The notes under the pieces were generated by a model that had not been told where the DNA came from, searched no databases, and saw only the letters and a list, made by a program, of their open reading frames with translations. A DNA stretch of 64,000 nucleotides from Deltaproteobacteria bacterium. Its GTDB lineage: Bacteria; Desulfobacterota; Binatia; Binatales; Binataceae. Positions 1-64,000 of this stretch are shown here, in pieces; position 1 is the stretch's first letter, and each line of letters starts with the position of its first letter. The stretch lies in the NCBI GenBank assembly GCA_021827495.1, contig JAKAVN010000001.1, positions 9,954-73,953 on the forward strand, in the 5' to 3' direction. A program made the position numbers and the translations under genes.

Positions 1-1187
1 CGCCCGTTGAGGATCAGATGGTTGTTGCGCTCCTGGAGCGTCATCGAGTCGATGATCGCCTGGATGCGGACCAGCTCGCGCTTGGCCTGTTCGGAGTCGG
101 CCTGCCCGGCGATCTTCTTGAGCCCCGGAATCATCCCCAACAACTCGCCCAACGAGCCCATCTTGCGCAGCGTGCGCAGTTGCTCGGCAAAGTCGGTGAT
201 GGTGAATTCGTTTTTCTTGAACTTGCGCTCGAGTTCCTTGGCCTTGGCCTGATCGTAATTCTGTTGCGCCTTTTCGATCAGGCTCAGCACGTCGCCCATC
301 CCGAGAATGCGCGAGGCCAGGCGGTCGGGATGGAAAACCTCGAGCGCCGCCAGCTTCTCCCCGGTTCCGGCGAACAGGATCGGCGCGCCGGTGACCGCAC
401 GCACCGAGAGCGCCGCGCCGCCCCGTGCGTCGCTGTCGAGCTTGGTCAGGATCAGGCCCGAAATGGTCAGCCGCTCATGAAAGCCCTGCGCGACGTTGAC
501 CGCGTCCTGGCCGGTCATCGCGTCGGCAACCAGCAGGATGTGATGGGGTTGGACGGCGGCGCGCAGGCGCCCCAGCTCGTCCATCAGATCCTCGTCGATC
601 TGCAGCCGCCCGGCGGTGTCGAAGATGATCGCGTCGTAGCCGGCGGTCTCGCTGCGCGCCAGCGCGCGGCTGGCGATCTCGATCGGGTCCTCGGTCTCGC
701 GCGTCTCCAGCACCGGCACGCCGATTTGCCCGCCGAGCACGCGCAACTGCTCCATCGCGGCCGGCCGCCGGACGTCGGTCGAGACCAGCAGCGGATGGCG
801 CTTGCGCTCCTCCTTGAGCAGGCGCGCCAGCTTCGCCGCCGACGTCGTTTTGCCCGAGCCCTGCAGCCCGACCAGCAGGATCTTGACCGGCGGCTTGACC
901 TTGAGGTCCAGCTCGCGGGCGCTGCCCCCCATCATTTCGCGCAGCTCGACCGCGACGAAGCGGATGAAGTGCTGCTCGGGCGTCAGCGAAGCCAGTACTT
1001 CCTGGCCGAGCGCCTTGTGCTTGACGTGCTCGATGAAGTCGCGCACGACCCGCAGATTGACGTCGGCTTCGAGCAGCGCGAGACGGACCTCGCGCAGCGC
1101 CTCTTCGATATTGCGCTCGGTGACCCGGCCTTGGCCCTTGAGCCTTTTGAAAACGCCTTCGAGGCGGTCGCTTAGCGTGTCAAACAT
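1..1187 (-). CDS. ffh: Signal recognition particle protein Ffh (SRP54); C-terminal part runs off the window
   Basis: Reverse-strand translation from ATG (rc of 1185-1187) gives MFDTLSDRLEGVFKRLKGQGRVTERNIEEALREV... It carries the GTPase motifs (GLQGSGKTT, DTAGR, TKLD) and the M-domain; no stop before the window edge. Confidence 0.9.
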   Translation of the reverse strand, partial: MFDTLSDRLEGVFKRLKGQGRVTERNIEEALREVRLALLEADVNLRVVRDFIEHVKHKALGQEVLASLTPEQHFIRFVAVELREMMGGSARELDLKVKPPVKILLVGLQGSGKTTSAAKLARLLKEERKRHPLLVSTDVRRPAAMEQLRVLGGQIGVPVLETRETEDPIEIASRALARSETAGYDAIIFDTAGRLQIDEDLMDELGRLRAAVQPHHILLVADAMTGQDAVNVAQGFHERLTISGLILTKLDSDARGGAALSVRAVTGAPILFAGTGEKLAALEVFHPDRLASRILGMGDVLSLIEKAQQNYDQAKAKELERKFKKNEFTITDFAEQLRTLRKMGSLGELLGMIPGLKKIAGQADSEQAKRELVRIQAIIDSMTLQERNNHLILNG

Positions 1188-1390
1188 GGAGAAAAATGAC
1201 GAGGTGCCGTTGGCGGAGTTGGATTCGTGGCGACTGTTGGATCCAGACAGAGGAAGTTAAGCCACCGGCCCGGTTAAGTCAACGAAAGCGCCAAAAACGC
1301 AGCTTCGCGCGGACTTTTATAGCGCGGACCGACTGAACATCGCGTCCGTGGCTAGGCCGGCCGAGCAGGCGCTGGCGGCCGGTGACCGGC

Positions 1391-3379
1391 TCAGTTGGCC
1401 TGCTCCCAGTTGCTGCCGCCGTCGAAAGTGCTGTAGGTCACGCCGCCGGCGGTAAAGATGGTGGCCACGTCCTTGCTGGCGGCGGTGATTCCGACCACGT
1501 CGGCAGTAGTGGGCGATTTAACCTGCTCCCAGTGCACGCCGTCGATGGTCAGCAGGATGGCGCCGCGGCGGCCGACCGCCCAGCATACCGTGTCCGACGG
1601 CGCCATGCCGGCCAGCAGATCGGCCCGTACGCCAGTGGGTTGCGGCGTCCAGATCCTGCGATCACTGGTGCGATAAATTACTCCGGAATTCTGGAGCGAC
1701 CAGTAAACCGAATGGTCCGCCGGCGAGACCAGGATCGAGCGCGGCGGAACCGGTATGCCGGGTGCGATCGCCACGACGGCGGGCACACTTGGAACGGGGC
1801 TGGCCGCCATCGCGATCGCGTTAGTGGCACCGGAAGGGGCTGCGGGCGGTGCGATAGCGCGGGCTCCGCCGCCGGCGGCCGGGCCGGCCGCGCCGCGCCG
1901 CGCTTGGAGCGCGCCGGCGGCTATCTGCTGACGCATCGGAACCGCTGCCTCCGACCGGCGAACGGTTGTGACGGACGAAGCCATAGCGGGTTTCGGTTGC
2001 GCCTGGTCCAACCGCCGCTTCAGATTCGCGTCTCGGCGCGCCCGCGCGGCCTCCAGCGCGATTTCCGCCTTCAGCTTCTTTTCCGCGAGTTGCGCTTGCC
2101 GCTGCGCCCTGGACGGCGGCGCTGTCGCGCCGGCGCTCGCGCCTGCTGCGCTAGCGCTCCCTGACTTGCCAGAGCGCCTGCCGGTCGCGATTTCCGATGT
2201 CTTAGCTGGCGCTTGGGCCAGCGTCCCTCGTTGGAATTGTTCCAGGTGCGGCGGCGGTGCTGCCAGTGCGGCAACTTCCTGTTCCTTTTGCTTGACCGCG
2301 CCCAGTGTCGCACGCGCCGTGGCCCGCGCGGCGGCCCCGGAAACCGGCGCTGCGGCCGCTGAGGTCGCGGCTGGCGCAGCGGATGAGCCCCCCGCGACAG
2401 CTCCAGCAGCCCCGGCGGCGGCGATCGCCGCCGTGGCGTTCTTCGATGCGATCGGGGCTGCGCCGGCCGGTGTTGCGGGCGTTGCGGCCGATGGCATTGT
2501 GGCTGGGGCCGCCGGAGTTGCCGCCGTCACCGGCGTGGCAGCCAGCGCGCCCAATGCGGCGGCCGCCTGAGCGGCGTTCGCGGCGGCAGCCTCCGCATTT
2601 TGCGCGGTATCCGATGGCGCTATCGGTGGGGCTGCGGCCAGCGAGGGAAGGGCGGCTTCAGCGGGCGCATTCGCCGATCCAGCCGCGGCCTCACCGGTTG
2701 ACGGCGGCGCAACCGCAGCCGGAGATGCGACGGACGCGCTACGCATCGGCGCGCCTGCAGCGGCAGCCGCCTTGGCCGGCGCCCTGCGCGCAGCAGGCGC
2801 AGCAGACATCAGCGGCCGGTTGTCGTTGAGCGCCAACTCGGCCGCGCGCGAAGATTTATGCGTCTTGCGATGGTGATGCAGCGGCGCCGCGCGCACGGCG
2901 GCCACCTTTTCGCGCTCGCGCGCGAGCCTGCCTTGGGACACATGCAGGCCCGCGACGACGGCGACGGCGATCATCGCGGCCGCCGCCGCACTTGTCCCGG
3001 CGATGCGCCATACGGGCCTGATTTCGAACCAGCGCTCGCGGATGCCGGCGGACTCCGCCGCCGCCCTGCGCGCGGCCGCGGCCGCGAAGCCGCCCGCCTC
3101 GGAGGCGGCGTCGACCATCGGCGCCGCGTGCAGCAGCGCCGCGAGCGTGCCCTGGCATCGCGCGCACTGGGAGAAATGCGTCTCGAGGCGGGCGCGCTCG
3201 ACCCGGTTAAGCGCGTATTCGTAATAGGACGCGATCAGGTCGGGCGAAGGACACTGGGCCTCCTCGGAGGCGGCCGGTTGGTCGCCGCCGGGAATGCGCG
3301 ATGCGTCAAGCGCTAGCTTGACCGCGCTCGCGAAACGGTCCTCAAAATCATCGAGCGCCAAGCCGGGTCTCCCTGTCAT
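1391..3379 (-). CDS. Membrane-spanning zinc-finger (ZAS-type) anti-sigma factor with a long Ala/Pro-rich linker and a C-terminal BNR/Asp-box (Ycf48-like) sensor domain
   Basis: N-terminus has an HxxxCxxC motif (HFSQCARCQ). One TM follows (AAAAAMIAVAVVAGLHV), then ~400 aa of Ala/Pro/Ser low complexity. C-terminus has Asp-box-like blades (TFDGGSNWEQ). It lies 42 nt downstream of the ECF sigma gene on the same strand. Confidence 0.65.
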   Translation of the reverse strand: MTGRPGLALDDFEDRFASAVKLALDASRIPGGDQPAASEEAQCPSPDLIASYYEYALNRVERARLETHFSQCARCQGTLAALLHAAPMVDAASEAGGFAAAAARRAAAESAGIRERWFEIRPVWRIAGTSAAAAAMIAVAVVAGLHVSQGRLAREREKVAAVRAAPLHHHRKTHKSSRAAELALNDNRPLMSAAPAARRAPAKAAAAAGAPMRSASVASPAAVAPPSTGEAAAGSANAPAEAALPSLAAAPPIAPSDTAQNAEAAAANAAQAAAALGALAATPVTAATPAAPATMPSAATPATPAGAAPIASKNATAAIAAAGAAGAVAGGSSAAPAATSAAAAPVSGAAARATARATLGAVKQKEQEVAALAAPPPHLEQFQRGTLAQAPAKTSEIATGRRSGKSGSASAAGASAGATAPPSRAQRQAQLAEKKLKAEIALEAARARRDANLKRRLDQAQPKPAMASSVTTVRRSEAAVPMRQQIAAGALQARRGAAGPAAGGGARAIAPPAAPSGATNAIAMAASPVPSVPAVVAIAPGIPVPPRSILVSPADHSVYWSLQNSGVIYRTSDRRIWTPQPTGVRADLLAGMAPSDTVCWAVGRRGAILLTIDGVHWEQVKSPTTADVVGITAASKDVATIFTAGGVTYSTFDGGSNWEQAN

Positions 3380-3421
3380 TGGAACGGGTCAACTGCCAAA
3401 ACGTGCGCTTTGCGGGCGATT

Positions 3422-4285
3422 TCACTTCGACTCCGAAAGTGCGCGCCTCAGGTCGAACGGCCATTGCTCAGCCGCGTAATCATAGCACAGCCGGATCTGC
3501 TCCTCGCTCAAATGTTGCTCGCGGCGCAGCCAGCGCTCGACCCGGCGCTTGAGTTCGCCGCGGGTCTGCTGCAACCTGCGCGACACGCTGGAGGGATGCT
3601 CGCTGAGCAGCCGGGCGATCTCTCGTAGCGTGAGGTTTTCCAGATAGTAGTAACCCAAGCGCAACCGGTCGCACGGCTCGAGCGCCCCGAGCGCCTCGGT
3701 CAGCGCCGTGCTGAGTGCGGCCACGTAGCGAAGGCGATCGGGGTCGGACGGATCTCCCTCCGTCGCAGGTTCGGTTGGACAGCTCTCCAGCGGCTTAGTC
3801 CGTGCGGCCGCGCGTGTCAAGTCAACGAAGCGCTGCGCGAGCACCGCGTGCAGCCAGGTCCCAAGCGAACTGCGTCCGCCGTAATAGCCGAGCAGCGAGC
3901 GCCGTTCGCCCGCGCGCGTGTCCATCCCGTAAAGGTCCGCCCACAGCGAATCCGCGAGCTCGCGCGCGCCAACCTCGTCGTGCGTCAGCGTCCGCGCCGC
4001 GGCGTAGAGCAGGGGCCGGTACTTTTCGATGAAGCCCTCCCAAACCCGCTCGTTGCCCTGTGTGCAGGCGAGCGCCAGCACCAGGTCGTCGGCGTGCAGC
4101 TTGTCGAGGTATTCTTCGATCGCCGCCGGCGTGGCCTCCGCGCTCCACGCGCGCACGCTGCGATGCAGTGCCGTGCCGAGGTCGGCCGGAGTGAGGCCGA
4201 AGCCGTCGGCCTTGCCGCGCCGATGCAGGCGCACGATCGCCGGCGCGTGCGAGATCAGGAATTCGGCTAATGGGTCGGCCGGCAT
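3422..4285 (-). CDS. RNA polymerase sigma factor, ECF (sigma-70 family) subfamily
   Basis: Region-2 and region-4 motifs (LTLREIARLLSEHPSSVSRRLQQTRGELKRRV) are present; it is co-oriented with the downstream anti-sigma gene. Confidence 0.8.
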   Translation of the reverse strand: MPADPLAEFLISHAPAIVRLHRRGKADGFGLTPADLGTALHRSVRAWSAEATPAAIEEYLDKLHADDLVLALACTQGNERVWEGFIEKYRPLLYAAARTLTHDEVGARELADSLWADLYGMDTRAGERRSLLGYYGGRSSLGTWLHAVLAQRFVDLTRAAARTKPLESCPTEPATEGDPSDPDRLRYVAALSTALTEALGALEPCDRLRLGYYYLENLTLREIARLLSEHPSSVSRRLQQTRGELKRRVERWLRREQHLSEEQIRLCYDYAAEQWPFDLRRALSESK

Positions 4286-4339
4286 GATGGGCCGCTGCCG
4301 CAGGACGCTCCCTCGGCGTGTCGCGGCAATCTATGCAGG

Positions 4340-4371
4340 TATAGCGAAAAGAGGCAGCTATAGCGAAAAAG
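4340..4371. promoter_or_regulatory. Two direct repeats TATAGCGAAAA(A)G separated by 7 nt, located ~55-85 nt upstream of the ECF sigma start codon (gene on minus strand)
   Basis: Read directly: ggTATAGCGAAAAGaggcagcTATAGCGAAAAAGtcgagg. Its position fits an operator or promoter element of the sigma/anti-sigma operon. Confidence 0.3.
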
Positions 4372-4564
4372 TCGAGGGCTGTGGTCAGCATGCGCGCAGT
4401 CGGTGCCAGGTCTTGCGAATCGCCAAGCACGCAAAAGGGGGTGGGGTGAGAGGTCAAGCCCGGATTGGGTGTGGGCCCACAAAATTCCCCACAGGCGTGC
4501 CCCGAGCTAACGCCCACCATGAATTAGAAGGGTGAGAACCGGCCTAATTTTGGAGGATTTTCGG

Positions 4565-4641
4565 TTGGTCGGGGCGGCCGGATTTGAACCGGCGACCACA
4601 CGCACCCCAAGCGTGTGCGCTACCAGGCTGCGCCACGCCCC
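4565..4641 (-). tRNA. tRNA-Pro (anticodon GGG)
   Basis: The reverse complement folds as a cloverleaf: acceptor CGGGGCG, D-arm GCGC-AGCCTGGTA-GCGC, anticodon stem CACGC/GCGTG with loop TTGGGGT (GGG), T-arm GCCGG-TTCAAAT-CCGGC, and a genomically encoded CCA. Confidence 0.85.
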
Positions 4642-4906
4642 GACCCGAAGACTATCTAACGGCGCCCGTCCCTACGATGCCCGACGGCGCGCGCGCCGCT
4701 AGGTGAACGCCACGCCAGTATAATTGCGTGCAAGTCAAAATACAGCCGCGCACGGCGCAGACGCGCGCCGCGCGTGGTTGCCACGCTCACCGTGGCCTGC
4801 GGCGCGAACGTGATACACGCACACGCCGCGACTGCGGCACGAGCGCCGCGGCGCGTGTGTGACGCCGCGTGCGGGTGACGCACGCCCACATGGGGCGCGC
4901 GGCGCG

Positions 4907-5659
4907 CTAGGCTTTTTTCTTCGCCGCCACGCGCGGGCGCCATTGCACGAACGAGCGCATGTCGATCGAGAACGTCCACGCGCCGCGCGGCTGATTGATC
5001 AGATGCACGATCTCGCTGCAAATCGCCGAGGGCGGCACGAAATGCGACGGGTCGGCCTCGGGCGCCGCCTCGCGCACGCGCGGGCTATCCACGGCGCCGT
5101 CGACGTCGAGGGTCGCCGAATGGATGCCCAGGTGCATGTACTCGTAGGCGAGCGACTCCGCGATCGCGCGCTGCGCCACCTTCGAGGCGGTGTAGGCCGA
5201 GTACAAAGCCGGCCCGCCGCGGGTCTCCGACCCCAGCACGAAGATGACCGTCCCGCCGCCGCGTGCCGCCATCTTGCCCACCACGGCCTGCGTGCAGAAG
5301 AACGGCCCGTAAGTGTTGACCTTGAGTTGAAAGTCGAAGTCCTCCTCGGTGATCTCCTCGAAGCGCTTGCGCAGGTAGGCGCCGGCGTTGTTGATCAACA
5401 CCGCGATCGGTCCCAGCTCGCGCTCGACCGCCGCGACCGCCGCCAGCACCTGCTCGCGCTTGGAGACGTCCGTCGGCGTCACCAGCGCCTTGCCGCCGGC
5501 CTTGACGATAAGCTCGGCGGTCTCTTCGAGCTGCGACTTGGTGCGCGCGATGAGTCCGCAGGCGTAGCCCTCGCGGGCTAGGCGCTGCGCGATGTCGCGT
5601 CCGATTCCCCGTCCCGCACCGGTAACCAATGCAACCTTGGGTTCTGACATGCGACGCAT
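4907..5659 (-). CDS. Short-chain dehydrogenase/reductase (SDR) family oxidoreductase
   Basis: TGAGRGIGRDIA Rossmann motif, NNAG motif and a YxxxK catalytic region (YTASK). The start is placed at the internal Met (MRRMSEPKVALVTGAG); the ORF-track start at 5782 adds an implausible 41-aa leader. Confidence 0.8.
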   Translation of the reverse strand: MRRMSEPKVALVTGAGRGIGRDIAQRLAREGYACGLIARTKSQLEETAELIVKAGGKALVTPTDVSKREQVLAAVAAVERELGPIAVLINNAGAYLRKRFEEITEEDFDFQLKVNTYGPFFCTQAVVGKMAARGGGTVIFVLGSETRGGPALYSAYTASKVAQRAIAESLAYEYMHLGIHSATLDVDGAVDSPRVREAAPEADPSHFVPPSAICSEIVHLINQPRGAWTFSIDMRSFVQWRPRVAAKKKA

Positions 5660-5881
5660 CTTAGCCGAGCCGCCTACCGGCTGAAAACCCGCGGCGCGAA
5701 TAAATCGCGCGCGGGAACCGTCACTCATCACAGTGAGGTCGGCTATCAGGAGCGAGGTGATCGCGGCCACCCGTGGCCGCACGAGGCACGGAGCCGCGCC
5801 GGAAGTTGCGCCACGGCTTGGCGATTTGCTGGAGTGGGTGATACCTTTAATTCATGATCTTGGGGGTCGCCAGGTGACGGT

Positions 5882-6649
5882 ATGAAGTTTCAGAGCGCAT
5901 GGCATGGGCGAGGGTTTGCGTCCACATCATCAATCGCGGCCGGAAGCTTCGCCCTGATGTTGGCGGCTGTCATGGCCGGCACGGCGTGCGCCCAGGATAC
6001 CAGCCGTGGCGGCTCGGACTGGGAGCTGGTCGCCCGCGTCCTGGTCCTTCCGCCGGTGTATCGGCCGGGTGTCGCGGCCAACGCGCCGCCCGATGGTTGC
6101 GCCGCGGATTGCACGAATCCGAGTGACTCCGGCGGCGCTGAATCACCGACCGCCGTCGCGGGCACGGCGGACGATCCCACGGATGCAAGTGTGGCGGTGG
6201 ACGGTTCAGCGCCTGATGGATCGGGCTCGCAAGAGCAGCAGACCGCCGCAGCCGGCGACGCTCAGCAGGACGCTGATAGCCTCGATAGCTCCGTCGGATC
6301 CGCCCAGGAGTACCAGGATCAGCAACAGATGGCGGCGCAGGAGCTTGGCTCGGCCGGAATTATCCAGGTGCCGGCCACTGTTATAGGGCCATCCGCGTGG
6401 CCCTATTATGCGATCGGCACTTACGCTCCAGCCGGTCCGATATACTTTCCCGGGCGCGCTTTTCCATCGTCCCCGGCGTGGATGCCGCCGCCGATGCCGA
6501 GAGTCGTGCCGCGCCCGTCGATTGTTCCCCACTCGATCCCGCGAACCATCGGAGGTTTCTCCGGAGGCTTCCCCGGGGGCTTTCCCGGGAGGGGTCAGGA
6601 GAGCTTTGCCCCCATGTCGGGATTCCACGGCGGATTTGGCCACAGGTAG
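5882..6649 (+). CDS. Hypothetical secreted low-complexity (Gly/Pro/Asp/Gln-rich) protein
   Basis: It is the only long ORF in the 5.8-6.7 kb gap. It has a signal-peptide-like stretch (SIAAGSFALMLAAVMAGTACAQD) and GGFPGGFPG repeats at the C-terminus. No recognisable domain. Confidence 0.4.
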   Translation: MKFQSAWHGRGFASTSSIAAGSFALMLAAVMAGTACAQDTSRGGSDWELVARVLVLPPVYRPGVAANAPPDGCAADCTNPSDSGGAESPTAVAGTADDPTDASVAVDGSAPDGSGSQEQQTAAAGDAQQDADSLDSSVGSAQEYQDQQQMAAQELGSAGIIQVPATVIGPSAWPYYAIGTYAPAGPIYFPGRAFPSSPAWMPPPMPRVVPRPSIVPHSIPRTIGGFSGGFPGGFPGRGQESFAPMSGFHGGFGHR

Positions 6650-6713
6650 GCAACCGCGCCAAATAACTCTTGTTTACTGGTGAAACCGCAAGACCATCCA
6701 TGATGATAGCGCC

Positions 6714-7519
<806 letters not shown>

Positions 7520-7523
<4 letters not shown>

Positions 7524-8401
7524 TGGCAAGGCCGCAGCGGGTCGTCACTGATTCGATGATCGGGCTCAAGCTGCCCGACTTCGTGCGCCACTCCGATCGC
7601 GTGGCCACCGTGCTGGGCTATAACCCGGGCCCGTTCACCGGCCCGGGCACCAATACCTACATCGTCGGCGCGGGGCGCCGGCCGTTACTGCTCGACACCG
7701 GCGCCGGTGTGCCGCTATACGAGGAGTTGTTGCCGCACGCGCTTAGGGAAGTCAGTTCCAGCCGCGAGCTGGAGTGCGTCGTATGCACCCACGCGCACCC
7801 CGATCATATCGGCGGCGTGCGCCAGGTCCGTCGCCGCTTCGGTGAGCTGGCAGTGCTCAAGAAGCCGTGGCCGGGCAAGGACGAAGTCGCCGATGCGCCG
7901 ATCCGCGCGATCGACGACGGCGCGGTGGTCAGAGCCGAGGGCGCGACACTGCGCGCGATTTACACGCCGGGCCATGCCCCCGACCATCTTTGCTATTATC
8001 TCGAAGAGGAGAAGGCGCTGTTTACCGGCGACCTGGTGCTGGGGGCCGGAACCACCGTGATTCCTGACGACGCCGGCGACCTCGGGCAGTACATGGTTTC
8101 CCTGCACCGCCTTTTGGAACTCGATTTGGCGCTGATTTACCCGGCGCACGGCCCGGTGATCCGCAACCCGCGGCAGAAGATCGAGGAGTACATCGCGCAT
8201 CGCGAACTGCGCGAGCGCCAAGTGCTCGACGCGCTCGGCGGCGGTCCGCCGCTCGAGCCGATGCAGATCGTCAAGAAGATTTACCTCGACGTGCCCGAGT
8301 ATCTGCACGCCGCCGCCGCCAATTCGGTACGCGCGCATCTGAAGAAGCTTCGAAACGAGGGGCGCGTGGTGGAGCATGACAGCCGCTGGAGTCTCAACTA
8401 G
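7520..8401 (+). CDS. MBL-fold metallo-hydrolase (LACTB2-like)
   Basis: HAHPDHIGG metal-binding motif and a later TPGHAPDH. The ATGA start overlaps the coaX stop. Confidence 0.8.
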
Positions 8402-9422
8402 CCGGCCGCGCCCGCCGCTGGCCCGCCGCGCCGCGATCTGCTCGGCGTTCGCGGCGGGGCTCGCGCTGTGTGCGATGAGCCCGGCGTTTGCTCAGGACGG
8501 GCCTCCGGTCGGCCCGTCCGCCACGGTCGGCGCCTTGGGCGCGGCGCCGACCGCGGCCGCCGACGAGGAGGCGGCCGCGCTGCTGGTCGCCGCACCGGTG
8601 CCGCCATCGGCTGCTTCGGCCACCCCGACTCCGTCGGCGTCGGCTGGCGCCTCGGCACCCAGCGGCGGAAGCACGACTATTCTCATCAACGACGGTCCGC
8701 CGGGTTCGACGCCTTCCGGATGGTCTCCGGTTGCGGCGGGCGCGTCCGCATCCGGCGGGCCCGAGGAAGCTCCCGCGCCGGCGGCAGCCGATGCGCCGGT
8801 GGTTGAAGAGCGGCGGGAAGATCCCGGCGAAGCTCCGCCGGGAACCACCATCATTCCCTCCGCCGCGCAGCAGCAGGCGGCCCCACCCGGAACAGGGGTT
8901 CCTGGCGATAACCCGCAGGTCGTCAACTATGAAGCGAACCAGCAGATGCCGCTCAATGAGCCGCAGCTTCACAGTCTGCAGGAGTTCATGAACGAGGGCG
9001 TCAACGCCTCGCCGCTGGGTGTCGAATTGGAGGAGGGCGCGCGGCGGGGGAAAAACGGCCGCGAGGTCGACGGCCTGCTGGTCGTCGCGCTGGAGCCCGG
9101 AGGGCCGGCCGAGCGGGCGGGTGTACAGGCCGGCCATCGCGCCGCCCACGACGTGCTCGAGGGCGCGGCGGTGGCGGCTTCGCTGGTGTTTCCGCCGGCG
9201 GTTCTGGCCGTGCCGGTGATCGAAACCATTCAGCTTGGTGAGAACTACGACCTGATCATCGGAGTCGACGGCAACCGGGTCACCAACTTCATGGATTTCC
9301 AGGACCAGTTGCGCGAGGCGCAGCCGGGCGAGACCGTCTACCTCAACATCCTGCGCAGCGGCCAGCGTCTCCAGGTGCCGGTGGAGATGCCGCCGCCGGA
9401 CGCCGGGCAGCTATATCCATAG
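8376..9422 (+). CDS. Secreted PDZ-domain protein with a long Ala/Pro/Ser-rich N-terminal region
   Basis: Signal-peptide-like N-terminus (AICSAFAAGLALCAMSPAFAQD) and a C-terminal PDZ-like segment (LLVVALEPGGPAERAGVQAGH...IIGVDGNRVTNFMDFQ). Confidence 0.55.
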   Translation: MTAAGVSTSRPRPPLARRAAICSAFAAGLALCAMSPAFAQDGPPVGPSATVGALGAAPTAAADEEAAALLVAAPVPPSAASATPTPSASAGASAPSGGSTTILINDGPPGSTPSGWSPVAAGASASGGPEEAPAPAAADAPVVEERREDPGEAPPGTTIIPSAAQQQAAPPGTGVPGDNPQVVNYEANQQMPLNEPQLHSLQEFMNEGVNASPLGVELEEGARRGKNGREVDGLLVVALEPGGPAERAGVQAGHRAAHDVLEGAAVAASLVFPPAVLAVPVIETIQLGENYDLIIGVDGNRVTNFMDFQDQLREAQPGETVYLNILRSGQRLQVPVEMPPPDAGQLYP

Positions 9423-9677
9423 AATTTCACCGATTGGTCTTTACTCCGGCAAGACATCGTACTAATAGATCGCATTCCGTCGAGGCGCAGACCCGGCGAG
9501 ACACATCGATGAGGTAGCGGATACTCCGGAAACGGAGAAATTGCTGACATAGGCTTGGGCTAGCGCCTGGATCCTGAAGACAGGACCGGGACCCCGAAAG
9601 TGGCTTGAGCGCTCTTCGCGAGCACGTTCGATGCGGGGTTGCCGGTATAGGGTTGCTCCGCATTTTTGTTTGCCTGA

Positions 9678-9797
9678 AGGCTGCGGAAAAACCCGGCGAA
9701 AGACGATTTCGGCGAAGAGTAAGCATCACTGTAACCACGAGAGTGCGTCTTGGGTCAGTGCTGTCAGGAGTCGAAAACACTTTGTCCGCAACCTGCT
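9678..9797. repeat. Copy A of a ~120-bp repeated structured element with terminal inverted repeats (CTGCGGAAAAAC...TTTGTCCGCAACCTG), immediately 5' of panB
   Basis: ~84% identical to copy B at 50141-50266. The first 41 nt are near-identical (GCGGAAAAACCCGGCGAAAGACGATTTCGGCGAAGAGTA). There is an internal hairpin CGAAA-gacga-TTTCG, and the ends are complementary. Confidence 0.7.
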
Positions 9798-9812
9798 GAT
9801 CGAGGGCATACG

Positions 9813-10643
9813 ATGAACAAAGACAAGGTTCGCATTACCGATCTTGCCACGATGAAGGCGGAAGGCCGGCCGATCGCGATGCTGACGGCCTACGATTTTC
9901 CGTTCGCGCGGATCTTCGACCAGGCCGGCATCGACGTGCTGCTGGTCGGCGACAGTCTCGGTATGGTCGTGCAGGGTGCGGACAGCACGCTTGCCGTCAC
10001 CGTCGACGAGGTGCTGTACCACACTCGGATGGTGGCGCGGGCGCGCCGGCGCGCGCTGCTGGTGGCGGACATGCCGTTTCTCTCATATCAGGTGAGCGCG
10101 GAGAATGCGGTTCTGAACGCCGGCAGAATGCTCAAGGAGGGCGGTGCCGAGGCGGTCAAGCTGGAAGGCGGAATCTTGATCGCCGATACGGTGCACAAGC
10201 TGGTTGGCTTCGACATTCCGGTAATGGGCCATATCGGGCTGACACCCCAGTCGATCCATCGGATGGGTGGGCATCGCGTCCAGGGACGGCGCGCCGGCCA
10301 CGGTCCGGGATGCCGAGAGCGCTTGCTGGAGGATGCGGCGGCGCTGGAGGCGGCGGGGGCGTTTGCGATCGTGCTGGAAGGGATTCCGGCCGAGCTGGCC
10401 GGGGAAATTACCGCGCGCTCGGGCGTGCCCACGATCGGGATCGGCGCTGGCCCTTCGTGCGACGGCCAAGTGCTGGTGATGCACGACATGCTGGGGCTCA
10501 GCGAATCCTTCATGCCGCGCTTCGCCAAGCCCTACGCGCGTCTGTGGCATGACGCCGGCGCGGCCACCGCGGCCTACGTACGCGAGGTGCGCGAGCGCGC
10601 CTTTCCCGCCCCGGAACATTGTTACCGCATGAGGGAGGCCTGA
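9813..10643 (+). CDS. panB: 3-methyl-2-oxobutanoate hydroxymethyltransferase
   Basis: MNKDKVRITDLATMKAEGRPIAMLTAYDFPFARIFDQAGIDVLLVGDSLGMV... is a characteristic PanB sequence. The ORF-track start at 9750 would add 21 unlikely residues. Confidence 0.9.
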   Translation: MNKDKVRITDLATMKAEGRPIAMLTAYDFPFARIFDQAGIDVLLVGDSLGMVVQGADSTLAVTVDEVLYHTRMVARARRRALLVADMPFLSYQVSAENAVLNAGRMLKEGGAEAVKLEGGILIADTVHKLVGFDIPVMGHIGLTPQSIHRMGGHRVQGRRAGHGPGCRERLLEDAAALEAAGAFAIVLEGIPAELAGEITARSGVPTIGIGAGPSCDGQVLVMHDMLGLSESFMPRFAKPYARLWHDAGAATAAYVREVRERAFPAPEHCYRMREA

Positions 10644-10646
10644 ACG

Positions 10647-11504
10647 TTGAAAATCATAACGACTCCAGCGGAAATGCAATGCCGCTCCGACGCGATACGC
10701 CGCGCCGGCAAGCGCATCGCCTTCGTGCCCACGATGGGCTTCCTGCACGAGGGGCATCTCAGCCTGATGCGCGAAGGCAGGCGGCGCGCCGAGGTCGTGG
10801 TGGCCTCGATTTTCGTCAACCCTACGCAGTTCGGCCCCAACGAAGATTTCGGCCGCTACCCGCGCGCCTTCGAGCGCGACTGCGCGCTGATGCAAGAGGT
10901 GCCGGTTGATATCGTTTTTGCCCCGGCGCCGGAGGCGATGTATCCGGCGGGCGCGCAGACCTGGGTCGAGGTGGCGGAGATCACCAAGGGGCTCTGCGGC
11001 GCGCATCGCCCGGGCCACTTCCGCGGCGTCACCACGGTGGTCGCCAAGCTGTTCAACATCGTCAAGCCGCACTACGCGATATTCGGCGAGAAGGACTTTC
11101 AGCAGTTGCGCGCGATCCAGCGGATGGTCAAGGATCTCAACTTCGACCTCGAGATCGTGCCGATGCCGACCGTGCGCGAGTCCGACGGGCTCGCGCTGAG
11201 CTCGCGCAACGCCTACCTTTCGGCCGCCGAGCGCGAGCGCGCGCTCAGCCTCAGCCGCGCGCTGGAAGCCGCGCGCCGCGAATTTGCCGCCGGCGCCCGC
11301 GACCCGCGCGCGCTGGTGCGCGCGGCCTGCGCGGTGCTCAGCGCGACGCCTGAAATCCGCCTCGAGTACATCGAGGCGGTCGACTCCGAGTCGCTGGCGT
11401 CGATCGCGCGTGTCGAACGGCCGGTGGTGGTCGCGATCGCGACCCACGTCGGCAAGACGCGGCTCATCGACAACGCGGTCTTCACTCCACCGCCGCCGGG
11501 ATAA
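10647..11504 (+). CDS. panC: Pantoate--beta-alanine ligase
   Basis: FVPTMGFLHEGHLSLMR (HIGH-type) motif. It is adjacent to panB. It has a TTG start with a GAGGGAGG RBS 8 nt upstream. Confidence 0.9.
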   Translation: MKIITTPAEMQCRSDAIRRAGKRIAFVPTMGFLHEGHLSLMREGRRRAEVVVASIFVNPTQFGPNEDFGRYPRAFERDCALMQEVPVDIVFAPAPEAMYPAGAQTWVEVAEITKGLCGAHRPGHFRGVTTVVAKLFNIVKPHYAIFGEKDFQQLRAIQRMVKDLNFDLEIVPMPTVRESDGLALSSRNAYLSAAERERALSLSRALEAARREFAAGARDPRALVRAACAVLSATPEIRLEYIEAVDSESLASIARVERPVVVAIATHVGKTRLIDNAVFTPPPPG

Positions 11505-11576
11505 GCCCAGCGCGCGGCGTGCGCGCCCCGTGCGCGCGAGGCGCGGTGCCGCTGCGGGCCGGGGCGCAATGCCGCT

Positions 11577-12869
11577 CTAGCGGAAGTCCTGGCCGAGGCC
11601 GCCAGGCGTCGAGTACTTCTTGAGATCGTGGAACTTCTTGGGCACCTGCTGGTTGATGTAGGCTCCATGCCCGGCGCGGTCAATGCTGCCATAGAAAGTG
11701 GCGTGATGGCTCTGGAGGTCCCAGAAAATGTCGATCTGGGTGCCACTGAAGTCCTGCACGCCGAGCCCCGGCACCGCCCGCGCCATCGGCAGCACCGCGA
11801 AGCTCTTCCACAACTTCAGCCGCGTGTCGTAGAGGTCCTCCCACAGCGGCACGTAACTGTTCTTGTCGGCGTAGATGATGCGCTTGCCGAAGCAGTAGCC
11901 GGCGGTGAGCGACGGCACTCTGCGCACGTCGATGGCGTAAACGTCACGCAGTTCCCATGTGCCCCACGACGGCTTGGGCCATCCGAGCGGCATCGTGTAC
12001 TGCTCGGGGAATTTGCCGGCGTTGCCGTTGTAATTGATGAGCGCGAGAATCCTGCGCTCGCCGAGCAACTGCGAGGTGAACTCGGTGATGTTGCCGTCGA
12101 AGCCGTAGCGCAGGTCGTCGCGCGTCATGTCGCTTTTGCCCTGCAGGCAGCGCACGGCCCCGTTGAGTTGCGACGTGCGGCGCAGCGAAGGGATGAACTC
12201 GTAGACGTCCTGCGGGCGGGTGAGGTCCGAGTAGATGATGGTCAGATGCGCGCTGTACTTGGCCTCTTCGGGCTCCTCGACCATGCTCCATGCGGTGTAG
12301 TCCATGTCGCCCGCCCCCGGCGTGACCATCGGATATCCGGGATCGACGATGTGCTTGAGCGCGCGGTCGACGAAAATGTCGCGGCCGCAGGAGATGTTGC
12401 CGAACGGGTTCATGGCGCAGTCGGAACTGATGTTGGCCGGCGTCGACACGACCAGATGGGGCATGTAGCGGAACCACAGGTCGGCCAGGATCTCCCATCC
12501 GGCGTGCGTCCCGGCGGGATGGGGAAACGGAATGCCGGCGGTGTAGCCGGCCAGGTTGAAACTGCCGTTGGGCAGCGGCAACATCCTGACCTGCGCCGAA
12601 TATTTCTCGGTCGCGTCTAGGTAGGGCTTGGGCAGCGGATGGTTGCGGGTGGGGCCGACGACGATCTGAGCGTCAGCGGGCATCTTCCATGGATACTGGC
12701 CGGAAAACAGCGCGGCCATGCTGTCGGGCATGAACTGCTGATAGCTATGCCAGTTCTGCGTGGTGATCACGGTGCCGGGCGGAATCGGCGCGTCGGCTGC
12801 GAACACCACCGGCACAATCGCCACGGACATAAGGAGAGCGATCAAGGCAATTCTACGTACCAGAGCCAT
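11577..12869 (-). CDS. Secreted hypothetical protein (DUF1329-like?)
   Basis: Clean 430-aa ORF with an N-terminal signal peptide (MALVRRIALIALLMSVAIVPVVFAADAP). It is aromatic-rich; the family assignment is tentative. Confidence 0.55.
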   Translation of the reverse strand: MALVRRIALIALLMSVAIVPVVFAADAPIPPGTVITTQNWHSYQQFMPDSMAALFSGQYPWKMPADAQIVVGPTRNHPLPKPYLDATEKYSAQVRMLPLPNGSFNLAGYTAGIPFPHPAGTHAGWEILADLWFRYMPHLVVSTPANISSDCAMNPFGNISCGRDIFVDRALKHIVDPGYPMVTPGAGDMDYTAWSMVEEPEEAKYSAHLTIIYSDLTRPQDVYEFIPSLRRTSQLNGAVRCLQGKSDMTRDDLRYGFDGNITEFTSQLLGERRILALINYNGNAGKFPEQYTMPLGWPKPSWGTWELRDVYAIDVRRVPSLTAGYCFGKRIIYADKNSYVPLWEDLYDTRLKLWKSFAVLPMARAVPGLGVQDFSGTQIDIFWDLQSHHATFYGSIDRAGHGAYINQQVPKKFHDLKKYSTPGGLGQDFR

Positions 12870-13131
12870 CGTTCAATCCTTTCGGCCCTTAGCACAGGGC
12901 CGCGTGCTCTCCCTTGAAAGCAGATAAGGCACAGCCGGATCAAGGGAAAAGCAAATGATTGCTCAGCCTGAACAGACGAATATCGTATGCGCAGGCGCTT
13001 TGTGAAACGGCAGCATCGTGGAGTGTGCGCTTGACCGGGGCGAAATGGCCCGCCGCAAAAGCGCGGGGCGGGAGCGGGCCACCGGCCCGTTACCGCCCCG
13101 TGGGCGCCACGAACTCGCCGCGCGGGGCGGC

Positions 13132-14457
13132 TCAGTAGTAGTCGACCGGATCGATCTGGCGCTTGGCGCCGTACCAGAACAGCATGTTCTCGGTCAGCCC
13201 TTGCCAGGTGAACTTGCCCGGCGGCATCAGCAGGCGCTTGAACATCGACTTGAACGAGTAGAACTCCTTGGTGCAGCGCCACACGCCCTCTTCGACCTGC
13301 TGCGGCGAGAGCTTGTTGGGCACGAACATGCAGCGGAAGTTGTTGGTGTACATGTCGGCGTCGGGGATGATGACGCGGCCCTCCTGCTCGAGCTTCGTGC
13401 GCATCGGCGTGCCCCTGCGCGGCGTGACCGTGTTGAAGAACGCTTCGGGCGCCTTGACCTCGTGCAGGAAGGCGAGGGTGTCGTCGAAGATCTGCGGCTG
13501 GTCTTCTTCGAGGCCGAACAGGAAGTTGAGCGAGTAATAAATCCCGTAGTGCTCCAGTCGCTTGAGCAGCTTCTTGTAGTCCTTGGCGTGGTTCTGAATC
13601 TTGCTCATCGACAGCAGGCTGTCCTGGCTGATCGATTCGACGCCGATGTTGACGTGGAACACGCCCGCCTTGGCCGCCAGCTCGAGCAGGTCCTCGTCAT
13701 GGTTGGAGTTGATGGTCCACAGGCAGGAGAAGCGGATGTTGAGCGGGATCAGCGCGCGGAACAGCTCGCGCGCGAACTTGTGCTTGCCGGTGATTTGGTC
13801 GTCGATGAACTGGAAGCGGCGGAAGCCGGTGACCTCGATGACCTGCTTGATTTCCTCGATGATGTCCTCAATCGGGCGGGTGCGATAGCTGCCATCATAG
13901 AAGACCGGGATTTCGCAAAACGAGCAGCGGTACGGGCATCCACGGCTCGCCTGCACGGGCATCGCCTTGAACAGGTAACGGTTGAGCTTGAGCAGCTCGT
14001 GGCGCGGGCGCGGCAGGTTCTTCAGATCGTGCAGCTTGGCGGACTTGTAAGTGCGCTTGAGCTTGCCGTCCTGCCAGTCGCGCAGCAGCGGCTCCCATAC
14101 CAGGTCGGCCTCGCCCTGGACCACCGCGTCGGCGTGCTTGAGCGCCTCCTCGGTCTGGAGCGTGGCATGGAACCCGCCCATCACCACCGGGATGCCGCGC
14201 TTGCGGAACTCGTCGCCGAGCTGGTAGGCGCGCAGCGAGGCGCCGATGGTGGTGGTCATTCCGACCAGGTCCCAGCCGGCGTCGAAATCGATCTCCTCCA
14301 GCCGCTCGTCGCACAGCGTCACGTCGAAGTCGGGCGGCGTCAACCCCGCCAGCAGCGGGATCATCAAACCCATGATGAGCCGCCAACGCGTCTTATGAGG
14401 CGTGCCGTCCAGATGGATCGTCGTCGGTTGGATCAGCAGGATCCGCGGTTTCTTCAC
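13132..14457 (-). CDS. B12-binding domain radical SAM protein (probable methyltransferase class B)
   Basis: N-terminal cobalamin-binding-like domain (PRILLIQP...) and a CxxxCxxC radical SAM cluster motif (GCPYRCSFCEI). The likely start is GTG at 14457 with a GGGAGG RBS; the ATG at 14538 would overlap the upstream gene by 58 nt. Confidence 0.8.
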   Translation of the reverse strand: MKKPRILLIQPTTIHLDGTPHKTRWRLIMGLMIPLLAGLTPPDFDVTLCDERLEEIDFDAGWDLVGMTTTIGASLRAYQLGDEFRKRGIPVVMGGFHATLQTEEALKHADAVVQGEADLVWEPLLRDWQDGKLKRTYKSAKLHDLKNLPRPRHELLKLNRYLFKAMPVQASRGCPYRCSFCEIPVFYDGSYRTRPIEDIIEEIKQVIEVTGFRRFQFIDDQITGKHKFARELFRALIPLNIRFSCLWTINSNHDEDLLELAAKAGVFHVNIGVESISQDSLLSMSKIQNHAKDYKKLLKRLEHYGIYYSLNFLFGLEEDQPQIFDDTLAFLHEVKAPEAFFNTVTPRRGTPMRTKLEQEGRVIIPDADMYTNNFRCMFVPNKLSPQQVEEGVWRCTKEFYSFKSMFKRLLMPPGKFTWQGLTENMLFWYGAKRQIDPVDYY

Positions 14458-14480
14458 ACTGCCTCCCGGCGGCGCCGCGC

Positions 14481-15644
14481 TTAGGCGGGCCGCTCTTGAA
14501 TCCCGTTCCGCCCGTGCCCCTTCGCGGTCATCCACCACAGCACCAAGGCAAAGACGTAAGTGCCAAAGGCCGTTCCCCAGGCGAAATAGTAAACCCTGTC
14601 GAACAGCGCCAGCACGACCAGCAGGTAGGCGAAGTCACGGCCGCTCACCCGCTCAACCTGCGCGATAAACCGCTCGGTCTGTTCGCCGTTGACGCGAGTC
14701 GCACGCCAGGTCGTGAGCGCACACAGTCCAAAACCAACCAACAGAATGGCGAGCAGGTAGATGTAGGCCCGGCTGCTGCTCGCCCGATAGCATCCGGCCA
14801 TGATGCCGGCGAAGAGCGCGACATGCACCAGGTTGTCGGTGAAAACGTCCAGCCGCGCGCCCCATCGCGACTCAGCCATCTTGAGCCGCGCCAGCTCGCC
14901 GTCGACGCCATCGAGGGTCACCGAGACCAGGAACATCAGGGCGGCGGCCAGGCGCGGCCAATAGCCCGCAAAGCTGAACAGCCACGCGCTCAGCAATCCC
15001 AGCGCGGTATTGACGAGCGTCACCTGGTTGGGTGTGATCGCGGTGCGTGCGAGGCGATAGCTGATTCGCCACGACAGCCGCCGGTCCACCCAGCGCGCCA
15101 TCAGCGCGTCCTTGTCGGCGCTCTCGCGGCGCAGCTCGCGCGCCAGCCTGAGTTCGGCCTCGCGCACATCCTCGGCCCGTCCGTCGAGCGCAAAGGGCAA
15201 CTGGCCGCTTGGCGCGAGCCGCGTTGCCGGGCCGCCGGAGCCATCGAGCAGGCGGCCGAGTGGTCCCGCCGCGACGCTGCCGCGGCGCGCGAGGTCGGTG
15301 CTCTCGACGCTGACGACCCCGCCGGGCCGTGCGGCATGGCTATCGAGCAGGCCGCGCAACTGCGAGGCCGCCAGCACCAGGTTGCCCCTAAACGCGACAC
15401 AGGGCGCGTCGGCCGGCATCTGTTCGAGGACCTGGGCAAACGAGCCGACGAAGTTCACCTCGGGATGGTCGCGGAACGAGCCCAACGAGGCGCGCAGGCC
15501 GCCGCGCTCGGCCTCGCTCGCCTCGATAAAGAACCGCTTCACTCCCGCGCGTTGGCAAATAAGCATCAGGCGCTCGATCAGTGATCGCCCGAAGATCGTG
15601 TTGCCCGCACGGCCCGAAGTGTTGATTAGCGCTGTGTCAACCAA
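14481..15644 (-). CDS. IPCT/DIPPS-like bifunctional protein: N-terminal nucleotidyltransferase-like domain fused to a CDP-alcohol phosphatidyltransferase domain
   Basis: C-terminal half has the CDP-OH transferase motif DGxxAR...G...D...D (LDGVDGELARLKMAESRWGARLDVFTDNLVHV) and multiple TMs. The linker (RWVDRRLSWRISYRLARTAITPNQVTL) resembles archaeal IPCT/DIPPS. The N-terminal ALINTSGRAGNT aligns to the GxGTRL signature but is degenerate. The TTG start is uncertain. Confidence 0.7.
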   Translation of the reverse strand: MVDTALINTSGRAGNTIFGRSLIERLMLICQRAGVKRFFIEASEAERGGLRASLGSFRDHPEVNFVGSFAQVLEQMPADAPCVAFRGNLVLAASQLRGLLDSHAARPGGVVSVESTDLARRGSVAAGPLGRLLDGSGGPATRLAPSGQLPFALDGRAEDVREAELRLARELRRESADKDALMARWVDRRLSWRISYRLARTAITPNQVTLVNTALGLLSAWLFSFAGYWPRLAAALMFLVSVTLDGVDGELARLKMAESRWGARLDVFTDNLVHVALFAGIMAGCYRASSSRAYIYLLAILLVGFGLCALTTWRATRVNGEQTERFIAQVERVSGRDFAYLLVVLALFDRVYYFAWGTAFGTYVFALVLWWMTAKGHGRNGIQERPA

Positions 15645-15646
15645 GG

Positions 15647-15670
15647 AAAGCCTTATTGAATAAAGGCTTT
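15647..15670. promoter_or_regulatory. Palindrome AAAGCCTT-N8-AAGGCTTT in the AT-rich divergent promoter region between the IPCT/DIPPS-like gene and the HAD gene
   Basis: An 8-bp perfect inverted repeat read directly. The surrounding 15645-15782 is ~45% GC against ~67% for the window. Confidence 0.3.
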
Positions 15671-15782
15671 TAGACTAATCGCAGGGCGGAGTCAATGTAC
15701 TGACCGTGCGGTTTGTCTACCTGTTCGTCGACCCTCCATCCCCGCCTGTTCATAACACTTAACTTTTTCGTAACTCCGCTCG

Positions 15783-16592
15783 TTGAGTACTTTGCCATCT
15801 TATTTGTGGAGGCACATAGCGAGGGCTGCTAGACTGGCGCCTGTGGCCAGTCCTGCGCGAGCGATCTTATTCGACTTCGGCGGCACACTCGACCATCCAC
15901 ACCATTGGCTGGACCGTTTCGTGCGCCATTACCGTGCGGCAGGCATGCAGCTCAGCCGTAGCGAGCTGGACGCCGCCTATTCGCACGCGACCCGCACCGC
16001 TTACGAGGCCGGCGAAGAAGTCCATCGCCACAATCTGCACGAGCTTATTCGTTATTTGGTCGCCCATCAGTTCAACTATCTCCATCGCCACGGCCCCGAC
16101 AACGTGCGCGAGCATCTCGCGGGCCTCGGCGACCAGCGCCATCGCTTGGCCGAGCGCATTACCGCCGGCTTCGCCGAGGAGTCGGCCCAAGGACTGGCAC
16201 GCAGCCGCGCGCTCCTCAAGGAACTGTCCCGCGATTTCAAGCTCGGCGTGGTCTCCAACTTTTATGGCAACCTGCAGGTCGTCCTGTTCGAGGCCGGCAT
16301 CCGCGAGTTGCTCCAGGTCGCGATCGACTCCAAGCACCTGCGCGTCTTCAAACCCGACGAGCGGATCTTCACCGCCGCGCTCAAGGTGCTTGACCTGCCG
16401 CACAACCAGGTGGCGATGGTGGGGGACTCGCTGCACAAGGATTGCGCACCCGCGCGCAAGCTCGGCATGCGTTCGATCTGGCTGCGCGGGCATCACGCCG
16501 GACCCGGCGAGCATCCGCAGGCGCGCGCGGCGGCCGCGCTCGCCGACCATACGATCGATTCGCTCGATGAGTTGAAGGAACTCACATGGTAG
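15783..16592 (+). CDS. HAD-superfamily hydrolase (motif I variant DFGGT)
   Basis: ILFDFGGTL motif I, the VVSNF motif II region and a KPDERIF...GDS motif III/IV region. Confidence 0.7.
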   Translation: MSTLPSYLWRHIARAARLAPVASPARAILFDFGGTLDHPHHWLDRFVRHYRAAGMQLSRSELDAAYSHATRTAYEAGEEVHRHNLHELIRYLVAHQFNYLHRHGPDNVREHLAGLGDQRHRLAERITAGFAEESAQGLARSRALLKELSRDFKLGVVSNFYGNLQVVLFEAGIRELLQVAIDSKHLRVFKPDERIFTAALKVLDLPHNQVAMVGDSLHKDCAPARKLGMRSIWLRGHHAGPGEHPQARAAAALADHTIDSLDELKELTW

Positions 16593-17335
16593 ACGGGCTC
16601 CGCGGCGCGATTATCGCGGCCGGCCGGGGCGAGCGCCTGCGCGGCGCGGTGGCTGATCTTCCCAAGCCGCTGGTCGAGCTCGGCGGCGAGCCGATGCTTG
16701 TGCGACAGGCGCGGATAATGCGTGAGGCGGGTGCGGAGACCGTCGTGGCGCTGGTCAATTCCGAGACTGCGAGGCTCATCGCGAGCCGCGCGGTCCGGAT
16801 TGCGTCGTGGATCAAACTCCGGGTGCGCGATACGCCGAGTTCGATGGAATCACTGCTTAGCTTGGGCGAAGACCTGCGCGGCGCCGGGCATTTTCTGCTC
16901 GCCACGGTCGACGCGGTGGTCGAGGCGGCTGAGCTGCGCCGTTTCGCCGGGCGCGCGCTGGAGCTGGCCGGCGGCGCCCCTCCACGCTTCGACGGCGCGC
17001 TCGCGGTGGTGCGATGGCGCGGCGACCAGCGGCCGCTGTTCGCCGAGATCAGGCCGGACGGCGCGATCGCCGCGCTCGGCGGGCGGCCGAGCGCGATGGT
17101 CACGGCGGGCTTCTATTGGCTGCCCGCGGCGATTTTCGATTTGGCCTCGCGGGCGCGCGCCGCGCACCTTGACGCGATGCGCAAGCTGCTCGCGATGGCG
17201 GTCGCAAGCGGGATGCGGCTCGGGGCGATCGAACTCGAGGCGACGATCGACGTCGATGAGTCGGCCGACTTGGCCGCCGCGCGCGCGCTGGTCGCCGGAG
17301 CGCCGCCGCGCAGCCCGGGCGGGGGCGGTAAGTGA
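16586..17335 (+). CDS. Nucleotidyltransferase (MobA-like/sugar-phosphate NTP-transferase family)
   Basis: AIIAAGRGERL (GxGxRL) signature followed by KPLVELGG. It overlaps the HAD stop. Confidence 0.7.
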   Translation: MVDGLRGAIIAAGRGERLRGAVADLPKPLVELGGEPMLVRQARIMREAGAETVVALVNSETARLIASRAVRIASWIKLRVRDTPSSMESLLSLGEDLRGAGHFLLATVDAVVEAAELRRFAGRALELAGGAPPRFDGALAVVRWRGDQRPLFAEIRPDGAIAALGGRPSAMVTAGFYWLPAAIFDLASRARAAHLDAMRKLLAMAVASGMRLGAIELEATIDVDESADLAAARALVAGAPPRSPGGGGK

Positions 17336-18171
17336 AGATGCGTGTGCTGGGGATTTACCGCGAGACCGAGTTTTCTCCGGGCAAGGTCGCGCACGATGCC
17401 GCAATCCTCGACGCGGTGCTGGCTGAGCTCAAGCGCCATGGCGCGGAGGTCTCGGTCATCAGCGCCGCACGCTTTGTCGGTGATGCGCCGGCCAGCGCGG
17501 ACCTGGTGCTCGCGATGTGCCAGGGTGAGCGCGCACTCGGCCGCCTGGTGGCGCTCGAGCAGCAGGGCGCGATCGCGGTCAACTCCGCGCTCGCGATTCG
17601 CAACTGCTACCGCGACCTCCTCTGCGCCGGCCTGATCCATGCCGGGGTTCCCGTTCCGGCCGGTGCGCTGGTCAGGACCGGCGCCCGCCCGCCGGACTTG
17701 ACCCCGCTCGGCGTGCTGGATCTTGACGCGCCGATGTTCATCAAGCGCGGCGACCTGCATGCACTTGCGCCCGACGACGTGCAGCGGGTAGAAAGCCGTG
17801 GCGCGCTGCGCGCGGCGCTGGCCCGGCTGGCGCAGCGCGCAGTGCCGGTAGCCTACGTGCAGCAGGCGGTCGACGGCAGGGTGGTGAAGTTTTACGGCGT
17901 CAGCGGCGGCGAGTACTTTACCGCGCTGGCCGAAGAAGGATCGATATCCGAGCGCGTGCAGTTCGACTTGGCCCGGAGCGCCGCGGCTGCGGCCGCCACG
18001 CTGGGCCTCGAGGCGTGGGGTGGCGATGCGGTAATCGATGGCGAGCGGTTTATGATCATTGATTTCAACGACTGGCCCAGCTTTAGCCGGGTGCGCGAGA
18101 GCGCCGCCCGCGCGATCGCGCGGCGCTGCCTGATGCTCGCGCGCCGGCCGCGCCAAGGCTCTGAGTTATAG
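17332..18171 (+). CDS. ATP-grasp domain protein
   Basis: Size and motif pattern (FIKRGD..., VVKFYGV, a C-terminal IIDFNDWPS-like Mg/ATP region) are consistent with the ATP-grasp fold. Function is not assignable. Confidence 0.5.
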   Translation: MKMRVLGIYRETEFSPGKVAHDAAILDAVLAELKRHGAEVSVISAARFVGDAPASADLVLAMCQGERALGRLVALEQQGAIAVNSALAIRNCYRDLLCAGLIHAGVPVPAGALVRTGARPPDLTPLGVLDLDAPMFIKRGDLHALAPDDVQRVESRGALRAALARLAQRAVPVAYVQQAVDGRVVKFYGVSGGEYFTALAEEGSISERVQFDLARSAAAAAATLGLEAWGGDAVIDGERFMIIDFNDWPSFSRVRESAARAIARRCLMLARRPRQGSEL

Positions 18172-18201
18172 TTTTCCAGGAGGGCCCACGCAGGCCGCAG
18201 C

Positions 18202-19704
18202 ATGAGCAAACCGCACCCGCCGGCGCTTAGGACAGCCGGCGAATTGAAGATCACCAACGGATCCGGAACCGCGAACGGACCAGCTATTTCCAAAGGGCCC
18301 GCGCCCGCCAATGGGGCTGTCACCGCGAGTGAACCGCGGCCTCCTGGCATGCCCGGCCTCCAGCCCAACATCACCACTGCGGTTCCCGGGCCAAAGTCGC
18401 GCGCGCTGTTCGCTGAGGAGCAGAGCCATATCGCGCCGGGCCGCCAGCGTATCTCGCTGCTCGCCAGCCTCGCCTTCGATCATGGCGAGGGCGCCACGCT
18501 GACTGACGTTGATGGCAACGTGTTCGTCGACTTCTTCGCCGGCGTCGGGGTCGCGAGCCTCGGCCACGCGCATCCGGCTCTCGTGCGGGCGCTCGCGCAC
18601 CAAGCCTCGCGGCTCATCGTGGGCACCTTCGCCACGCCCGAGCGCGCGGAGGCCTTCCGGCTGCTCGGCGAAGCCGCGCCCGCGGGCCTTGAGCGTGCGC
18701 ATCTGTACAGCGGCGGCGCGGAGGCGGTCGAGGCGGCGCTCAGGCTCGCGCGCTCGAAAACCAAGCGCCACGAGGTGCTGAGCTTCTGGGGCGGCTTCCA
18801 CGGCAAGACCGGCGGTGTGATTGGGCTCATCGGCGACGAATCCAAGCAGGGCTACGGCCCGTTGCCGGGCGGCCAGTACATGGTGCCGTACGCCGACTGC
18901 TACCGCTGCCCATTCAAAATGGAATATCCGCGGTGCGGGATGTACTGCGTCGATTTCGCGCGCCAGCAGCTCAAGCGCAGCTCCGCAGGCGCGCTTGCGG
19001 CCGTGGTGGCCGAGCCGATGCAGGGAACGGCGGGCAACGTGATTCCGCCCGACGATTATCTTCCCGCGGTCCAGCAAGTCGCGCGCGAGCACGGCGCAAT
19101 GCTCATCGCGGACGAAATGATCACCGGCTTCGGCCGCACCGGGCGCATGTGGGGAATCGAGCACAGCGGCGTCGCACCCGACATCATGACGGTCGGCAAG
19201 GGGATGGGCTCGGGCTTTCCGGTCTCCGGCGTGCTGCTCAGCGAGGAACTGGGACGGAGCGAGCCCTTTGGCAAACCCAGTGCGTCGTCGTCGAGCTACG
19301 GCGGTAATCCGCTGGCCGCAGTCGCGGTCGCCGAGACGCTGCGCACGATCAAGCGCGAAGGGCTGGTCGAAAATTCGGCCGCCGTCGGCGCGTTTTTGCT
19401 CGAGCGCCTGATGCGTCTGCGGGAGAAATACGAATTCGTCGGCGACGTGCGCGGCAAGGGGCTGCTGATCGGCGTCGACCTGGTGCGCGATCGCAAGAGC
19501 AGAGAGATGCTCGGCCGTTCGATAACCGAGGCCATCTTCAAGGAGGCGCTCAAGCGCGGCCTGTTGGTGATGGGTTATTTTCCGCGCATGCGGATCAATC
19601 CACCGCTGGTCATCACGCGCGAGCAGGCCGCGGCGGGTGCGGAAATTCTCGACGAGGTCTTCGCCCACGTCCGCGACCATCTCGACTGGCGCAACGCCCC
19701 GTAG
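18202..19704 (+). CDS. Class-III (omega/GSA-type) PLP-dependent aminotransferase with a ~70-aa low-complexity N-terminal extension
   Basis: GHAHPALV, the FWGGFHGKT glycine-rich region, DEMITGFGRTG, and the pyridoxal lysine in MTVGKGMGSG. Confidence 0.8.
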   Translation: MSKPHPPALRTAGELKITNGSGTANGPAISKGPAPANGAVTASEPRPPGMPGLQPNITTAVPGPKSRALFAEEQSHIAPGRQRISLLASLAFDHGEGATLTDVDGNVFVDFFAGVGVASLGHAHPALVRALAHQASRLIVGTFATPERAEAFRLLGEAAPAGLERAHLYSGGAEAVEAALRLARSKTKRHEVLSFWGGFHGKTGGVIGLIGDESKQGYGPLPGGQYMVPYADCYRCPFKMEYPRCGMYCVDFARQQLKRSSAGALAAVVAEPMQGTAGNVIPPDDYLPAVQQVAREHGAMLIADEMITGFGRTGRMWGIEHSGVAPDIMTVGKGMGSGFPVSGVLLSEELGRSEPFGKPSASSSSYGGNPLAAVAVAETLRTIKREGLVENSAAVGAFLLERLMRLREKYEFVGDVRGKGLLIGVDLVRDRKSREMLGRSITEAIFKEALKRGLLVMGYFPRMRINPPLVITREQAAAGAEILDEVFAHVRDHLDWRNAP

Positions 19705-19761
19705 GCCGGGCGAATAGAGCGGCGCGCCGCCGAAACGGGGGGCGCATGGAAAGAATCGGCA

Positions 19762-20238
19762 ATGGCTGGAGCTGGCGGAAATCGGGGACTGTTCTGCGAC
19801 TTGGCCGGCACGTTGGTGAAAATGGATGAGACCCGCCAGCTTGCGCTCGGCCCCGACGGAAGAATCGTAGTCGAGCTGCTGCCCGGTGTGGCCGAGAGGC
19901 TCCGCCCGATACGCGATCATCTAATCTTCGTCGTCACCAACCAGGCCGGGATAGCGCGCGGGCGGCTGCGCCTGGAACAGGTCGAAGCGGCGATCGCCGA
20001 GGTCGCCCACCAGCTCGGCGACATCCTGACTGGATGGCGGATTTGTCCGCACGACGACGCCGACCGATGCGCATGCCGCAAGCCCAGGGGCGGGATGCTG
20101 ACCGAGCTGGGCGCGGCCTACGGCGTGGATATGGCGGGATCGACCATGGTCGGTGATCAGGAAATCGACGCCGCGGCGGCGCGCGCGGCGGGCGTCGGCC
20201 GTTTCATCTGGGCGCACGACTTCTTCGGCTGGCAATGA
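19762..20238 (+). CDS. HAD-IIIA family hydrolase (GmhB / histidinol-phosphatase-like), motif I variant DLAGT
   Basis: LFCDLAGTL motif I, VVTNQ motif II and a CxH...CxCRKP zinc motif (CPHDDADRCACRKPRGGML) typical of GmhB-type enzymes. Confidence 0.65.
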   Translation: MAGAGGNRGLFCDLAGTLVKMDETRQLALGPDGRIVVELLPGVAERLRPIRDHLIFVVTNQAGIARGRLRLEQVEAAIAEVAHQLGDILTGWRICPHDDADRCACRKPRGGMLTELGAAYGVDMAGSTMVGDQEIDAAAARAAGVGRFIWAHDFFGWQ

Positions 20239-20451
20239 GCCGCGCTGGCGCAACGTGACACGCGCGACGCGGTTTCCGGCCGACGGTTTATCTTCGGCCT
20301 CGGCGCGGGATGGCTGCGCGAGGAGGCCAAGGTGCGCGGCGTCGGCTTTGCGCATCGGTGGGCGCAGACGGTTGAGTTCGCAGGCGCGATTGGCGAGCTG
20401 TGGCGCAAGCCTCAACGGGAATCGGCGCGGCTCGCCGCGCTGGCCGTGTAA
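20239..20451 (+). pseudogene. Remnant of a luciferase-like monooxygenase (LLM, F420/flavin-dependent oxidoreductase) gene
   Basis: In frame after the HAD stop with no start codon: ...RRFIFGLGAGWLREEAKVRGVGFAHRWAQTVEFAGAIGELWRKPQRESARLAALAV*. The FIFGLGAGW...EE...LW pattern matches the C-terminal third of LLM proteins, but the ORF ends ~80 aa early. Confidence 0.35.
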
Positions 20452-20504
20452 CACGGTTGCCGGCGGGTTTCGGCGTTCGCGCAGGATCGCCCTTTGATCG
20501 TACA

Positions 20505-21029
20505 ATGAGCTTCAAGCCTCGAGCCCAGGACATAATAGGCGCCGTTGCGCTGATGTTCGCCTCCATCCTGACGGGCCTGGTGCTCAATCACTTCAGCTCG
20601 AGTCCGCTGGCGCTCGCCTATCGGTCGCCCGAGCAGCGGCTTCAGACCGAGCTGGCGGAACTCGTCGCGGGGCCGCCGCTGCAGTCGTTTCCGGTCGCCA
20701 CGATCGGTCTCGATGAATTTCGCCGGATGGCCGAGGCCAAAACCGCCGTCATCTTCGACGCGCGCGCTTCCGTCTACTACCGGCAGGGCCATGTGCCGGG
20801 CGCGCTGAATCTGTCGCGCGAGGACTTTGGCCAGGACTACCTGCGCCTGCGGGCGGCGCTGGAGAAGGACAAGAACAGTCCGATCGTGGTCTACTGCTCG
20901 GGCGGAACCTGCCACGACAGCAAGATGGTCGCCCAGGCGTTGACCAGCCTGGGGTTCACGCGGGTGCGAATTTTTCCGGGGGGATGGGAGGCGTGGTCGG
21001 CGGCCGGGCTGCCGGCGCAGCGCGGCTGA
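20505..21029 (+). CDS. Membrane-anchored rhodanese-domain sulfurtransferase
   Basis: N-terminal TM (IIGAVALMFASILTGLVL) and the rhodanese active-site loop CSGGTCHDS. The start is placed at MSFKPRAQD. Confidence 0.7.
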   Translation: MSFKPRAQDIIGAVALMFASILTGLVLNHFSSSPLALAYRSPEQRLQTELAELVAGPPLQSFPVATIGLDEFRRMAEAKTAVIFDARASVYYRQGHVPGALNLSREDFGQDYLRLRAALEKDKNSPIVVYCSGGTCHDSKMVAQALTSLGFTRVRIFPGGWEAWSAAGLPAQRG

Positions 21030-21033
21030 AGCG

Positions 21034-21498
21034 ATGAGTGCCGGTTCAATCCTGGAGCGGCGTTGGCTTCAACTGGGCCTCGGGCTGATTGTCGGAGGCG
21101 CGTTCGTCTATGCCGGCTGGGTCGGTTTCTCGGACGCGCGGCAACTCGCCGACAGCGTCGCATCGCTCCGCATCCTGCCCACGAGGCTGGTCGATCCATT
21201 TGCGCTCAGCCTGCCGATGTTCGAGATCCTCGCGGGAGTGTTGACGGTCGCGGGGCCGCTGCGGCGCTCGGCCGCGCTCGGCCTGGGTGTTATGACGGTG
21301 ATCTTCTGCGCCGCCATCGCGTCGGCGCTGGCGCGCGGGCTCGTCATCGACTGCGGATGCTTCGGTGCGAACATCCCGTCGCGCGCGCGGATGTGGCTCG
21401 ACTTGGGCCGTGACGTGCTGCTCCTGATGGGCGTGCTGATCGTCTACCGGCCATCGGGCAATCACTGGCCCGGCGTGCCGCGTGATCCGCGACAATGA
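21034..21498 (+). CDS. MauE/DoxX-family membrane protein
   Basis: Four TMs and the conserved DCGCFG motif. It is adjacent to the rhodanese gene. Confidence 0.65.
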   Translation: MSAGSILERRWLQLGLGLIVGGAFVYAGWVGFSDARQLADSVASLRILPTRLVDPFALSLPMFEILAGVLTVAGPLRRSAALGLGVMTVIFCAAIASALARGLVIDCGCFGANIPSRARMWLDLGRDVLLLMGVLIVYRPSGNHWPGVPRDPRQ

Positions 21499-22133
21499 CG
21501 GGCGGAACCTGACTGGAAGCCGGCAGTAAGGGCTGCGCGGCTGGCAGGGCTCGGATGAAGCTGGCGATGAAGACGGGCGACAAGCGAGGCGACCATGCCC
21601 GATGCTGCCTACGCCAGCTATTTCACGCCGCCGCCGAGCGAACTGGTCACTGTCAGCACCATCCGGAAGTTCGCGGACACGACCGGCGCGCCGGCCGCTT
21701 GGCAACGGCAATCCAACGGTGGAGCGCGGCCACTATTTCGATGCGCCGGGGCAACGCGGCAGATAGTTCCCGGACTCAACGCAGGGATCGATTCGTACTA
21801 CAAAAAGGCGCGCGACTTGATCGACGAGGGCCAGTTCGGGCCGGCGCTTCGCCCGCAGGGGATGCGGCGTGGTTGCGCCCGGTAGCCAATGCCTGCTCCA
21901 GCCCGGCCGAGCGAGAAATACAGGGGCGTTTGCTTAGCGGAACTTTTCTGATTTACTGGATACCCGGACTATCGCCGGGATTGAGTGGGGCGTGAAATGG
22001 CGGACCCGCCGGGAAAGCCGGTTCGCGATGCACGCCCTTGAATTTAAGCCATCCGCCATCGTCTTAAACTCATAATCTTGCTGTGTACGACCGGGCGGAA
22101 ATATGAACCCTGGCATCTCCAGGAGGAGACTGA

Positions 22134-23744
22134 ATGGTTAAGAAGATCGCCGCGGTATCCTGCGGCGTACTCTTGGGTATCGTAATCGCCTTCGCGCGTG
22201 CCGGGGCCTTTCCGTTCTGGAGTTCCAGCGCGCAGCAGGAGCAGTCCAAGCCCCGGCCAGTTCCTCCCGAAAGGACCGCCCAGGCGGCGCCAAATCACCA
22301 GCCGGCGCCGGCCAACCAGCCCGAACCCAACGAAATCAGCATTCCAATCCATTCCTTCGCGCCGTTGGTCAAGCGGGTGATGCCGTCGGTGGTCAACGTG
22401 AGCGTGGTGCAGGAAGTCAAGAGCGGAATGCCGTTCGGCGGATCCGGCGATCAGGGTGGCCCAGGTGACTCGCCTGAGGGACCGGAGGGACCCGGAGGGC
22501 CGGGCGATCAGGGCCCGAACGGGCCGTTTGGCCAGCAGCAGAACCCGTTCGATCAGTTCCGCCGCTTCTTCGGCCAGATTCCCCATCAATACAAGCAGCA
22601 CGGGCTTGGCTCGGGCGTGATCGTCTCGCCCGACGGCTACATCCTCACCAACTATCACGTGGTCGGACACGCCGACGAGATTCACGTGCGGCTGCTCGAC
22701 AAGCGCGAGTTCACCGCCAAGGTCGTCGGCAAGGATGCCAAGACCGACCTTGCGCTGATCAAGATCAAGATTGACACCAAGCAGCCGCTCCCGGTGGCAA
22801 CGCTGGGCGATTCCAACGCGGCGGAGGTCGGCGACTGGGTAGTCGCGATCGGCAGCCCGTTCGGCTTCAACTCGACCGTCACCGCCGGGATCATCAGCGC
22901 CAAGGGGCGCGCGCTCGGCGGCAACTACGACGATTTCATCCAGACTGACGCATCGATCAACCCCGGCAACTCGGGGGGGCCGTTGTTCAACACCAAGGGC
23001 CAGGTGATCGGCATCAATACGGCCATCTACAGCAGCACCGGCAGCAACGCCGGCATCGGCTTCGCGATTCCGATCGACATCGCCAAGCAGGTGATGGAGC
23101 AGCTCAAGGAGCACGGCAAGGTAGTGCGCGGATGGCTGGGAGTCGAGATCCAGGAAGTCACGCCTGACCTCGCCCAATCCTTCAACCTGCCCAAGCCCGA
23201 GGGCGCGCTGGTGGCCAACGTCGAGAAGGACGGCCCGGCGCTGAAGGCCGGCATTTTGCGCGGCGACATCGTCATGAAGTTCAACGGCACGCCGGTGCAG
23301 GACGAGCATCAGCTCCCCGAACTCGTTGCGCAGACGCCGATCGGCCAGACCGTGCCGATCGAAGTGATCCGCAACGGCAAGCGCCTCACGCTCCAGGCCA
23401 AGGTCGGCGAGCTCAAGGACGAGCAGCTCGCCAGCGCCAAGGGCGAGGCGCCGGGCTCCAACTGGGGCCTCCAAGTGCAGTCCATCACGCCCGAAATTGC
23501 CAACCAGCTCAACCTCAACAGCACCAAGGGCGTCGTGGTCCGCGGCGTGCAACCCGACAGCGCGGCGGCTGACGCGGGAATTCAGCAGGGCGACGTGGTG
23601 CTCGAGGTCAACCATGCGAAGGTCAACACGGTGGGCGATTTCCTGTCGGCCGCCAAGCAGGCCAAGAAGGACAAGAAGTCGGCCCTGCTCCTGGTGCAGC
23701 GCGGCAACGCCACGATGTACACGGTTATCAAACCGCAGGGTTGA
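22134..23744 (+). CDS. degP: Periplasmic serine endoprotease DegP/HtrA (Do family) with two PDZ domains
   Basis: Signal peptide, catalytic triad context (HVVGHAD, DLALIKI, GNSGGPL), two PDZ segments and an AGGAGGAG RBS. Confidence 0.9.
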   Translation: MVKKIAAVSCGVLLGIVIAFARAGAFPFWSSSAQQEQSKPRPVPPERTAQAAPNHQPAPANQPEPNEISIPIHSFAPLVKRVMPSVVNVSVVQEVKSGMPFGGSGDQGGPGDSPEGPEGPGGPGDQGPNGPFGQQQNPFDQFRRFFGQIPHQYKQHGLGSGVIVSPDGYILTNYHVVGHADEIHVRLLDKREFTAKVVGKDAKTDLALIKIKIDTKQPLPVATLGDSNAAEVGDWVVAIGSPFGFNSTVTAGIISAKGRALGGNYDDFIQTDASINPGNSGGPLFNTKGQVIGINTAIYSSTGSNAGIGFAIPIDIAKQVMEQLKEHGKVVRGWLGVEIQEVTPDLAQSFNLPKPEGALVANVEKDGPALKAGILRGDIVMKFNGTPVQDEHQLPELVAQTPIGQTVPIEVIRNGKRLTLQAKVGELKDEQLASAKGEAPGSNWGLQVQSITPEIANQLNLNSTKGVVVRGVQPDSAAADAGIQQGDVVLEVNHAKVNTVGDFLSAAKQAKKDKKSALLLVQRGNATMYTVIKPQG

Positions 23745-23977
23745 GCCACGGCACCGGCAGCCTTGCGCGGCAAGCACGCGGCGGGCGGGTATCCCTCAAA
23801 CGGGGGGAGCCGCCCGCCGCGTGTCGTTTATGGCCCGGGGCGGCGGCCGGGGAGGCGGTTCTATTTGGCGTCGTGGTGCGATAGGATTTCGGCGCAACGC
23901 TTTCTCACGGGCAAGGTATCCGGCGCGCGGCGGCGGATGGAGTGGATGCGGGGCCTGACGGTTCGCGCGGGGTTTCG

Positions 23978-24244
23978 ATGGCAAAGCGGCGGCGGCGGCG
24001 CGGCAAACGCAAGCGTCCCAGCCTGATTCTGATCGCGGCGCTGATGGTGCTCGCGGCCGGCTTCATTACGCGGCGCGTGCTGGCGCCGCGTGCGATGCGT
24101 TTCCTGACGCATCGCTCCGCGCCAGCGCCGGAGCATACAGCGATCGGCCAACCGCAGCCGGCCGCGCGCGGCGCGGGCGAAAATCTGACCGATTCCGACC
24201 GCCGCGCGCTCGATGAGGTCGTGCGGCAAAGGAGCGGCAGGTAG
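23978..24244 (+). CDS. Hypothetical small membrane-anchored protein
   Basis: MAKRRRRRGKRKRPSLILIAALMVLAAGFI: a poly-Arg N-terminus plus one TM. Its stop abuts the next gene. Confidence 0.35.
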   Translation: MAKRRRRRGKRKRPSLILIAALMVLAAGFITRRVLAPRAMRFLTHRSAPAPEHTAIGQPQPAARGAGENLTDSDRRALDEVVRQRSGR

Positions 24245-24254
24245 GCGGACTCAG

Positions 24255-25091
24255 ATGGCATCGTGGCTTCAGCTCAGCGACGACGTCGGCCTCAAGGTCG
24301 AACTGGAGCGCCCGCCGGCGCGGGTCGTCTCGCTGGTGCCGAGCTGGACGCAGACCCTGTTTGCGCTCGGCGCGGGCGAGATGGTCGTCGGGGCGACGCG
24401 CTTTTGCGTCGAGCCACCACAGGCGCTCGCCGCCGTCCCCAAGGTCGGCGGCACCAAAAACCCCAGCTTGCGCGAGATTGCGAAGCTGAAGCCCGATCTC
24501 GTGATCGCCAACGCCGAGGAAAACCGCCGTGAGGACATCGAGCGCCTGCGCGGGCAGGCTATTCCGGTGTTCACGACTTACCCGCGTACCGTGCCGGGCG
24601 CGGTCGAGTCGATCCTGCGGATCGGCCGCGCGATCGATCGCGAGCCGCAGGCGGCCGCGCTCGCGCGCGAAATCACGCTCTCGGTGAGCGGAATCGAAGC
24701 CGGGCTCGGGGTCTGGAGCAAGCTGCGGCTGCGGGTCTTCTGCCCGGTCTGGAAAAAGCCCTGGATGACCTTCAACGGCGATACCTACGCCCATGACGTG
24801 CTGCGCATGATGGGCTTTAACAACGTCTATGCCGCGGCGGGCGAGCGCTACCCGCGCACCACGATCGAAGAAGCGATTGAGCATCGCCCCGATATCGTAC
24901 TGCTGCCTGACGAGCCCTACGAATTCGACCAGTGCGACGTCGAAGAGATTAAGGCGATGCTGCCGCCGGCGCTGGGCCGCCGCGTGCTGCTGGTCAGCGG
25001 CCGCGACCTGCACTGGTACGGCGTTCACATGGTCGAAGGGTTGCGCGCGCTCAACGAGCGGCTCTCAAGGCTGCGGGCGGCGGTGATCTGA
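24255..25091 (+). CDS. Cobalamin/iron-siderophore-type (BtuF/TroA-like) substrate-binding protein, apparently without a signal peptide
   Basis: VVSLVPSWTQTLFALGAGEMVVG and LKPDLVIANAEE motifs of helical-backbone binding proteins. The N-terminus MASWLQLSDD is not signal-like. Confidence 0.6.
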   Translation: MASWLQLSDDVGLKVELERPPARVVSLVPSWTQTLFALGAGEMVVGATRFCVEPPQALAAVPKVGGTKNPSLREIAKLKPDLVIANAEENRREDIERLRGQAIPVFTTYPRTVPGAVESILRIGRAIDREPQAAALAREITLSVSGIEAGLGVWSKLRLRVFCPVWKKPWMTFNGDTYAHDVLRMMGFNNVYAAAGERYPRTTIEEAIEHRPDIVLLPDEPYEFDQCDVEEIKAMLPPALGRRVLLVSGRDLHWYGVHMVEGLRALNERLSRLRAAVI

Positions 25092-25281
25092 GCTCCGCCG
25101 GGCGGTTGCGGGCCGCGGCGCCGAGGCGACCCGTCCGGGGGCGTTTGCACGCGGGGACGCAAACGATTTAAAGAAAGTACGTCATCCATTATTGGAATAA
25201 CCCGCGCCGTGGAGCCGGCGCCGCGCGCGGAGCGGGCAAATTGCGCGGACGCCGCTGAAAAAAAGGAGAGACTGCAAGTTC

Positions 25282-26487
25282 ATGGCTTCAATCGCACCGC
25301 TTAGCGGGATCAAAGTTGTCGATCTCACCAAGCTCGCTCCCGGACCGCATTGCACAATGATCCTTGGCGACCTTGGCGCCGACATCATCAAGGTCGAGGA
25401 ACCCGGCGCGCCCACCGGCCGGCGCGCCGAGCAGGCCGCCGCCGCGGGCAAGACGCAGCGGCGCGGAACCGGGCTGGGCCTGCACAACGCGCTTGGGCGT
25501 AACAAGAAATCGATCGGACTTAATCTCAAGAGCGGGCCGGGACGCGAAATTTTCTTGCGCATGACGCAGCGCGCCGACGTGGTGGTCGAGGAGTTCCGCC
25601 CCGGCGTCGCCAAGCGGCTGGGGATCGACTACCCGATGCTGTCGGCGCGCAATCCGCGGCTGGTGTATTGCGCGGTGACTGGCTTCGGCCAGACCGGACC
25701 GTACCGCGACTACGTCGGTCACGACCTCAACTACATAGCGCAGGGCGGCGCGCTCTCGATGATTGGGCGCAAGGACCAGCCGCCGACGATTCCGCAGAAC
25801 CTGCTCGCCGATTACGCGGGCGGCGGCATGCATGCGGCGATCGGAGTGCTCGCCGCACTGCTCGCGCGCCATCAGACCGGCCGCGGACAGTACGTGGATA
25901 TCGCGATGCTGGACGGGACGATGCTGCTGATCGCGCAGGCGCTCTCGAACCACTTCGGCAAGGGCTGGATTCCCCGCCGCGGCGCAACCACGCTCGACGG
26001 CTCGGCACCCTACTACAACCTGTACCTGACCAAGGACGAGAAATATATCACGATCGGCTCCGTGGAGCCGTGGTTCTACGCCAACCTGTGCCGCGCGCTC
26101 GGCGCCGAGGAATACATCCAGGACGAGTACAACAGCGCCCGCTTCGACGAGATCAAGGCGCGCTTCGCCGAAATCTTCAAGACCAAGACGCGCGAGGAGT
26201 GGTGGGAGATACTTACGCGCAACGACATCTGCGTGGGCCGGATGCTGACGCTCGACGAACTTGAGCACGACCCGCAAATCCGCGCGCGCAACATGATCGT
26301 CGAGGTCGAGGCGCCAACCGGCGAGAAGGTCAAGCAGGTCGGCATTTCGGTCAAGCTCTCCGAGACGCCCGGCTCGATCCGCTCGCTGGCGCCCAGGCTC
26401 GGCCAGCATACCGATGAAATCCTGGCCGATTTGGGCTACGGCCAGCACGACATCGAGCGCTGGCGCTCCGAAGGCGCGATCCGGTAG
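25282..26487 (+). CDS. CoA-transferase family III (CaiB/BaiF) protein
   Basis: GIKVVDLT...[20 protein letters not shown]-terminus and a conserved Asp-containing core (VVEEFRPG). It carries an unusual ~45-aa Arg/Ala/Gly-rich insertion after IKVEEPG. Confidence 0.8.
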
Positions 26488-26633
26488 GCGAACCCCCGGT
26501 AGGCGAACCATAGACTGGAGCATAAGCTGGCCGGTGCATCGGCCGACGCTCATGTGCGGAGTGCCGGCGCTTTGCGGACGCGGAGTTGGCCCGCTGGCGC
26601 GGACTGGCTGGTTAAGGGTCGAGGAAAGTGGCG

Positions 26634-27965
26634 ATGGCCGAGTTACCCGAGTTACCATTGACCTTCATTCGCGGACCCTACGAGCCCCTGCTGATCGACC
26701 ATGCCGAGGGCGCCTGGCTCTATACCGCCGACGGCAGGAAAATCCTTGACGCGGCCGCCGGCGCGGTGGTGACCAATATCGGCCAGGGCCGCGAGGAAAT
26801 CGCGCAACTGGCCGCCAACGAGATGCGCCGCGCCAACTACGTCGTCCCGATCTGGTCGACGCCGCAGCGCCAGCGGCTGGTCAAGCGGCTCGCGCGATGG
26901 ACCGCACCGGGCCTCACCCGGTTCTTCTTCACCTCGGGCGGTTCGGAGGCGGTCGAAGCGGCGCTCAAGTTCGCGCTGATGTATCACAAGGTCCACGGCC
27001 GCCCGCGGCGCACGAAAATCATCGCGCGCGAGGCCTCCTATCACGGCAACACCATCGCGGCGCTGTCGGCCGGCGGCAGCCTGCGCCGCGCCGACTACGA
27101 ACAGGTGCTGTTGGATTGGCCGAAAATCAAACCGTCGTATTGTTACCGCTGTCCGTGGGGCAAGACTTACCCCGGATGCGATATCGATTGCGCCAATGCG
27201 CTCGAGCAAGAGATCAACCGCCACGGCGAGGATTCGATCGCACTGTTTATCGCCGAGCCGATGATGGGCTCGGCAGGCGGCGCGGTACCGCCGGTCAAGG
27301 AGTACTGGCCGCGGCTGGCGGAAATCTGCCAGCGCCACGGCGTGCTGCTGATCGCCGACGAAGTGATGACCGGCTTCGGCCGCACCGGCCGGCGTTTCGC
27401 CGTCGACCATTGGAATGTCATCCCCGACATCCTGATCGGCGGCAAGGGGCTGACCGGCGGCTACCTGCCGATGGGGATGATCGCGGTTAAGGAGCGGCTG
27501 GTCGAGCAGTGCGAAGAGCAGGGCGCCGAGTTCATGTTCTACACCTACAGCGCGCATCCGACCGCCTGCGCGGTGGCCGACCGCGTGCTCGAGATCATGG
27601 AGCGCGAGCATCTGGTCGAGCGCGCGGCCGAGATGGGCGCGCGGCTCGGGGCGCAGCTCAAGGAGGAGCTAGCGGGCCATCCGATGGCCGGCGACATCCG
27701 CGGCGCCGGAATGTTCTGGGGCGTCGAGCTGGTGCGCGATCGCGCCTCGCGCGCGCCGTATCCGCCGGCGCTGAAGGTTGCGAGCAGGGTGGTCGCGGCG
27801 GGACTCAAGCGCGATCTGTTCGTCTATCCGGCGAGCGGGATGGCGCGGCCGGGCGGCGATGCGGTGATGGTCACGCCACCGTTCGTGATCGGCAATGACG
27901 AGATCGAATACCTCGTGAGCCGGCTGCGCGCCACGCTCGACGACGTCCATCCGAATCTGCAGTAG
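26634..27965 (+). CDS. Class-III PLP-dependent aminotransferase
   Basis: FFTSGGSEAVEAALK, DEVMTGFGRTG and the pyridoxal lysine in GGKGLTGG. ATG at 26634 has a better RBS spacing than GTG at 26628. Confidence 0.8.
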   Translation: MAELPELPLTFIRGPYEPLLIDHAEGAWLYTADGRKILDAAAGAVVTNIGQGREEIAQLAANEMRRANYVVPIWSTPQRQRLVKRLARWTAPGLTRFFFTSGGSEAVEAALKFALMYHKVHGRPRRTKIIAREASYHGNTIAALSAGGSLRRADYEQVLLDWPKIKPSYCYRCPWGKTYPGCDIDCANALEQEINRHGEDSIALFIAEPMMGSAGGAVPPVKEYWPRLAEICQRHGVLLIADEVMTGFGRTGRRFAVDHWNVIPDILIGGKGLTGGYLPMGMIAVKERLVEQCEEQGAEFMFYTYSAHPTACAVADRVLEIMEREHLVERAAEMGARLGAQLKEELAGHPMAGDIRGAGMFWGVELVRDRASRAPYPPALKVASRVVAAGLKRDLFVYPASGMARPGGDAVMVTPPFVIGNDEIEYLVSRLRATLDDVHPNLQ

Positions 27966-28129
27966 AGCCGGCAGTTGCTTCACGGCTGATTACGAATCTC
28001 GCATTTGCTTGCGGCCAGCCTCTTGCGGCTGTGCCTGCTTTCCATTGGATTATAGGGCGGGTTCCGGGCGCGCCGCTTGTACGGACGGACGCGCAGCGGT
28101 CAGGGCCGTGGACGGCCCAAGGAGACGTT

Positions 28130-28999
28130 ATGGCGGATATCATCGGTCCCACGTCAAATTATTTTTATTCTCAGCGGCTGAAGCTCCATTACGTCGACTG
28201 GGGCAACGCGGACAAACCGATGGCGATCATGCTCCATGGCGGCCGCGACCATTGCCGCAACTGGGACTGGGTCGCGTTCGAGTTGCGCCAACACTTCCAC
28301 CTGGTCGCGCCCGATCTGCGCGGGCACGGCGACTCCGACTGGGCGATCGGCGGCAGCTACGCGATGATCGACCATGTGGTCGACTTGAACCAGCTCATGA
28401 ACGCGATCGCGGCCGGGCCGGTCACGCTCATCGGCCACTCGCTGGGCGCGGGCGTTGCGCTGCAGGCGGCCGGGGTCTTTCCCGGCGCGGTCAAGGCGCT
28501 GGTCGCGATTGAAGGATTGGGGCCGCCCTCCGCGATGCTGCGCGAGACGCCGGCCTACGAGCGGATGGAGAACTGGGTGGGCGACATGCGCGCGCTCGCC
28601 CAGCGCAAGCCGCGCGAGTACCCGAACCTCGAGGAGGCGCTGGAGCGGATGCGCGCCGCCAACTTGCATCTCAGCCCCGCGCAGGCGCGCCATCTGACCG
28701 TCCACGGCGTGCGGCGCAACGAAAACGGCACCTACTCGTGGAAGTTCGACAACTACACGCGCGCCCATTCGCCCTATCTGTTCAACCTCAAGGACGCGAC
28801 CGAAATCTGGAGCCGCATTCGCTGCCCCACGCTGCTGGTGCGCGGCGACGAGTCGTGGGCTGGCGACTGGGAGCGCGACGGACGTCTGGACTCCTTCCAC
28901 ACCGCCGAGCTGGTGACGATTCGCAACGCCGGCCACTGGGTCCATCACGACCAGCTCGCGGAGTTTCTCGCCGTCGTGCGCCGCTTTCTGGGTGTGTAG
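28130..28999 (+). CDS. Alpha/beta-fold hydrolase
   Basis: HGG...GHGDS motif and the nucleophile elbow GHSLGAG. AAGGAG RBS before the ATG at 28130. Confidence 0.75.
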   Translation: MADIIGPTSNYFYSQRLKLHYVDWGNADKPMAIMLHGGRDHCRNWDWVAFELRQHFHLVAPDLRGHGDSDWAIGGSYAMIDHVVDLNQLMNAIAAGPVTLIGHSLGAGVALQAAGVFPGAVKALVAIEGLGPPSAMLRETPAYERMENWVGDMRALAQRKPREYPNLEEALERMRAANLHLSPAQARHLTVHGVRRNENGTYSWKFDNYTRAHSPYLFNLKDATEIWSRIRCPTLLVRGDESWAGDWERDGRLDSFHTAELVTIRNAGHWVHHDQLAEFLAVVRRFLGV

Positions 29000-29065
29000 C
29001 GCGGTTCGGCGGGCATTGGGATTGCGCGGGGCGGTTGCGGGGACGACGAGCAGGGAAGCTGGCTG

Positions 29066-31072
29066 ATGCGAACGATGCGGCCACTGGCGCTGCGCACTGA
29101 CGAGTTCAACTACGCGCTGCAAATCCTGCTCGCGGCAATGGTCGGCGTACTGGCCGCGCTCGGCAATCTGGGCTTCAGCGCGTTCATCAAATTCTTCACC
29201 TGGGTCTTTCTCAAGCTTGAATGGGGCGCGCTTGGAATCGCGCACGGCGGCCTCCGGCTTGGCCTGGTGCCGGTGGTCCTGCTGACCGGCGGCGCCGGCA
29301 TGATCCTGCTCGACTGGCTATTTCCGGGCGACGTGCTCGGCTACGGCTTCCCGAATTTTCTCGAGATGGTGAATCTCGGCAGCGCGCGCATCAAGCGCCG
29401 CTGGATCGTGCTCAAGGCGCTGGGCGCGGCGCTGTCGCTCGGCTGCGGCGCCTCGGTCGGACGCGAGGGCCCGATCGCGCAAATCGGCGGCGCGATTGGC
29501 TCGGCGGTCGCGCAACTGCGCCGCCTGCCGGCCGACCGCGCCAAGGTCCTGGTTGCGGCCGGCGCGGGCGCCGGCATCGCCACCACCTTCAACGCCCCGG
29601 TCGGCGGCGTGCTGTTCGCGCAGGAGATCGTCCTGCTCGGCGAGACCGAGCTCACCAACCTGACGCTGCTGCTGGTCTCGACCGTGAGCGCGGTGGTCTT
29701 TTCGCGCGCGATTACCGGCAACGCCGCCGTCTTCCAGGCCCCGTTTTTCGTGCTGCGCAGTTACTGGGAGCTTTTGTCTTACGCCTTGATGGGCGCGTTG
29801 ATGGGCGCGCTGAGCGCCGCGTACATACATTTCTTTCATGCTACCGCGAAGGCCTTCCGCGCGCTGAAGGCGCCACAGTGGGCGCGGCTCGCGCTGGGCC
29901 TGCTGGTGGTCGGCCTGGTCGCGATCCCGCTGCCGCGGAACCTGTCCGACGGCTACCCGGTGATCAATCTCGCGATGGAAGGGCGTTTCGCGCTCGGGAC
30001 GACGCTTGCGCTGACCGCAGCCAAGTTCTTCACCTCCAGCGTGTCGCTCGGATGCGGCGCGCCGGGCGGGGTGTTCGGCCCGACCTTCTTCATCGGGACC
30101 ATGGCGGGGGCGACCTTCCAGCGCACGATGGCTTCGGTGGTGCCGCGGATCACCGGCCCGCGCGGATCGTACGCGCTGGTTGGATTGGGCACGTTCCTCG
30201 GCGGCGTGACGCACGCGCCGCTGACTGCAATTTTTCTGCTGCTCGACATGACCCAGAACTACCAGGTCGCGCTGCCCGCGATGATCGCGGTGGTGGTGGC
30301 GCTGGTGGTGGCGCGCGCGCTCGAGCACGAGTCGATCGACACCTATCGCCTCGCGCGCGAGGGCAAGACGCTCGAAATTGGCAGGGAGCGCCTGGTGCTG
30401 ACGCAGATTCCGGTCGAGAGCGTGATGACGCACGAGCCCGCGGCCGTGCGCTCCAGCGCCACGCTCGCACAGGTTCTGCAAGCGGCCGGTGATACCGCGC
30501 AAACCACGCTCCCGGTGGTCGATGACCACGGCGGCCTGGTCGGCCTTATCGTGACGCACGACCTAGTCGCGATGCTGAGCAGCCAGGCTGACGTGGCGGG
30601 CTTGGTCAACGCCTACGACCTCTGCCGGCGCAACTGCCCGATGGTGAGCAGCGGCTCCAGCCTCGACGAAGCCGTGCAGTTGATGGGGTCCGAGGACCTC
30701 GAGGAATTGCCGGTGGTGGAGAAACATCGCCTGGTCGGCATCGTCGCGCGCAAGGAGATCGCGCAGGTGCTGAACCGGATGACGGTGTCGCTCTCGACGC
30801 TCGCCAATACCGGCACCAGCATTTTCTGGGCGACCGGCTACCGCCTGATGCGCATCACCGTGCCCGAGACGGCGCGCGGCAAGACCATGATCGAGCTTGC
30901 GCCGCGCGCGCGTTTCGGCGTGAGCGTGCTCGCAGTGCAAAATGCAGCCGAGGAAGCTAACGGCTTCGTCCCAATCACGCCCGACCGCAAGCTCAATCAG
31001 GGCGATACGATCATGGCCGCGGGCCGCCCGCCCGATCTCCGCCGCTTCGTGCGCGAATTGGAAGGGTCGTAA
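29066..31072 (+). CDS. ClC-family voltage-gated chloride channel with C-terminal CBS pair and TrkA-C-like domain
   Basis: GREGP selectivity motif (GREGPIAQIGG), GxFxP motif (GVFGPTFF), many TMs and a cytosolic CBS/TrkA-C tail. Confidence 0.8.
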   Translation: MRTMRPLALRTDEFNYALQILLAAMVGVLAALGNLGFSAFIKFFTWVFLKLEWGALGIAHGGLRLGLVPVVLLTGGAGMILLDWLFPGDVLGYGFPNFLEMVNLGSARIKRRWIVLKALGAALSLGCGASVGREGPIAQIGGAIGSAVAQLRRLPADRAKVLVAAGAGAGIATTFNAPVGGVLFAQEIVLLGETELTNLTLLLVSTVSAVVFSRAITGNAAVFQAPFFVLRSYWELLSYALMGALMGALSAAYIHFFHATAKAFRALKAPQWARLALGLLVVGLVAIPLPRNLSDGYPVINLAMEGRFALGTTLALTAAKFFTSSVSLGCGAPGGVFGPTFFIGTMAGATFQRTMASVVPRITGPRGSYALVGLGTFLGGVTHAPLTAIFLLLDMTQNYQVALPAMIAVVVALVVARALEHESIDTYRLAREGKTLEIGRERLVLTQIPVESVMTHEPAAVRSSATLAQVLQAAGDTAQTTLPVVDDHGGLVGLIVTHDLVAMLSSQADVAGLVNAYDLCRRNCPMVSSGSSLDEAVQLMGSEDLEELPVVEKHRLVGIVARKEIAQVLNRMTVSLSTLANTGTSIFWATGYRLMRITVPETARGKTMIELAPRARFGVSVLAVQNAAEEANGFVPITPDRKLNQGDTIMAAGRPPDLRRFVRELEGS

Positions 31073-31074
31073 GC

Positions 31075-31371
31075 CTAGGAACTGGCCGCGCCACCTCTGC
31101 TTTGCTTCTCGATCTCCTTCATCTCATTGACCTTGTCGAGAATGTGGAAAGACTGCACCGCTGATGCCAGCTCCGCCTCCGAGAGCTTGTCCAATATTGA
31201 GGATATCTGGCGCTGCTCCGGCGCGAGCGTGAGTTGGAGCGTCAGGTCCTTGAGAACGGTAGACAGATGGTAGGCCACGGCAGGCTGAGAAACTCCCGAT
31301 ACTGCGGAGGAGACGCTGCTTATCAGGTCCAGCAGCTTTCGCTTCACGGCTTCTTCCTGTTCGGTACTCAT
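31075..31371 (-). CDS. Small HTH (ArsR-like winged-helix) putative transcriptional regulator
   Basis: GVSQPAVAYHLSTVLKD resembles the ArsR/SmtB recognition helix (G-SQ-AVSHHL-VL). Local GC is ~55% against ~67% for the window. Confidence 0.4.
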   Translation of the reverse strand: MSTEQEEAVKRKLLDLISSVSSAVSGVSQPAVAYHLSTVLKDLTLQLTLAPEQRQISSILDKLSEAELASAVQSFHILDKVNEMKEIEKQSRGGAASS

Positions 31372-31376
31372 TGCTT

Positions 31377-31760
31377 TTAATCCTTCACGCTGGTCAGGTT
31401 GCGGATCGCTTCGTCGGTCTGCGTCTTGGTCGACTCTCCGTAGCGGCGACCAACCTCCTGCGTTAGTAGTCTCGCCCCTCCAATTCCTGATAGTAGCGCG
31501 CCTGCTAGAGTGCGCAAATCGAGCTTTGCAACTCCCGCCAGGTCAACGGCTCCGAGCGGGCCGTAAAATATCGCCATGATAACTGCGGTGACTCCGCCGA
31601 CCAGGGCATTTCCAGGGAAACCTGGCCGCCAAATGCGCTGACCATTCACCAAGCGATCCATCTGAGGCATCAAGAAACCGCCGTCGGAAAGATAGGCATT
31701 GAGAAGCCCGCCGACGAGACCCATGACGAAGAGCAAAAGAATGACCTGATAGGACCGCAT
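31377..31760 (-). CDS. Hypothetical small membrane protein
   Basis: MRSYQVILLLFVMGLVGGLLNAYL plus a second TM (GGVTAVIMAIFYGPLG). Low-GC segment; start chosen at the internal Met. Confidence 0.4.
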   Translation of the reverse strand: MRSYQVILLLFVMGLVGGLLNAYLSDGGFLMPQMDRLVNGQRIWRPGFPGNALVGGVTAVIMAIFYGPLGAVDLAGVAKLDLRTLAGALLSGIGGARLLTQEVGRRYGESTKTQTDEAIRNLTSVKD

Positions 31761-31812
31761 TTTGTCTCCCCCACAGTTTGCGCCCAGCCACTTTAAGCCC
31801 AGGCGAGGCCGT

Positions 31813-32487
31813 TTAGCTATTGGCGGATGGGGCGGGCGCGGCGTCGAAGCGCAAGGGGCGGACGCGGCCAGCGCGCAGTTCGGCGCATAGCCCCTCGATA
31901 TCGCTGACCTGGCGCTCGAGCTCGGTCGCACAGGTCAGAAACCATTTCGGGCTCACGAAATGCGCGTCGCTGCCGCCGACCCCGGCGAGGCCCAGCTTCT
32001 CCATCGCGGTCAGCGCCGCTGCGTTCTCGCGCGGCGAGTTCTGCCCGTTGAGCGCCTCGATCACGCCCAGCGCCGAGCCGTGGCGCGCGAGCAGATCGTC
32101 CAGTTGCGGGCCAAAGCCCGAATCGCGGAAAGGATGCGCCGGGATCGCGATTCCGCCCTCGCCGTGGATCACTTCGATCAGCGCCTCGCTCTTGAGCATC
32201 CGCGCACTCAGGTCGAAGCGGCGAAGCACTTCGCGCGTCACGCCGAAGAGCAGCAGATGGCCGAGGTTGGTGTCGGCCTCGATGCCCTTGAACACCATCA
32301 CGCCGAACCGTTCCGCCAGCTCGGCGTAATGCCGGTCGAGCTCCGGATCGGCCGGGAACAGGCGATGCTCGGTGAAGCAGAGCGCGTCGAGGCGGCGCGG
32401 CCCGCGCGCGGCGGCCTCGAGATACTGCTCGGGCGTGATGTTGGAGTCGGAAGAGAGCAGCGTATGGACGTGCAGGTCGATGAGCAT
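31813..32487 (-). CDS. PHP-domain (polymerase/histidinol-phosphatase family) metal-dependent phosphoesterase
   Basis: MLIDLHVHT start with downstream His/Asp metal ligands (FTEH, IPAHPF, GGSDAH). The ORF-track start at 32769 would read through the tandem repeat, so the start is placed at 32487. Confidence 0.7.
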   Translation of the reverse strand: MLIDLHVHTLLSSDSNITPEQYLEAAARGPRRLDALCFTEHRLFPADPELDRHYAELAERFGVMVFKGIEADTNLGHLLLFGVTREVLRRFDLSARMLKSEALIEVIHGEGGIAIPAHPFRDSGFGPQLDDLLARHGSALGVIEALNGQNSPRENAAALTAMEKLGLAGVGGSDAHFVSPKWFLTCATELERQVSDIEGLCAELRAGRVRPLRFDAAPAPSANS

Positions 32488-32540
32488 AACGCAACGATTC
32501 TCACATTTGCCGGCGCGGCTTGGAAAGCCGCTGCGCGATC

Positions 32541-32635
32541 TTCGCGCCGCCCGTTTCGCGCCGCCCGTTTCGCGCCGCCCGTTTCGCGCCGCCCGTTTCG
32601 CGCCGCCCGTTTCGCGCCGCCCGTTTCGCGCCGCC
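32541..32635. repeat. Perfect 14-bp tandem repeat (TTCGCGCCGCCCGT) x 6 plus a partial seventh copy, intergenic
   Basis: Read directly at 32541-32624 as six identical units; the seventh diverges after 11 nt. It lies between the kinase stop (32649) and the PHP start (32487). Confidence 0.9.
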
Positions 32636-32648
32636 GGCGCGGGCGTTA

Positions 32649-34271
32649 CTATGGGCCGGCCGGAGAGTCGCGCACGCGGAGGCTGTTGTTGAAGGAAACC
32701 ACGCCTGCAACGCTCTGCGCGAGCAGCAGCACGGCCGCATTGTCGGCCGCACTTGGCACCGTGCCCCACAGTTGCATCGTGTCGCCCACCATCCGGAAGT
32801 GCACCGAATCGTAGCCGCTCGCGTCGAGCGCGGCGCGAAAAGCCTCCAGCCGTGCGGCGAGGAACTGCGAAGGTCCGGGCGGGGAGCCAGGCGCGGGGGC
32901 CTCGGGCGCCACGTCAGGCGCCGGCACGTCAGACGCCGGCGCGCTGGCGCGGCTCGCGTCGGGCGGGTTGCCGCCGGTGACGTTCAGGCACGCCTTCACG
33001 GCCGCGAAGGCGAGTACGAAGATGAGCATCAGCACCAGGATGGGGCGACGCGCGCCATGCGTGCGATGGTAGAGCCGTGCGCGGCGCGGCGGCACGTGCG
33101 GCCGCGTCTGGGTCGATGGCGGCACCGAGAGCACCACGGTCTCGGCTTCGTGATCGGCCGCAACATCAGCGTTGCCGGGCGCGAGGCTCACCTCCGCGCC
33201 GCAAAAGGAACAGAAGCGCGAGTCGGAGGGAATCGGGCGTTCGCATTTCGGGCAGTCGATGTCCGCTGCCGCACTGAGCAGGGTTGGCGCGGACGGCGAC
33301 GCGGGTTGCGGCGCGCGAGCGCTCCCCAGCGGCAAGCGAAGCTGCGAGCGCGCGGGGCTGGACGCCGCGTGTGGTAGCGCCGTTGATTGCGATGCTCCGG
33401 CCGCTAACGGATATGCCCCGCTGTCTGTGTGGTTGGCCGACGGTGGCGCCGCCGCGGCCGCCGGAGCGGCGCTGTCGCGAATCTCCTCCAGCCGGCGCTT
33501 GAACTCCGCCGCGCTCGGCACCCGGCGCTCGACGTCGTAGGCGAGCGCGCCGTCGACCAGCGCCGCCAGCGCGGGCGCGGCGCCGGGGCATAGCGTGGCG
33601 AGCGGCGGAAAGCTGAACGGCGCTTCGTTGGCCGGGTCGCGCCCGCTTAGCGCGTGATGCATCGTCGCACCGAGCGCGTAGAGGTCCGAGCGCAGTTCGA
33701 CCTTCCCGCGGTACTGCTCGGGCGGCGCGTAGCCCTGAGTGCCGATCATGGTCGCGTTCTGCTCCGGCTGGAAATGGCGCGCGATGCCGAAGTCGATGAG
33801 CTTGGCCTGCCCGTTGGCGATCAGCATCACGTTGGATGGCTTGAGGTCGCGGTAGATGACCGGCGGCTGAAGACCATGCAGGTAGGCGAGGGTGTCGAGG
33901 ATTTGCAGCGCGATGTCGATGACGCGCGTCTCGGCGAGCCGTCCGCCCGCGCGCTTCATCTCCTCCTCGAGCGTCGCGCCGTCGATGTATTCCATCACCA
34001 GGTAGTGATGGTTTTGTTCGCTGAAGCGGTCGAACACGCGGGGGATGTGCTCGTTGCTCAGCCGCGCCAGCATGTCAGCCTCGCGCTGGAAGGCGTCGAC
34101 CGCCTGGCGCTGCGCGTCGGGGTTGGTGAAGTTGTCGATCACCTCGGCCAGCGCGCAGCGGCGCGCCGCCAGGCGCAGGTCTTCGGCCAGGTAGACCAGC
34201 TTCATCCCGCCGCCGCCGAGCGGCTTTACGACACGGTAGCGGCCGCCGACTATGGTGTTTGGCGCAATCAT
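32649..34271 (-). CDS. Ser/Thr protein kinase with zinc-ribbon, transmembrane segment and C-terminal BON domain
   Basis: Hanks kinase motifs: GGGGMKLVY, VIYRDLKPSN, DFG, APE. A CPKCERPIPSDSRFCSFCG zinc ribbon and a TM (ILVLMLIFVLAFAAV) follow. C-terminus is BON-like (VHFRMVGDTMQLWGTV...AGVVSFNNSLRV). Confidence 0.8.
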   Translation of the reverse strand: MIAPNTIVGGRYRVVKPLGGGGMKLVYLAEDLRLAARRCALAEVIDNFTNPDAQRQAVDAFQREADMLARLSNEHIPRVFDRFSEQNHHYLVMEYIDGATLEEEMKRAGGRLAETRVIDIALQILDTLAYLHGLQPPVIYRDLKPSNVMLIANGQAKLIDFGIARHFQPEQNATMIGTQGYAPPEQYRGKVELRSDLYALGATMHHALSGRDPANEAPFSFPPLATLCPGAAPALAALVDGALAYDVERRVPSAAEFKRRLEEIRDSAAPAAAAAPPSANHTDSGAYPLAAGASQSTALPHAASSPARSQLRLPLGSARAPQPASPSAPTLLSAAADIDCPKCERPIPSDSRFCSFCGAEVSLAPGNADVAADHEAETVVLSVPPSTQTRPHVPPRRARLYHRTHGARRPILVLMLIFVLAFAAVKACLNVTGGNPPDASRASAPASDVPAPDVAPEAPAPGSPPGPSQFLAARLEAFRAALDASGYDSVHFRMVGDTMQLWGTVPSAADNAAVLLLAQSVAGVVSFNNSLRVRDSPAGP

Positions 34272-34288
34272 CGCGGAGGTCGCGGTAA

Positions 34289-34666
34289 TTACTGCGGCCG
34301 CGGCCCTGCCGTCAACGCCTGGGAGGCGCGCATCCCGCGCCGCTCGGCGTCTAGGGTAGCGGCGCGCGCCGCCGACACCGCGCAGACCAAATGAATCAGC
34401 ACGCCCAGCGAGGACGAAGTGCCATAGGCGAACAGCACTGCGAAAAACCAGCCGATCGCGCGCCCGGTGCGTCCGGCGTAGAAATGGCCCAGCCCCGGCA
34501 TCACGCTCAGCGCGAAGGCGACCACTGCGGGCGCATTCAGCTCGGCGAGCCATCCCGAACCGCCCAGCCGGGCGCCGCACTCCTTGCAAAAAACGGCCTC
34601 GGCGACCATCACCGGCTGGCCGCATTGCGAACAGAAGCGCGCGCGTGTCGCGCCGGTGTCAGCCAT
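34289..34666 (-). CDS. Small zinc-ribbon membrane protein
   Basis: CSQCGQ...CKECG zinc ribbon followed by two TMs. It overlaps the upstream FHA gene by 8 nt. Confidence 0.5.
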   Translation of the reverse strand: MADTGATRARFCSQCGQPVMVAEAVFCKECGARLGGSGWLAELNAPAVVAFALSVMPGLGHFYAGRTGRAIGWFFAVLFAYGTSSSLGVLIHLVCAVSAARAATLDAERRGMRASQALTAGPRPQ

Positions 34667-35948
34667 GGAACACAAACGGCGCGTCGCCCAGGCGCACGTC
34701 GTCGCCGTTGGCGAGCGGGCGCGTACCGTCGATCCGTTGGCCGCCGACGAAGGTGCCGTTCTGGCTGGCCAGGTCGCGCAGCGCGAAACCGCCGTCCTGC
34801 GGCACGATGCTCGCGTGATGGCGCGAGACCGAGGCGTCGGCGATCACGATGTCATTGTCGATCGCGCGGCCCAAGGTCGTCGGCGCTTTTGGGCGCAACT
34901 CGTAGCGGCGCCCGTTAACGTCGACCAGGCACGGCGTCGCCATCCGTCCGACGTGCGGCGGCACCGCGGCTCGCGGCGGCGCGGAGGTCGGCGCGCCATC
35001 CTGGCGGACGATGGCCGGACGCGGCCCGGCGCCGGCGCGCTTGAGATGAAAGCTCAATTCATAGCCGGCGATCTTGATCCGGTCGCCCTCGCTCAGCTCG
35101 GCGGTTTCGATCCGGTTACCGTTCAAGAATACGCCCTGCTGCACGGCGAGATTTTTCAGCACGTAGCTGTTGCCGTGGCGCTCGATAACCGCATGGCGCG
35201 GCTGCACGCCGGGATCGCCGAACAGCCCGACCACGTTTTCCTCGGCGCGCCCGAGCGTCGCCACCGAACGATCGATGTTGAAGCTGCGCCCGCGCAGCCG
35301 CCCGGCCTCGACGTTGAGCCAGGCGCTCTTGGTCAGCTCCTGCACCAGCCCGATCAGCAGCCCGATCATCAGGCCGACGACGCTCAGCCCAATCAGGCGT
35401 GAGACCAGGCCGCCGCCCGTCAGCACGTTGAGCGGATCGAAGGCGAGCCCGCCGATGAAGCCGCCGACCCATCCCCCAATGCCGCCCTTGAGGATGTTGC
35501 GTAGCGAGAAGCTCGCAAGCCCGACGCCCGCGCCCGCCATCAGACCCATCAGCGTCCAGCTCGCCGTGCGGGCCGCCATGAGGTAGGCGATCGAGACGGG
35601 CTGCACACCGAATCCGACGTACGCCAGGATTTTTGAGAAGACGACGTTGGAATAGTAGACAGCCGGAATCCCGAGCGCGAAGCAGATCAGGAAGCCGCGC
35701 AGGAGGCGGCGCTTGGCGAGCGGCGTGACCTCGAGACGCTTGCCCTCCGCGGCCAGGATCAGTCCGCCGATCGCGCCCAGCAGCAGCGCCATCGAGAGGG
35801 TCCCGCTCCACAGCATCCAAGGAGTCTGCGGCTCGGTAAGGGTCCGGTTGTGGTTGACCAGTTCGACCGGGAGCCATCCGATCGCGCCGCCGGCGAGGCC
35901 AGCCAGCGCCTTGAAGGCAAGTTCGCGCCGGTCGATCTCATCGTTCAT
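34659..35948 (-). CDS. Polytopic membrane protein with two C-terminal FHA (forkhead-associated) domains
   Basis: ~6 TMs in the N-terminal 230 aa. Two FHA-like modules follow: ...TLGRAEENVVGL...VLKNLAVQQGVFLNGNRI and ...TLGRAIDNDIVIAD...SRHHASI...LRDLASQNGTFVGGQRI. Confidence 0.7.
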   Translation of the reverse strand: MNDEIDRRELAFKALAGLAGGAIGWLPVELVNHNRTLTEPQTPWMLWSGTLSMALLLGAIGGLILAAEGKRLEVTPLAKRRLLRGFLICFALGIPAVYYSNVVFSKILAYVGFGVQPVSIAYLMAARTASWTLMGLMAGAGVGLASFSLRNILKGGIGGWVGGFIGGLAFDPLNVLTGGGLVSRLIGLSVVGLMIGLLIGLVQELTKSAWLNVEAGRLRGRSFNIDRSVATLGRAEENVVGLFGDPGVQPRHAVIERHGNSYVLKNLAVQQGVFLNGNRIETAELSEGDRIKIAGYELSFHLKRAGAGPRPAIVRQDGAPTSAPPRAAVPPHVGRMATPCLVDVNGRRYELRPKAPTTLGRAIDNDIVIADASVSRHHASIVPQDGGFALRDLASQNGTFVGGQRIDGTRPLANGDDVRLGDAPFVFHG

Positions 35949-36178
35949 CGCGGCGCTCCTCGATCAGGATTTGGCGCAAGGTTTTTTGACAGAGGATTCG
36001 GCATAGGCTTGGCGCGGTGCCGCGGCTGACGGCATTGATCAGTATAATAACCCGGCCTGCGGATGCGGCAAACGTCGGGCGAAGCCTTGGCGTCGCGGGC
36101 GCGCGCGGGTTGCCCCCTTCGGCGCAAACAGTGCATGATTCGCTGTTGCAGGAAGGCGTTAATCACCAGGAGGTCGCG

Positions 36179-37417
36179 ATGGCGGAGAAGACCCTTGTAC
36201 CCGAGACATTCGGACCGCTTCAGGGGGTCAAAATTATTTCGAACGGCACCTTGGTCGCGCAGCCCTTCGCCGCCGCGCTGGCCGCCGACATGGGCGCCGA
36301 AGTCATCCAGGTCGAGCGCCCCGGCGTGGGCGATGTGGGATGGCGCAACGTCGGCATCCGCCTCAAGACGCGCGACGGTAAGGGCGAGACCGCGACCAAC
36401 TGGGTACAGGAGCGGCGCAACGTCTTCTGCATCTCGCTCGATCTTACCAAGCCGCGCGGGCGCGAGCTGTTCCTGCGCCTGGTCGAGCGCGCCGATATCT
36501 GGATGGAAAGCTCGAAGGCCGGTACCTATCCGAGATGGGGCCTCGACGACGCCGCGGTATGGAAGGTCAATCCGAAGCTGGTGATTGCCCACGTCAGCTC
36601 CTACGGCTTGTATGGCCATCCCGACTACATCGGGCGCACCTCGTACGACATCGTGGGCCAGGCCTTTGGCGGCATCATGCAGCAGACCGGCTTTCCCGAG
36701 ACGCCGCCCGTGCGCGCCGCACCGTGGACGGGCGACTACCTCACGGCGCTGTTCACGCTGTGGTCGTCGCTGGCGGGGCTGACCTACGCGCGCAGCTTTG
36801 GCAAGGGCCAGGCGATCGACATCGCACAGTACGAGGCGATCCATCGCACGCTCGGCGGCACGATGGTCGAGTACTTCCAGCAGGGACTGGTGCGCCAGCG
36901 CTCGGGCAACAAGGCGCAGGGTTTCCAGCCGCTGGACAGCTTCGAGGCCAGCGACGGATGGGTGGTGCTGGGCGCGATCGGCGAGGTCTATGACCGCGTC
37001 GTGCGCGCGATCGGGCTGGACCCGGCCGATCCGAAGTGGCAAAAGGCGCGGCTCGAGATCGAGTCGATGGAGGGGATCGAGTTCGATGCGCTGCTGCGCG
37101 GATGGATCAACGAGCGGACCGCCGATGAAGTCGTGCGGCACATGAACCGGCACAACGTCGCCTGCAGCCGGATCATGTCGAGCAAGGAGATGGCGGAGAA
37201 CGAGCAGTACAAGGCGCGCGAAATGCACGTCGAATGGACCGACGAGCAGGCCGGCAGGGTCAAGGGCATCGGGATAGTGCCGAAGTTCTCGGCCACGCCG
37301 GGCAAGGTCTTCCGCGGCGCGGCCGGAGTCGGCCACGACAACGAGCGGGTCTATGGCGGGCTGCTGGGGCTTAAGCCGGCGGAGATCGAGGGGCTTAAAC
37401 GCGACAAGATAATCTAG
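36179..37417 (+). CDS. CoA-transferase family III (CaiB/BaiF) protein
   Basis: GVKIISNGTLVAQPFAAALAADMGAEVIQVE N-terminus. CAGGAGG RBS before the ATG at 36179. Confidence 0.8.
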   Translation: MAEKTLVPETFGPLQGVKIISNGTLVAQPFAAALAADMGAEVIQVERPGVGDVGWRNVGIRLKTRDGKGETATNWVQERRNVFCISLDLTKPRGRELFLRLVERADIWMESSKAGTYPRWGLDDAAVWKVNPKLVIAHVSSYGLYGHPDYIGRTSYDIVGQAFGGIMQQTGFPETPPVRAAPWTGDYLTALFTLWSSLAGLTYARSFGKGQAIDIAQYEAIHRTLGGTMVEYFQQGLVRQRSGNKAQGFQPLDSFEASDGWVVLGAIGEVYDRVVRAIGLDPADPKWQKARLEIESMEGIEFDALLRGWINERTADEVVRHMNRHNVACSRIMSSKEMAENEQYKAREMHVEWTDEQAGRVKGIGIVPKFSATPGKVFRGAAGVGHDNERVYGGLLGLKPAEIEGLKRDKII

Positions 37418-37569
37418 TTCGCTGACCGGCGCGCGCGCCGGCGACAATCGTGTCGCGAGTCGCCTGCGGCCCCAGGTGGCGGATCGCGATTCCGTACTTC
37501 ATCGTCGAACCCCCGCGTTCGCCGCCAGGCGCCGGATTCCGTTCGCCATCCAACGACTTGACGGTTCAG

Positions 37570-39240
37570 CTATTTAACTGCTTTGAGTTTGCGCCGCCCG
37601 TGGCGGCCCGAGACCAGCCGCCGCGCGGCCTCGCCGAGCGTCCCCGCGCGATGCGATCGGCTGTACTGCTCCAGGGTTAGGCCGTGCGCCGCTTCCAGAG
37701 CGACCGACAGCGCTGCAAGCACGCATACTTCGGCAAGCACGCTGATGCGCGGCGCGAGGCCGAGCACGCCGCCTTCCTGCTGGACCGGCACCTTGATCAC
37801 GAGGTCGGCGAGGTGCGAAAGCTCGGAAGCCGGGTTGCCGGTCACCGCGATGAGCTGGGCGCCATGCTCCTTGATTGCCGCGGTGGCCTCGCACAGCTCG
37901 CGCGTGTTGCCGCTGTTGGAGATCGCGATGACGACGTCCCTGGGATCGACCTGGCCGAGACTGCCGTGCAGGGTTTCAGTCGCGTGCAGGAAGGTCGCTT
38001 GCGTGCCGATCGAACACAGCAGACTCGCCGCGTAGCGCGCGACGTGCTCCGGCTTGCCGACCCCGGTCAGGTGGACGCGGCCGCCGCGCGCTTCGGCGGT
38101 GCGAATCATGTCGACCGCGGCGCGAATCTGGTCGAGATCGATTTCGCGCCGCAGCGTCCCAAGCTCGCTCAGGCACAGTTCCAGGAAGCGGTTGACCTCG
38201 CGCGAGGGATCCAGTGGTCCGTTCACCTCGGGTGGCGGCGCGAGGTCCGGCAGCGCCTGATCGGGCAGCGCACCGCGGAACAGCGCGAGCACCGCACCGC
38301 GCACCGCGAATCCAGGGGGAAACGCGCCCAACTGTCCCACGCATACCGCGCCTGCGGCGTTGGCCAGCGTCCCGATGGCGCGCCACGGCAGGCCCCACCG
38401 GAGCCCCGCGAGCATCCCGCCCAGAAAAGCATCGCCGGCGCCGGTTGTGTCGACCACTTTGACCTGGAACGCAGGCAGCTTGAGCGCCGTATCGCGCGCC
38501 GCGATCGCGCATCCCCGCTCGCCGTCGGTCACAACCACGGCCTGGCTCTGGTAGCGCGCGCGCATCAGCTCCGCGAGCCTAAGCGTATCGCGTCCCGCGC
38601 CCATCAACGCGCGCGCCGCGGGACGGGCCGGCTTGAGAATCGTCGCCAGCCGCAGCGCGCGCTCGAGTTCGGCGCGCGTGCCGAGCATCGGACAGGCATC
38701 GGCGGGTGGCAGATCGACGTCGAGCACGCTCGGAATCGAATTGGCCCGCGCGAACAGCAGCAGGGCGATCACGGTGCGCAGCGGGAGCTGCGAAATTTCG
38801 CTCGAGACCATCCAGGCGTGGCGGATGAAGCCTGCGTGGCGGCGGCGAATCTCGCCGGGCGCAAGCTCGGCGGTGGCGCCGCGCGCCATGTAGATCGCAC
38901 GGCCGCCGCCCGCGTCGACGAAGACCTTGGCAAACGAGCTGGCCGAACCGTCGGTGGTGAGATGATGCCGTATCCCGAGCTGTTCGATCCCGCGGCGCAG
39001 AAACTCGCCGTGGCGGTCAGCGCCAATTTTGCCGAACACCCCGGCCTCGAGCCCCAGCACGCGCGCCCATCCGAGATGGTTGAGCACCAAGCCGCCGACC
39101 GCCGCGCGCTCCATCCGGCCGTCGCCGTGATGGGCGTCGAGCGCGACTTTCTGCTCGGCGCGGACGAACTTCGGCGTGCGGTAGAACAAGTCCACCACCA
39201 TGCTGCCGCAGCCGGCGACGTCGAGGTTTGCTTCAGCCAT
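37570..39240 (-). CDS. Fusion protein: PfkB-family carbohydrate kinase (N-terminal) + SIS sugar-phosphate isomerase/binding domain (C-terminal)
   Basis: N-terminal ribokinase-fold motifs (GCGSMVVDLF, DTTGAGDAFLGGMLAGL). C-terminal SIS motifs (VHLTGVGKPEHVARYAASLL, AISNSGNT). Confidence 0.75.
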   Translation of the reverse strand: MAEANLDVAGCGSMVVDLFYRTPKFVRAEQKVALDAHHGDGRMERAAVGGLVLNHLGWARVLGLEAGVFGKIGADRHGEFLRRGIEQLGIRHHLTTDGSASSFAKVFVDAGGGRAIYMARGATAELAPGEIRRRHAGFIRHAWMVSSEISQLPLRTVIALLLFARANSIPSVLDVDLPPADACPMLGTRAELERALRLATILKPARPAARALMGAGRDTLRLAELMRARYQSQAVVVTDGERGCAIAARDTALKLPAFQVKVVDTTGAGDAFLGGMLAGLRWGLPWRAIGTLANAAGAVCVGQLGAFPPGFAVRGAVLALFRGALPDQALPDLAPPPEVNGPLDPSREVNRFLELCLSELGTLRREIDLDQIRAAVDMIRTAEARGGRVHLTGVGKPEHVARYAASLLCSIGTQATFLHATETLHGSLGQVDPRDVVIAISNSGNTRELCEATAAIKEHGAQLIAVTGNPASELSHLADLVIKVPVQQEGGVLGLAPRISVLAEVCVLAALSVALEAAHGLTLEQYSRSHRAGTLGEAARRLVSGRHGRRKLKAVK

Positions 39241-40417
39241 CCTTAAGCGCGCGCCGCGTCTGCGGGCGCTCCGCGTCGAGTTCGCTCAGCCATCCGGGCT
39301 CGAGCGTGGCCGCCGCGCGCCGGCGCAGATCCTTGAAGCGGCGGGCAAACTCGCGCCGCTCGGCGCCGCTGAGCGCGGGGGTTCCCGGCGCAAGCGCTTC
39401 GCTCCGGCATACGCCCATCTCGGCCAGCGCCGCTTTGAGGCAGGCGAGGGTGGGGCGGAAGCTGTGGCCGGCGCGGCTGAATTCGCACGCGGCGCGGAAC
39501 TCCTCGAGCACCTGGGCGTAGCGATGCATCAGGGCGGGATCGCCGTTGCGGCACACCCGCAGCGCGCGCTGCCACTCGCGCGGCATCGCGTTGCTGGGTC
39601 CGGCGACGATTCCGTAGGGCAGCGAATCGCGGGTCCAGTAGCGGTTCCAGTAATGCCGCGTCCAGCCGCGCGCGCCCGCGGGCGGCGCGAACAGATCGAA
39701 AATCAGATATGGGTCACCGGCGTAAATCGCGAAATCGCCGTGGCGGTTGAAGTGCGCCGCCGCGCGCGTGTAGTTGCCGAGCACCGCTTTGCCGGCGGTG
39801 ACTTTGACCCCGCGCACGTAATCCATCCGGCTCATCTGCTTGATGTCGCGCGTGTGCATGTGCGGCGCGCGGCCGGGCGCGGCGATCTCGGCGTTGTCGT
39901 AGAGGAAGACCGGGATGCGCCGCTGGCAGCGCTCGAACAGCGCGTCGATCTCGCGGTTGACGAAACCGACCGGATCGTCCGAGTCGCGAATCGACAGCGG
40001 TGCGACCACCACCGCCGCGGCCTTCAGCTCCAGCGCATACTCGAGATTCTCCAGCGTCTCGGCGCGCGTATGCCCGGTGATGCCGACCCAGGCCTCGACC
40101 GCCACGCCGGCGGCGTTGATGCGGCGGCATTCGTCGACCACCACGCGCGCGATTTGCTGGCGGCGCGGATTGTCCAGCTTGTCCCATTCGCCGGTGGTGC
40201 CGGCGGCGAAAATGATGTTGGCGCCGTGGCCGCGCTGCACTGCCCAGCGCACGACCGCGCGCTGCTCGTCCTCGAGCACCGCTCCCGTGCGATCGAGAAT
40301 GGTGACGACGGGCGTCGACAGCCCCGCGTTAGGCACGTAGCGCTGAACTTCCTGCGCGCCCGCGCGCCGCGCCCCCAGCCGCTGTCCAACAAGCTTGAGT
40401 GGTGTCGAATCTGTCAT
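39233..40417 (-). CDS. DapA/NAL-family (dihydrodipicolinate synthase-like) class I aldolase
   Basis: IFAAGTTGEWDKLD motif region and a Schiff-base lysine context (VRGVKVTAG). It overlaps the downstream PfkB-SIS start. Confidence 0.65.
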   Translation of the reverse strand: MTDSTPLKLVGQRLGARRAGAQEVQRYVPNAGLSTPVVTILDRTGAVLEDEQRAVVRWAVQRGHGANIIFAAGTTGEWDKLDNPRRQQIARVVVDECRRINAAGVAVEAWVGITGHTRAETLENLEYALELKAAAVVVAPLSIRDSDDPVGFVNREIDALFERCQRRIPVFLYDNAEIAAPGRAPHMHTRDIKQMSRMDYVRGVKVTAGKAVLGNYTRAAAHFNRHGDFAIYAGDPYLIFDLFAPPAGARGWTRHYWNRYWTRDSLPYGIVAGPSNAMPREWQRALRVCRNGDPALMHRYAQVLEEFRAACEFSRAGHSFRPTLACLKAALAEMGVCRSEALAPGTPALSGAERREFARRFKDLRRRAAATLEPGWLSELDAERPQTRRALKDG

Positions 40418-40482
40418 CGCGCCTCGCAGCCGAAAGGGCGGTTCAACAAAAATTCCTCAATAAAAATCCGCTTGGCCCGGGA

Positions 40483-41274
40483 TCACAGAATCCCCAGGCC
40501 AACCCGCGTGATGAACGTATGTTTGCCCTCCCGGTCCACACTATATTTGCTAAGCTGGGCTTCAATACGCAACCGGTAATGGCCATCCTTGGCCAGCGCG
40601 CCGGTGGGCAGGTTGTTGGCCCACAAGGACTTTTTGCAGGCGGCGATCACGAGGTCATCGACCGCGGCGAGTCCGGAATGCTGCTGGTAAATAAGCTCCT
40701 TTAGCTGGCCCTTGTGGTTGAGGATGGCGGTCACGATCACGGGCTTGAGCTCGTCCGGCAACTGCATCGTTACGATCGGCTCCTGGTTCTCCAACTTGAC
40801 CATCGCTTTGAGCATCTGCGTGAGGATCATGTCCACGAAGCCGGGATACTCGGCCGCCTTGGCATTGAGCAGCCGCTCCTGGGCGTGCGGGATCGGGGTC
40901 TCGGTGTAGCGCGAGGATTCGGGATGGTTCAGGAACAGCCGGCGCAGCGTTGAGGGCGTGTCGTCCCCGAGGGCGTGCGCGCCCATCGAGAGGGCCTCAC
41001 CCCGGGGCGGGGTGGCTTTCAGCACCTGCGCGGCGTTGTTGAGCGAGGCGGCGTCGGCATTTTGGGATGAAAGCTGCGAGAGATCCGTGATGACGTGCGG
41101 TGAGCCGGGAGCGGCGGGCGGCGACGGCGGAGCGACCGTCGTCGGGGTTTGCCAGGAGCATCCGGCGGCCATCGTCAGCGCGAGAACTGCCGCGCTCAGC
41201 GTAGCCGCCGCGCTCGTCATCGCCGCGCGCACCCCGGCGGGGAGCCGGGCCATCAAACCGTGTTGCATTGCCAT
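40483..41274 (-). CDS. Hypothetical lipoprotein
   Basis: Lipobox LTMAAGC after a signal peptide. The C-terminal half has lower GC (~52%) and no recognisable domain. Confidence 0.5.
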   Translation of the reverse strand: MAMQHGLMARLPAGVRAAMTSAAATLSAAVLALTMAAGCSWQTPTTVAPPSPPAAPGSPHVITDLSQLSSQNADAASLNNAAQVLKATPPRGEALSMGAHALGDDTPSTLRRLFLNHPESSRYTETPIPHAQERLLNAKAAEYPGFVDMILTQMLKAMVKLENQEPIVTMQLPDELKPVIVTAILNHKGQLKELIYQQHSGLAAVDDLVIAACKKSLWANNLPTGALAKDGHYRLRIEAQLSKYSVDREGKHTFITRVGLGIL

Positions 41275-41533
41275 CCTGATGGAGAAATCTCGTGATGCCA
41301 CACGCGGCGCAATCGCGCGCCGCAAGCGCACGATTGTAATACCGAACCGCCGCCGCGGACAATTGCCCCGTGCGCGCCCCCTTACCTCGTGCGAGGCGCG
41401 GGCCGGGGGCGGCACATGACAAACCGGCGGTGCGTGATTATCTTAGGCGCAGGTTAATCGGGGGGCGGCCCGCTGCGGGTGAATTGAGTGGCTCGCCGCC
41501 CGATGGTATACTCCCACGCACATAAGGAAGGAC

Positions 41534-41734
41534 ATGAAACCCGCGATTCATCCCGAATACCATCGCTGCGTAGTCACCTGCGCGTGCGGCAACACGTTCG
41601 AGACGCGCTCGACGGTGGATCAACTGCAAGTCGAGGTTTGCTCGAAGTGCCACCCCTTCTATACCGGCACGCAACGGCTGGTCGACACGGCCGGCCGGAT
41701 CGAGCGCTTCAATCGCAAGTACGGTCGTCAGTAG
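41534..41734 (+). CDS. rpmE: 50S ribosomal protein L31
   Basis: [27 protein letters not shown]...[10 protein letters not shown] is canonical zinc-ribbon L31. AAGGAAGG RBS. Confidence 0.9.
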
Positions 41735-41887
41735 CATAGCAACTCCCGCTGCCCGCGGCGCATCACGATGCGTCCGGGCGGGCGGGGGATCGGTCTTGAT
41801 GGCGCGGCTGGCCCGATACCTGGTAGCCGCGCTAAATTTTTGCCCCGTGCGACGCTGAAGCCTGGCGCCGCCACGACGCAGGTGCCG

Positions 41888-42949
41888 ATGCTCGACAAGC
41901 TCAAAGGAATCGAAGAGCGCTTCAGCGAACTGGAGCGGCGCATCAGCGACCCGGCGGTAATCGCCAACAACCGCGAATATGCCCAGCTCGCCCGCGAGCG
42001 TTCCTCGCTCCAGGAGGTGATCGGCGCCATCCGCGAGTATCGCCGCGTCCTTAACGACATCGCCGAGCATCGCGCGCTGCTCGAGGGCGACGACGAGGAT
42101 CTGCGCGAGCTGGCCAAGGGCGAGCTGCCGGCGCTGCAAAAGCGCCAAGCCGAGCTGGAAGAGCGGATCAGGACGCTGATCACGCCGCGCGACCCCAATG
42201 ACGACCGCAACGTCCTGCTCGAAATTCGCGCCGGCACCGGCGGCGGGGAAGCCTCGCTCTTCGCCGGCGAACTGTTCCGGATGTACACGCGCTACGCCGA
42301 GCGCCATCGATGGAAGGTCGAGGCGCTGAGCCTCAGCTCGACCGGGCTTGGCGGTATCAAGGAAGTGATCGCGCTCATCGCCGGCCACGGCGCCTACAGC
42401 CGGCTCAAGTTCGAGGGCGGAGTACATCGCGTCCAGCGCGTGCCCGCCACCGAAGGCTCGGGCCGCATCCATACCTCGGCCGTGACGGTCGCCGTGATGC
42501 CCGAGGCCGACGAGGTCGAGGTCAATATCAACGAGGAGAAAGACCTGCGCATCGACGTGATGCGTGCTTCGGGGCCGGGCGGCCAGAGCGTCAACACCAC
42601 CGACTCGGCCGTGCGTATCACCCACCTTCCCACCGGCATGGTGATCGTCTGCCGCGACGAAAAATCGCAGCACAAGAACAAGGCGCGGGCGCTCAAGATT
42701 CTGCGCGCGCGCCTGCTCGAACGGGCGCAAGCCGAGCAGGAAGCCAAAATCGCCGCCACGCGCCGCTCGATGGTCGGCACCGGCGATCGCTCCGAGCGCA
42801 TCCGTACCTATAACTTTCCGCAGTCCCGCGTTACTGACCATCGCGTCAACCTGACGCTCCATCAGCTCGACCAGGTGCTCGACGGCGCGATCGATCCGAT
42901 TATCGACGCGCTCGCCACCCGCGAGCAGGCCGAGGCGCTGAGCGCGTAA
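41888..42949 (+). CDS. prfA: Peptide chain release factor 1
   Basis: [17 protein letters not shown]-terminus, the PxT-region context and the GGQ motif (SGPGGQSVN). Confidence 0.9.
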
Positions 42950-42954
42950 CGCGG

Positions 42955-43854
42955 ATGAATCCCGAAACCATCGCGAGGCGACGGGCGGGCGAAGGCGCAG
43001 CCGCGGCGGCGGCGGTTGCGGCTGCGGTGCGGCGCCTTGCGCGGGCCGGCGCCGCGAGCGCGCGGCTCGACGCCGAGTTGCTGATGGCCGCGGCGGCGCA
43101 CACCTCGCGCGCGGCGTTGGTCGCCGGGTCCGCGCGGGTCGATCAACCGGCGCTCGAGCGCTTCGAACGGATGCTCGCGCGGCGCGAGGCCCGCGAGCCG
43201 CTCGCCTATATCGTTGGCCAGCGCGAGTTCTTTTCGCTCGACTTCGCGGTCTGCCCCGGCGTACTCATCCCGCGTCCCGAGACCGAGACCGTGGTCGAGG
43301 CCGCCCTGGATTTCCTCAATGCGCGCTCGAGCGCGACGGTCCTCGACCTCGGCACCGGCTCGGGCGCGATCGCGATCGCGATCGCCAAAAGCGCGCCGGC
43401 GGCGCGCATCGTCGCATCGGACATATCTAAAGTGTCGCTTGAAGTCGCGATGGGCAACGCGCGGCGCCATCGATGCGTCGACCGGATCGTCTTTCTTGAG
43501 AGCGATTGCTTCGCCGCGCTGGAGAAAGGCTGGGACGGTTCGCCATTCGACCTCATCGTTGCCAATCCGCCCTACATCGCCGAGACTGGGTTCGCCACGC
43601 TGGAGCCCGAGGTGCGCGACTTCGAACCGCGTATCGCGCTCGCGGGTGGGCGTGACGGAATGGATTTCTATCGCACGATCTCGAGGGGGCTTGCGCGATG
43701 GCTCAGGCGCGGTGGTGAAGTGATGCTTGAGGTTGGCGCAGGGCAGGCGGATGCAGTCGAGGGGATGATGCGCGCGGCCGGATGCGCCGCGGGCGCGCGG
43801 GTGCGCGATCTGGCGGGGGTCGAGCGCGTGGTGCGGATGCGGCGCGCGCTTTAG
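42955..43854 (+). CDS. prmC: Release-factor glutamine N5-methyltransferase (HemK/PrmC)
   Basis: NPPY motif (IVANPPYIA) and the SAM-binding motif DLGTGSGAIA. It lies immediately downstream of prfA. Confidence 0.85.
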   Translation: MNPETIARRRAGEGAAAAAAVAAAVRRLARAGAASARLDAELLMAAAAHTSRAALVAGSARVDQPALERFERMLARREAREPLAYIVGQREFFSLDFAVCPGVLIPRPETETVVEAALDFLNARSSATVLDLGTGSGAIAIAIAKSAPAARIVASDISKVSLEVAMGNARRHRCVDRIVFLESDCFAALEKGWDGSPFDLIVANPPYIAETGFATLEPEVRDFEPRIALAGGRDGMDFYRTISRGLARWLRRGGEVMLEVGAGQADAVEGMMRAAGCAAGARVRDLAGVERVVRMRRAL

Positions 43855-43939
43855 TCGCGCGTTTTAGTGTGGATAAGAGCGGGGAAACGCGGGCGGTCGG
43901 GAGGACGATCCGGCGCGCGGCGGGAATCTACAGCTTCAA

Positions 43940-46530
<2,591 letters not shown>

Positions 46531-46534
46531 AGAA

Positions 46535-47650
<1,116 letters not shown>

Positions 47651-47799
47651 GAGCCTTTCTCCAGATACGAGGGGCCGCGCTGACCGCGATTCAATGCGGA
47701 CGCCGCCGCCGCCTCCGTTGGCGCCAATGGGCCAGCGTGATCGGCGCGAAGCCATTCGTGCTATAACCGCTGCCGTTGGTTCGCGAGGAGGAGGAATCG

Positions 47800-48039
47800 A
47801 TGCCGCGCAAGCTACGGCTGGTCAAGGGCGCTGCGGAGCGCGCCGCGCTGGTCTACGGGATGCGAATCTTTGCCCACAACGACGTGGCGGCCGTCGAGGA
47901 CGCACAGGTGCGGCTCAACGACGGCAGCAGCGGGCGGGTCACGATGCACTTCATCGAGGGCACGCGCGCGCAGATTCGCCGCCAGCTCATGCAGAGCATC
48001 GATGCCTTTTTCGAACTGCTCGGCGACGAGGAACGCTAG
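47800..48039 (+). CDS. Hypothetical small protein
   Basis: Strong AGGAGGAGG RBS 5 nt before the ATG at 47800 (MPRKLRLVKGAAERAALVYG...). No recognisable domain. Confidence 0.4.
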   Translation: MPRKLRLVKGAAERAALVYGMRIFAHNDVAAVEDAQVRLNDGSSGRVTMHFIEGTRAQIRRQLMQSIDAFFELLGDEER

Positions 48040-48119
48040 CGCGGCGCGGACCCACAGCCGGATCGGGAAGCAGAGATCATTAGCAACAAGAACCGCCAAG
48101 GGAAAGAGAGAGGTAAGCG

Positions 48120-48899
48120 ATGGAGCTCAAGTTCATTAAGTACGAGAAGCGCGGCCACGTGGCCTATATCACGCTCAACCGCCCCGAGGTGATGAACGCA
48201 CTGCATCCGCCATGCCATCCGGAGATGGGCCAGATTTGGGACGACTTTGTGGGCGATAAGCAGTTGTGGGTTGCGATCCTCACCGGGGCCGGCGAGCGCG
48301 CGTTTTCCGCAGGCAACGATCTTAAGTGGACCGCCGAACATCGCGGCGAGACCTTGGATATGGGCAAGCACGGTTTCGCCGGCATCACCTCACGTTTCGA
48401 CATTACCAAGCCGATCATCGCCGCGGTCAACGGCTTCGCGCTGGGCGGCGGATGCGAGATCGCGCTCGCCTGCGACATCATCGTCGCCGCCGACCACGCG
48501 CGCCTGGGACTGCCCGAGCCGCGGGTCGGCCTGATGGCGGGCGCCGGCGGCGTCCATCGCTTGCCGCGCCACATCCCGCTCAAGATCGCGATGGGCATGA
48601 TCCTGACCGGCAAGCACCTCAGCGCCCAGGAGGCCCATCGATGGGGCCTCGTGAACGAGGTCGTTCCGCTGAAAGACCTGATGGCGGCGGCTGAGCGATG
48701 GGCCGGGGAAATCATGGAATGCTCGCCGGTGTCGGTGCAGGCGAGCAAGGAAGCCGCGATGCGGGGGCTCGAGATGCCGCTGGAGAAGGCCTGCGCGCAC
48801 AGCTTCCCCGCGACTACGAAATTGTGGCAATCGAAGGACGTGATCGAAGGACCGCTCGCGTTTGCACAGAAGCGCAAGCCGCAGTGGAAGGGCGAGTAG
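48120..48899 (+). CDS. Enoyl-CoA hydratase/isomerase (crotonase) family protein
   Basis: AFSAGNDLK and GGGCEIALACD crotonase signatures. Confidence 0.85.
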   Translation: MELKFIKYEKRGHVAYITLNRPEVMNALHPPCHPEMGQIWDDFVGDKQLWVAILTGAGERAFSAGNDLKWTAEHRGETLDMGKHGFAGITSRFDITKPIIAAVNGFALGGGCEIALACDIIVAADHARLGLPEPRVGLMAGAGGVHRLPRHIPLKIAMGMILTGKHLSAQEAHRWGLVNEVVPLKDLMAAAERWAGEIMECSPVSVQASKEAAMRGLEMPLEKACAHSFPATTKLWQSKDVIEGPLAFAQKRKPQWKGE

Positions 48900-48946
48900 C
48901 GCGTGCGCGGCCGCGGCGGCTATAAGTGCGGCGGGGAGATCGAACG

Positions 48947-49360
48947 ATGGATCCGCTTTCGGTTCTCGAAGAGAAAAAAATGCCGTTCGCCGAGCTGCTC
49001 GGCATACGAATTCTGAGCGCCGCGCCGGAGCGCGTCACCGCCGAGATGGCCGTGCGCGACAACCTCTGCACGGTTCCTGCGGTGCTGCATGGCGGAGCGC
49101 TGATGGCGCTGGCCGACTCGCTCGGCGCCTATGTGACGCTGCTCAACCTTGCCGCGGGCGCGAGCACCACCACCATCGAGTCGAAAACTAATTTTCTCGC
49201 GTCCGCTCCCGCCGGCACGACCGTCACCGGCGAGTGCGCGGCGGTGCATCGCGGCCGCCGCACGATGGTCTGGCAGACGCGGATCACCAACGCCCAGGGC
49301 AAACTGCTCGCGATCGTGACGCAGACTCAGATGGTGCTCGAGGCGCCCGCGCGCGGTTGA
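48947..49360 (+). CDS. PaaI/YbgC-type hotdog-fold thioesterase
   Basis: HGGALMALADS motif typical of PaaI-family thioesterases. ~138 aa. It lies downstream of the crotonase gene. Confidence 0.75.
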   Translation: MDPLSVLEEKKMPFAELLGIRILSAAPERVTAEMAVRDNLCTVPAVLHGGALMALADSLGAYVTLLNLAAGASTTTIESKTNFLASAPAGTTVTGECAAVHRGRRTMVWQTRITNAQGKLLAIVTQTQMVLEAPARG

Positions 49361-49417
49361 CCTCGGCGCGGCGGAAAGACTGTGATGGTCCATTCCACCC
49401 AGAGGAGCATCCGCCGG

Positions 49418-49894
49418 ATGATGACCCGTCGTGAGCTGATGAAAGCGATGGGCCGATCGGCCGCCGTCGCCGCGCAACTGTTCGCCGCGCTGGCGCTGGC
49501 CCAGGCCGCCGAGGGCGGTGGGCAGCAGGAGGGCAAAGTCATCTCGGGCCCGGGAGCGTCGGACAAGGGCGTCACGGTGCGCGCGATCCTGCAGCACGAT
49601 TTGCCCGACGTGCCGGGCAAGCAGCTCAGCGTGGTGACGGTCGATTTCGCGCCGGGAGCCGCTTCTTCGGCGCATCGCCATCCCGGCTCGGTCGTCGCCT
49701 ATGTGCTGGAGGGCGCGGTGGTGAGCGAGGTCGATCCGGGCAAGCCTGCCACCTATAAGGCCGGGCAGTCGTGGTACGAACTGCCGATGCACACGCATCG
49801 CATCGCGCGCAACGCGAGCAAGCGCCGCCCGGCGAAAATCCTCGCGGTCCTCATCTCGGAGAAGGGCCAGGAACTGGTGCTGCCGCCGGTTTAG
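49418..49894 (+). CDS. Secreted cupin-domain protein (Tat-type signal)
   Basis: Tat-like motif TRRELMKAMGRSAAVAA and the cupin motif G(X)5HxH (AHRHPGSVVAYVLEG) with a later H (MHTHR). The start could also be 49382. Confidence 0.65.
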   Translation: MMTRRELMKAMGRSAAVAAQLFAALALAQAAEGGGQQEGKVISGPGASDKGVTVRAILQHDLPDVPGKQLSVVTVDFAPGAASSAHRHPGSVVAYVLEGAVVSEVDPGKPATYKAGQSWYELPMHTHRIARNASKRRPAKILAVLISEKGQELVLPPV

Positions 49895-50140
49895 CTTCGG
49901 CGGAGGGCGAAGGCGAAGCGGCGTCGGCTGCCGGGTCGAGCCCGGCGAGCGCCGTGCGCGGGAAAACCATCAGTAGGAGATTTTATCTTTCGGGCGAGTG
50001 TTTGCCCGCGTGATACGCCAGCGGATAGGGATAGAAGACCTGCGCGGCCTGCGGGCCGTACTTCGCGATGGCCGCGCGGACGGCTCTGCGGCCGCCGGCC
50101 TCAGCGCTCACGCGACCATCCGCTGGCAGGTTCTCCTCTT

Positions 50141-50266
50141 TAGCAGGTTGCGGAAAAACCCGGCGAAAGACGATTTCGGCGAAGAGTACGCATTACTACG
50201 ATCACGAGAGTGAGTGTTGGATTAATGTTGTCCGGGGTCAAAAACACTTTTTCCGCAACCTGTTAG
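50141..50266. repeat. Copy B of the ~120-bp repeated structured element (terminal inverted repeats TAGCAGGTTGCGGAAAAAC...TTTTTCCGCAACCTGTTA)
   Basis: Aligns over ~116 nt with copy A at 9678-9797 (~84% identity). The 15-bp ends are exact reverse complements. It sits between convergent genes. Confidence 0.7.
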
Positions 50267-50784
50267 AACAGCGGACAGTTGCTTGGATCGGCTCCGTCTT
50301 TACAATACGTGTGAGTGAGAGGTCCGCCCAGCGAAGTGCATACACCATTTGCGTTATCACACAGAGTAGGATTGGTATAGCTAATTGAAAGCAACACGAC
50401 GTCCCCGTCCGCCGGACACGTCCCTCCCTGCGGCGGGTCGAAGTCGTAGGATTGCTGAATTACTCCCCGCCTGGATGCTGTCAACTCAAACGGTCCGTTT
50501 ACGTGTCCGGGTCCACTGTACGTTTGGGTGGCCATGATAGCACCTGCCGCAAGACAGCCAATGGTCACAGTGACTTCTCCGGTCACGGAGTAGTCGACTG
50601 TACTATAAGGAGGCAGCCCGGATTCGCGCCACGAATAGTATAAGTCACCGATTTCGTGGGGCACGGACCGTGCAAAGTTGACTTGGGCGCGGGTCAAATC
50701 GAACTGCGCAGCCCGTGCGCCGCAGCAGATCAACATGAGTAGTGTACTGGCGCAAGCAACAGCCCCAAGCCGAACAAATTTCAT
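50263..50784 (-). CDS. Hypothetical secreted Cys-rich protein (low-GC gene)
   Basis: Signal peptide MKFVRLGAVACASTLLMLICCGARA. Ten Cys residues in the predicted product. GC is ~52% against ~67% for the window. Confidence 0.5.
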   Translation of the reverse strand: MKFVRLGAVACASTLLMLICCGARAAQFDLTRAQVNFARSVPHEIGDLYYSWRESGLPPYSTVDYSVTGEVTVTIGCLAAGAIMATQTYSGPGHVNGPFELTASRRGVIQQSYDFDPPQGGTCPADGDVVLLSISYTNPTLCDNANGVCTSLGGPLTHTYCKDGADPSNCPLF

Positions 50785-51429
50785 AGGCGTCTTCCGGCCC
50801 CGTCTCCGAACGATTGACGTTGCAAGAACGCAAGGGGCGTGCCGATGCAGGAGGATTGCTGGCCGCGCATGTCCTGGCAATGACGTGGGGACAGGTTTGC
50901 GCAGGTTTGCGCGAAGGGACGTTTACGGATCGAGAGTGCCCGTAAAGGCGCGGTCAGAATGGAAGTGATCATGGCGGCGAAAGCGGCAGAATGCGGGCGC
51001 ACGCAAACCGATTAGCCGGCGGATGTGACAAAAAGTTGGCGCAGCAGTACCGCCATCACTCCGGCCGCGCGCGTGACCGGCCACATCAGCAGCGCCGCGC
51101 CGGGAATCGTCGTCGACCAGGCCAGCGTGCATCCGGCCGTCGCTCACGCGGCCTTGGTGAACAGCGGGTCGAGCCGATGCGAGCGCGCGTGGGATCTGTG
51201 GATCGCCGGCGGCGCCGAAGCCGAGACGGAGGTGAGAAAAGCCGCCAAGCAGCGGAATCCCGAGAAAAGCGAAAGACGCGATGGCGTAGATGGCGAGCGC
51301 TGCGGCGGGCTCGGCAGGCCGGCCCGGCGGGGTTGCGCTGCGCGCTGGCGGCGTCATCGGCGGCCGAGGATGGCCCTCTCTCGTGTGCTTACGCGATAAA
51401 CCCCGTTTCCCTGAGTCATTGCAGGGCTG

Positions 51430-51870
51430 CTACTTCTTTGCCTTGAGCGGGTCGGCGAACTCGGTGGTGAAGCCGCCGGCCTTGAGCGCCTCGACACAGC
51501 AGGCGACATCTTCTTCTATCGTGCCGCCGCTGGCGCCCACGGCGCCCAGAAAGTCTCCCTTCTCCACGATCGGCAGACCGCCCGCCACGATGCATATGCG
51601 TGAGTCGGTGTGCTGCAGGCCATAGCCAAAAGCCTCGGGCATCATGATCGGGCGCAGCATCGCGGTGGGCCGCTTGAACGCGATCGCGGTCCAAGCCTTC
51701 TTGATTGCGATATCGACGTTGGCGATCCGTCCGCCCTCGGGCCGCTCCAGGCCGCGTAGATGGCCGCCGAAATCCACGATCGCGATCGTGCTCGGCTTGC
51801 CCACCTCTTGGGCCTTGCGATTTGCCGCCTGTAGCATCTTGCGAATTTCTTCGAGTGTCACTTCACGCAT
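51430..51870 (-). CDS. GlcG/HbpS-like (DUF336) haem-binding/degrading-family protein
   Basis: ~146 aa with the GAVGASGG motif characteristic of GlcG-family proteins. Confidence 0.65.
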   Translation of the reverse strand: MREVTLEEIRKMLQAANRKAQEVGKPSTIAIVDFGGHLRGLERPEGGRIANVDIAIKKAWTAIAFKRPTAMLRPIMMPEAFGYGLQHTDSRICIVAGGLPIVEKGDFLGAVGASGGTIEEDVACCVEALKAGGFTTEFADPLKAKK

Positions 51871-52017
51871 CTATCTTCAACTCCTAACTTTATGATTGCG
51901 TAATCTACGTCGGCCTCGCCACCTCCACGACTGTGTCGGAGGTCGCCACGGCGACCGCTGGGACCCTGCGCTTCGCCAGTCAAGCTGGGATCGTTTGGCG
52001 GGTTGTTCGACCGCCAG

Positions 52018-52995
52018 TCAAAAAGTGTAGCGCTTGCCGACTACCGAAGGGTCCACGACCGTCTCGCCGACTGCGTTGGCAAATGCCCTGACGGCGCGCC
52101 AGCCGGTGCAGTGCCCGGCGGCTATCGTGGACAGGTTGAACTCCTTCACGGCTTGCACCGTCTCCGGAATGATTTTTTCATTAGGGCCCGCGAGATGAAA
52201 CCCCCCAAGCACCGCATAGAGGGGGATGCCGGGAGCGCAGTCGCGGGCATGCTTCAACACGTTTACCACCCCGGCATGTGAGCATGCCGTGAACACCACT
52301 AGCCCCTTTCCGGCAACGTTTACCATCAAAAATCGCTCGTCGATCAACAGAGGGTCGGGCATCCAGTTCCCGGCCTCGGTCTTTTGGTAATGCGCGGGCA
52401 GCCCGTGCTCGAACGGCGTCACTCGCGGGATCTCACCGCTCAGGTAAAACATGCTATCGAGAAGGACTTGGGGCTCCCGGGTGCAGTTGACCTGTGCGCC
52501 ATGTGCGGTCAGAGCTTCGATACTCGGAACGTCTTTTATGGGGAGCATGCTGCCGTTGGGCAGTCGCCGTGCGCGCGCCCGGAACATCCCAAGATGAGCA
52601 TAATACGGAGTCGGACGGCCGCCGTTGCGGCTGCGGACGAGGTCGAGCGCTTTGAGCATTCCTCCTGCATGGTCCCAGTGCCCATGGGACAGCACGATGC
52701 TTTCGACCGTCCCCAAATCGACGCCAAGGCGCTTGGAGTTGCGCTCGAACGCATATTCTTCCGGTCCGGTGTCGAAAAGGACGGTGTGCCGGTGTGCGCC
52801 GCGAGTGGCCGTGATCAGGTGGGAGAGGCCATGGCAGGCGCAGCAAAGACAGTCACCGGACAGCTCCCGCATCCCGTGCCGCTCCAGAAAGGTGAACTCG
52901 GATTCCACGTGAGCGGGAATGGTCGAAAGGCTGTCGGTCGCATTATCGACCACGACGTGAATCTCGATCTTATCGATCGGCGCGATACCAGCCAT
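52018..52995 (-). CDS. MBL-fold metallo-hydrolase
   Basis: HGHWDH metal-binding motif and a downstream His/Asp/Cys ligand (TACSHAG). Confidence 0.8.
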   Translation of the reverse strand: MAGIAPIDKIEIHVVVDNATDSLSTIPAHVESEFTFLERHGMRELSGDCLCCACHGLSHLITATRGAHRHTVLFDTGPEEYAFERNSKRLGVDLGTVESIVLSHGHWDHAGGMLKALDLVRSRNGGRPTPYYAHLGMFRARARRLPNGSMLPIKDVPSIEALTAHGAQVNCTREPQVLLDSMFYLSGEIPRVTPFEHGLPAHYQKTEAGNWMPDPLLIDERFLMVNVAGKGLVVFTACSHAGVVNVLKHARDCAPGIPLYAVLGGFHLAGPNEKIIPETVQAVKEFNLSTIAAGHCTGWRAVRAFANAVGETVVDPSVVGKRYTF

Positions 52996-53057
52996 TGGAA
53001 TCTCGCTACCTTCCCGGTGCAGGTTTTTCGGCGCAAGGGCAAGACGCCATCACGGGT

Positions 53058-53951
53058 TCAATCTGTTTCGATCGGCAGCGAGCCGTCTCTAGCCCACTCG
53101 CCCATAGAACCATCATACAGGGTAAGGTGTTCATACCCGAGCTGATACAGCACAAATAAATCGACGGTGGCTGAAATCCCGCCGCCACAGTAGCAGATGA
53201 CGTTCTTGGAGGTTTCCACGCCGGCCGCACTGAACTTTGTGCTGGCGTCCGCCAATGGCACGAACGCCTTCGTGTTGCGATCTAGTAACTTCCCCGCCGG
53301 CACATTTACACTGCCAGGAATTCGCCTAGGGCGACCGTAGCGGCTGGGGCTGGTCCCGCGATGAAGCTCAGAGGGTAAAGCGTTGACGATGACGGTGTTG
53401 GTATCTGCGAGCGCAGCCCGCACCTGCTCCTTGCCAACGAACAGCCCGGGACGTGGCCGCGCAACGAAGGTAGCGGGGGGATACGCACAGGGCTCAGTAG
53501 AAACCGGGCGGCCTTCGGCATGCCATTTCTCCCAGCCGCCATCCAATATGGCCGCGTTGTCGAACCCAAACGCCCGCAGCATCCACCACACACGAGTCGC
53601 CCACATGATACCGTCGGCACTGTACAGGACGACGCGGGTGCCTTCTCCGACACCACAACGGGACATCACAGCAGCGAACTGGCCGGCGGACGGCAGCATG
53701 AAGCGCAGCTTCGTCGTATTGTCCGACAGTTCCCCCTGGAGATCGATAAACCCCGCGCCCGCAATATGCGCGGCGTCATAGTCCGCCTTACCGCTGACGA
53801 TGCGATAGGGGGCATCGGTGTCGGCCTGCGCAGGTAGGAGGTGCGTCGTACAATCAAAGATGCGTAGATTGGCGTCGCTGCGATGGGCCTCAAGCCAGTC
53901 AGTCTGCACGAGGGCATTAGGATCGTGATATGCGATTGTATTTTCGGCCAT
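53058..53951 (-). CDS. Two-domain rhodanese sulfurtransferase (3-mercaptopyruvate/thiosulfate sulfurtransferase-like)
   Basis: Tandem rhodanese domains. The active-site Cys loop CYCGGGISA is in domain 2. The start is placed at MAENTIAYHD. Confidence 0.8.
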   Translation of the reverse strand: MAENTIAYHDPNALVQTDWLEAHRSDANLRIFDCTTHLLPAQADTDAPYRIVSGKADYDAAHIAGAGFIDLQGELSDNTTKLRFMLPSAGQFAAVMSRCGVGEGTRVVLYSADGIMWATRVWWMLRAFGFDNAAILDGGWEKWHAEGRPVSTEPCAYPPATFVARPRPGLFVGKEQVRAALADTNTVIVNALPSELHRGTSPSRYGRPRRIPGSVNVPAGKLLDRNTKAFVPLADASTKFSAAGVETSKNVICYCGGGISATVDLFVLYQLGYEHLTLYDGSMGEWARDGSLPIETD

Positions 53952-54123
53952 GTTTTGCCTGCACGGTTGGTCTTGCTTTGCAGTCTCTCTGGATCGCACT
54001 ACTGTGGAGTGGAGTCAAATCACAGCCGCTGTCTCCGTGCAATCACAACGGGGGTGTGAAACCAACCCTTGAAGTCCGTCGCCCAACGCACTTGATCTGT
54101 CGTCCCGAGCGCGGACGAGGTCT

Positions 54124-54528
54124 TCAAGGAGCGGGCGTCGGCGCCGTAAAGCCCAGCTTTTCGGCCGACTCGGGATAGAGCCACAAGGTCTTGCCCGATT
54201 GCGGACCGTCGAGGACGCGAACCTCGGTCATCCCCTTTTCGCTCGGACCAGCCGCTGCGACCAAGGTGCCCGCGGGCACCATCAGCAGGTTTCCGTGGTA
54301 AAAGAGCTTGCTCACTTCCATCGTCCCGAAGGCGTCGAGCGTGCGCAGCGCAGCGGCCCCTTCGGCGTAGGATTCCTTGCTGTCCGCCGCGACCGCTTCC
54401 TTCGCAAGGCGCCATTGCTTGCCCGTGACCGGCGGCGCGTCCGGGCCCTGCGCCGGTCCCGAAGACTTGCACGACACTATCAGGAGAGCGACGCAAACAG
54501 ACATGATGGCGGAGGTTGTTCTGTTCAC
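54124..54528 (-). CDS. Hypothetical lipoprotein
   Basis: Signal peptide plus lipobox LIVSC. 134 aa, no recognisable domain. Confidence 0.5.
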   Translation of the reverse strand: MNRTTSAIMSVCVALLIVSCKSSGPAQGPDAPPVTGKQWRLAKEAVAADSKESYAEGAAALRTLDAFGTMEVSKLFYHGNLLMVPAGTLVAAAGPSEKGMTEVRVLDGPQSGKTLWLYPESAEKLGFTAPTPAP

Positions 54529-54550
54529 GGGATCTTTTCGAAGCTCCTCT

Positions 54551-55450
54551 TCAGATGATCTTGTTGAGCGGGTACTCGATTATCCCGACCGCGCCGGCTT
54601 CGAGCAGCTTGGGAAACAACTCGCGCACGGTGTGTTCGGCGATCACGGTCTCGACCGCCAGCCATTCCTTGCCCTTGAGATTGGGCGAGGCATAGAGGTG
54701 CGAAACGGTTGGCGCGGTAATCGAGGGCAGCAGCGTGATCACCTTTTCCAGGTTCTCGCGGGCGACGTTCATCTTGATCCCGACCCGGTTTTCGGCGTCG
54801 AGTGCGCCGCGCAGCAGCATCCCAATCTGCCGAATCTTGGCCTGCTTCCATCCCACCGCCCACGCGATCGGGTTGGCCACCAGCACCGGGGTCGAGGTAA
54901 GCAGTTGCTCGACGATCCGCAGGCCGTTGGCGCGCAACGACGAGCCGGTCTCGGTGACCTCGACCACGGCGTCGACCAGGCCTTCGGCGGCCTTGGCCTC
55001 GGTGGCGCCCCAGGAAAATTCAACTTCGACTTTAATTTTGCGCTCGAGGAAGACCCGGCGCGTGAATTCGACCATCTCGGTCGCCACGCGCTTGCCGTCG
55101 AGGTCTTCCAGCCGGCGCACCGGCGAGGAGTCGGGAACGGCGAGCACCCAGCGCGTCGGCGCCAGCGAGACCTTGGAGTAGATGAAGCTTTCGACTTCGA
55201 CCAACTCGACCGCGTTCTCGACGATCCAATCGCTGCCGGTAATGCCGGCGTCGAGCGAGCCGTCGGCGATGTAGCGCGGCATCTCCTGCGGGCGGAGCAG
55301 ACGGCAGCTTAGGGTGGGGTCATCGACGCTCGGCATGTAGGAGCGCGCGCCGACCGACACGCGCCATCCCGACTTGCGCATCAGCTCGATGGTCTGGGCT
55401 TCGAGGCTGCCCTTGGGCAATCCGAATTTGAGTACGTTGTCAGCGGGCAT
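54551..55450 (-). CDS. hisG: ATP phosphoribosyltransferase (long form with C-terminal regulatory domain)
   Basis: LKFGLPKGSL N-terminus, the PRPP-binding region (EVTETGSSLRANGL) and a ~75-aa C-terminal domain. Confidence 0.85.
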   Translation of the reverse strand: MPADNVLKFGLPKGSLEAQTIELMRKSGWRVSVGARSYMPSVDDPTLSCRLLRPQEMPRYIADGSLDAGITGSDWIVENAVELVEVESFIYSKVSLAPTRWVLAVPDSSPVRRLEDLDGKRVATEMVEFTRRVFLERKIKVEVEFSWGATEAKAAEGLVDAVVEVTETGSSLRANGLRIVEQLLTSTPVLVANPIAWAVGWKQAKIRQIGMLLRGALDAENRVGIKMNVARENLEKVITLLPSITAPTVSHLYASPNLKGKEWLAVETVIAEHTVRELFPKLLEAGAVGIIEYPLNKII

Positions 55451-55510
55451 AATCGCTAGCGTCGTTTCCGTGTCGTGGCGTTATTGAACGTGAGACGGGT
55501 TGCGCGCGGC

Positions 55511-55948
55511 TCAGTGCGCGGGCTTGGGCTGATGGCCGTAACCGGGGCCGTACTTGGCGGGGTCGACCCGGCGCGTATCGACGATGTGCAAGGCGCCGTC
55601 GCGCCACACCCGGAAGAAGCACGATTCGTAGCCCTCGTGGCAGGCGGCGCGGTCGCCGTGCTGCTCGACCGAGAGCAGGATGGTGTCGTTGTCGCAGTCG
55701 ATGCGGATCTCGTGCACGGTCTGGTAGTTGCCAGACTCTTCGCCCTTGCGCCACAGGCGGTTGCGCGAGCGCGAGAAGTAGCAGGCGTGGCCGGTCTTGA
55801 GCGTTTCCTCGAAGGCCTCGCGGTTCATGTAAGCGACCATCAGGAGGCGGCCGCTTTGGTGGTCCTGGGTGACGACCGGGACCACGCCGCCGCTTTTCTC
55901 GAAATCGATCTGTGACGCTGCCTGCTGCGATGCCGACTGGGTTTCCAT
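55511..55948 (-). CDS. hisI: Phosphoribosyl-AMP cyclohydrolase
   Basis: [18 protein letters not shown]...[16 protein letters not shown]...CHEG matches HisI. It is immediately downstream of hisG. Confidence 0.8.
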
Positions 55949-56202
55949 CCGCGTGAGCCGGCCCCCGGCGCCGGCAAACTCCTTTTGTGAATCCGAAAGT
56001 ATCAATTAAAGTCCGGCCGGTTTCAATGCCGGCGCCACCGCGGAGAGGGGGGCGGTTTCAAAACCGGGCGGCGCATGTATAGAGTCGCTGGGGGGATGGT
56101 CAAGGATCGCCGCGTGCGCCACGTGGCCGCCAGCGCGGCGTGAAGGCCAGACCGGGGAGCGGCGAATGGATTGGCGCCGGCCCGCAGAGAAGCGATTGGC
56201 AG

Positions 56203-57081
56203 ATGGGCGATAATCGGATGAGGCTCCGCCGGCCAATAAGAGGCGCGCTGGCCGCGGCGTTGGCGCTGCTGGCCGCGGCGGCCTGCGCTTGCCGCCATAG
56301 CGCGCAAGCGCCCGTACGGCCAAAGCCCGCCTTCGTGCCATTCAACTTTCAGATCGCGGTGGGCGCCGACCATTACAATATCGAGGGCTTCATCGCGCAT
56401 CCCGGCGACCCCGGCCGCATGCCCGCGCTGCTCGTGCTGACGGCGGGCGAGGGCAACGCGCGCCGCTGTATCGAACAGAGCACCGGGCTGGTCGCACTCG
56501 GCATGCTGGAGGCCTGCATCAGCATCCCCGGCTACGGCAAGTCGTCGGGGCCGAGCCGTTTCGTCGGGCCGCAGGCGGTCGAGGCGGCGCATCGCGCGGT
56601 CGACCTGCTGGCGGCGCGGCCGGACGTCGCCCCGGACCGCATCGCAGTCTGGGGATTGTCGGACGGGGCGGTGGCGGCGGGGTTGCTGATGGACAGTGAC
56701 CCGCGGCTGCACGCGGTGATTTTACAGTCGGGCTTTTACGACACGCTCAAGATGTGGCCCGAGGCGCCGCTGCGTGAGAAGGTCACCATCCTGCGCCAGG
56801 TGTGGCCGAGCCATCGCGTGCTGGCCGAGCGCAGCGTGATCGCGCATCTGCCGCCCAAGCTCGCTTGCAACGTGCTCATCCTGCACGGCGAGCACGACAA
56901 GGAGATGCCGGTGCAGCAGGCCAAACGGCTGGCCCACGAGCTCCAGCGGCGGGGGGCCAAGGTTGAGACGCGCTTTTTCGACGACGGCCACGACCTCGGC
57001 GGCAAGGTCGACGGGCCGCTCAAGGAATTCCTGCGTCAAAACTTGATCGCTGCGGCGCCACGCACGCCGGGGCCGCCGTGA
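56203..57081 (+). CDS. Secreted alpha/beta hydrolase (dienelactone hydrolase/S9 peptidase-like)
   Basis: Signal peptide (LAAALALLAAAACAC), nucleophile elbow GLSDGA and a C-terminal HGEHD...H region. The start is uncertain (56203 or 56218). Confidence 0.7.
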   Translation: MGDNRMRLRRPIRGALAAALALLAAAACACRHSAQAPVRPKPAFVPFNFQIAVGADHYNIEGFIAHPGDPGRMPALLVLTAGEGNARRCIEQSTGLVALGMLEACISIPGYGKSSGPSRFVGPQAVEAAHRAVDLLAARPDVAPDRIAVWGLSDGAVAAGLLMDSDPRLHAVILQSGFYDTLKMWPEAPLREKVTILRQVWPSHRVLAERSVIAHLPPKLACNVLILHGEHDKEMPVQQAKRLAHELQRRGAKVETRFFDDGHDLGGKVDGPLKEFLRQNLIAAAPRTPGPP

Positions 57082-57332
57082 GGCGGCAAATCGTATCGTC
57101 TGATCGCGTTGGCGCAGGTGCCCGTTGGAGCCGCAGGCCGCACGGCACAAGAGCCTAGCAGCGTGTTGAGAAACTGCTCAATCTCGCGATCAGACGTGGG
57201 TCCATTCTCAACACCCTGTTAGGGACTTTCCACATCTGCCCATCATGAAGCCTGGAGCCTTTACACCTCAACTTGACCGCGCGTGCTCTCTAACTTTGAC
57301 GGCGTTCGCTATTCTGGCTATCTTATAGCCAG

Positions 57333-57644
57333 ATGCGGTATGAGATCGTCCTTGCCCCGGAAGCGGCCGAGGCCTACCAAGCTTTGCCGGCCTTTCCGCG
57401 CGCCCAAGTGCGGGACGCTCTCGAACGGCACCTGCGACACCAGCCAACCCTGGTGAACAAGAGCCGGATCAAGCGTTTGCGGGGCTTGAGCCAGCCGCGA
57501 TACCGGCTCCGGGTTGGGAAGGTTAGAGTTTTCTATGACGTCACCACCGAAACCGTCGAAGTTCTCGCCATCGTTAAGAAAGCCGAGGCTGCGCGCTGGC
57601 TCGCCCGGCACGGAACGCCCGATGCGCCGGGTGGCGCTGGCTGA
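57333..57644 (+). CDS. Type II toxin-antitoxin system RelE/ParE-family toxin
   Basis: ...KRLRGLSQPRYRLRVGKVRVFYDVTTETVEVLAIVKK... matches the RelE/ParE core (R-x-Y-R-x-R-x-G-x-Y-R-x-x-Y). Confidence 0.8.
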   Translation: MRYEIVLAPEAAEAYQALPAFPRAQVRDALERHLRHQPTLVNKSRIKRLRGLSQPRYRLRVGKVRVFYDVTTETVEVLAIVKKAEAARWLARHGTPDAPGGAG

Positions 57645-57867
57645 AGTCAAGGACGACCTGTCGCGATTTCTGCGCCTCGCCGAGTCCGAGGAGATTGTGA
57701 TCACGCGCCACGGAAAGCCGGCCGGCGTGCTCATTGGGTTTGAAACCGAGGAAGACTGGTTCGACTATCGCCTGGAACACCATCCCGAGTTTTTGCGCCG
57801 GGTGGCCAAGGCGCGCGACGCGTTGAGGACCGGCCGCGGGGTTCGACTGGAAGACTTGCCGCGGTAA
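57622..57867 (+). CDS. Type II antitoxin, Phd/YefM-like
   Basis: MRRVALAEVKDDLSRFLRLAESEEIVITRHGKPAGVLIGFETEEDW is a Phd/YefM-type N-terminal fold. It overlaps the toxin 3' end by 23 nt in another frame. Confidence 0.65.
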   Translation: MRRVALAEVKDDLSRFLRLAESEEIVITRHGKPAGVLIGFETEEDWFDYRLEHHPEFLRRVAKARDALRTGRGVRLEDLPR

Positions 57868-57900
57868 GGCGGATGCCAGGCCTCGATTCCGATACGCGGG

Positions 57901-58830
57901 CTACTCCACGGCGTTCGGGGCCGCCGTCGCAGCGGCGCGCCGGCGCGCGACTTCGAACAGCGCGACCGCCGCCGCCACCGCGACGTTGAGCGACCCGACT
58001 TTGCCGTACATCGGGATTCGCACCACGAAGTCGGCATTCTTCTTGACGATCTCGCGCACGCCGCGCCCCTCGGAACCGACCACCAGCGCGAGGCGGCGCG
58101 TCGTATCCAGCTCGTAGATTTCGAGCGCACCCTGGGGCGCGAGCGCCGCGATCCAGTAGCCGGCCTGCTTGAGCTCTTCCATCGCGCGCGCGACGTTGCC
58201 GCATAGCGCAATCTTAAGATGCACCCAGGCGCCCGCCGACGCCTTTATCGCCGCCGGCGTAATCGCCGCCGTGCGGTCGCGGGCCAGCACGACCGTGCCG
58301 ACTCCCGCGCCCTCGGCCGAGCGCAACAGCGCGCCCAGGTTGCGCGGGTCGGTCACGCCGTCGACCAGCAGCAGCGGGTCGGGCTTCGCCGCCACGACTT
58401 CTTCGAACGGCGCGTAACTGTATTCGCGAATCAGGGCGACCACGCCCTGATGGCGCGACTCCGCGCCCGCGATCCGCGCCAGCGCCGCCGCCTCGGCCGC
58501 CACCACATGGCCGCCGGCGGCGCGCACGCATCCGATATCGCCGGCGAAGCGCGCCTCGAGCCCGGCGCGCACGTATAGCGTGCGTACCGCGCCGGGGGCG
58601 GCGGCGATAAGCTCATGCACCGGCTCGGCGCCGAAGACCAGGTCGCGCGCCGCCGCTTCCGGCGCACGCGTCAGCGGCGCGCGAAGCGGCGGCGCCTGGG
58701 CTGGCGCCGCCGCCGGCGCCACGAGCGGCGAAGCCTGTGGCCGCGGGGCGCCGGGTGGCAGTATGCGGCGGCGATGCTTCATCGCCGCCGATAATAGTCC
58801 AGCGCAACGCGCGGCGACACTGCGGGTCAC
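57901..58830 (-). CDS. rlmB: 23S rRNA (guanosine-2'-O)-methyltransferase RlmB (SpoU/TrmH family) with N-terminal extension
   Basis: SpoU motifs (LVDGVTDPRNLGALLRSAEGAG, VVGSEGRGV, GSLNVAVAA). The start is uncertain (58830 or 58782). Confidence 0.75.
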   Translation of the reverse strand: MTRSVAARCAGLLSAAMKHRRRILPPGAPRPQASPLVAPAAAPAQAPPLRAPLTRAPEAAARDLVFGAEPVHELIAAAPGAVRTLYVRAGLEARFAGDIGCVRAAGGHVVAAEAAALARIAGAESRHQGVVALIREYSYAPFEEVVAAKPDPLLLVDGVTDPRNLGALLRSAEGAGVGTVVLARDRTAAITPAAIKASAGAWVHLKIALCGNVARAMEELKQAGYWIAALAPQGALEIYELDTTRRLALVVGSEGRGVREIVKKNADFVVRIPMYGKVGSLNVAVAAAVALFEVARRRAAATAAPNAVE

Positions 58831-59016
58831 CGCGCGCGCTCTTCAAGGCTGCGCCCCAACCGCGGTCCGCAATCAACCCGCTCGCCGTCATCCTCCCGAT
58901 CGCCAAAGATATCTCCGCCGATCGTCAAAGATATCTCCGCGCGTTTGCTTGCCCGCCGCATCCGTCTACACTTATCAGCGTATTACGTTTGCGCCCGCGC
59001 GCGGGCGCGCCCAGCG

Positions 59017-60192
59017 ATGCTCAAGCTGCGAACCATCGACCGCTATGTCGCCGCCGAGGTCATCGGACCGTTCGTGATGGGCGTCGGACTGCTAACCTTC
59101 GCGCTGGTGACCGGCAAGCTGCTCAAGCTCACGGAGATGGTGGTCAATCACGGCGTCGGCCTCGGCCAGGTGATGGGCCTCATCGGCTACATCATGCCCG
59201 CCTTTCTCGAACTGACGTTTCCGATGGCGGTGCTGCTCGGCGTGCTGCTCGGCTTCGGGCGGATGTCGAGCGACCGCGAGCTTATCGCCGCGCGCGCCTG
59301 CGGCATCAGCCTGTACCAGCTCGCGCTACCGGTGATAGCGGTGGCGCTGGTGGTCTACGCGCTGGCCAGCTGGTTCGCGTTTTCGGTCCGACCGTGGGCC
59401 AATTCCAATCTCCAGGCCGAGATCTACCGGCTCACCCGCACGCGCTCGAGCGCCGGGCTCAAGGAGAAAATCTTCGACAGCAGCTTTCCCGGCCTGGTGC
59501 TCTACGTCGACCACATCTCGCACAGCAACAGCGCCTTGCAAGGCGTGCTGATTTCCGACGCGCGCAGCAACCAGCAGCAGAACACGATCATCGCGCAGCG
59601 CGGGATCATCCTGCCCGACGAGAACAACCACACCATCACACTGCGCCTGTTCGACGGATCGGTCTTCGGCGTCGACCCTTCCAGCCATAGCAGCCACATC
59701 ACCAGCTTCCGCATCTACGATCTCAACGTCGAGCCGCAAACCGGACTGGCCGACGAGGGCCACGCGCCCGAGGAGATGCCCTACGGGGAACTGAAGGGAG
59801 TAATCGCCAAGGCGCGCGCGGCGCACAAGCCGGACTATCTGGCGGAGGCCGAGATGGCGGGCAAGTACACGGTGCCGCTGGCGACGCTGCTGTTCGCCCT
59901 GATCGGCGTGCCGCTGGGACTCAAGCCCGCGCGCGGCGGCCAATCGGAGCGTTTCGGTGTCGCGATCGCGCTGTTCTTCCTATACTACATGCTGATGCGG
60001 ATGGGACGGACGCTGGCCGAGCGGGGGATGCTCAACGCGCTGTTCGCGATGGCGATTCCCGACCTGGTGTTCCTGGGGCTCGCGCTATGGATGTTCTACC
60101 GCAGCGCCAATGACCGCACCGACCAGGGCCGCGGCCCGGGCGATATCCTCTGGGACCTCATCGAGCACTTTGGCCGCAAGGGGGCCGCATGA
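59017..60192 (+). CDS. lptF: LPS export ABC transporter permease LptF (YjgP/YjgQ family)
   Basis: MLKLRTIDRYVAAEVIGPF N-terminus typical of LptF/LptG, with 6 TMs and a periplasmic insert. Confidence 0.8.
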   Translation: MLKLRTIDRYVAAEVIGPFVMGVGLLTFALVTGKLLKLTEMVVNHGVGLGQVMGLIGYIMPAFLELTFPMAVLLGVLLGFGRMSSDRELIAARACGISLYQLALPVIAVALVVYALASWFAFSVRPWANSNLQAEIYRLTRTRSSAGLKEKIFDSSFPGLVLYVDHISHSNSALQGVLISDARSNQQQNTIIAQRGIILPDENNHTITLRLFDGSVFGVDPSSHSSHITSFRIYDLNVEPQTGLADEGHAPEEMPYGELKGVIAKARAAHKPDYLAEAEMAGKYTVPLATLLFALIGVPLGLKPARGGQSERFGVAIALFFLYYMLMRMGRTLAERGMLNALFAMAIPDLVFLGLALWMFYRSANDRTDQGRGPGDILWDLIEHFGRKGAA

Positions 60193-61289
60193 AACTGCGC
60201 CCGCGGCTCTCGCCCACGCTCGACCGTTTCCTCGGCGGCCATTTTCTCGGCCCGTTCCTGGTCTGTCTGGCGGCCTTCACCGCGGCGTACCTGCTGGGCG
60301 ACATCTTCGACCGCTTCGACGACCTGATGCGCTACGGCGGCTTCGGCCTGCTGGGCCTGGAGTACTTCGCGCTGAAGCTCCCGCTGATCGTTTCGCAATT
60401 GCTTCCGGTCGCCTCGCTGGCCGGCGTGTTGCTCGGCTTCGCGCTGCTCAACCGTACCGGCGAGGTGCTGGCCTGCCAGCAACTCGGTATCAGCCGCTTC
60501 GAGATGGCGGTGCCGGTGCTGCTGTTGGCGGCGCTGATTTCGCTCGCCGACTTCGCGATCAGCGAGACGGTGGTGCCGATCGCCACCCGCGAGGCCCAGC
60601 ATCTTTATCAGGTCGAACTGCAGCGCCGGAAAATCTACGGCATCTTCTTCAACCGCCGCATCTGGGTGCGCGTAACCGACGGCTTCATGAGCGCCGACGA
60701 CTATGACGGCCACAAAAAGATGCTCCACGGCGTGACGCTCTACCGCGTCGGCCACAACTACCTGCTGACCTCGGTGGAGAACGCCCCGGAGGCGGCGTGG
60801 AACGGGCGGCAATGGCGGCCCATCGGTCTCACGGCGTTCAAACTGCTGCCCGGCGGCAAGGTTGCTCCGACCGCTCCCGGCCCGTTCCGCATCGACGTCA
60901 ACCCGGCCGACTTCAGCCTGCTGCGGATGGATCCCGACGAATTCAGCCTGTGGCAGCTCGATTCGTATATCGAGAGCCTGCGCAGCAAGGGGCTCGACCC
61001 GGGAGGCTATTTCGTCGACCGCGACCTCAAGTACGCCATGCCGCTGGCCTGCCTGATCATGGCGGCGCTCGGCCTGGCACTGAGCCTCGACCCGTTGCCG
61101 CGCAGCCTCAGCGTCGGGCGCAGCTTCACGCTGGCGATCGCGATCGGGTTTGGCTATTGGCTGATGTTCGGCCTGACCTCGTCGCTGGGCCGTTCGGGCC
61201 TGCTGGCCGCATGGCCCGCCGCCTGGATTCCCAACATCACGTTCACCATCCTGGCCACCTCGCTCTTCCTCTTCGGTGAGGAACGCTGA
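60189..61289 (+). CDS. lptG: LPS export ABC transporter permease LptG
   Basis: LDRFLGGHFLGPFL N-terminus and YjgP/YjgQ topology. ATGA overlap with lptF. Confidence 0.8.
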   Translation: MKLRPRLSPTLDRFLGGHFLGPFLVCLAAFTAAYLLGDIFDRFDDLMRYGGFGLLGLEYFALKLPLIVSQLLPVASLAGVLLGFALLNRTGEVLACQQLGISRFEMAVPVLLLAALISLADFAISETVVPIATREAQHLYQVELQRRKIYGIFFNRRIWVRVTDGFMSADDYDGHKKMLHGVTLYRVGHNYLLTSVENAPEAAWNGRQWRPIGLTAFKLLPGGKVAPTAPGPFRIDVNPADFSLLRMDPDEFSLWQLDSYIESLRSKGLDPGGYFVDRDLKYAMPLACLIMAALGLALSLDPLPRSLSVGRSFTLAIAIGFGYWLMFGLTSSLGRSGLLAAWPAAWIPNITFTILATSLFLFGEER

Positions 61290-61780
61290 TGCCGGCGGAT
61301 TCGCTACAGCCGCTGGAGATGGCCGCGGTGCGCGACTTTCTGACCTTCGCGCGCATCGGGCACCTGGCGACCGCCGACACCGCGGGCGTCCCGCACAACG
61401 TGCCGCTGTGCTTCTGGTTCGACGGCGCGCGCTTCTACTTCGCGATTGACGAGAAACCCAAGCGCGGAAGCGTGATGGCGCTGCGCCGGATGCGCAACAT
61501 CGCGGCCAACCCCAACGTCGCCCTGATCGTCGACCATTACGAAGAGCACTGGCACAGCCTCGCCTACGTGCTGGTGCACGGGCGCGCCAGCGTGGTCGAG
61601 GAGCGCGAGGAGTACCTGCTCGCGCTGCGCAGCCTGCGCGACAAGTATTCGCAGTACCGCGCGATGGCGCTGAGCATCGAGAACAACCCCGTCGTGCGCA
61701 TCGACCCCATCCGCGTCCATGTCTGGGGCGAGCGCTTCAAGCCCACGCCGGGAGCCGCGGCGCGGCCCCCATCCACGTAG
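61289..61780 (+). CDS. Pyridoxamine 5'-phosphate oxidase-family (FMN/F420-binding split-barrel) protein
   Basis: ARIGHLATADTAGVPHNVPLCFWFDG...IVDHYEE pattern of the PNPOx-like split barrel. Confidence 0.65.
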   Translation: MPADSLQPLEMAAVRDFLTFARIGHLATADTAGVPHNVPLCFWFDGARFYFAIDEKPKRGSVMALRRMRNIAANPNVALIVDHYEEHWHSLAYVLVHGRASVVEEREEYLLALRSLRDKYSQYRAMALSIENNPVVRIDPIRVHVWGERFKPTPGAAARPPST

Positions 61781-61791
61781 CGCGGCGCCGG

Positions 61792-62976
61792 ATGCGACGG
61801 CTGGAGGAAATCGCCCGCGCGCTCGCCGACTCCTCGCTTGACGGCTGGCTGTTCTACGATTTCCGCCACAGTGACCCGCTCGCCTACCGCATCCTGGGCC
61901 TCCCAAGCGAAGGCATAACGACCCGGCGATGGTTCTGCTACGTACCGGCTCATGGCGCGCCGCGCGCCGTGGTCTCGGCGGTCGAAGCGGAGCGCCTGGC
62001 GGAACTGGGGGTCGAGACGGTGGTGTACCGCTCGGCCGAGGGGATGCTCTCGGCGCTCGGCGGCATGCTGGCCGGCGCGCGGCGCATCGCGATGAACTAC
62101 TCGCCCCAATGCGCGATTCCCTACGTCGCGCGCGTCGATGCCGGCACTGTGGAAATCGTCCGCGCGCTCGGCCTCAAAGTCGTATCGGCCGCCGATCTGA
62201 TCCAGCGCTTCGAGGCGCGGCTTGAGCCCGCGCAACTTCAGAGCCATCGGCGCGCGGCCGCGCTGGTGCGCCGCGTGGTCGACGAGACTTTCGGCGAAAT
62301 CGCGCGCGCCATCGAGTCGGGAGCGCCGATCAGCGAATACTCGGCGCAGCAATTCGTGCTCGCGCGCTTCGCCGCGCATGGCCTGATGGCCGACGACCCG
62401 CCGATCGTGGCGGTCAACGCCGATGCCGCGCGGCCGCACTTCACGCCCGCGCCCGCCGCCGATACGCCGATCCGGCGCGGCGACCTGGTGCTGCTCGACC
62501 TCTGGGCCAAGGAGCCCGGCGCCGACAGCATCTATGCGGACCTGACCTGGATGGCTTACGCGGGCGCGCGGGTGCCCGAGGAATACGCGCGCGTTTTCGC
62601 GATCGTGGCCGAGGCGCGCGACGCCGCGGCCGATTTCATCCGCGCCCGCGTGGCCGCCGGGCAGGCAGTCCGCGGCGAGGAAGCCGACCGCGCCGCGCGC
62701 GGCGTGATCGAACGCGCCGGCTTCAGCCGGCAGTTCGTCCATCGCACCGGCCATTCGATCGGCCGCGAGGTCCACGGCGCCGGCGCCAACCTCGACTCGC
62801 TCGAAACCCACGACCATCGCACGCTCATCGATCGCTCCTGCTTCTCGGTCGAGCCGGGAATTTACCTGCCGGGACGCTTCGGCGTGCGCAGCGAACTCGA
62901 CATGACGATCCAAGACGGCTGCGCCGAAGTGAGCGCCGCGCCGGCACAACGCGAAATCGCCGCGCTGCTGAAATAG
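61792..62976 (+). CDS. M24-family metallopeptidase (Xaa-Pro aminopeptidase-like)
   Basis: Pita-bread-fold metal ligands (DLVLLDLWA, HRTGHSIGREVHG, SVEPGIY, ELDMTI). Confidence 0.8.
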   Translation: MRRLEEIARALADSSLDGWLFYDFRHSDPLAYRILGLPSEGITTRRWFCYVPAHGAPRAVVSAVEAERLAELGVETVVYRSAEGMLSALGGMLAGARRIAMNYSPQCAIPYVARVDAGTVEIVRALGLKVVSAADLIQRFEARLEPAQLQSHRRAAALVRRVVDETFGEIARAIESGAPISEYSAQQFVLARFAAHGLMADDPPIVAVNADAARPHFTPAPAADTPIRRGDLVLLDLWAKEPGADSIYADLTWMAYAGARVPEEYARVFAIVAEARDAAADFIRARVAAGQAVRGEEADRAARGVIERAGFSRQFVHRTGHSIGREVHGAGANLDSLETHDHRTLIDRSCFSVEPGIYLPGRFGVRSELDMTIQDGCAEVSAAPAQREIAALLK

Positions 62977-63186
62977 TGGGGCATTTTAAATCTCAACGCG
63001 ACCGACCACCCGTGAAAGGCATTTTCAGGGGCCAATGGTCGTGTGCTTCTTACCCCTCGCCCAATTGTCTTGGGGAGGAGGGCAGAAGCGCTGGGCGCCC
63101 CAAGGCTGGTGGGGTGCGCGCTGGTCGTGGATAATTCCATCGCACGCGCCATGCAACAACCCGCGGATTCGAACAATGGCTGCCGG

Positions 63187-63873
63187 ATGATTCGGGCAAT
63201 TATCTTCGACCTCGACGGCACCCTGGCCGACACCGAGCCGCTCCACTTCGAAGCCTTCGCGCGCGTCCTGCGCGGCGAGGGAATCGAACTGGACCGCGCG
63301 CAATACTTCAGCCGGCTAATCGGCTTCGACGATCGCGACTGCTTCGCCACCGTGCTGCGCGAAAGCGGCCGCGGCGTGGCCAGCGGCTCGCTCGCCGCGC
63401 TCATCGCACGCAAGGCCGCCGTCTACCAGGAGTTGATCGCCGGCCGCGACGTGACCTTTCCCGGCGCCGCCGACTTCGTGCGGCGATGCGCCCGGCGCTT
63501 CCCGCTGATCGTGGCGACCGGCACGCTGCGCGTCGAGGCCGAACTCATCCTCAACCGCGCCGGCGTGCGCGAGCTTTTCGTCGACATCATCGCGGCCGAG
63601 GACGTCGAGCACGGCAAGCCCGCGCCAGAGGGTTTCGAAAAGGCGCTGGGGCGGCTGGGCTTTTTGCTGCGCCTGCGCCCGCCGTTGGAACCGGCCGAAT
63701 GCCTCGTGATAGAGGACACCGTGGCGGGCATCGAGGCGGCGCGCCGGGCTGGGATGCGGGTGCTGGCGCTATGTCATAGCGGCCGCCCCGAAGAGCTCAA
63801 AGGGGCGGAAATCGTGCGCAATTCGCTGGCCGAGACCGATCTGGACGAACTCCTGCGCGAATTTTCTCGATAA
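63187..63873 (+). CDS. HAD-superfamily hydrolase (beta-phosphoglucomutase-like subfamily IA)
   Basis: Canonical motif I IIFDLDGTL, motif II TGTLR, and motif III/IV K...EDTVAGIEAARRAG. The start could be 63151. Confidence 0.7.
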   Translation: MIRAIIFDLDGTLADTEPLHFEAFARVLRGEGIELDRAQYFSRLIGFDDRDCFATVLRESGRGVASGSLAALIARKAAVYQELIAGRDVTFPGAADFVRRCARRFPLIVATGTLRVEAELILNRAGVRELFVDIIAAEDVEHGKPAPEGFEKALGRLGFLLRLRPPLEPAECLVIEDTVAGIEAARRAGMRVLALCHSGRPEELKGAEIVRNSLAETDLDELLREFSR

Positions 63874-64000
63874 GAAGCTTTATATATCATTGAAGATATT
63901 TAGTGGTCTTTAAGATGTTTTAACTCTTGCTTCTCTTGGCGCGGCGGCTAGACTATTGTGCATACCGCCGCCTGCCAAGGCAAAGCCTGGCGAAGAGGCG

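Follow-up and report, generated by a model that had tools for sequence, protein, structure and literature searches.

Relocation of the ATP-binding lysine of a protein kinase is, apart from the locus described here, known from animal and plant WNK kinases, for which Xu et al. in 2000 (WNK) and Min et al. in 2004 (the structure of WNK1) are reportedly the sources. A kinase without the β3 lysine is normally labelled a pseudokinase. The ligands of BON domains are diverse, being a phospholipid in DolP and K+ in Kbp, and CpsB and YwqE are tyrosine phosphatases. WNK1 uses K233 for catalysis (Kannan 2007, PMC1821047; PMC12599244). In Mycobacterium tuberculosis, the gene for the kinase PknF neighbours that for Rv1747, a membrane transporter carrying a pair of FHA domains (PMC8339232). 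The notable result of the present analysis is a relocated lysine in a receptor kinase of the Binataceae, whose gene belongs to a four-gene locus in a 64,000-nucleotide stretch of genomic DNA that I hereafter call the window.

ORF calls place three co-directional genes on the minus strand, for an FHA membrane protein, a zinc-ribbon membrane protein and the kinase, just as a first-pass annotation of the window had described them. Of the two junctions given there, the 8-nt overlap (34659-34666) stands, and the one listed as 18 nt is in fact a 17-nt spacer (34272-34288). A PHP gene follows directly downstream after a tandem repeat, as also annotated; this repeat lies in the kinase-PHP spacer, occurs once in the window, is absent from the equivalent place in the closest relative (L045) and is specific to this window. 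When positions 30900-36300 were scanned, a single promoter-like match was obtained, about 95 nt upstream of gene 1 within a divergent intergenic region, and no terminator-like excess was found inside the four-gene unit. Given the overlap, the short spacer, the single upstream promoter-like site, the lack of internal terminator-like excess and the conserved gene order, the FHA membrane protein, zinc-ribbon membrane protein, kinase and PHP genes constitute, on sequence grounds, a four-gene operon that is kept as a unit in the Binataceae, an uncultured family (Table 1).

Table 1. Genes, predicted domains and other sequence features of the locus (positions in the window)
Feature	Position	Strand	Basis or remark
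Gene 1, polytopic membrane protein with two cytoplasmic FHA domains, 429 aa	34659..35948	-	ORF, Pfam
Gene 2, small zinc-ribbon membrane protein, 125 aa, ATG start	34289..34666	-	overlaps gene 1 by 8 nt
Gene 3, receptor Ser/Thr kinase, 540 aa	32649..34271	-	Pkinase 6e-35
Gene 4, PHP + PHP_C metal-dependent phosphoesterase, 224 aa	31813..32487	-	Pfam
Sigma-70-like promoter candidate	36044..36071	-	consensus match alone, TTGCCG-16-TATTAT, 9/12
Gene 1, six-helix membrane domain, aa 1-215	35304..35948	-	AF2 pLDDT 82, pTM 0.78
Gene 1, FHA1, aa 219-296, degenerate at phosphothreonine-contact residues	35061..35294	-	
Gene 1, FHA2, aa 346-427, canonical predicted phosphothreonine-binding FHA	34668..34913	-	
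Gene 3, Lys24 codon, third-glycine position of the G-loop (= WNK1 K233, PKA G55)	34200..34202	-	
Gene 3, Ala42 codon, position of the β3 VAIK lysine (= PKA K72, WNK1 C250)	34146..34148	-	
Gene 3, juxtamembrane zinc ribbon, C340-x2-C-x10-C-x2-C357	33201..33254	-	Zn_Ribbon_1 26.5 bits, cut-off 25
Gene 3, single transmembrane helix, aa 411-429 (about)	32985..33041	-	Kyte-Doolittle hydropathy peak 2.84
Gene 3, periplasmic BON domain, aa 470-535	32667..32864	-	OsmY profile, predicted fold
Perfect tandem repeat, 14 nt x 6.8, GCGGCGCGAAACGG on the minus strand	32541..32635	.	TRF, 100% matches

Conservation of the arrangement in related genomes, which the annotation had left to be checked, was confirmed: all four genes are present in 14/14 related Binataceae loci covering the region, although most of this synteny was seen within a single bacterial family, in which vertical descent is by itself enough to preserve gene neighbourhoods. 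The same order is found at L001, L002, L004-L009, L045, L083-L088 and L081/L082. The last is the only locus type that detaches the four-gene module from its flanks, FemAB, ClpS/ClpA and luciferase-like/His genes replacing the CoA-transferase and ClC genes there.

The kinase starts at the ATG at 34271, its N-terminus, MIAPNT, matching all homologues, and it is recognised by the Pkinase profile (PF00069) with 121 bits against a cut-off of 31.7 (6e-35). The αC Glu, the catalytic-loop Asp, Lys and Asn, the DFG Asp and the APE Glu are all in place. The annotation had nevertheless gone too far in calling the Hanks catalytic core complete, since the invariant lysine of β3 (subdomain II, VAIK) is missing. 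The β3 segment reads C39-A-L-A42-E, and the residue opposite Ala42 is the lysine in StkP and in 70+ canonical relatives; a lysine is found instead in the G-loop, which reads GGGGMK24LVY. Lys24 and Ala42 are invariant among 28 aligned homologues, as are E64, Y-R-D142-L-K144-P-S-N147, D160-F-G, T174, T178 and P-P-E185. Full-length homologues number 114 (54-100% identity), and the pattern GGGGMK.VY...CALAE occurs in 116 of 120 kinase homologues. The 150 best representatives of clusters at 50% identity include 59 that combine K24 with A42 and 59 with glycine and lysine at these positions; none has lysine at both.

A neighbour-joining tree computed without columns 24 and 42 gathers all 49 Lys/Ala sequences (49/49), together with one Lys/Ser and one Lys/Ile sequence, in one clade that contains no canonical kinase. 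Lys24 is present in 51/51 clade members, every named member is from the Binataceae, and their sensor domains differ. Only positions 24 and 42, of 265, are both at least 85% conserved in the clade and common to at most 15% of its canonical relatives. Judged by this tree, the kinases with the swap are a single clade among PknB-like kinases; judged by the alignment, the ATP-binding lysine has moved from β3 to β2, where it stands in place of the third G-loop glycine, with the other catalytic residues intact. By analogy with K233 of WNK1, Lys24 would take over the role of the β3 lysine and the enzyme would be active. That Lys24 can reach ATP and E64 is something I infer from the WNK precedent only.

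A different reading is that the protein, its β3 lysine lost, is a pseudokinase that has ceased to transfer phosphate and instead scaffolds the FHA protein at the membrane under the control of its BON domain; the FHA domains would then bind phosphothreonines produced by another kinase. The VAIK lysine is indeed an alanine in the aligned homologues, FHA1 is itself degenerate, and bacterial kinase surveys label all families lacking this lysine pseudokinases (bioRxiv 10.1101/2025.01.12.632604). However, in the bacterial pseudokinase families known so far the HRD Asp, the DFG Asp or both are usually missing as well, whereas here all the other catalytic residues and the activation-loop threonines are invariant, and the loss is paired with an invariant lysine at the exact WNK position, nothing else setting the clade apart. 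The intact residues and the WNK-position lysine suggest compensation rather than decay, and a pseudokinase therefore seems unlikely.

The WNK-type lysine, combined with a BON domain like that of the osmotically induced OsmY, might also point to a chloride/osmotic regulator of an adjacent ClC channel, that is, a functional counterpart of the WNK pathway in bacteria. A ClC gene (CBS and TrkA_C domains) lies convergent to the PHP gene in the window, as it does at 13 related loci. Being convergent, however, it is not co-transcribed with the module; a low-GC insert separates it from the PHP gene in the window, and at L081/L082 it is absent while the four genes are still there. Moreover, the kinase, which is phylogenetically PknB-like, has DFG where the chloride site of WNK has DLG. 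As gene order has it, the ClC neighbour is local synteny, and regulation of the channel by the module is highly improbable.

That the cluster serves anti-phage defence through its Ser/Thr kinase, in the manner of PD-T4-6 or MADS, deserves hardly any credence. The kinase domain does match PADLOC PD-T4-6 models (up to 198 bits) and mad6, and weak NCBIfam matches to MAD6 and PglW were obtained, but the PADLOC matches are limited to the generic kinase domain (aa 1-~300). For PD-T4-6 and MADS, neither matches beyond this domain nor partner defence genes were found; PADLOC gave nothing for the FHA and zinc-ribbon proteins and a single weak match for the PHP protein. Stable, core-like synteny with metabolic genes in many genomes is also unlike the variability of defence islands.

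C-terminal to its catalytic domain, the kinase carries the zinc ribbon, single transmembrane helix and BON domain that had been annotated, as indicated by a Zn_Ribbon_1 match above cut-off, a hydropathy peak, and the OsmY profile and fold. The ribbon is flanked by conserved threonine motifs, P-T330-x-L and T378-x-x-L381. Its cysteines, T330, L332, T378 and L381 are invariant in the 28 aligned homologues; PTxL is present in 111-112/114 kinase homologues, and TxxL in 114/114 as a loose pattern and in ~85 or more in the specific form T-[V/F]-x-L. As for the BON domain, the profile search gave a divided answer: the window protein itself scores 17.2-21.5 bits (~17-21) with PF04972, below the Pfam cut-off of 27, but a profile of the C-terminal 76 aa matches both BON repeats of OsmY (E = 5.5e-7), and 28/32 kinase homologues match Pfam BON at E <= 1 (best 5e-7). 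The AF2 model (pLDDT 89) has the superposable α-β-β-α-β fold of BON domains (H3-21, E27-31, E34-41, H44-58, E62-69), and its best Foldseek match is OsmY (8rjx, TM-score 0.68), followed by DolP, CdsD, Rv0899, Kbp and BonA. Profile and model together support the BON assignment at the family level. Envelope or osmotic sensing would be a reasonable function for such a domain.

The obvious partner of the kinase is the polytopic membrane protein with the FHA domains. The FHA profile (PF00498) matches it over two stretches (119 bits, 1e-34), and 117 full-length homologues (55-100% identity) were found, the organism-named ones being from the Binataceae. The roughly six transmembrane segments attributed to it correspond to an N-terminal domain that AF2 models as six helices, with conserved Gly-rich motifs (GGWVGGF, LVQELTK); no Pfam family, ABC included, was found in aa 1-215, and no PDB fold matches this domain (TM-score <= 0.32). 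Both FHA domains had been taken to bind phosphothreonine. This is a sound prediction for FHA2, whose GR, SVSRHHA and SQNGT are conserved at >=95% in the 117 homologues, but FHA1 lacks the contact Ser and Asn: it reads GVQPRHA and VQQGV, family-wide, where a canonical FHA domain has SxxH and SxNGT, so that Gly-Arg and His are kept while Gln/Pro and Gln replace the phosphate-contact residues. The FHA1-FHA2 linker contains no conserved Thr, 13/117 homologues having no Thr there at all; this, and the lack of a relative of known function for the six-helix domain, were counted against the signalling model presented below. The product of gene 2, annotated as a zinc-ribbon membrane protein, does have such a ribbon, of the form CxxC-x11-CxxC, at its N-terminus, together with a two-helix hairpin like that of DUF6677; the window protein itself stays below the Pfam thresholds for both, and homologues exceed them (Zn_Ribbon_1, 26.7 against 25; DUF6677, 32.2 against 24.3), and the gene is found at all related loci.

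The fourth protein matches PHP_C (4.8e-10) and PHP (5.3e-7) in Pfam, and its metal-binding motifs, DLHVHT, EH, AHP and GSDAH, are invariant. Its best solved relatives are RNase AM (7ug9, 5e-7, with an alignment confined to the C-terminal half), 9etk, histidinol phosphatases, PsfC and the pAp phosphatase Cv1693. NCBIfam scores stay below cut-off (RNase RNM, 34.5 against 375 bits; CehA/McbA, 66 against 80), with no equivalog-level match. By sequence the protein resembles TrpH/RNase AM-type phosphoesterases. The nearest characterised PHP relatives act on nucleotides, RNA and small phospho-esters, not on proteins, a point also counted against the signalling model.

The first-pass annotation had proposed a CpsB/YwqE-like cognate phosphatase and had counted as a refutation a non-conserved arrangement together with a generic TrpH/YcdX nucleotidase. 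Half of this applies, the protein being TrpH-like while the linkage holds; the CpsB/YwqE type was rejected: neither the protein nor a 22-sequence profile detected a CpsB/YwqE chain in the PDB at E <= 1, and NCBIfam gave no CpsB/YwqE match. A PHP protein phosphatase could still replace the PP2C enzyme usual beside bacterial Hanks kinases. The PHP gene lies downstream of the kinase gene on the same strand at every locus examined, the rearranged L081/L082 included, and directly so save in L005, where it keeps its place despite an inserted gene; its product is the best conserved of the four (64-90% identity across related loci). A scan of the 64 kb and of 10-kb flanks detected no PP2C gene in the window or at any of the 10 Binataceae loci of the locus set (L001-L009, L045), whereas 26 of ~70 other kinase loci, canonical relatives often having an adjacent one, have a PP2C gene within 10 kb. 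Since CpsB and YwqE act on tyrosine and the expected substrates are pSer/pThr, what speaks for a cognate phosphatase is this conserved linkage and the lack of a nearby PP2C gene. The PHP protein phosphatases known to date act specifically on tyrosine, and with solved relatives of other kinds and NCBIfam scores far below all cut-offs, such a role is doubtful.

The four-gene Binataceae operon most likely forms a membrane-embedded phospho-signalling module reporting on the cell envelope, a reading I hold with moderate confidence. It agrees with the Ser/Thr-kinase signalling operon originally annotated, the kinase having the cytoplasmic catalytic domain, zinc ribbon, transmembrane helix and periplasmic BON domain stated. 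The BON domain would sense the membrane, lipid or ionic (osmotic) state and control activation of the kinase, which would autophosphorylate on T174/T178 of the activation loop and probably also on the juxtamembrane T330 and T378-x-x-L motifs. FHA2 of the six-helix protein could dock on one of these phosphothreonines, whereupon the kinase would phosphorylate the six-helix protein, possibly in the disordered FHA1-FHA2 linker, and so change the state of its membrane domain. The small zinc-ribbon protein would be a third membrane subunit. In the weakest step, the PHP protein might reset phosphorylation or act on a small phospho-ester.

How does this module compare with known systems? The PHP protein shares with TrpH/YciV (RNase AM) and Cv1693 a PHP plus PHP_C architecture with intact metal-binding motifs, but it is tightly linked to a kinase operon and shorter (224 against ~290 aa), and its matches are partial and weak (E 5e-7 at best). 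The C-terminal domain of the kinase has the fold and sequence profile of OsmY, DolP, Kbp and BonA; these are soluble or lipid-anchored proteins with one or two BON domains, whereas the Binataceae kinase has a lone BON domain as its ectodomain. As in PknF-Rv1747, a Hanks kinase gene lies beside that of a polytopic membrane protein with two cytoplasmic FHA domains and a disordered linker. In Rv1747, however, the FHA domains precede an ABC transporter in the chain, whereas those of the Binataceae protein, FHA1 being degenerate, are C-terminal to a six-helix domain without ATPase or recognisable family, and no ABC transporter (NBD and TMD) is fused to them.

The closest solved kinases, by best PDB match, are StkP and PknB. 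In these, as in the Binataceae kinase, a Hanks domain with a pair of threonines in its activation loop forms the cytoplasmic N-terminal part and is followed by a juxtamembrane linker, a transmembrane helix and an extracytoplasmic sensor; they have PASTA repeats in place of the single BON domain, and the Binataceae kinase differs further by its zinc ribbon before the membrane, its relocated lysine and the lack of a nearby PP2C partner. With WNK1 the likeness is in the active site: K24 and A42 align with K233 and C250, so that the G-loops, GRGSFK233TVY in WNK1 and GGGGMK24LVY here, both have the lysine at the third-glycine position on β2, and the β3 lysine is replaced by Cys250 in the one and Ala42 in the other. 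The αC Glu, catalytic loop and activation-loop phospho-sites are retained in both. Conversely, the DLG of the WNK chloride site is I-D160-F-G-I-A-R here, and the autoinhibitory and CCT-like domains and SPAK/OSR1 partners of WNK are missing from this receptor kinase, which crosses the membrane once. Its identity to the WNK1 sequence used is 29%, against 36-49% to canonical bacterial kinases by best-segment tblastn, and its clade nests among the latter and does not share the descent of eukaryotic WNKs. Since the Binataceae kinase is no relative of WNK and is closer to bacterial kinases, the relocation of its lysine looks, from sequence, convergent with that of WNK.

The kinase gene belongs to a compact group of four genes on the minus strand, encoding, in order, an FHA membrane protein (gene 1), a small zinc-ribbon membrane protein (gene 2), the receptor Ser/Thr kinase (gene 3) and a PHP phosphoesterase (gene 4). 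Genes 1 and 2 overlap by 8 nt, genes 2 and 3 are separated by 17 nt, and genes 3 and 4 by 161 nt. The first-pass annotation had proposed a kinase operon, and this observation proved real, conserved and largely correct. A longer ORF, mechanically listed at 32649-34625, was rejected as the kinase gene because the homologues all begin with MIAPNT, which corresponds to the ATG at 34271. The region has a single sigma-70-like match, some 95 nt ahead of gene 1 in the divergent intergenic region, and terminator-like sites are no more frequent there than in shuffled sequence.

Coordinates of the features discussed (empty cells, no value reported)
Feature	Sequence	Coordinates	Strand	Size or remark
Gene 1, FHA membrane protein	window	34659-35948	minus	429 aa
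Gene 2, zinc-ribbon membrane protein	window	34289-34666	minus	125 aa
Gene 3, kinase	window	32649-34271	minus	540 aa
P-T330-x-L motif of the kinase	window	33273-33290
T378-x-x-L381 motif of the kinase	window	33126-33146
Tandem repeat	window	32541-32635		14-nt x 6.8
Gene 4, PHP	window	31813-32487	minus	224 aa
Low-GC patch	window	31075-31850
Small ORF, two-TM protein	window	31377-31760	minus	127 aa, in low-GC patch
Small ORF, soluble protein	window	31075-31371	minus	98 aa, in low-GC patch
CoA-transferase family III paralogue	window	25288-26433
CoA-transferase family III paralogue	window	36176-37417
K24/A42 kinase in unrelated context	L010	9818-11872		684 aa
Gene inserted between kinase and PHP	L005	11922-13235	same as kinase	437 aa
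Break of the kinase frame	L045	11092-11097

Domain searches define the topology of the products. The kinase carries a Pkinase domain (6e-35), a Pro/Ala-rich spacer, a zinc ribbon (C340-x2-C-x10-C-x2-C357, 26.5 bits against a cut-off of 25), a single helix of strong hydrophobicity (aa 411-429) and, at the C-terminus, a domain of some 66 aa whose BON score is 17-21 bits, against a Pfam cut-off of 27. A profile built from 32 homologous C-termini, 28 of which have a Pfam BON match, recognizes the two BON repeats of OsmY from E. coli (E = 5.5e-7) as well as the Rv0899 BON domain. The AF2 model of the domain (pLDDT 89) has the order alpha-beta-beta-alpha-beta and superimposes best on OsmY, followed by DolP, CdsD, Rv0899, Kbp and BonA. 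Despite the sub-threshold score, the assignment as a predicted BON domain is thus well supported at the family level. PADLOC and NCBIfam matches concern only the generic kinase domain, and the reading of the cluster as a phage defence system, which is extremely improbable, was rejected on that ground. The gene 2 protein begins with a CxxC-x11-CxxC zinc ribbon, after which comes a two-helix hairpin; its Pfam scores are slightly sub-threshold in the window protein, while orthologues pass Zn_Ribbon_1 and DUF6677. In the gene 1 protein, two FHA domains (Pfam 1e-34) follow a 215-aa membrane region that forms six membrane helices in the AlphaFold model (pLDDT 82, pTM 0.78) and matches no Pfam family and no PDB fold (best TM-score about 0.3).

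The catalytic core departs from the complete Hanks core that had been described for this kinase. The beta3 VAIK lysine, which is the residue most used for calling a kinase alive or dead, is replaced by an alanine at position 42 (C39-A-L-A42-E, against A-[VI]-K-E in PknB, StkP and all close canonical relatives). Conversely, the third glycine of the GxGxxG motif, at position 24, is a lysine (GGGGMK24LVY, against GGMG/S-x-VY in PknB, StkP and close canonical relatives). E64, R141-D142, K144, N147, D160-F-G, T174, T178, E185, D196 and R250 are invariant in homologues. The arrangement of the lysine is exactly that of WNK kinases: in a pairwise alignment with WNK1, K24 falls on K233 and A42 on C250 of the latter. 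WNKs have been cited as the sole functional ePK family that lacks the beta3 lysine (Kannan 2007, PMC1821047), and the lysine that helps them bind ATP has migrated to beta2 (2025 review, PMC12599244). Judged by these alignments, lysine relocation in the window kinase, and in the whole Binataceae receptor-kinase clade delineated below, is of the WNK type, a point that the first-pass annotation had missed.

The K24/A42 pair is present in 116 of the 120 closest homologues, the four exceptions being N-terminally truncated or carrying single substitutions. An exhaustive kinase-domain search covered 1.84 billion cluster representatives, the best 150 of which were classified at positions 24 and 42: 59 are K24/A42, 59 are G24/K42 and none has a lysine at both positions; the other canonical variants keep K42 and have S, A, T or C at position 24. 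A neighbour-joining tree computed with columns 24 and 42 deleted places all 49 K/A sequences in one clade, together with one K/S and one K/I sequence and not a single canonical kinase. Since the K/A sequences form one clade, they count as one evolutionary event and not as many, and the very small Fisher P value associated with the swap does not represent independent replication. On this tree, the swap is a two-residue change that arose once. Only positions 24 and 42, among 265 aligned positions, are at least 85% conserved within the clade and at most 15% shared outside it; elsewhere the active site shows no change.

One alternative is that the kinase is a pseudokinase serving as a scaffold. 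Among about 300,000 bacterial kinases, sorted into 42 families, a 2025 atlas counts seven pseudokinase families that lack the VAIK lysine, and bacterial pseudokinase families generally also lose HRD and/or DFG residues (bioRxiv 10.1101/2025.01.12.632604). The pattern of the swap is what compensated relocation predicts and differs from such decay, which makes a dead kinase unlikely. The most far-reaching proposal, at somewhat less than an even chance, is the following: the K24/A42 kinases of Binataceae would be active, and would represent the first known bacterial relocation of the ATP-binding lysine from beta3 to beta2, independent of WNKs, achieved by a clean two-residue swap across a lineage-specific set of receptors with BON, FGE-sulfatase, TPR, Sel1 or TIR sensors, with anion sensitivity possible as in WNKs. 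The relocation appears convergent with that of eukaryotes. The literature searched, whose incomplete coverage leaves novelty unproven, contains no account of this operon or of any bacterial kinase whose lysine lies on beta2; the text of the atlas mentions neither Binatia nor a beta2-lysine family, and names WNK solely as a eukaryotic parallel (bioRxiv 10.1101/2025.01.12.632604).

Members of the clade that bear a taxon name are all Binataceae or Binatus. Their C-terminal modules vary (FGE-sulfatase, TPR, Sel1, TIR, or BON as in the window kinase), and many keep the zinc ribbon that follows the kinase domain; Binataceae seem to have built a whole receptor-kinase repertoire on the relocated-lysine scaffold. 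P0245, P0255, P0246, P0251, P0266, P0297 and P0319 are K24/A42 paralogues with FGE-sulfatase, TPR, Sel1 or TIR domains. A K/A kinase in an unrelated context, without FHA, zinc-ribbon or PHP neighbours, is encoded on a contig labelled 'Proteobacteria bacterium' (L010); its N-terminus bears an additional zinc ribbon, another ribbon precedes the TM segment, and the ectodomain resembles no recognised domain.

The named homologues of all four proteins belong to Candidatus Binataceae, Candidatus Binatus, or carry the older labels 'Deltaproteobacteria' or 'delta proteobacterium'. In the species-representative genome collection, the four genes occur in the same order and orientation in nine loci (L001, L002, L004-L009 and L045; L003 is too short to display the arrangement), with kinase identity to the window down to 50%, and six more loci reached via the individual proteins (L083-L088) have the same arrangement. 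Most related loci also share a divergent CoA-transferase gene upstream and a convergent gene for a ClC channel (with CBS and TrkA_C domains) downstream, which raises the concern that the whole region is merely syntenic. L081/L082 settle part of this concern: the four genes (54%, 42%, 55% and 75% identity to those of the window) lie there between FemAB-like/ClpS/ClpA genes on one side and luciferase-like/histidine-biosynthesis genes on the other, and neither the CoA-transferase nor the ClC gene is present. The four genes thus travel as one unit, to which ClC and CoA-transferase do not belong. Retention of the ClC neighbour in most loci could otherwise have suggested chloride sensing in the manner of WNKs, linked to the channel; given the convergent orientation, the absence of ClC from L081/L082 and the DFG motif of the kinase, such a link is very unlikely, and the association was taken as local synteny.

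Several local peculiarities were observed around the unit. The kinase-PHP spacer contains a perfect (100% identity) tandem repeat that occupies 95 of its 161 nt; no other such array occurs in the window (GC about 67%), and L045, the closest relative, lacks it at the corresponding place. A functional role was rejected, the repeat being window-specific and associated with neither terminator nor promoter. It looks like a recent microsatellite-like expansion, possibly length-variable, that could affect the coupling of PHP expression to the kinase. In L045, the closest species-representative genome, the kinase frame is broken past the zinc ribbon and ahead of the TM segment: tblastn aligns it in two separate frames, and its protein products, P0061 and P0070, are truncated. 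Either a sequencing error has shifted the frame in a GC-rich linker, or the gene is genuinely disrupted. In L005, kinase and PHP are separated by an inserted gene for a secreted protein whose N-terminus resembles a signal sequence, and PHP still lies downstream on the same strand. A patch of 55-58% GC, against 67-72% in its flanks, separates PHP from ClC in the window; it probably represents a small insertion of foreign DNA. In L083 and L086-L088, the 3' ends of PHP and ClC overlap. The two small ORFs of this patch have no homologue in any related locus and no Pfam or PADLOC match, and were rejected as members of the module. The two CoA-transferase paralogues of the window are 26% identical to each other; related loci have a second copy a few kb past the ClC gene.

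Two FHA domains had been noted in the gene 1 protein; both are present, and they differ. All the phosphothreonine-binding motifs (GR, SVSRHHA, SQNGT) occur in FHA2 and are conserved in at least 95% of 117 homologues, whereas FHA1 keeps GR and the histidine and has 'VQPRHA' and 'VQQGV', also conserved, where the Ser and Asn motifs would stand. The linker between them is variable, 30-66 aa long, and usually contains a threonine, which is missing in 13 of the 117 homologues; a conserved phospho-acceptor in this linker was rejected. In the kinase, by contrast with an otherwise variable and poorly conserved cytoplasmic linker, two invariant threonine motifs, P-T330-x-L and T378-x-x-L381, lie on the two sides of the zinc ribbon. 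Both are candidate phospho-docking sites for FHA2, and an FHA domain could plausibly bind a pT-x-x-L site.

The PHP protein (PHP and PHP_C domains) is the best conserved of the four (64-90% identity), and its metal-binding motifs are invariant. The suggestion that it might be a phosphatase of the CpsB/YwqE type finds no echo in its sequence: neither the protein nor a 22-member profile retrieved CpsB/YwqE chains from the PDB, all matches being weak and partial (RNase AM, 7ug9, 5e-7; the PHP phosphoesterase 9etk; histidinol phosphatases; PsfC; the pAp phosphatase Cv1693), and every NCBIfam score is far under its cut-off. Two points nevertheless argue for a signalling role. The linkage to the kinase persists in the changed context of L081/L082, and a scan with a PP2C query, which covered the 64-kb window and the 10-kb flanks in 10 Binataceae loci (L001-L009 and L045), detected no PP2C gene there, while a PstP-like PP2C gene lies within 10 kb, and often adjacent, in 26 of about 70 other kinase loci (L011-L080). 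A PP2C phosphatase usually sits where this operon has PHP. That PHP is the cognate phosphatase of the kinase is a minority hypothesis, rather unlikely, which I neither adopt nor discard.

The analysis establishes the operon, the domains that set the topology, the relocation of the lysine and a canonical FHA2; the pathway drawn from them is putative. The BON ectodomain would read a property of the envelope; among known BON domains, that of DolP binds anionic phospholipid and that of Kbp binds K+, and OsmY is osmotically induced. The kinase, using K24 instead of the beta3 lysine, would autophosphorylate its activation loop and juxtamembrane threonines. FHA2 of the six-helix protein would dock on phosphothreonine, and phosphorylation of that protein would then alter the state of its membrane domain. 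The gene 2 protein, with a zinc ribbon similar to that of the kinase, may be a third subunit, and PHP may reset the system or handle a small phospho-ester.

By itself the operon is a variant of a well-known kind of system, and it is the clade-wide relocation of WNK type that lifts it above the ordinary. If this is a second, independent relocation, in bacteria, the beta2-lysine solution can be reached by a simple two-residue swap, and surveys of bacterial kinomes that assign the 'pseudokinase' label automatically can err. The K/A clade and its G/K sisters (about 50% identical) would then form a minimal natural pair in which to study the benefit of relocation, anion or osmolyte sensitivity being one candidate. 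For Binataceae, an uncultured and globally distributed lineage, the operon provides a concrete signalling module, with a BON-ectodomain kinase, an FHA membrane protein with a six-helix domain, and PHP at the usual place of PP2C. Its closest characterised analogue in logic is the PknF-Rv1747 pair of M. tuberculosis, from which it differs in that the membrane domain of the gene 1 protein is not an ABC transporter; there too, a kinase adjoins a membrane transporter with two FHA domains (PMC8339232).
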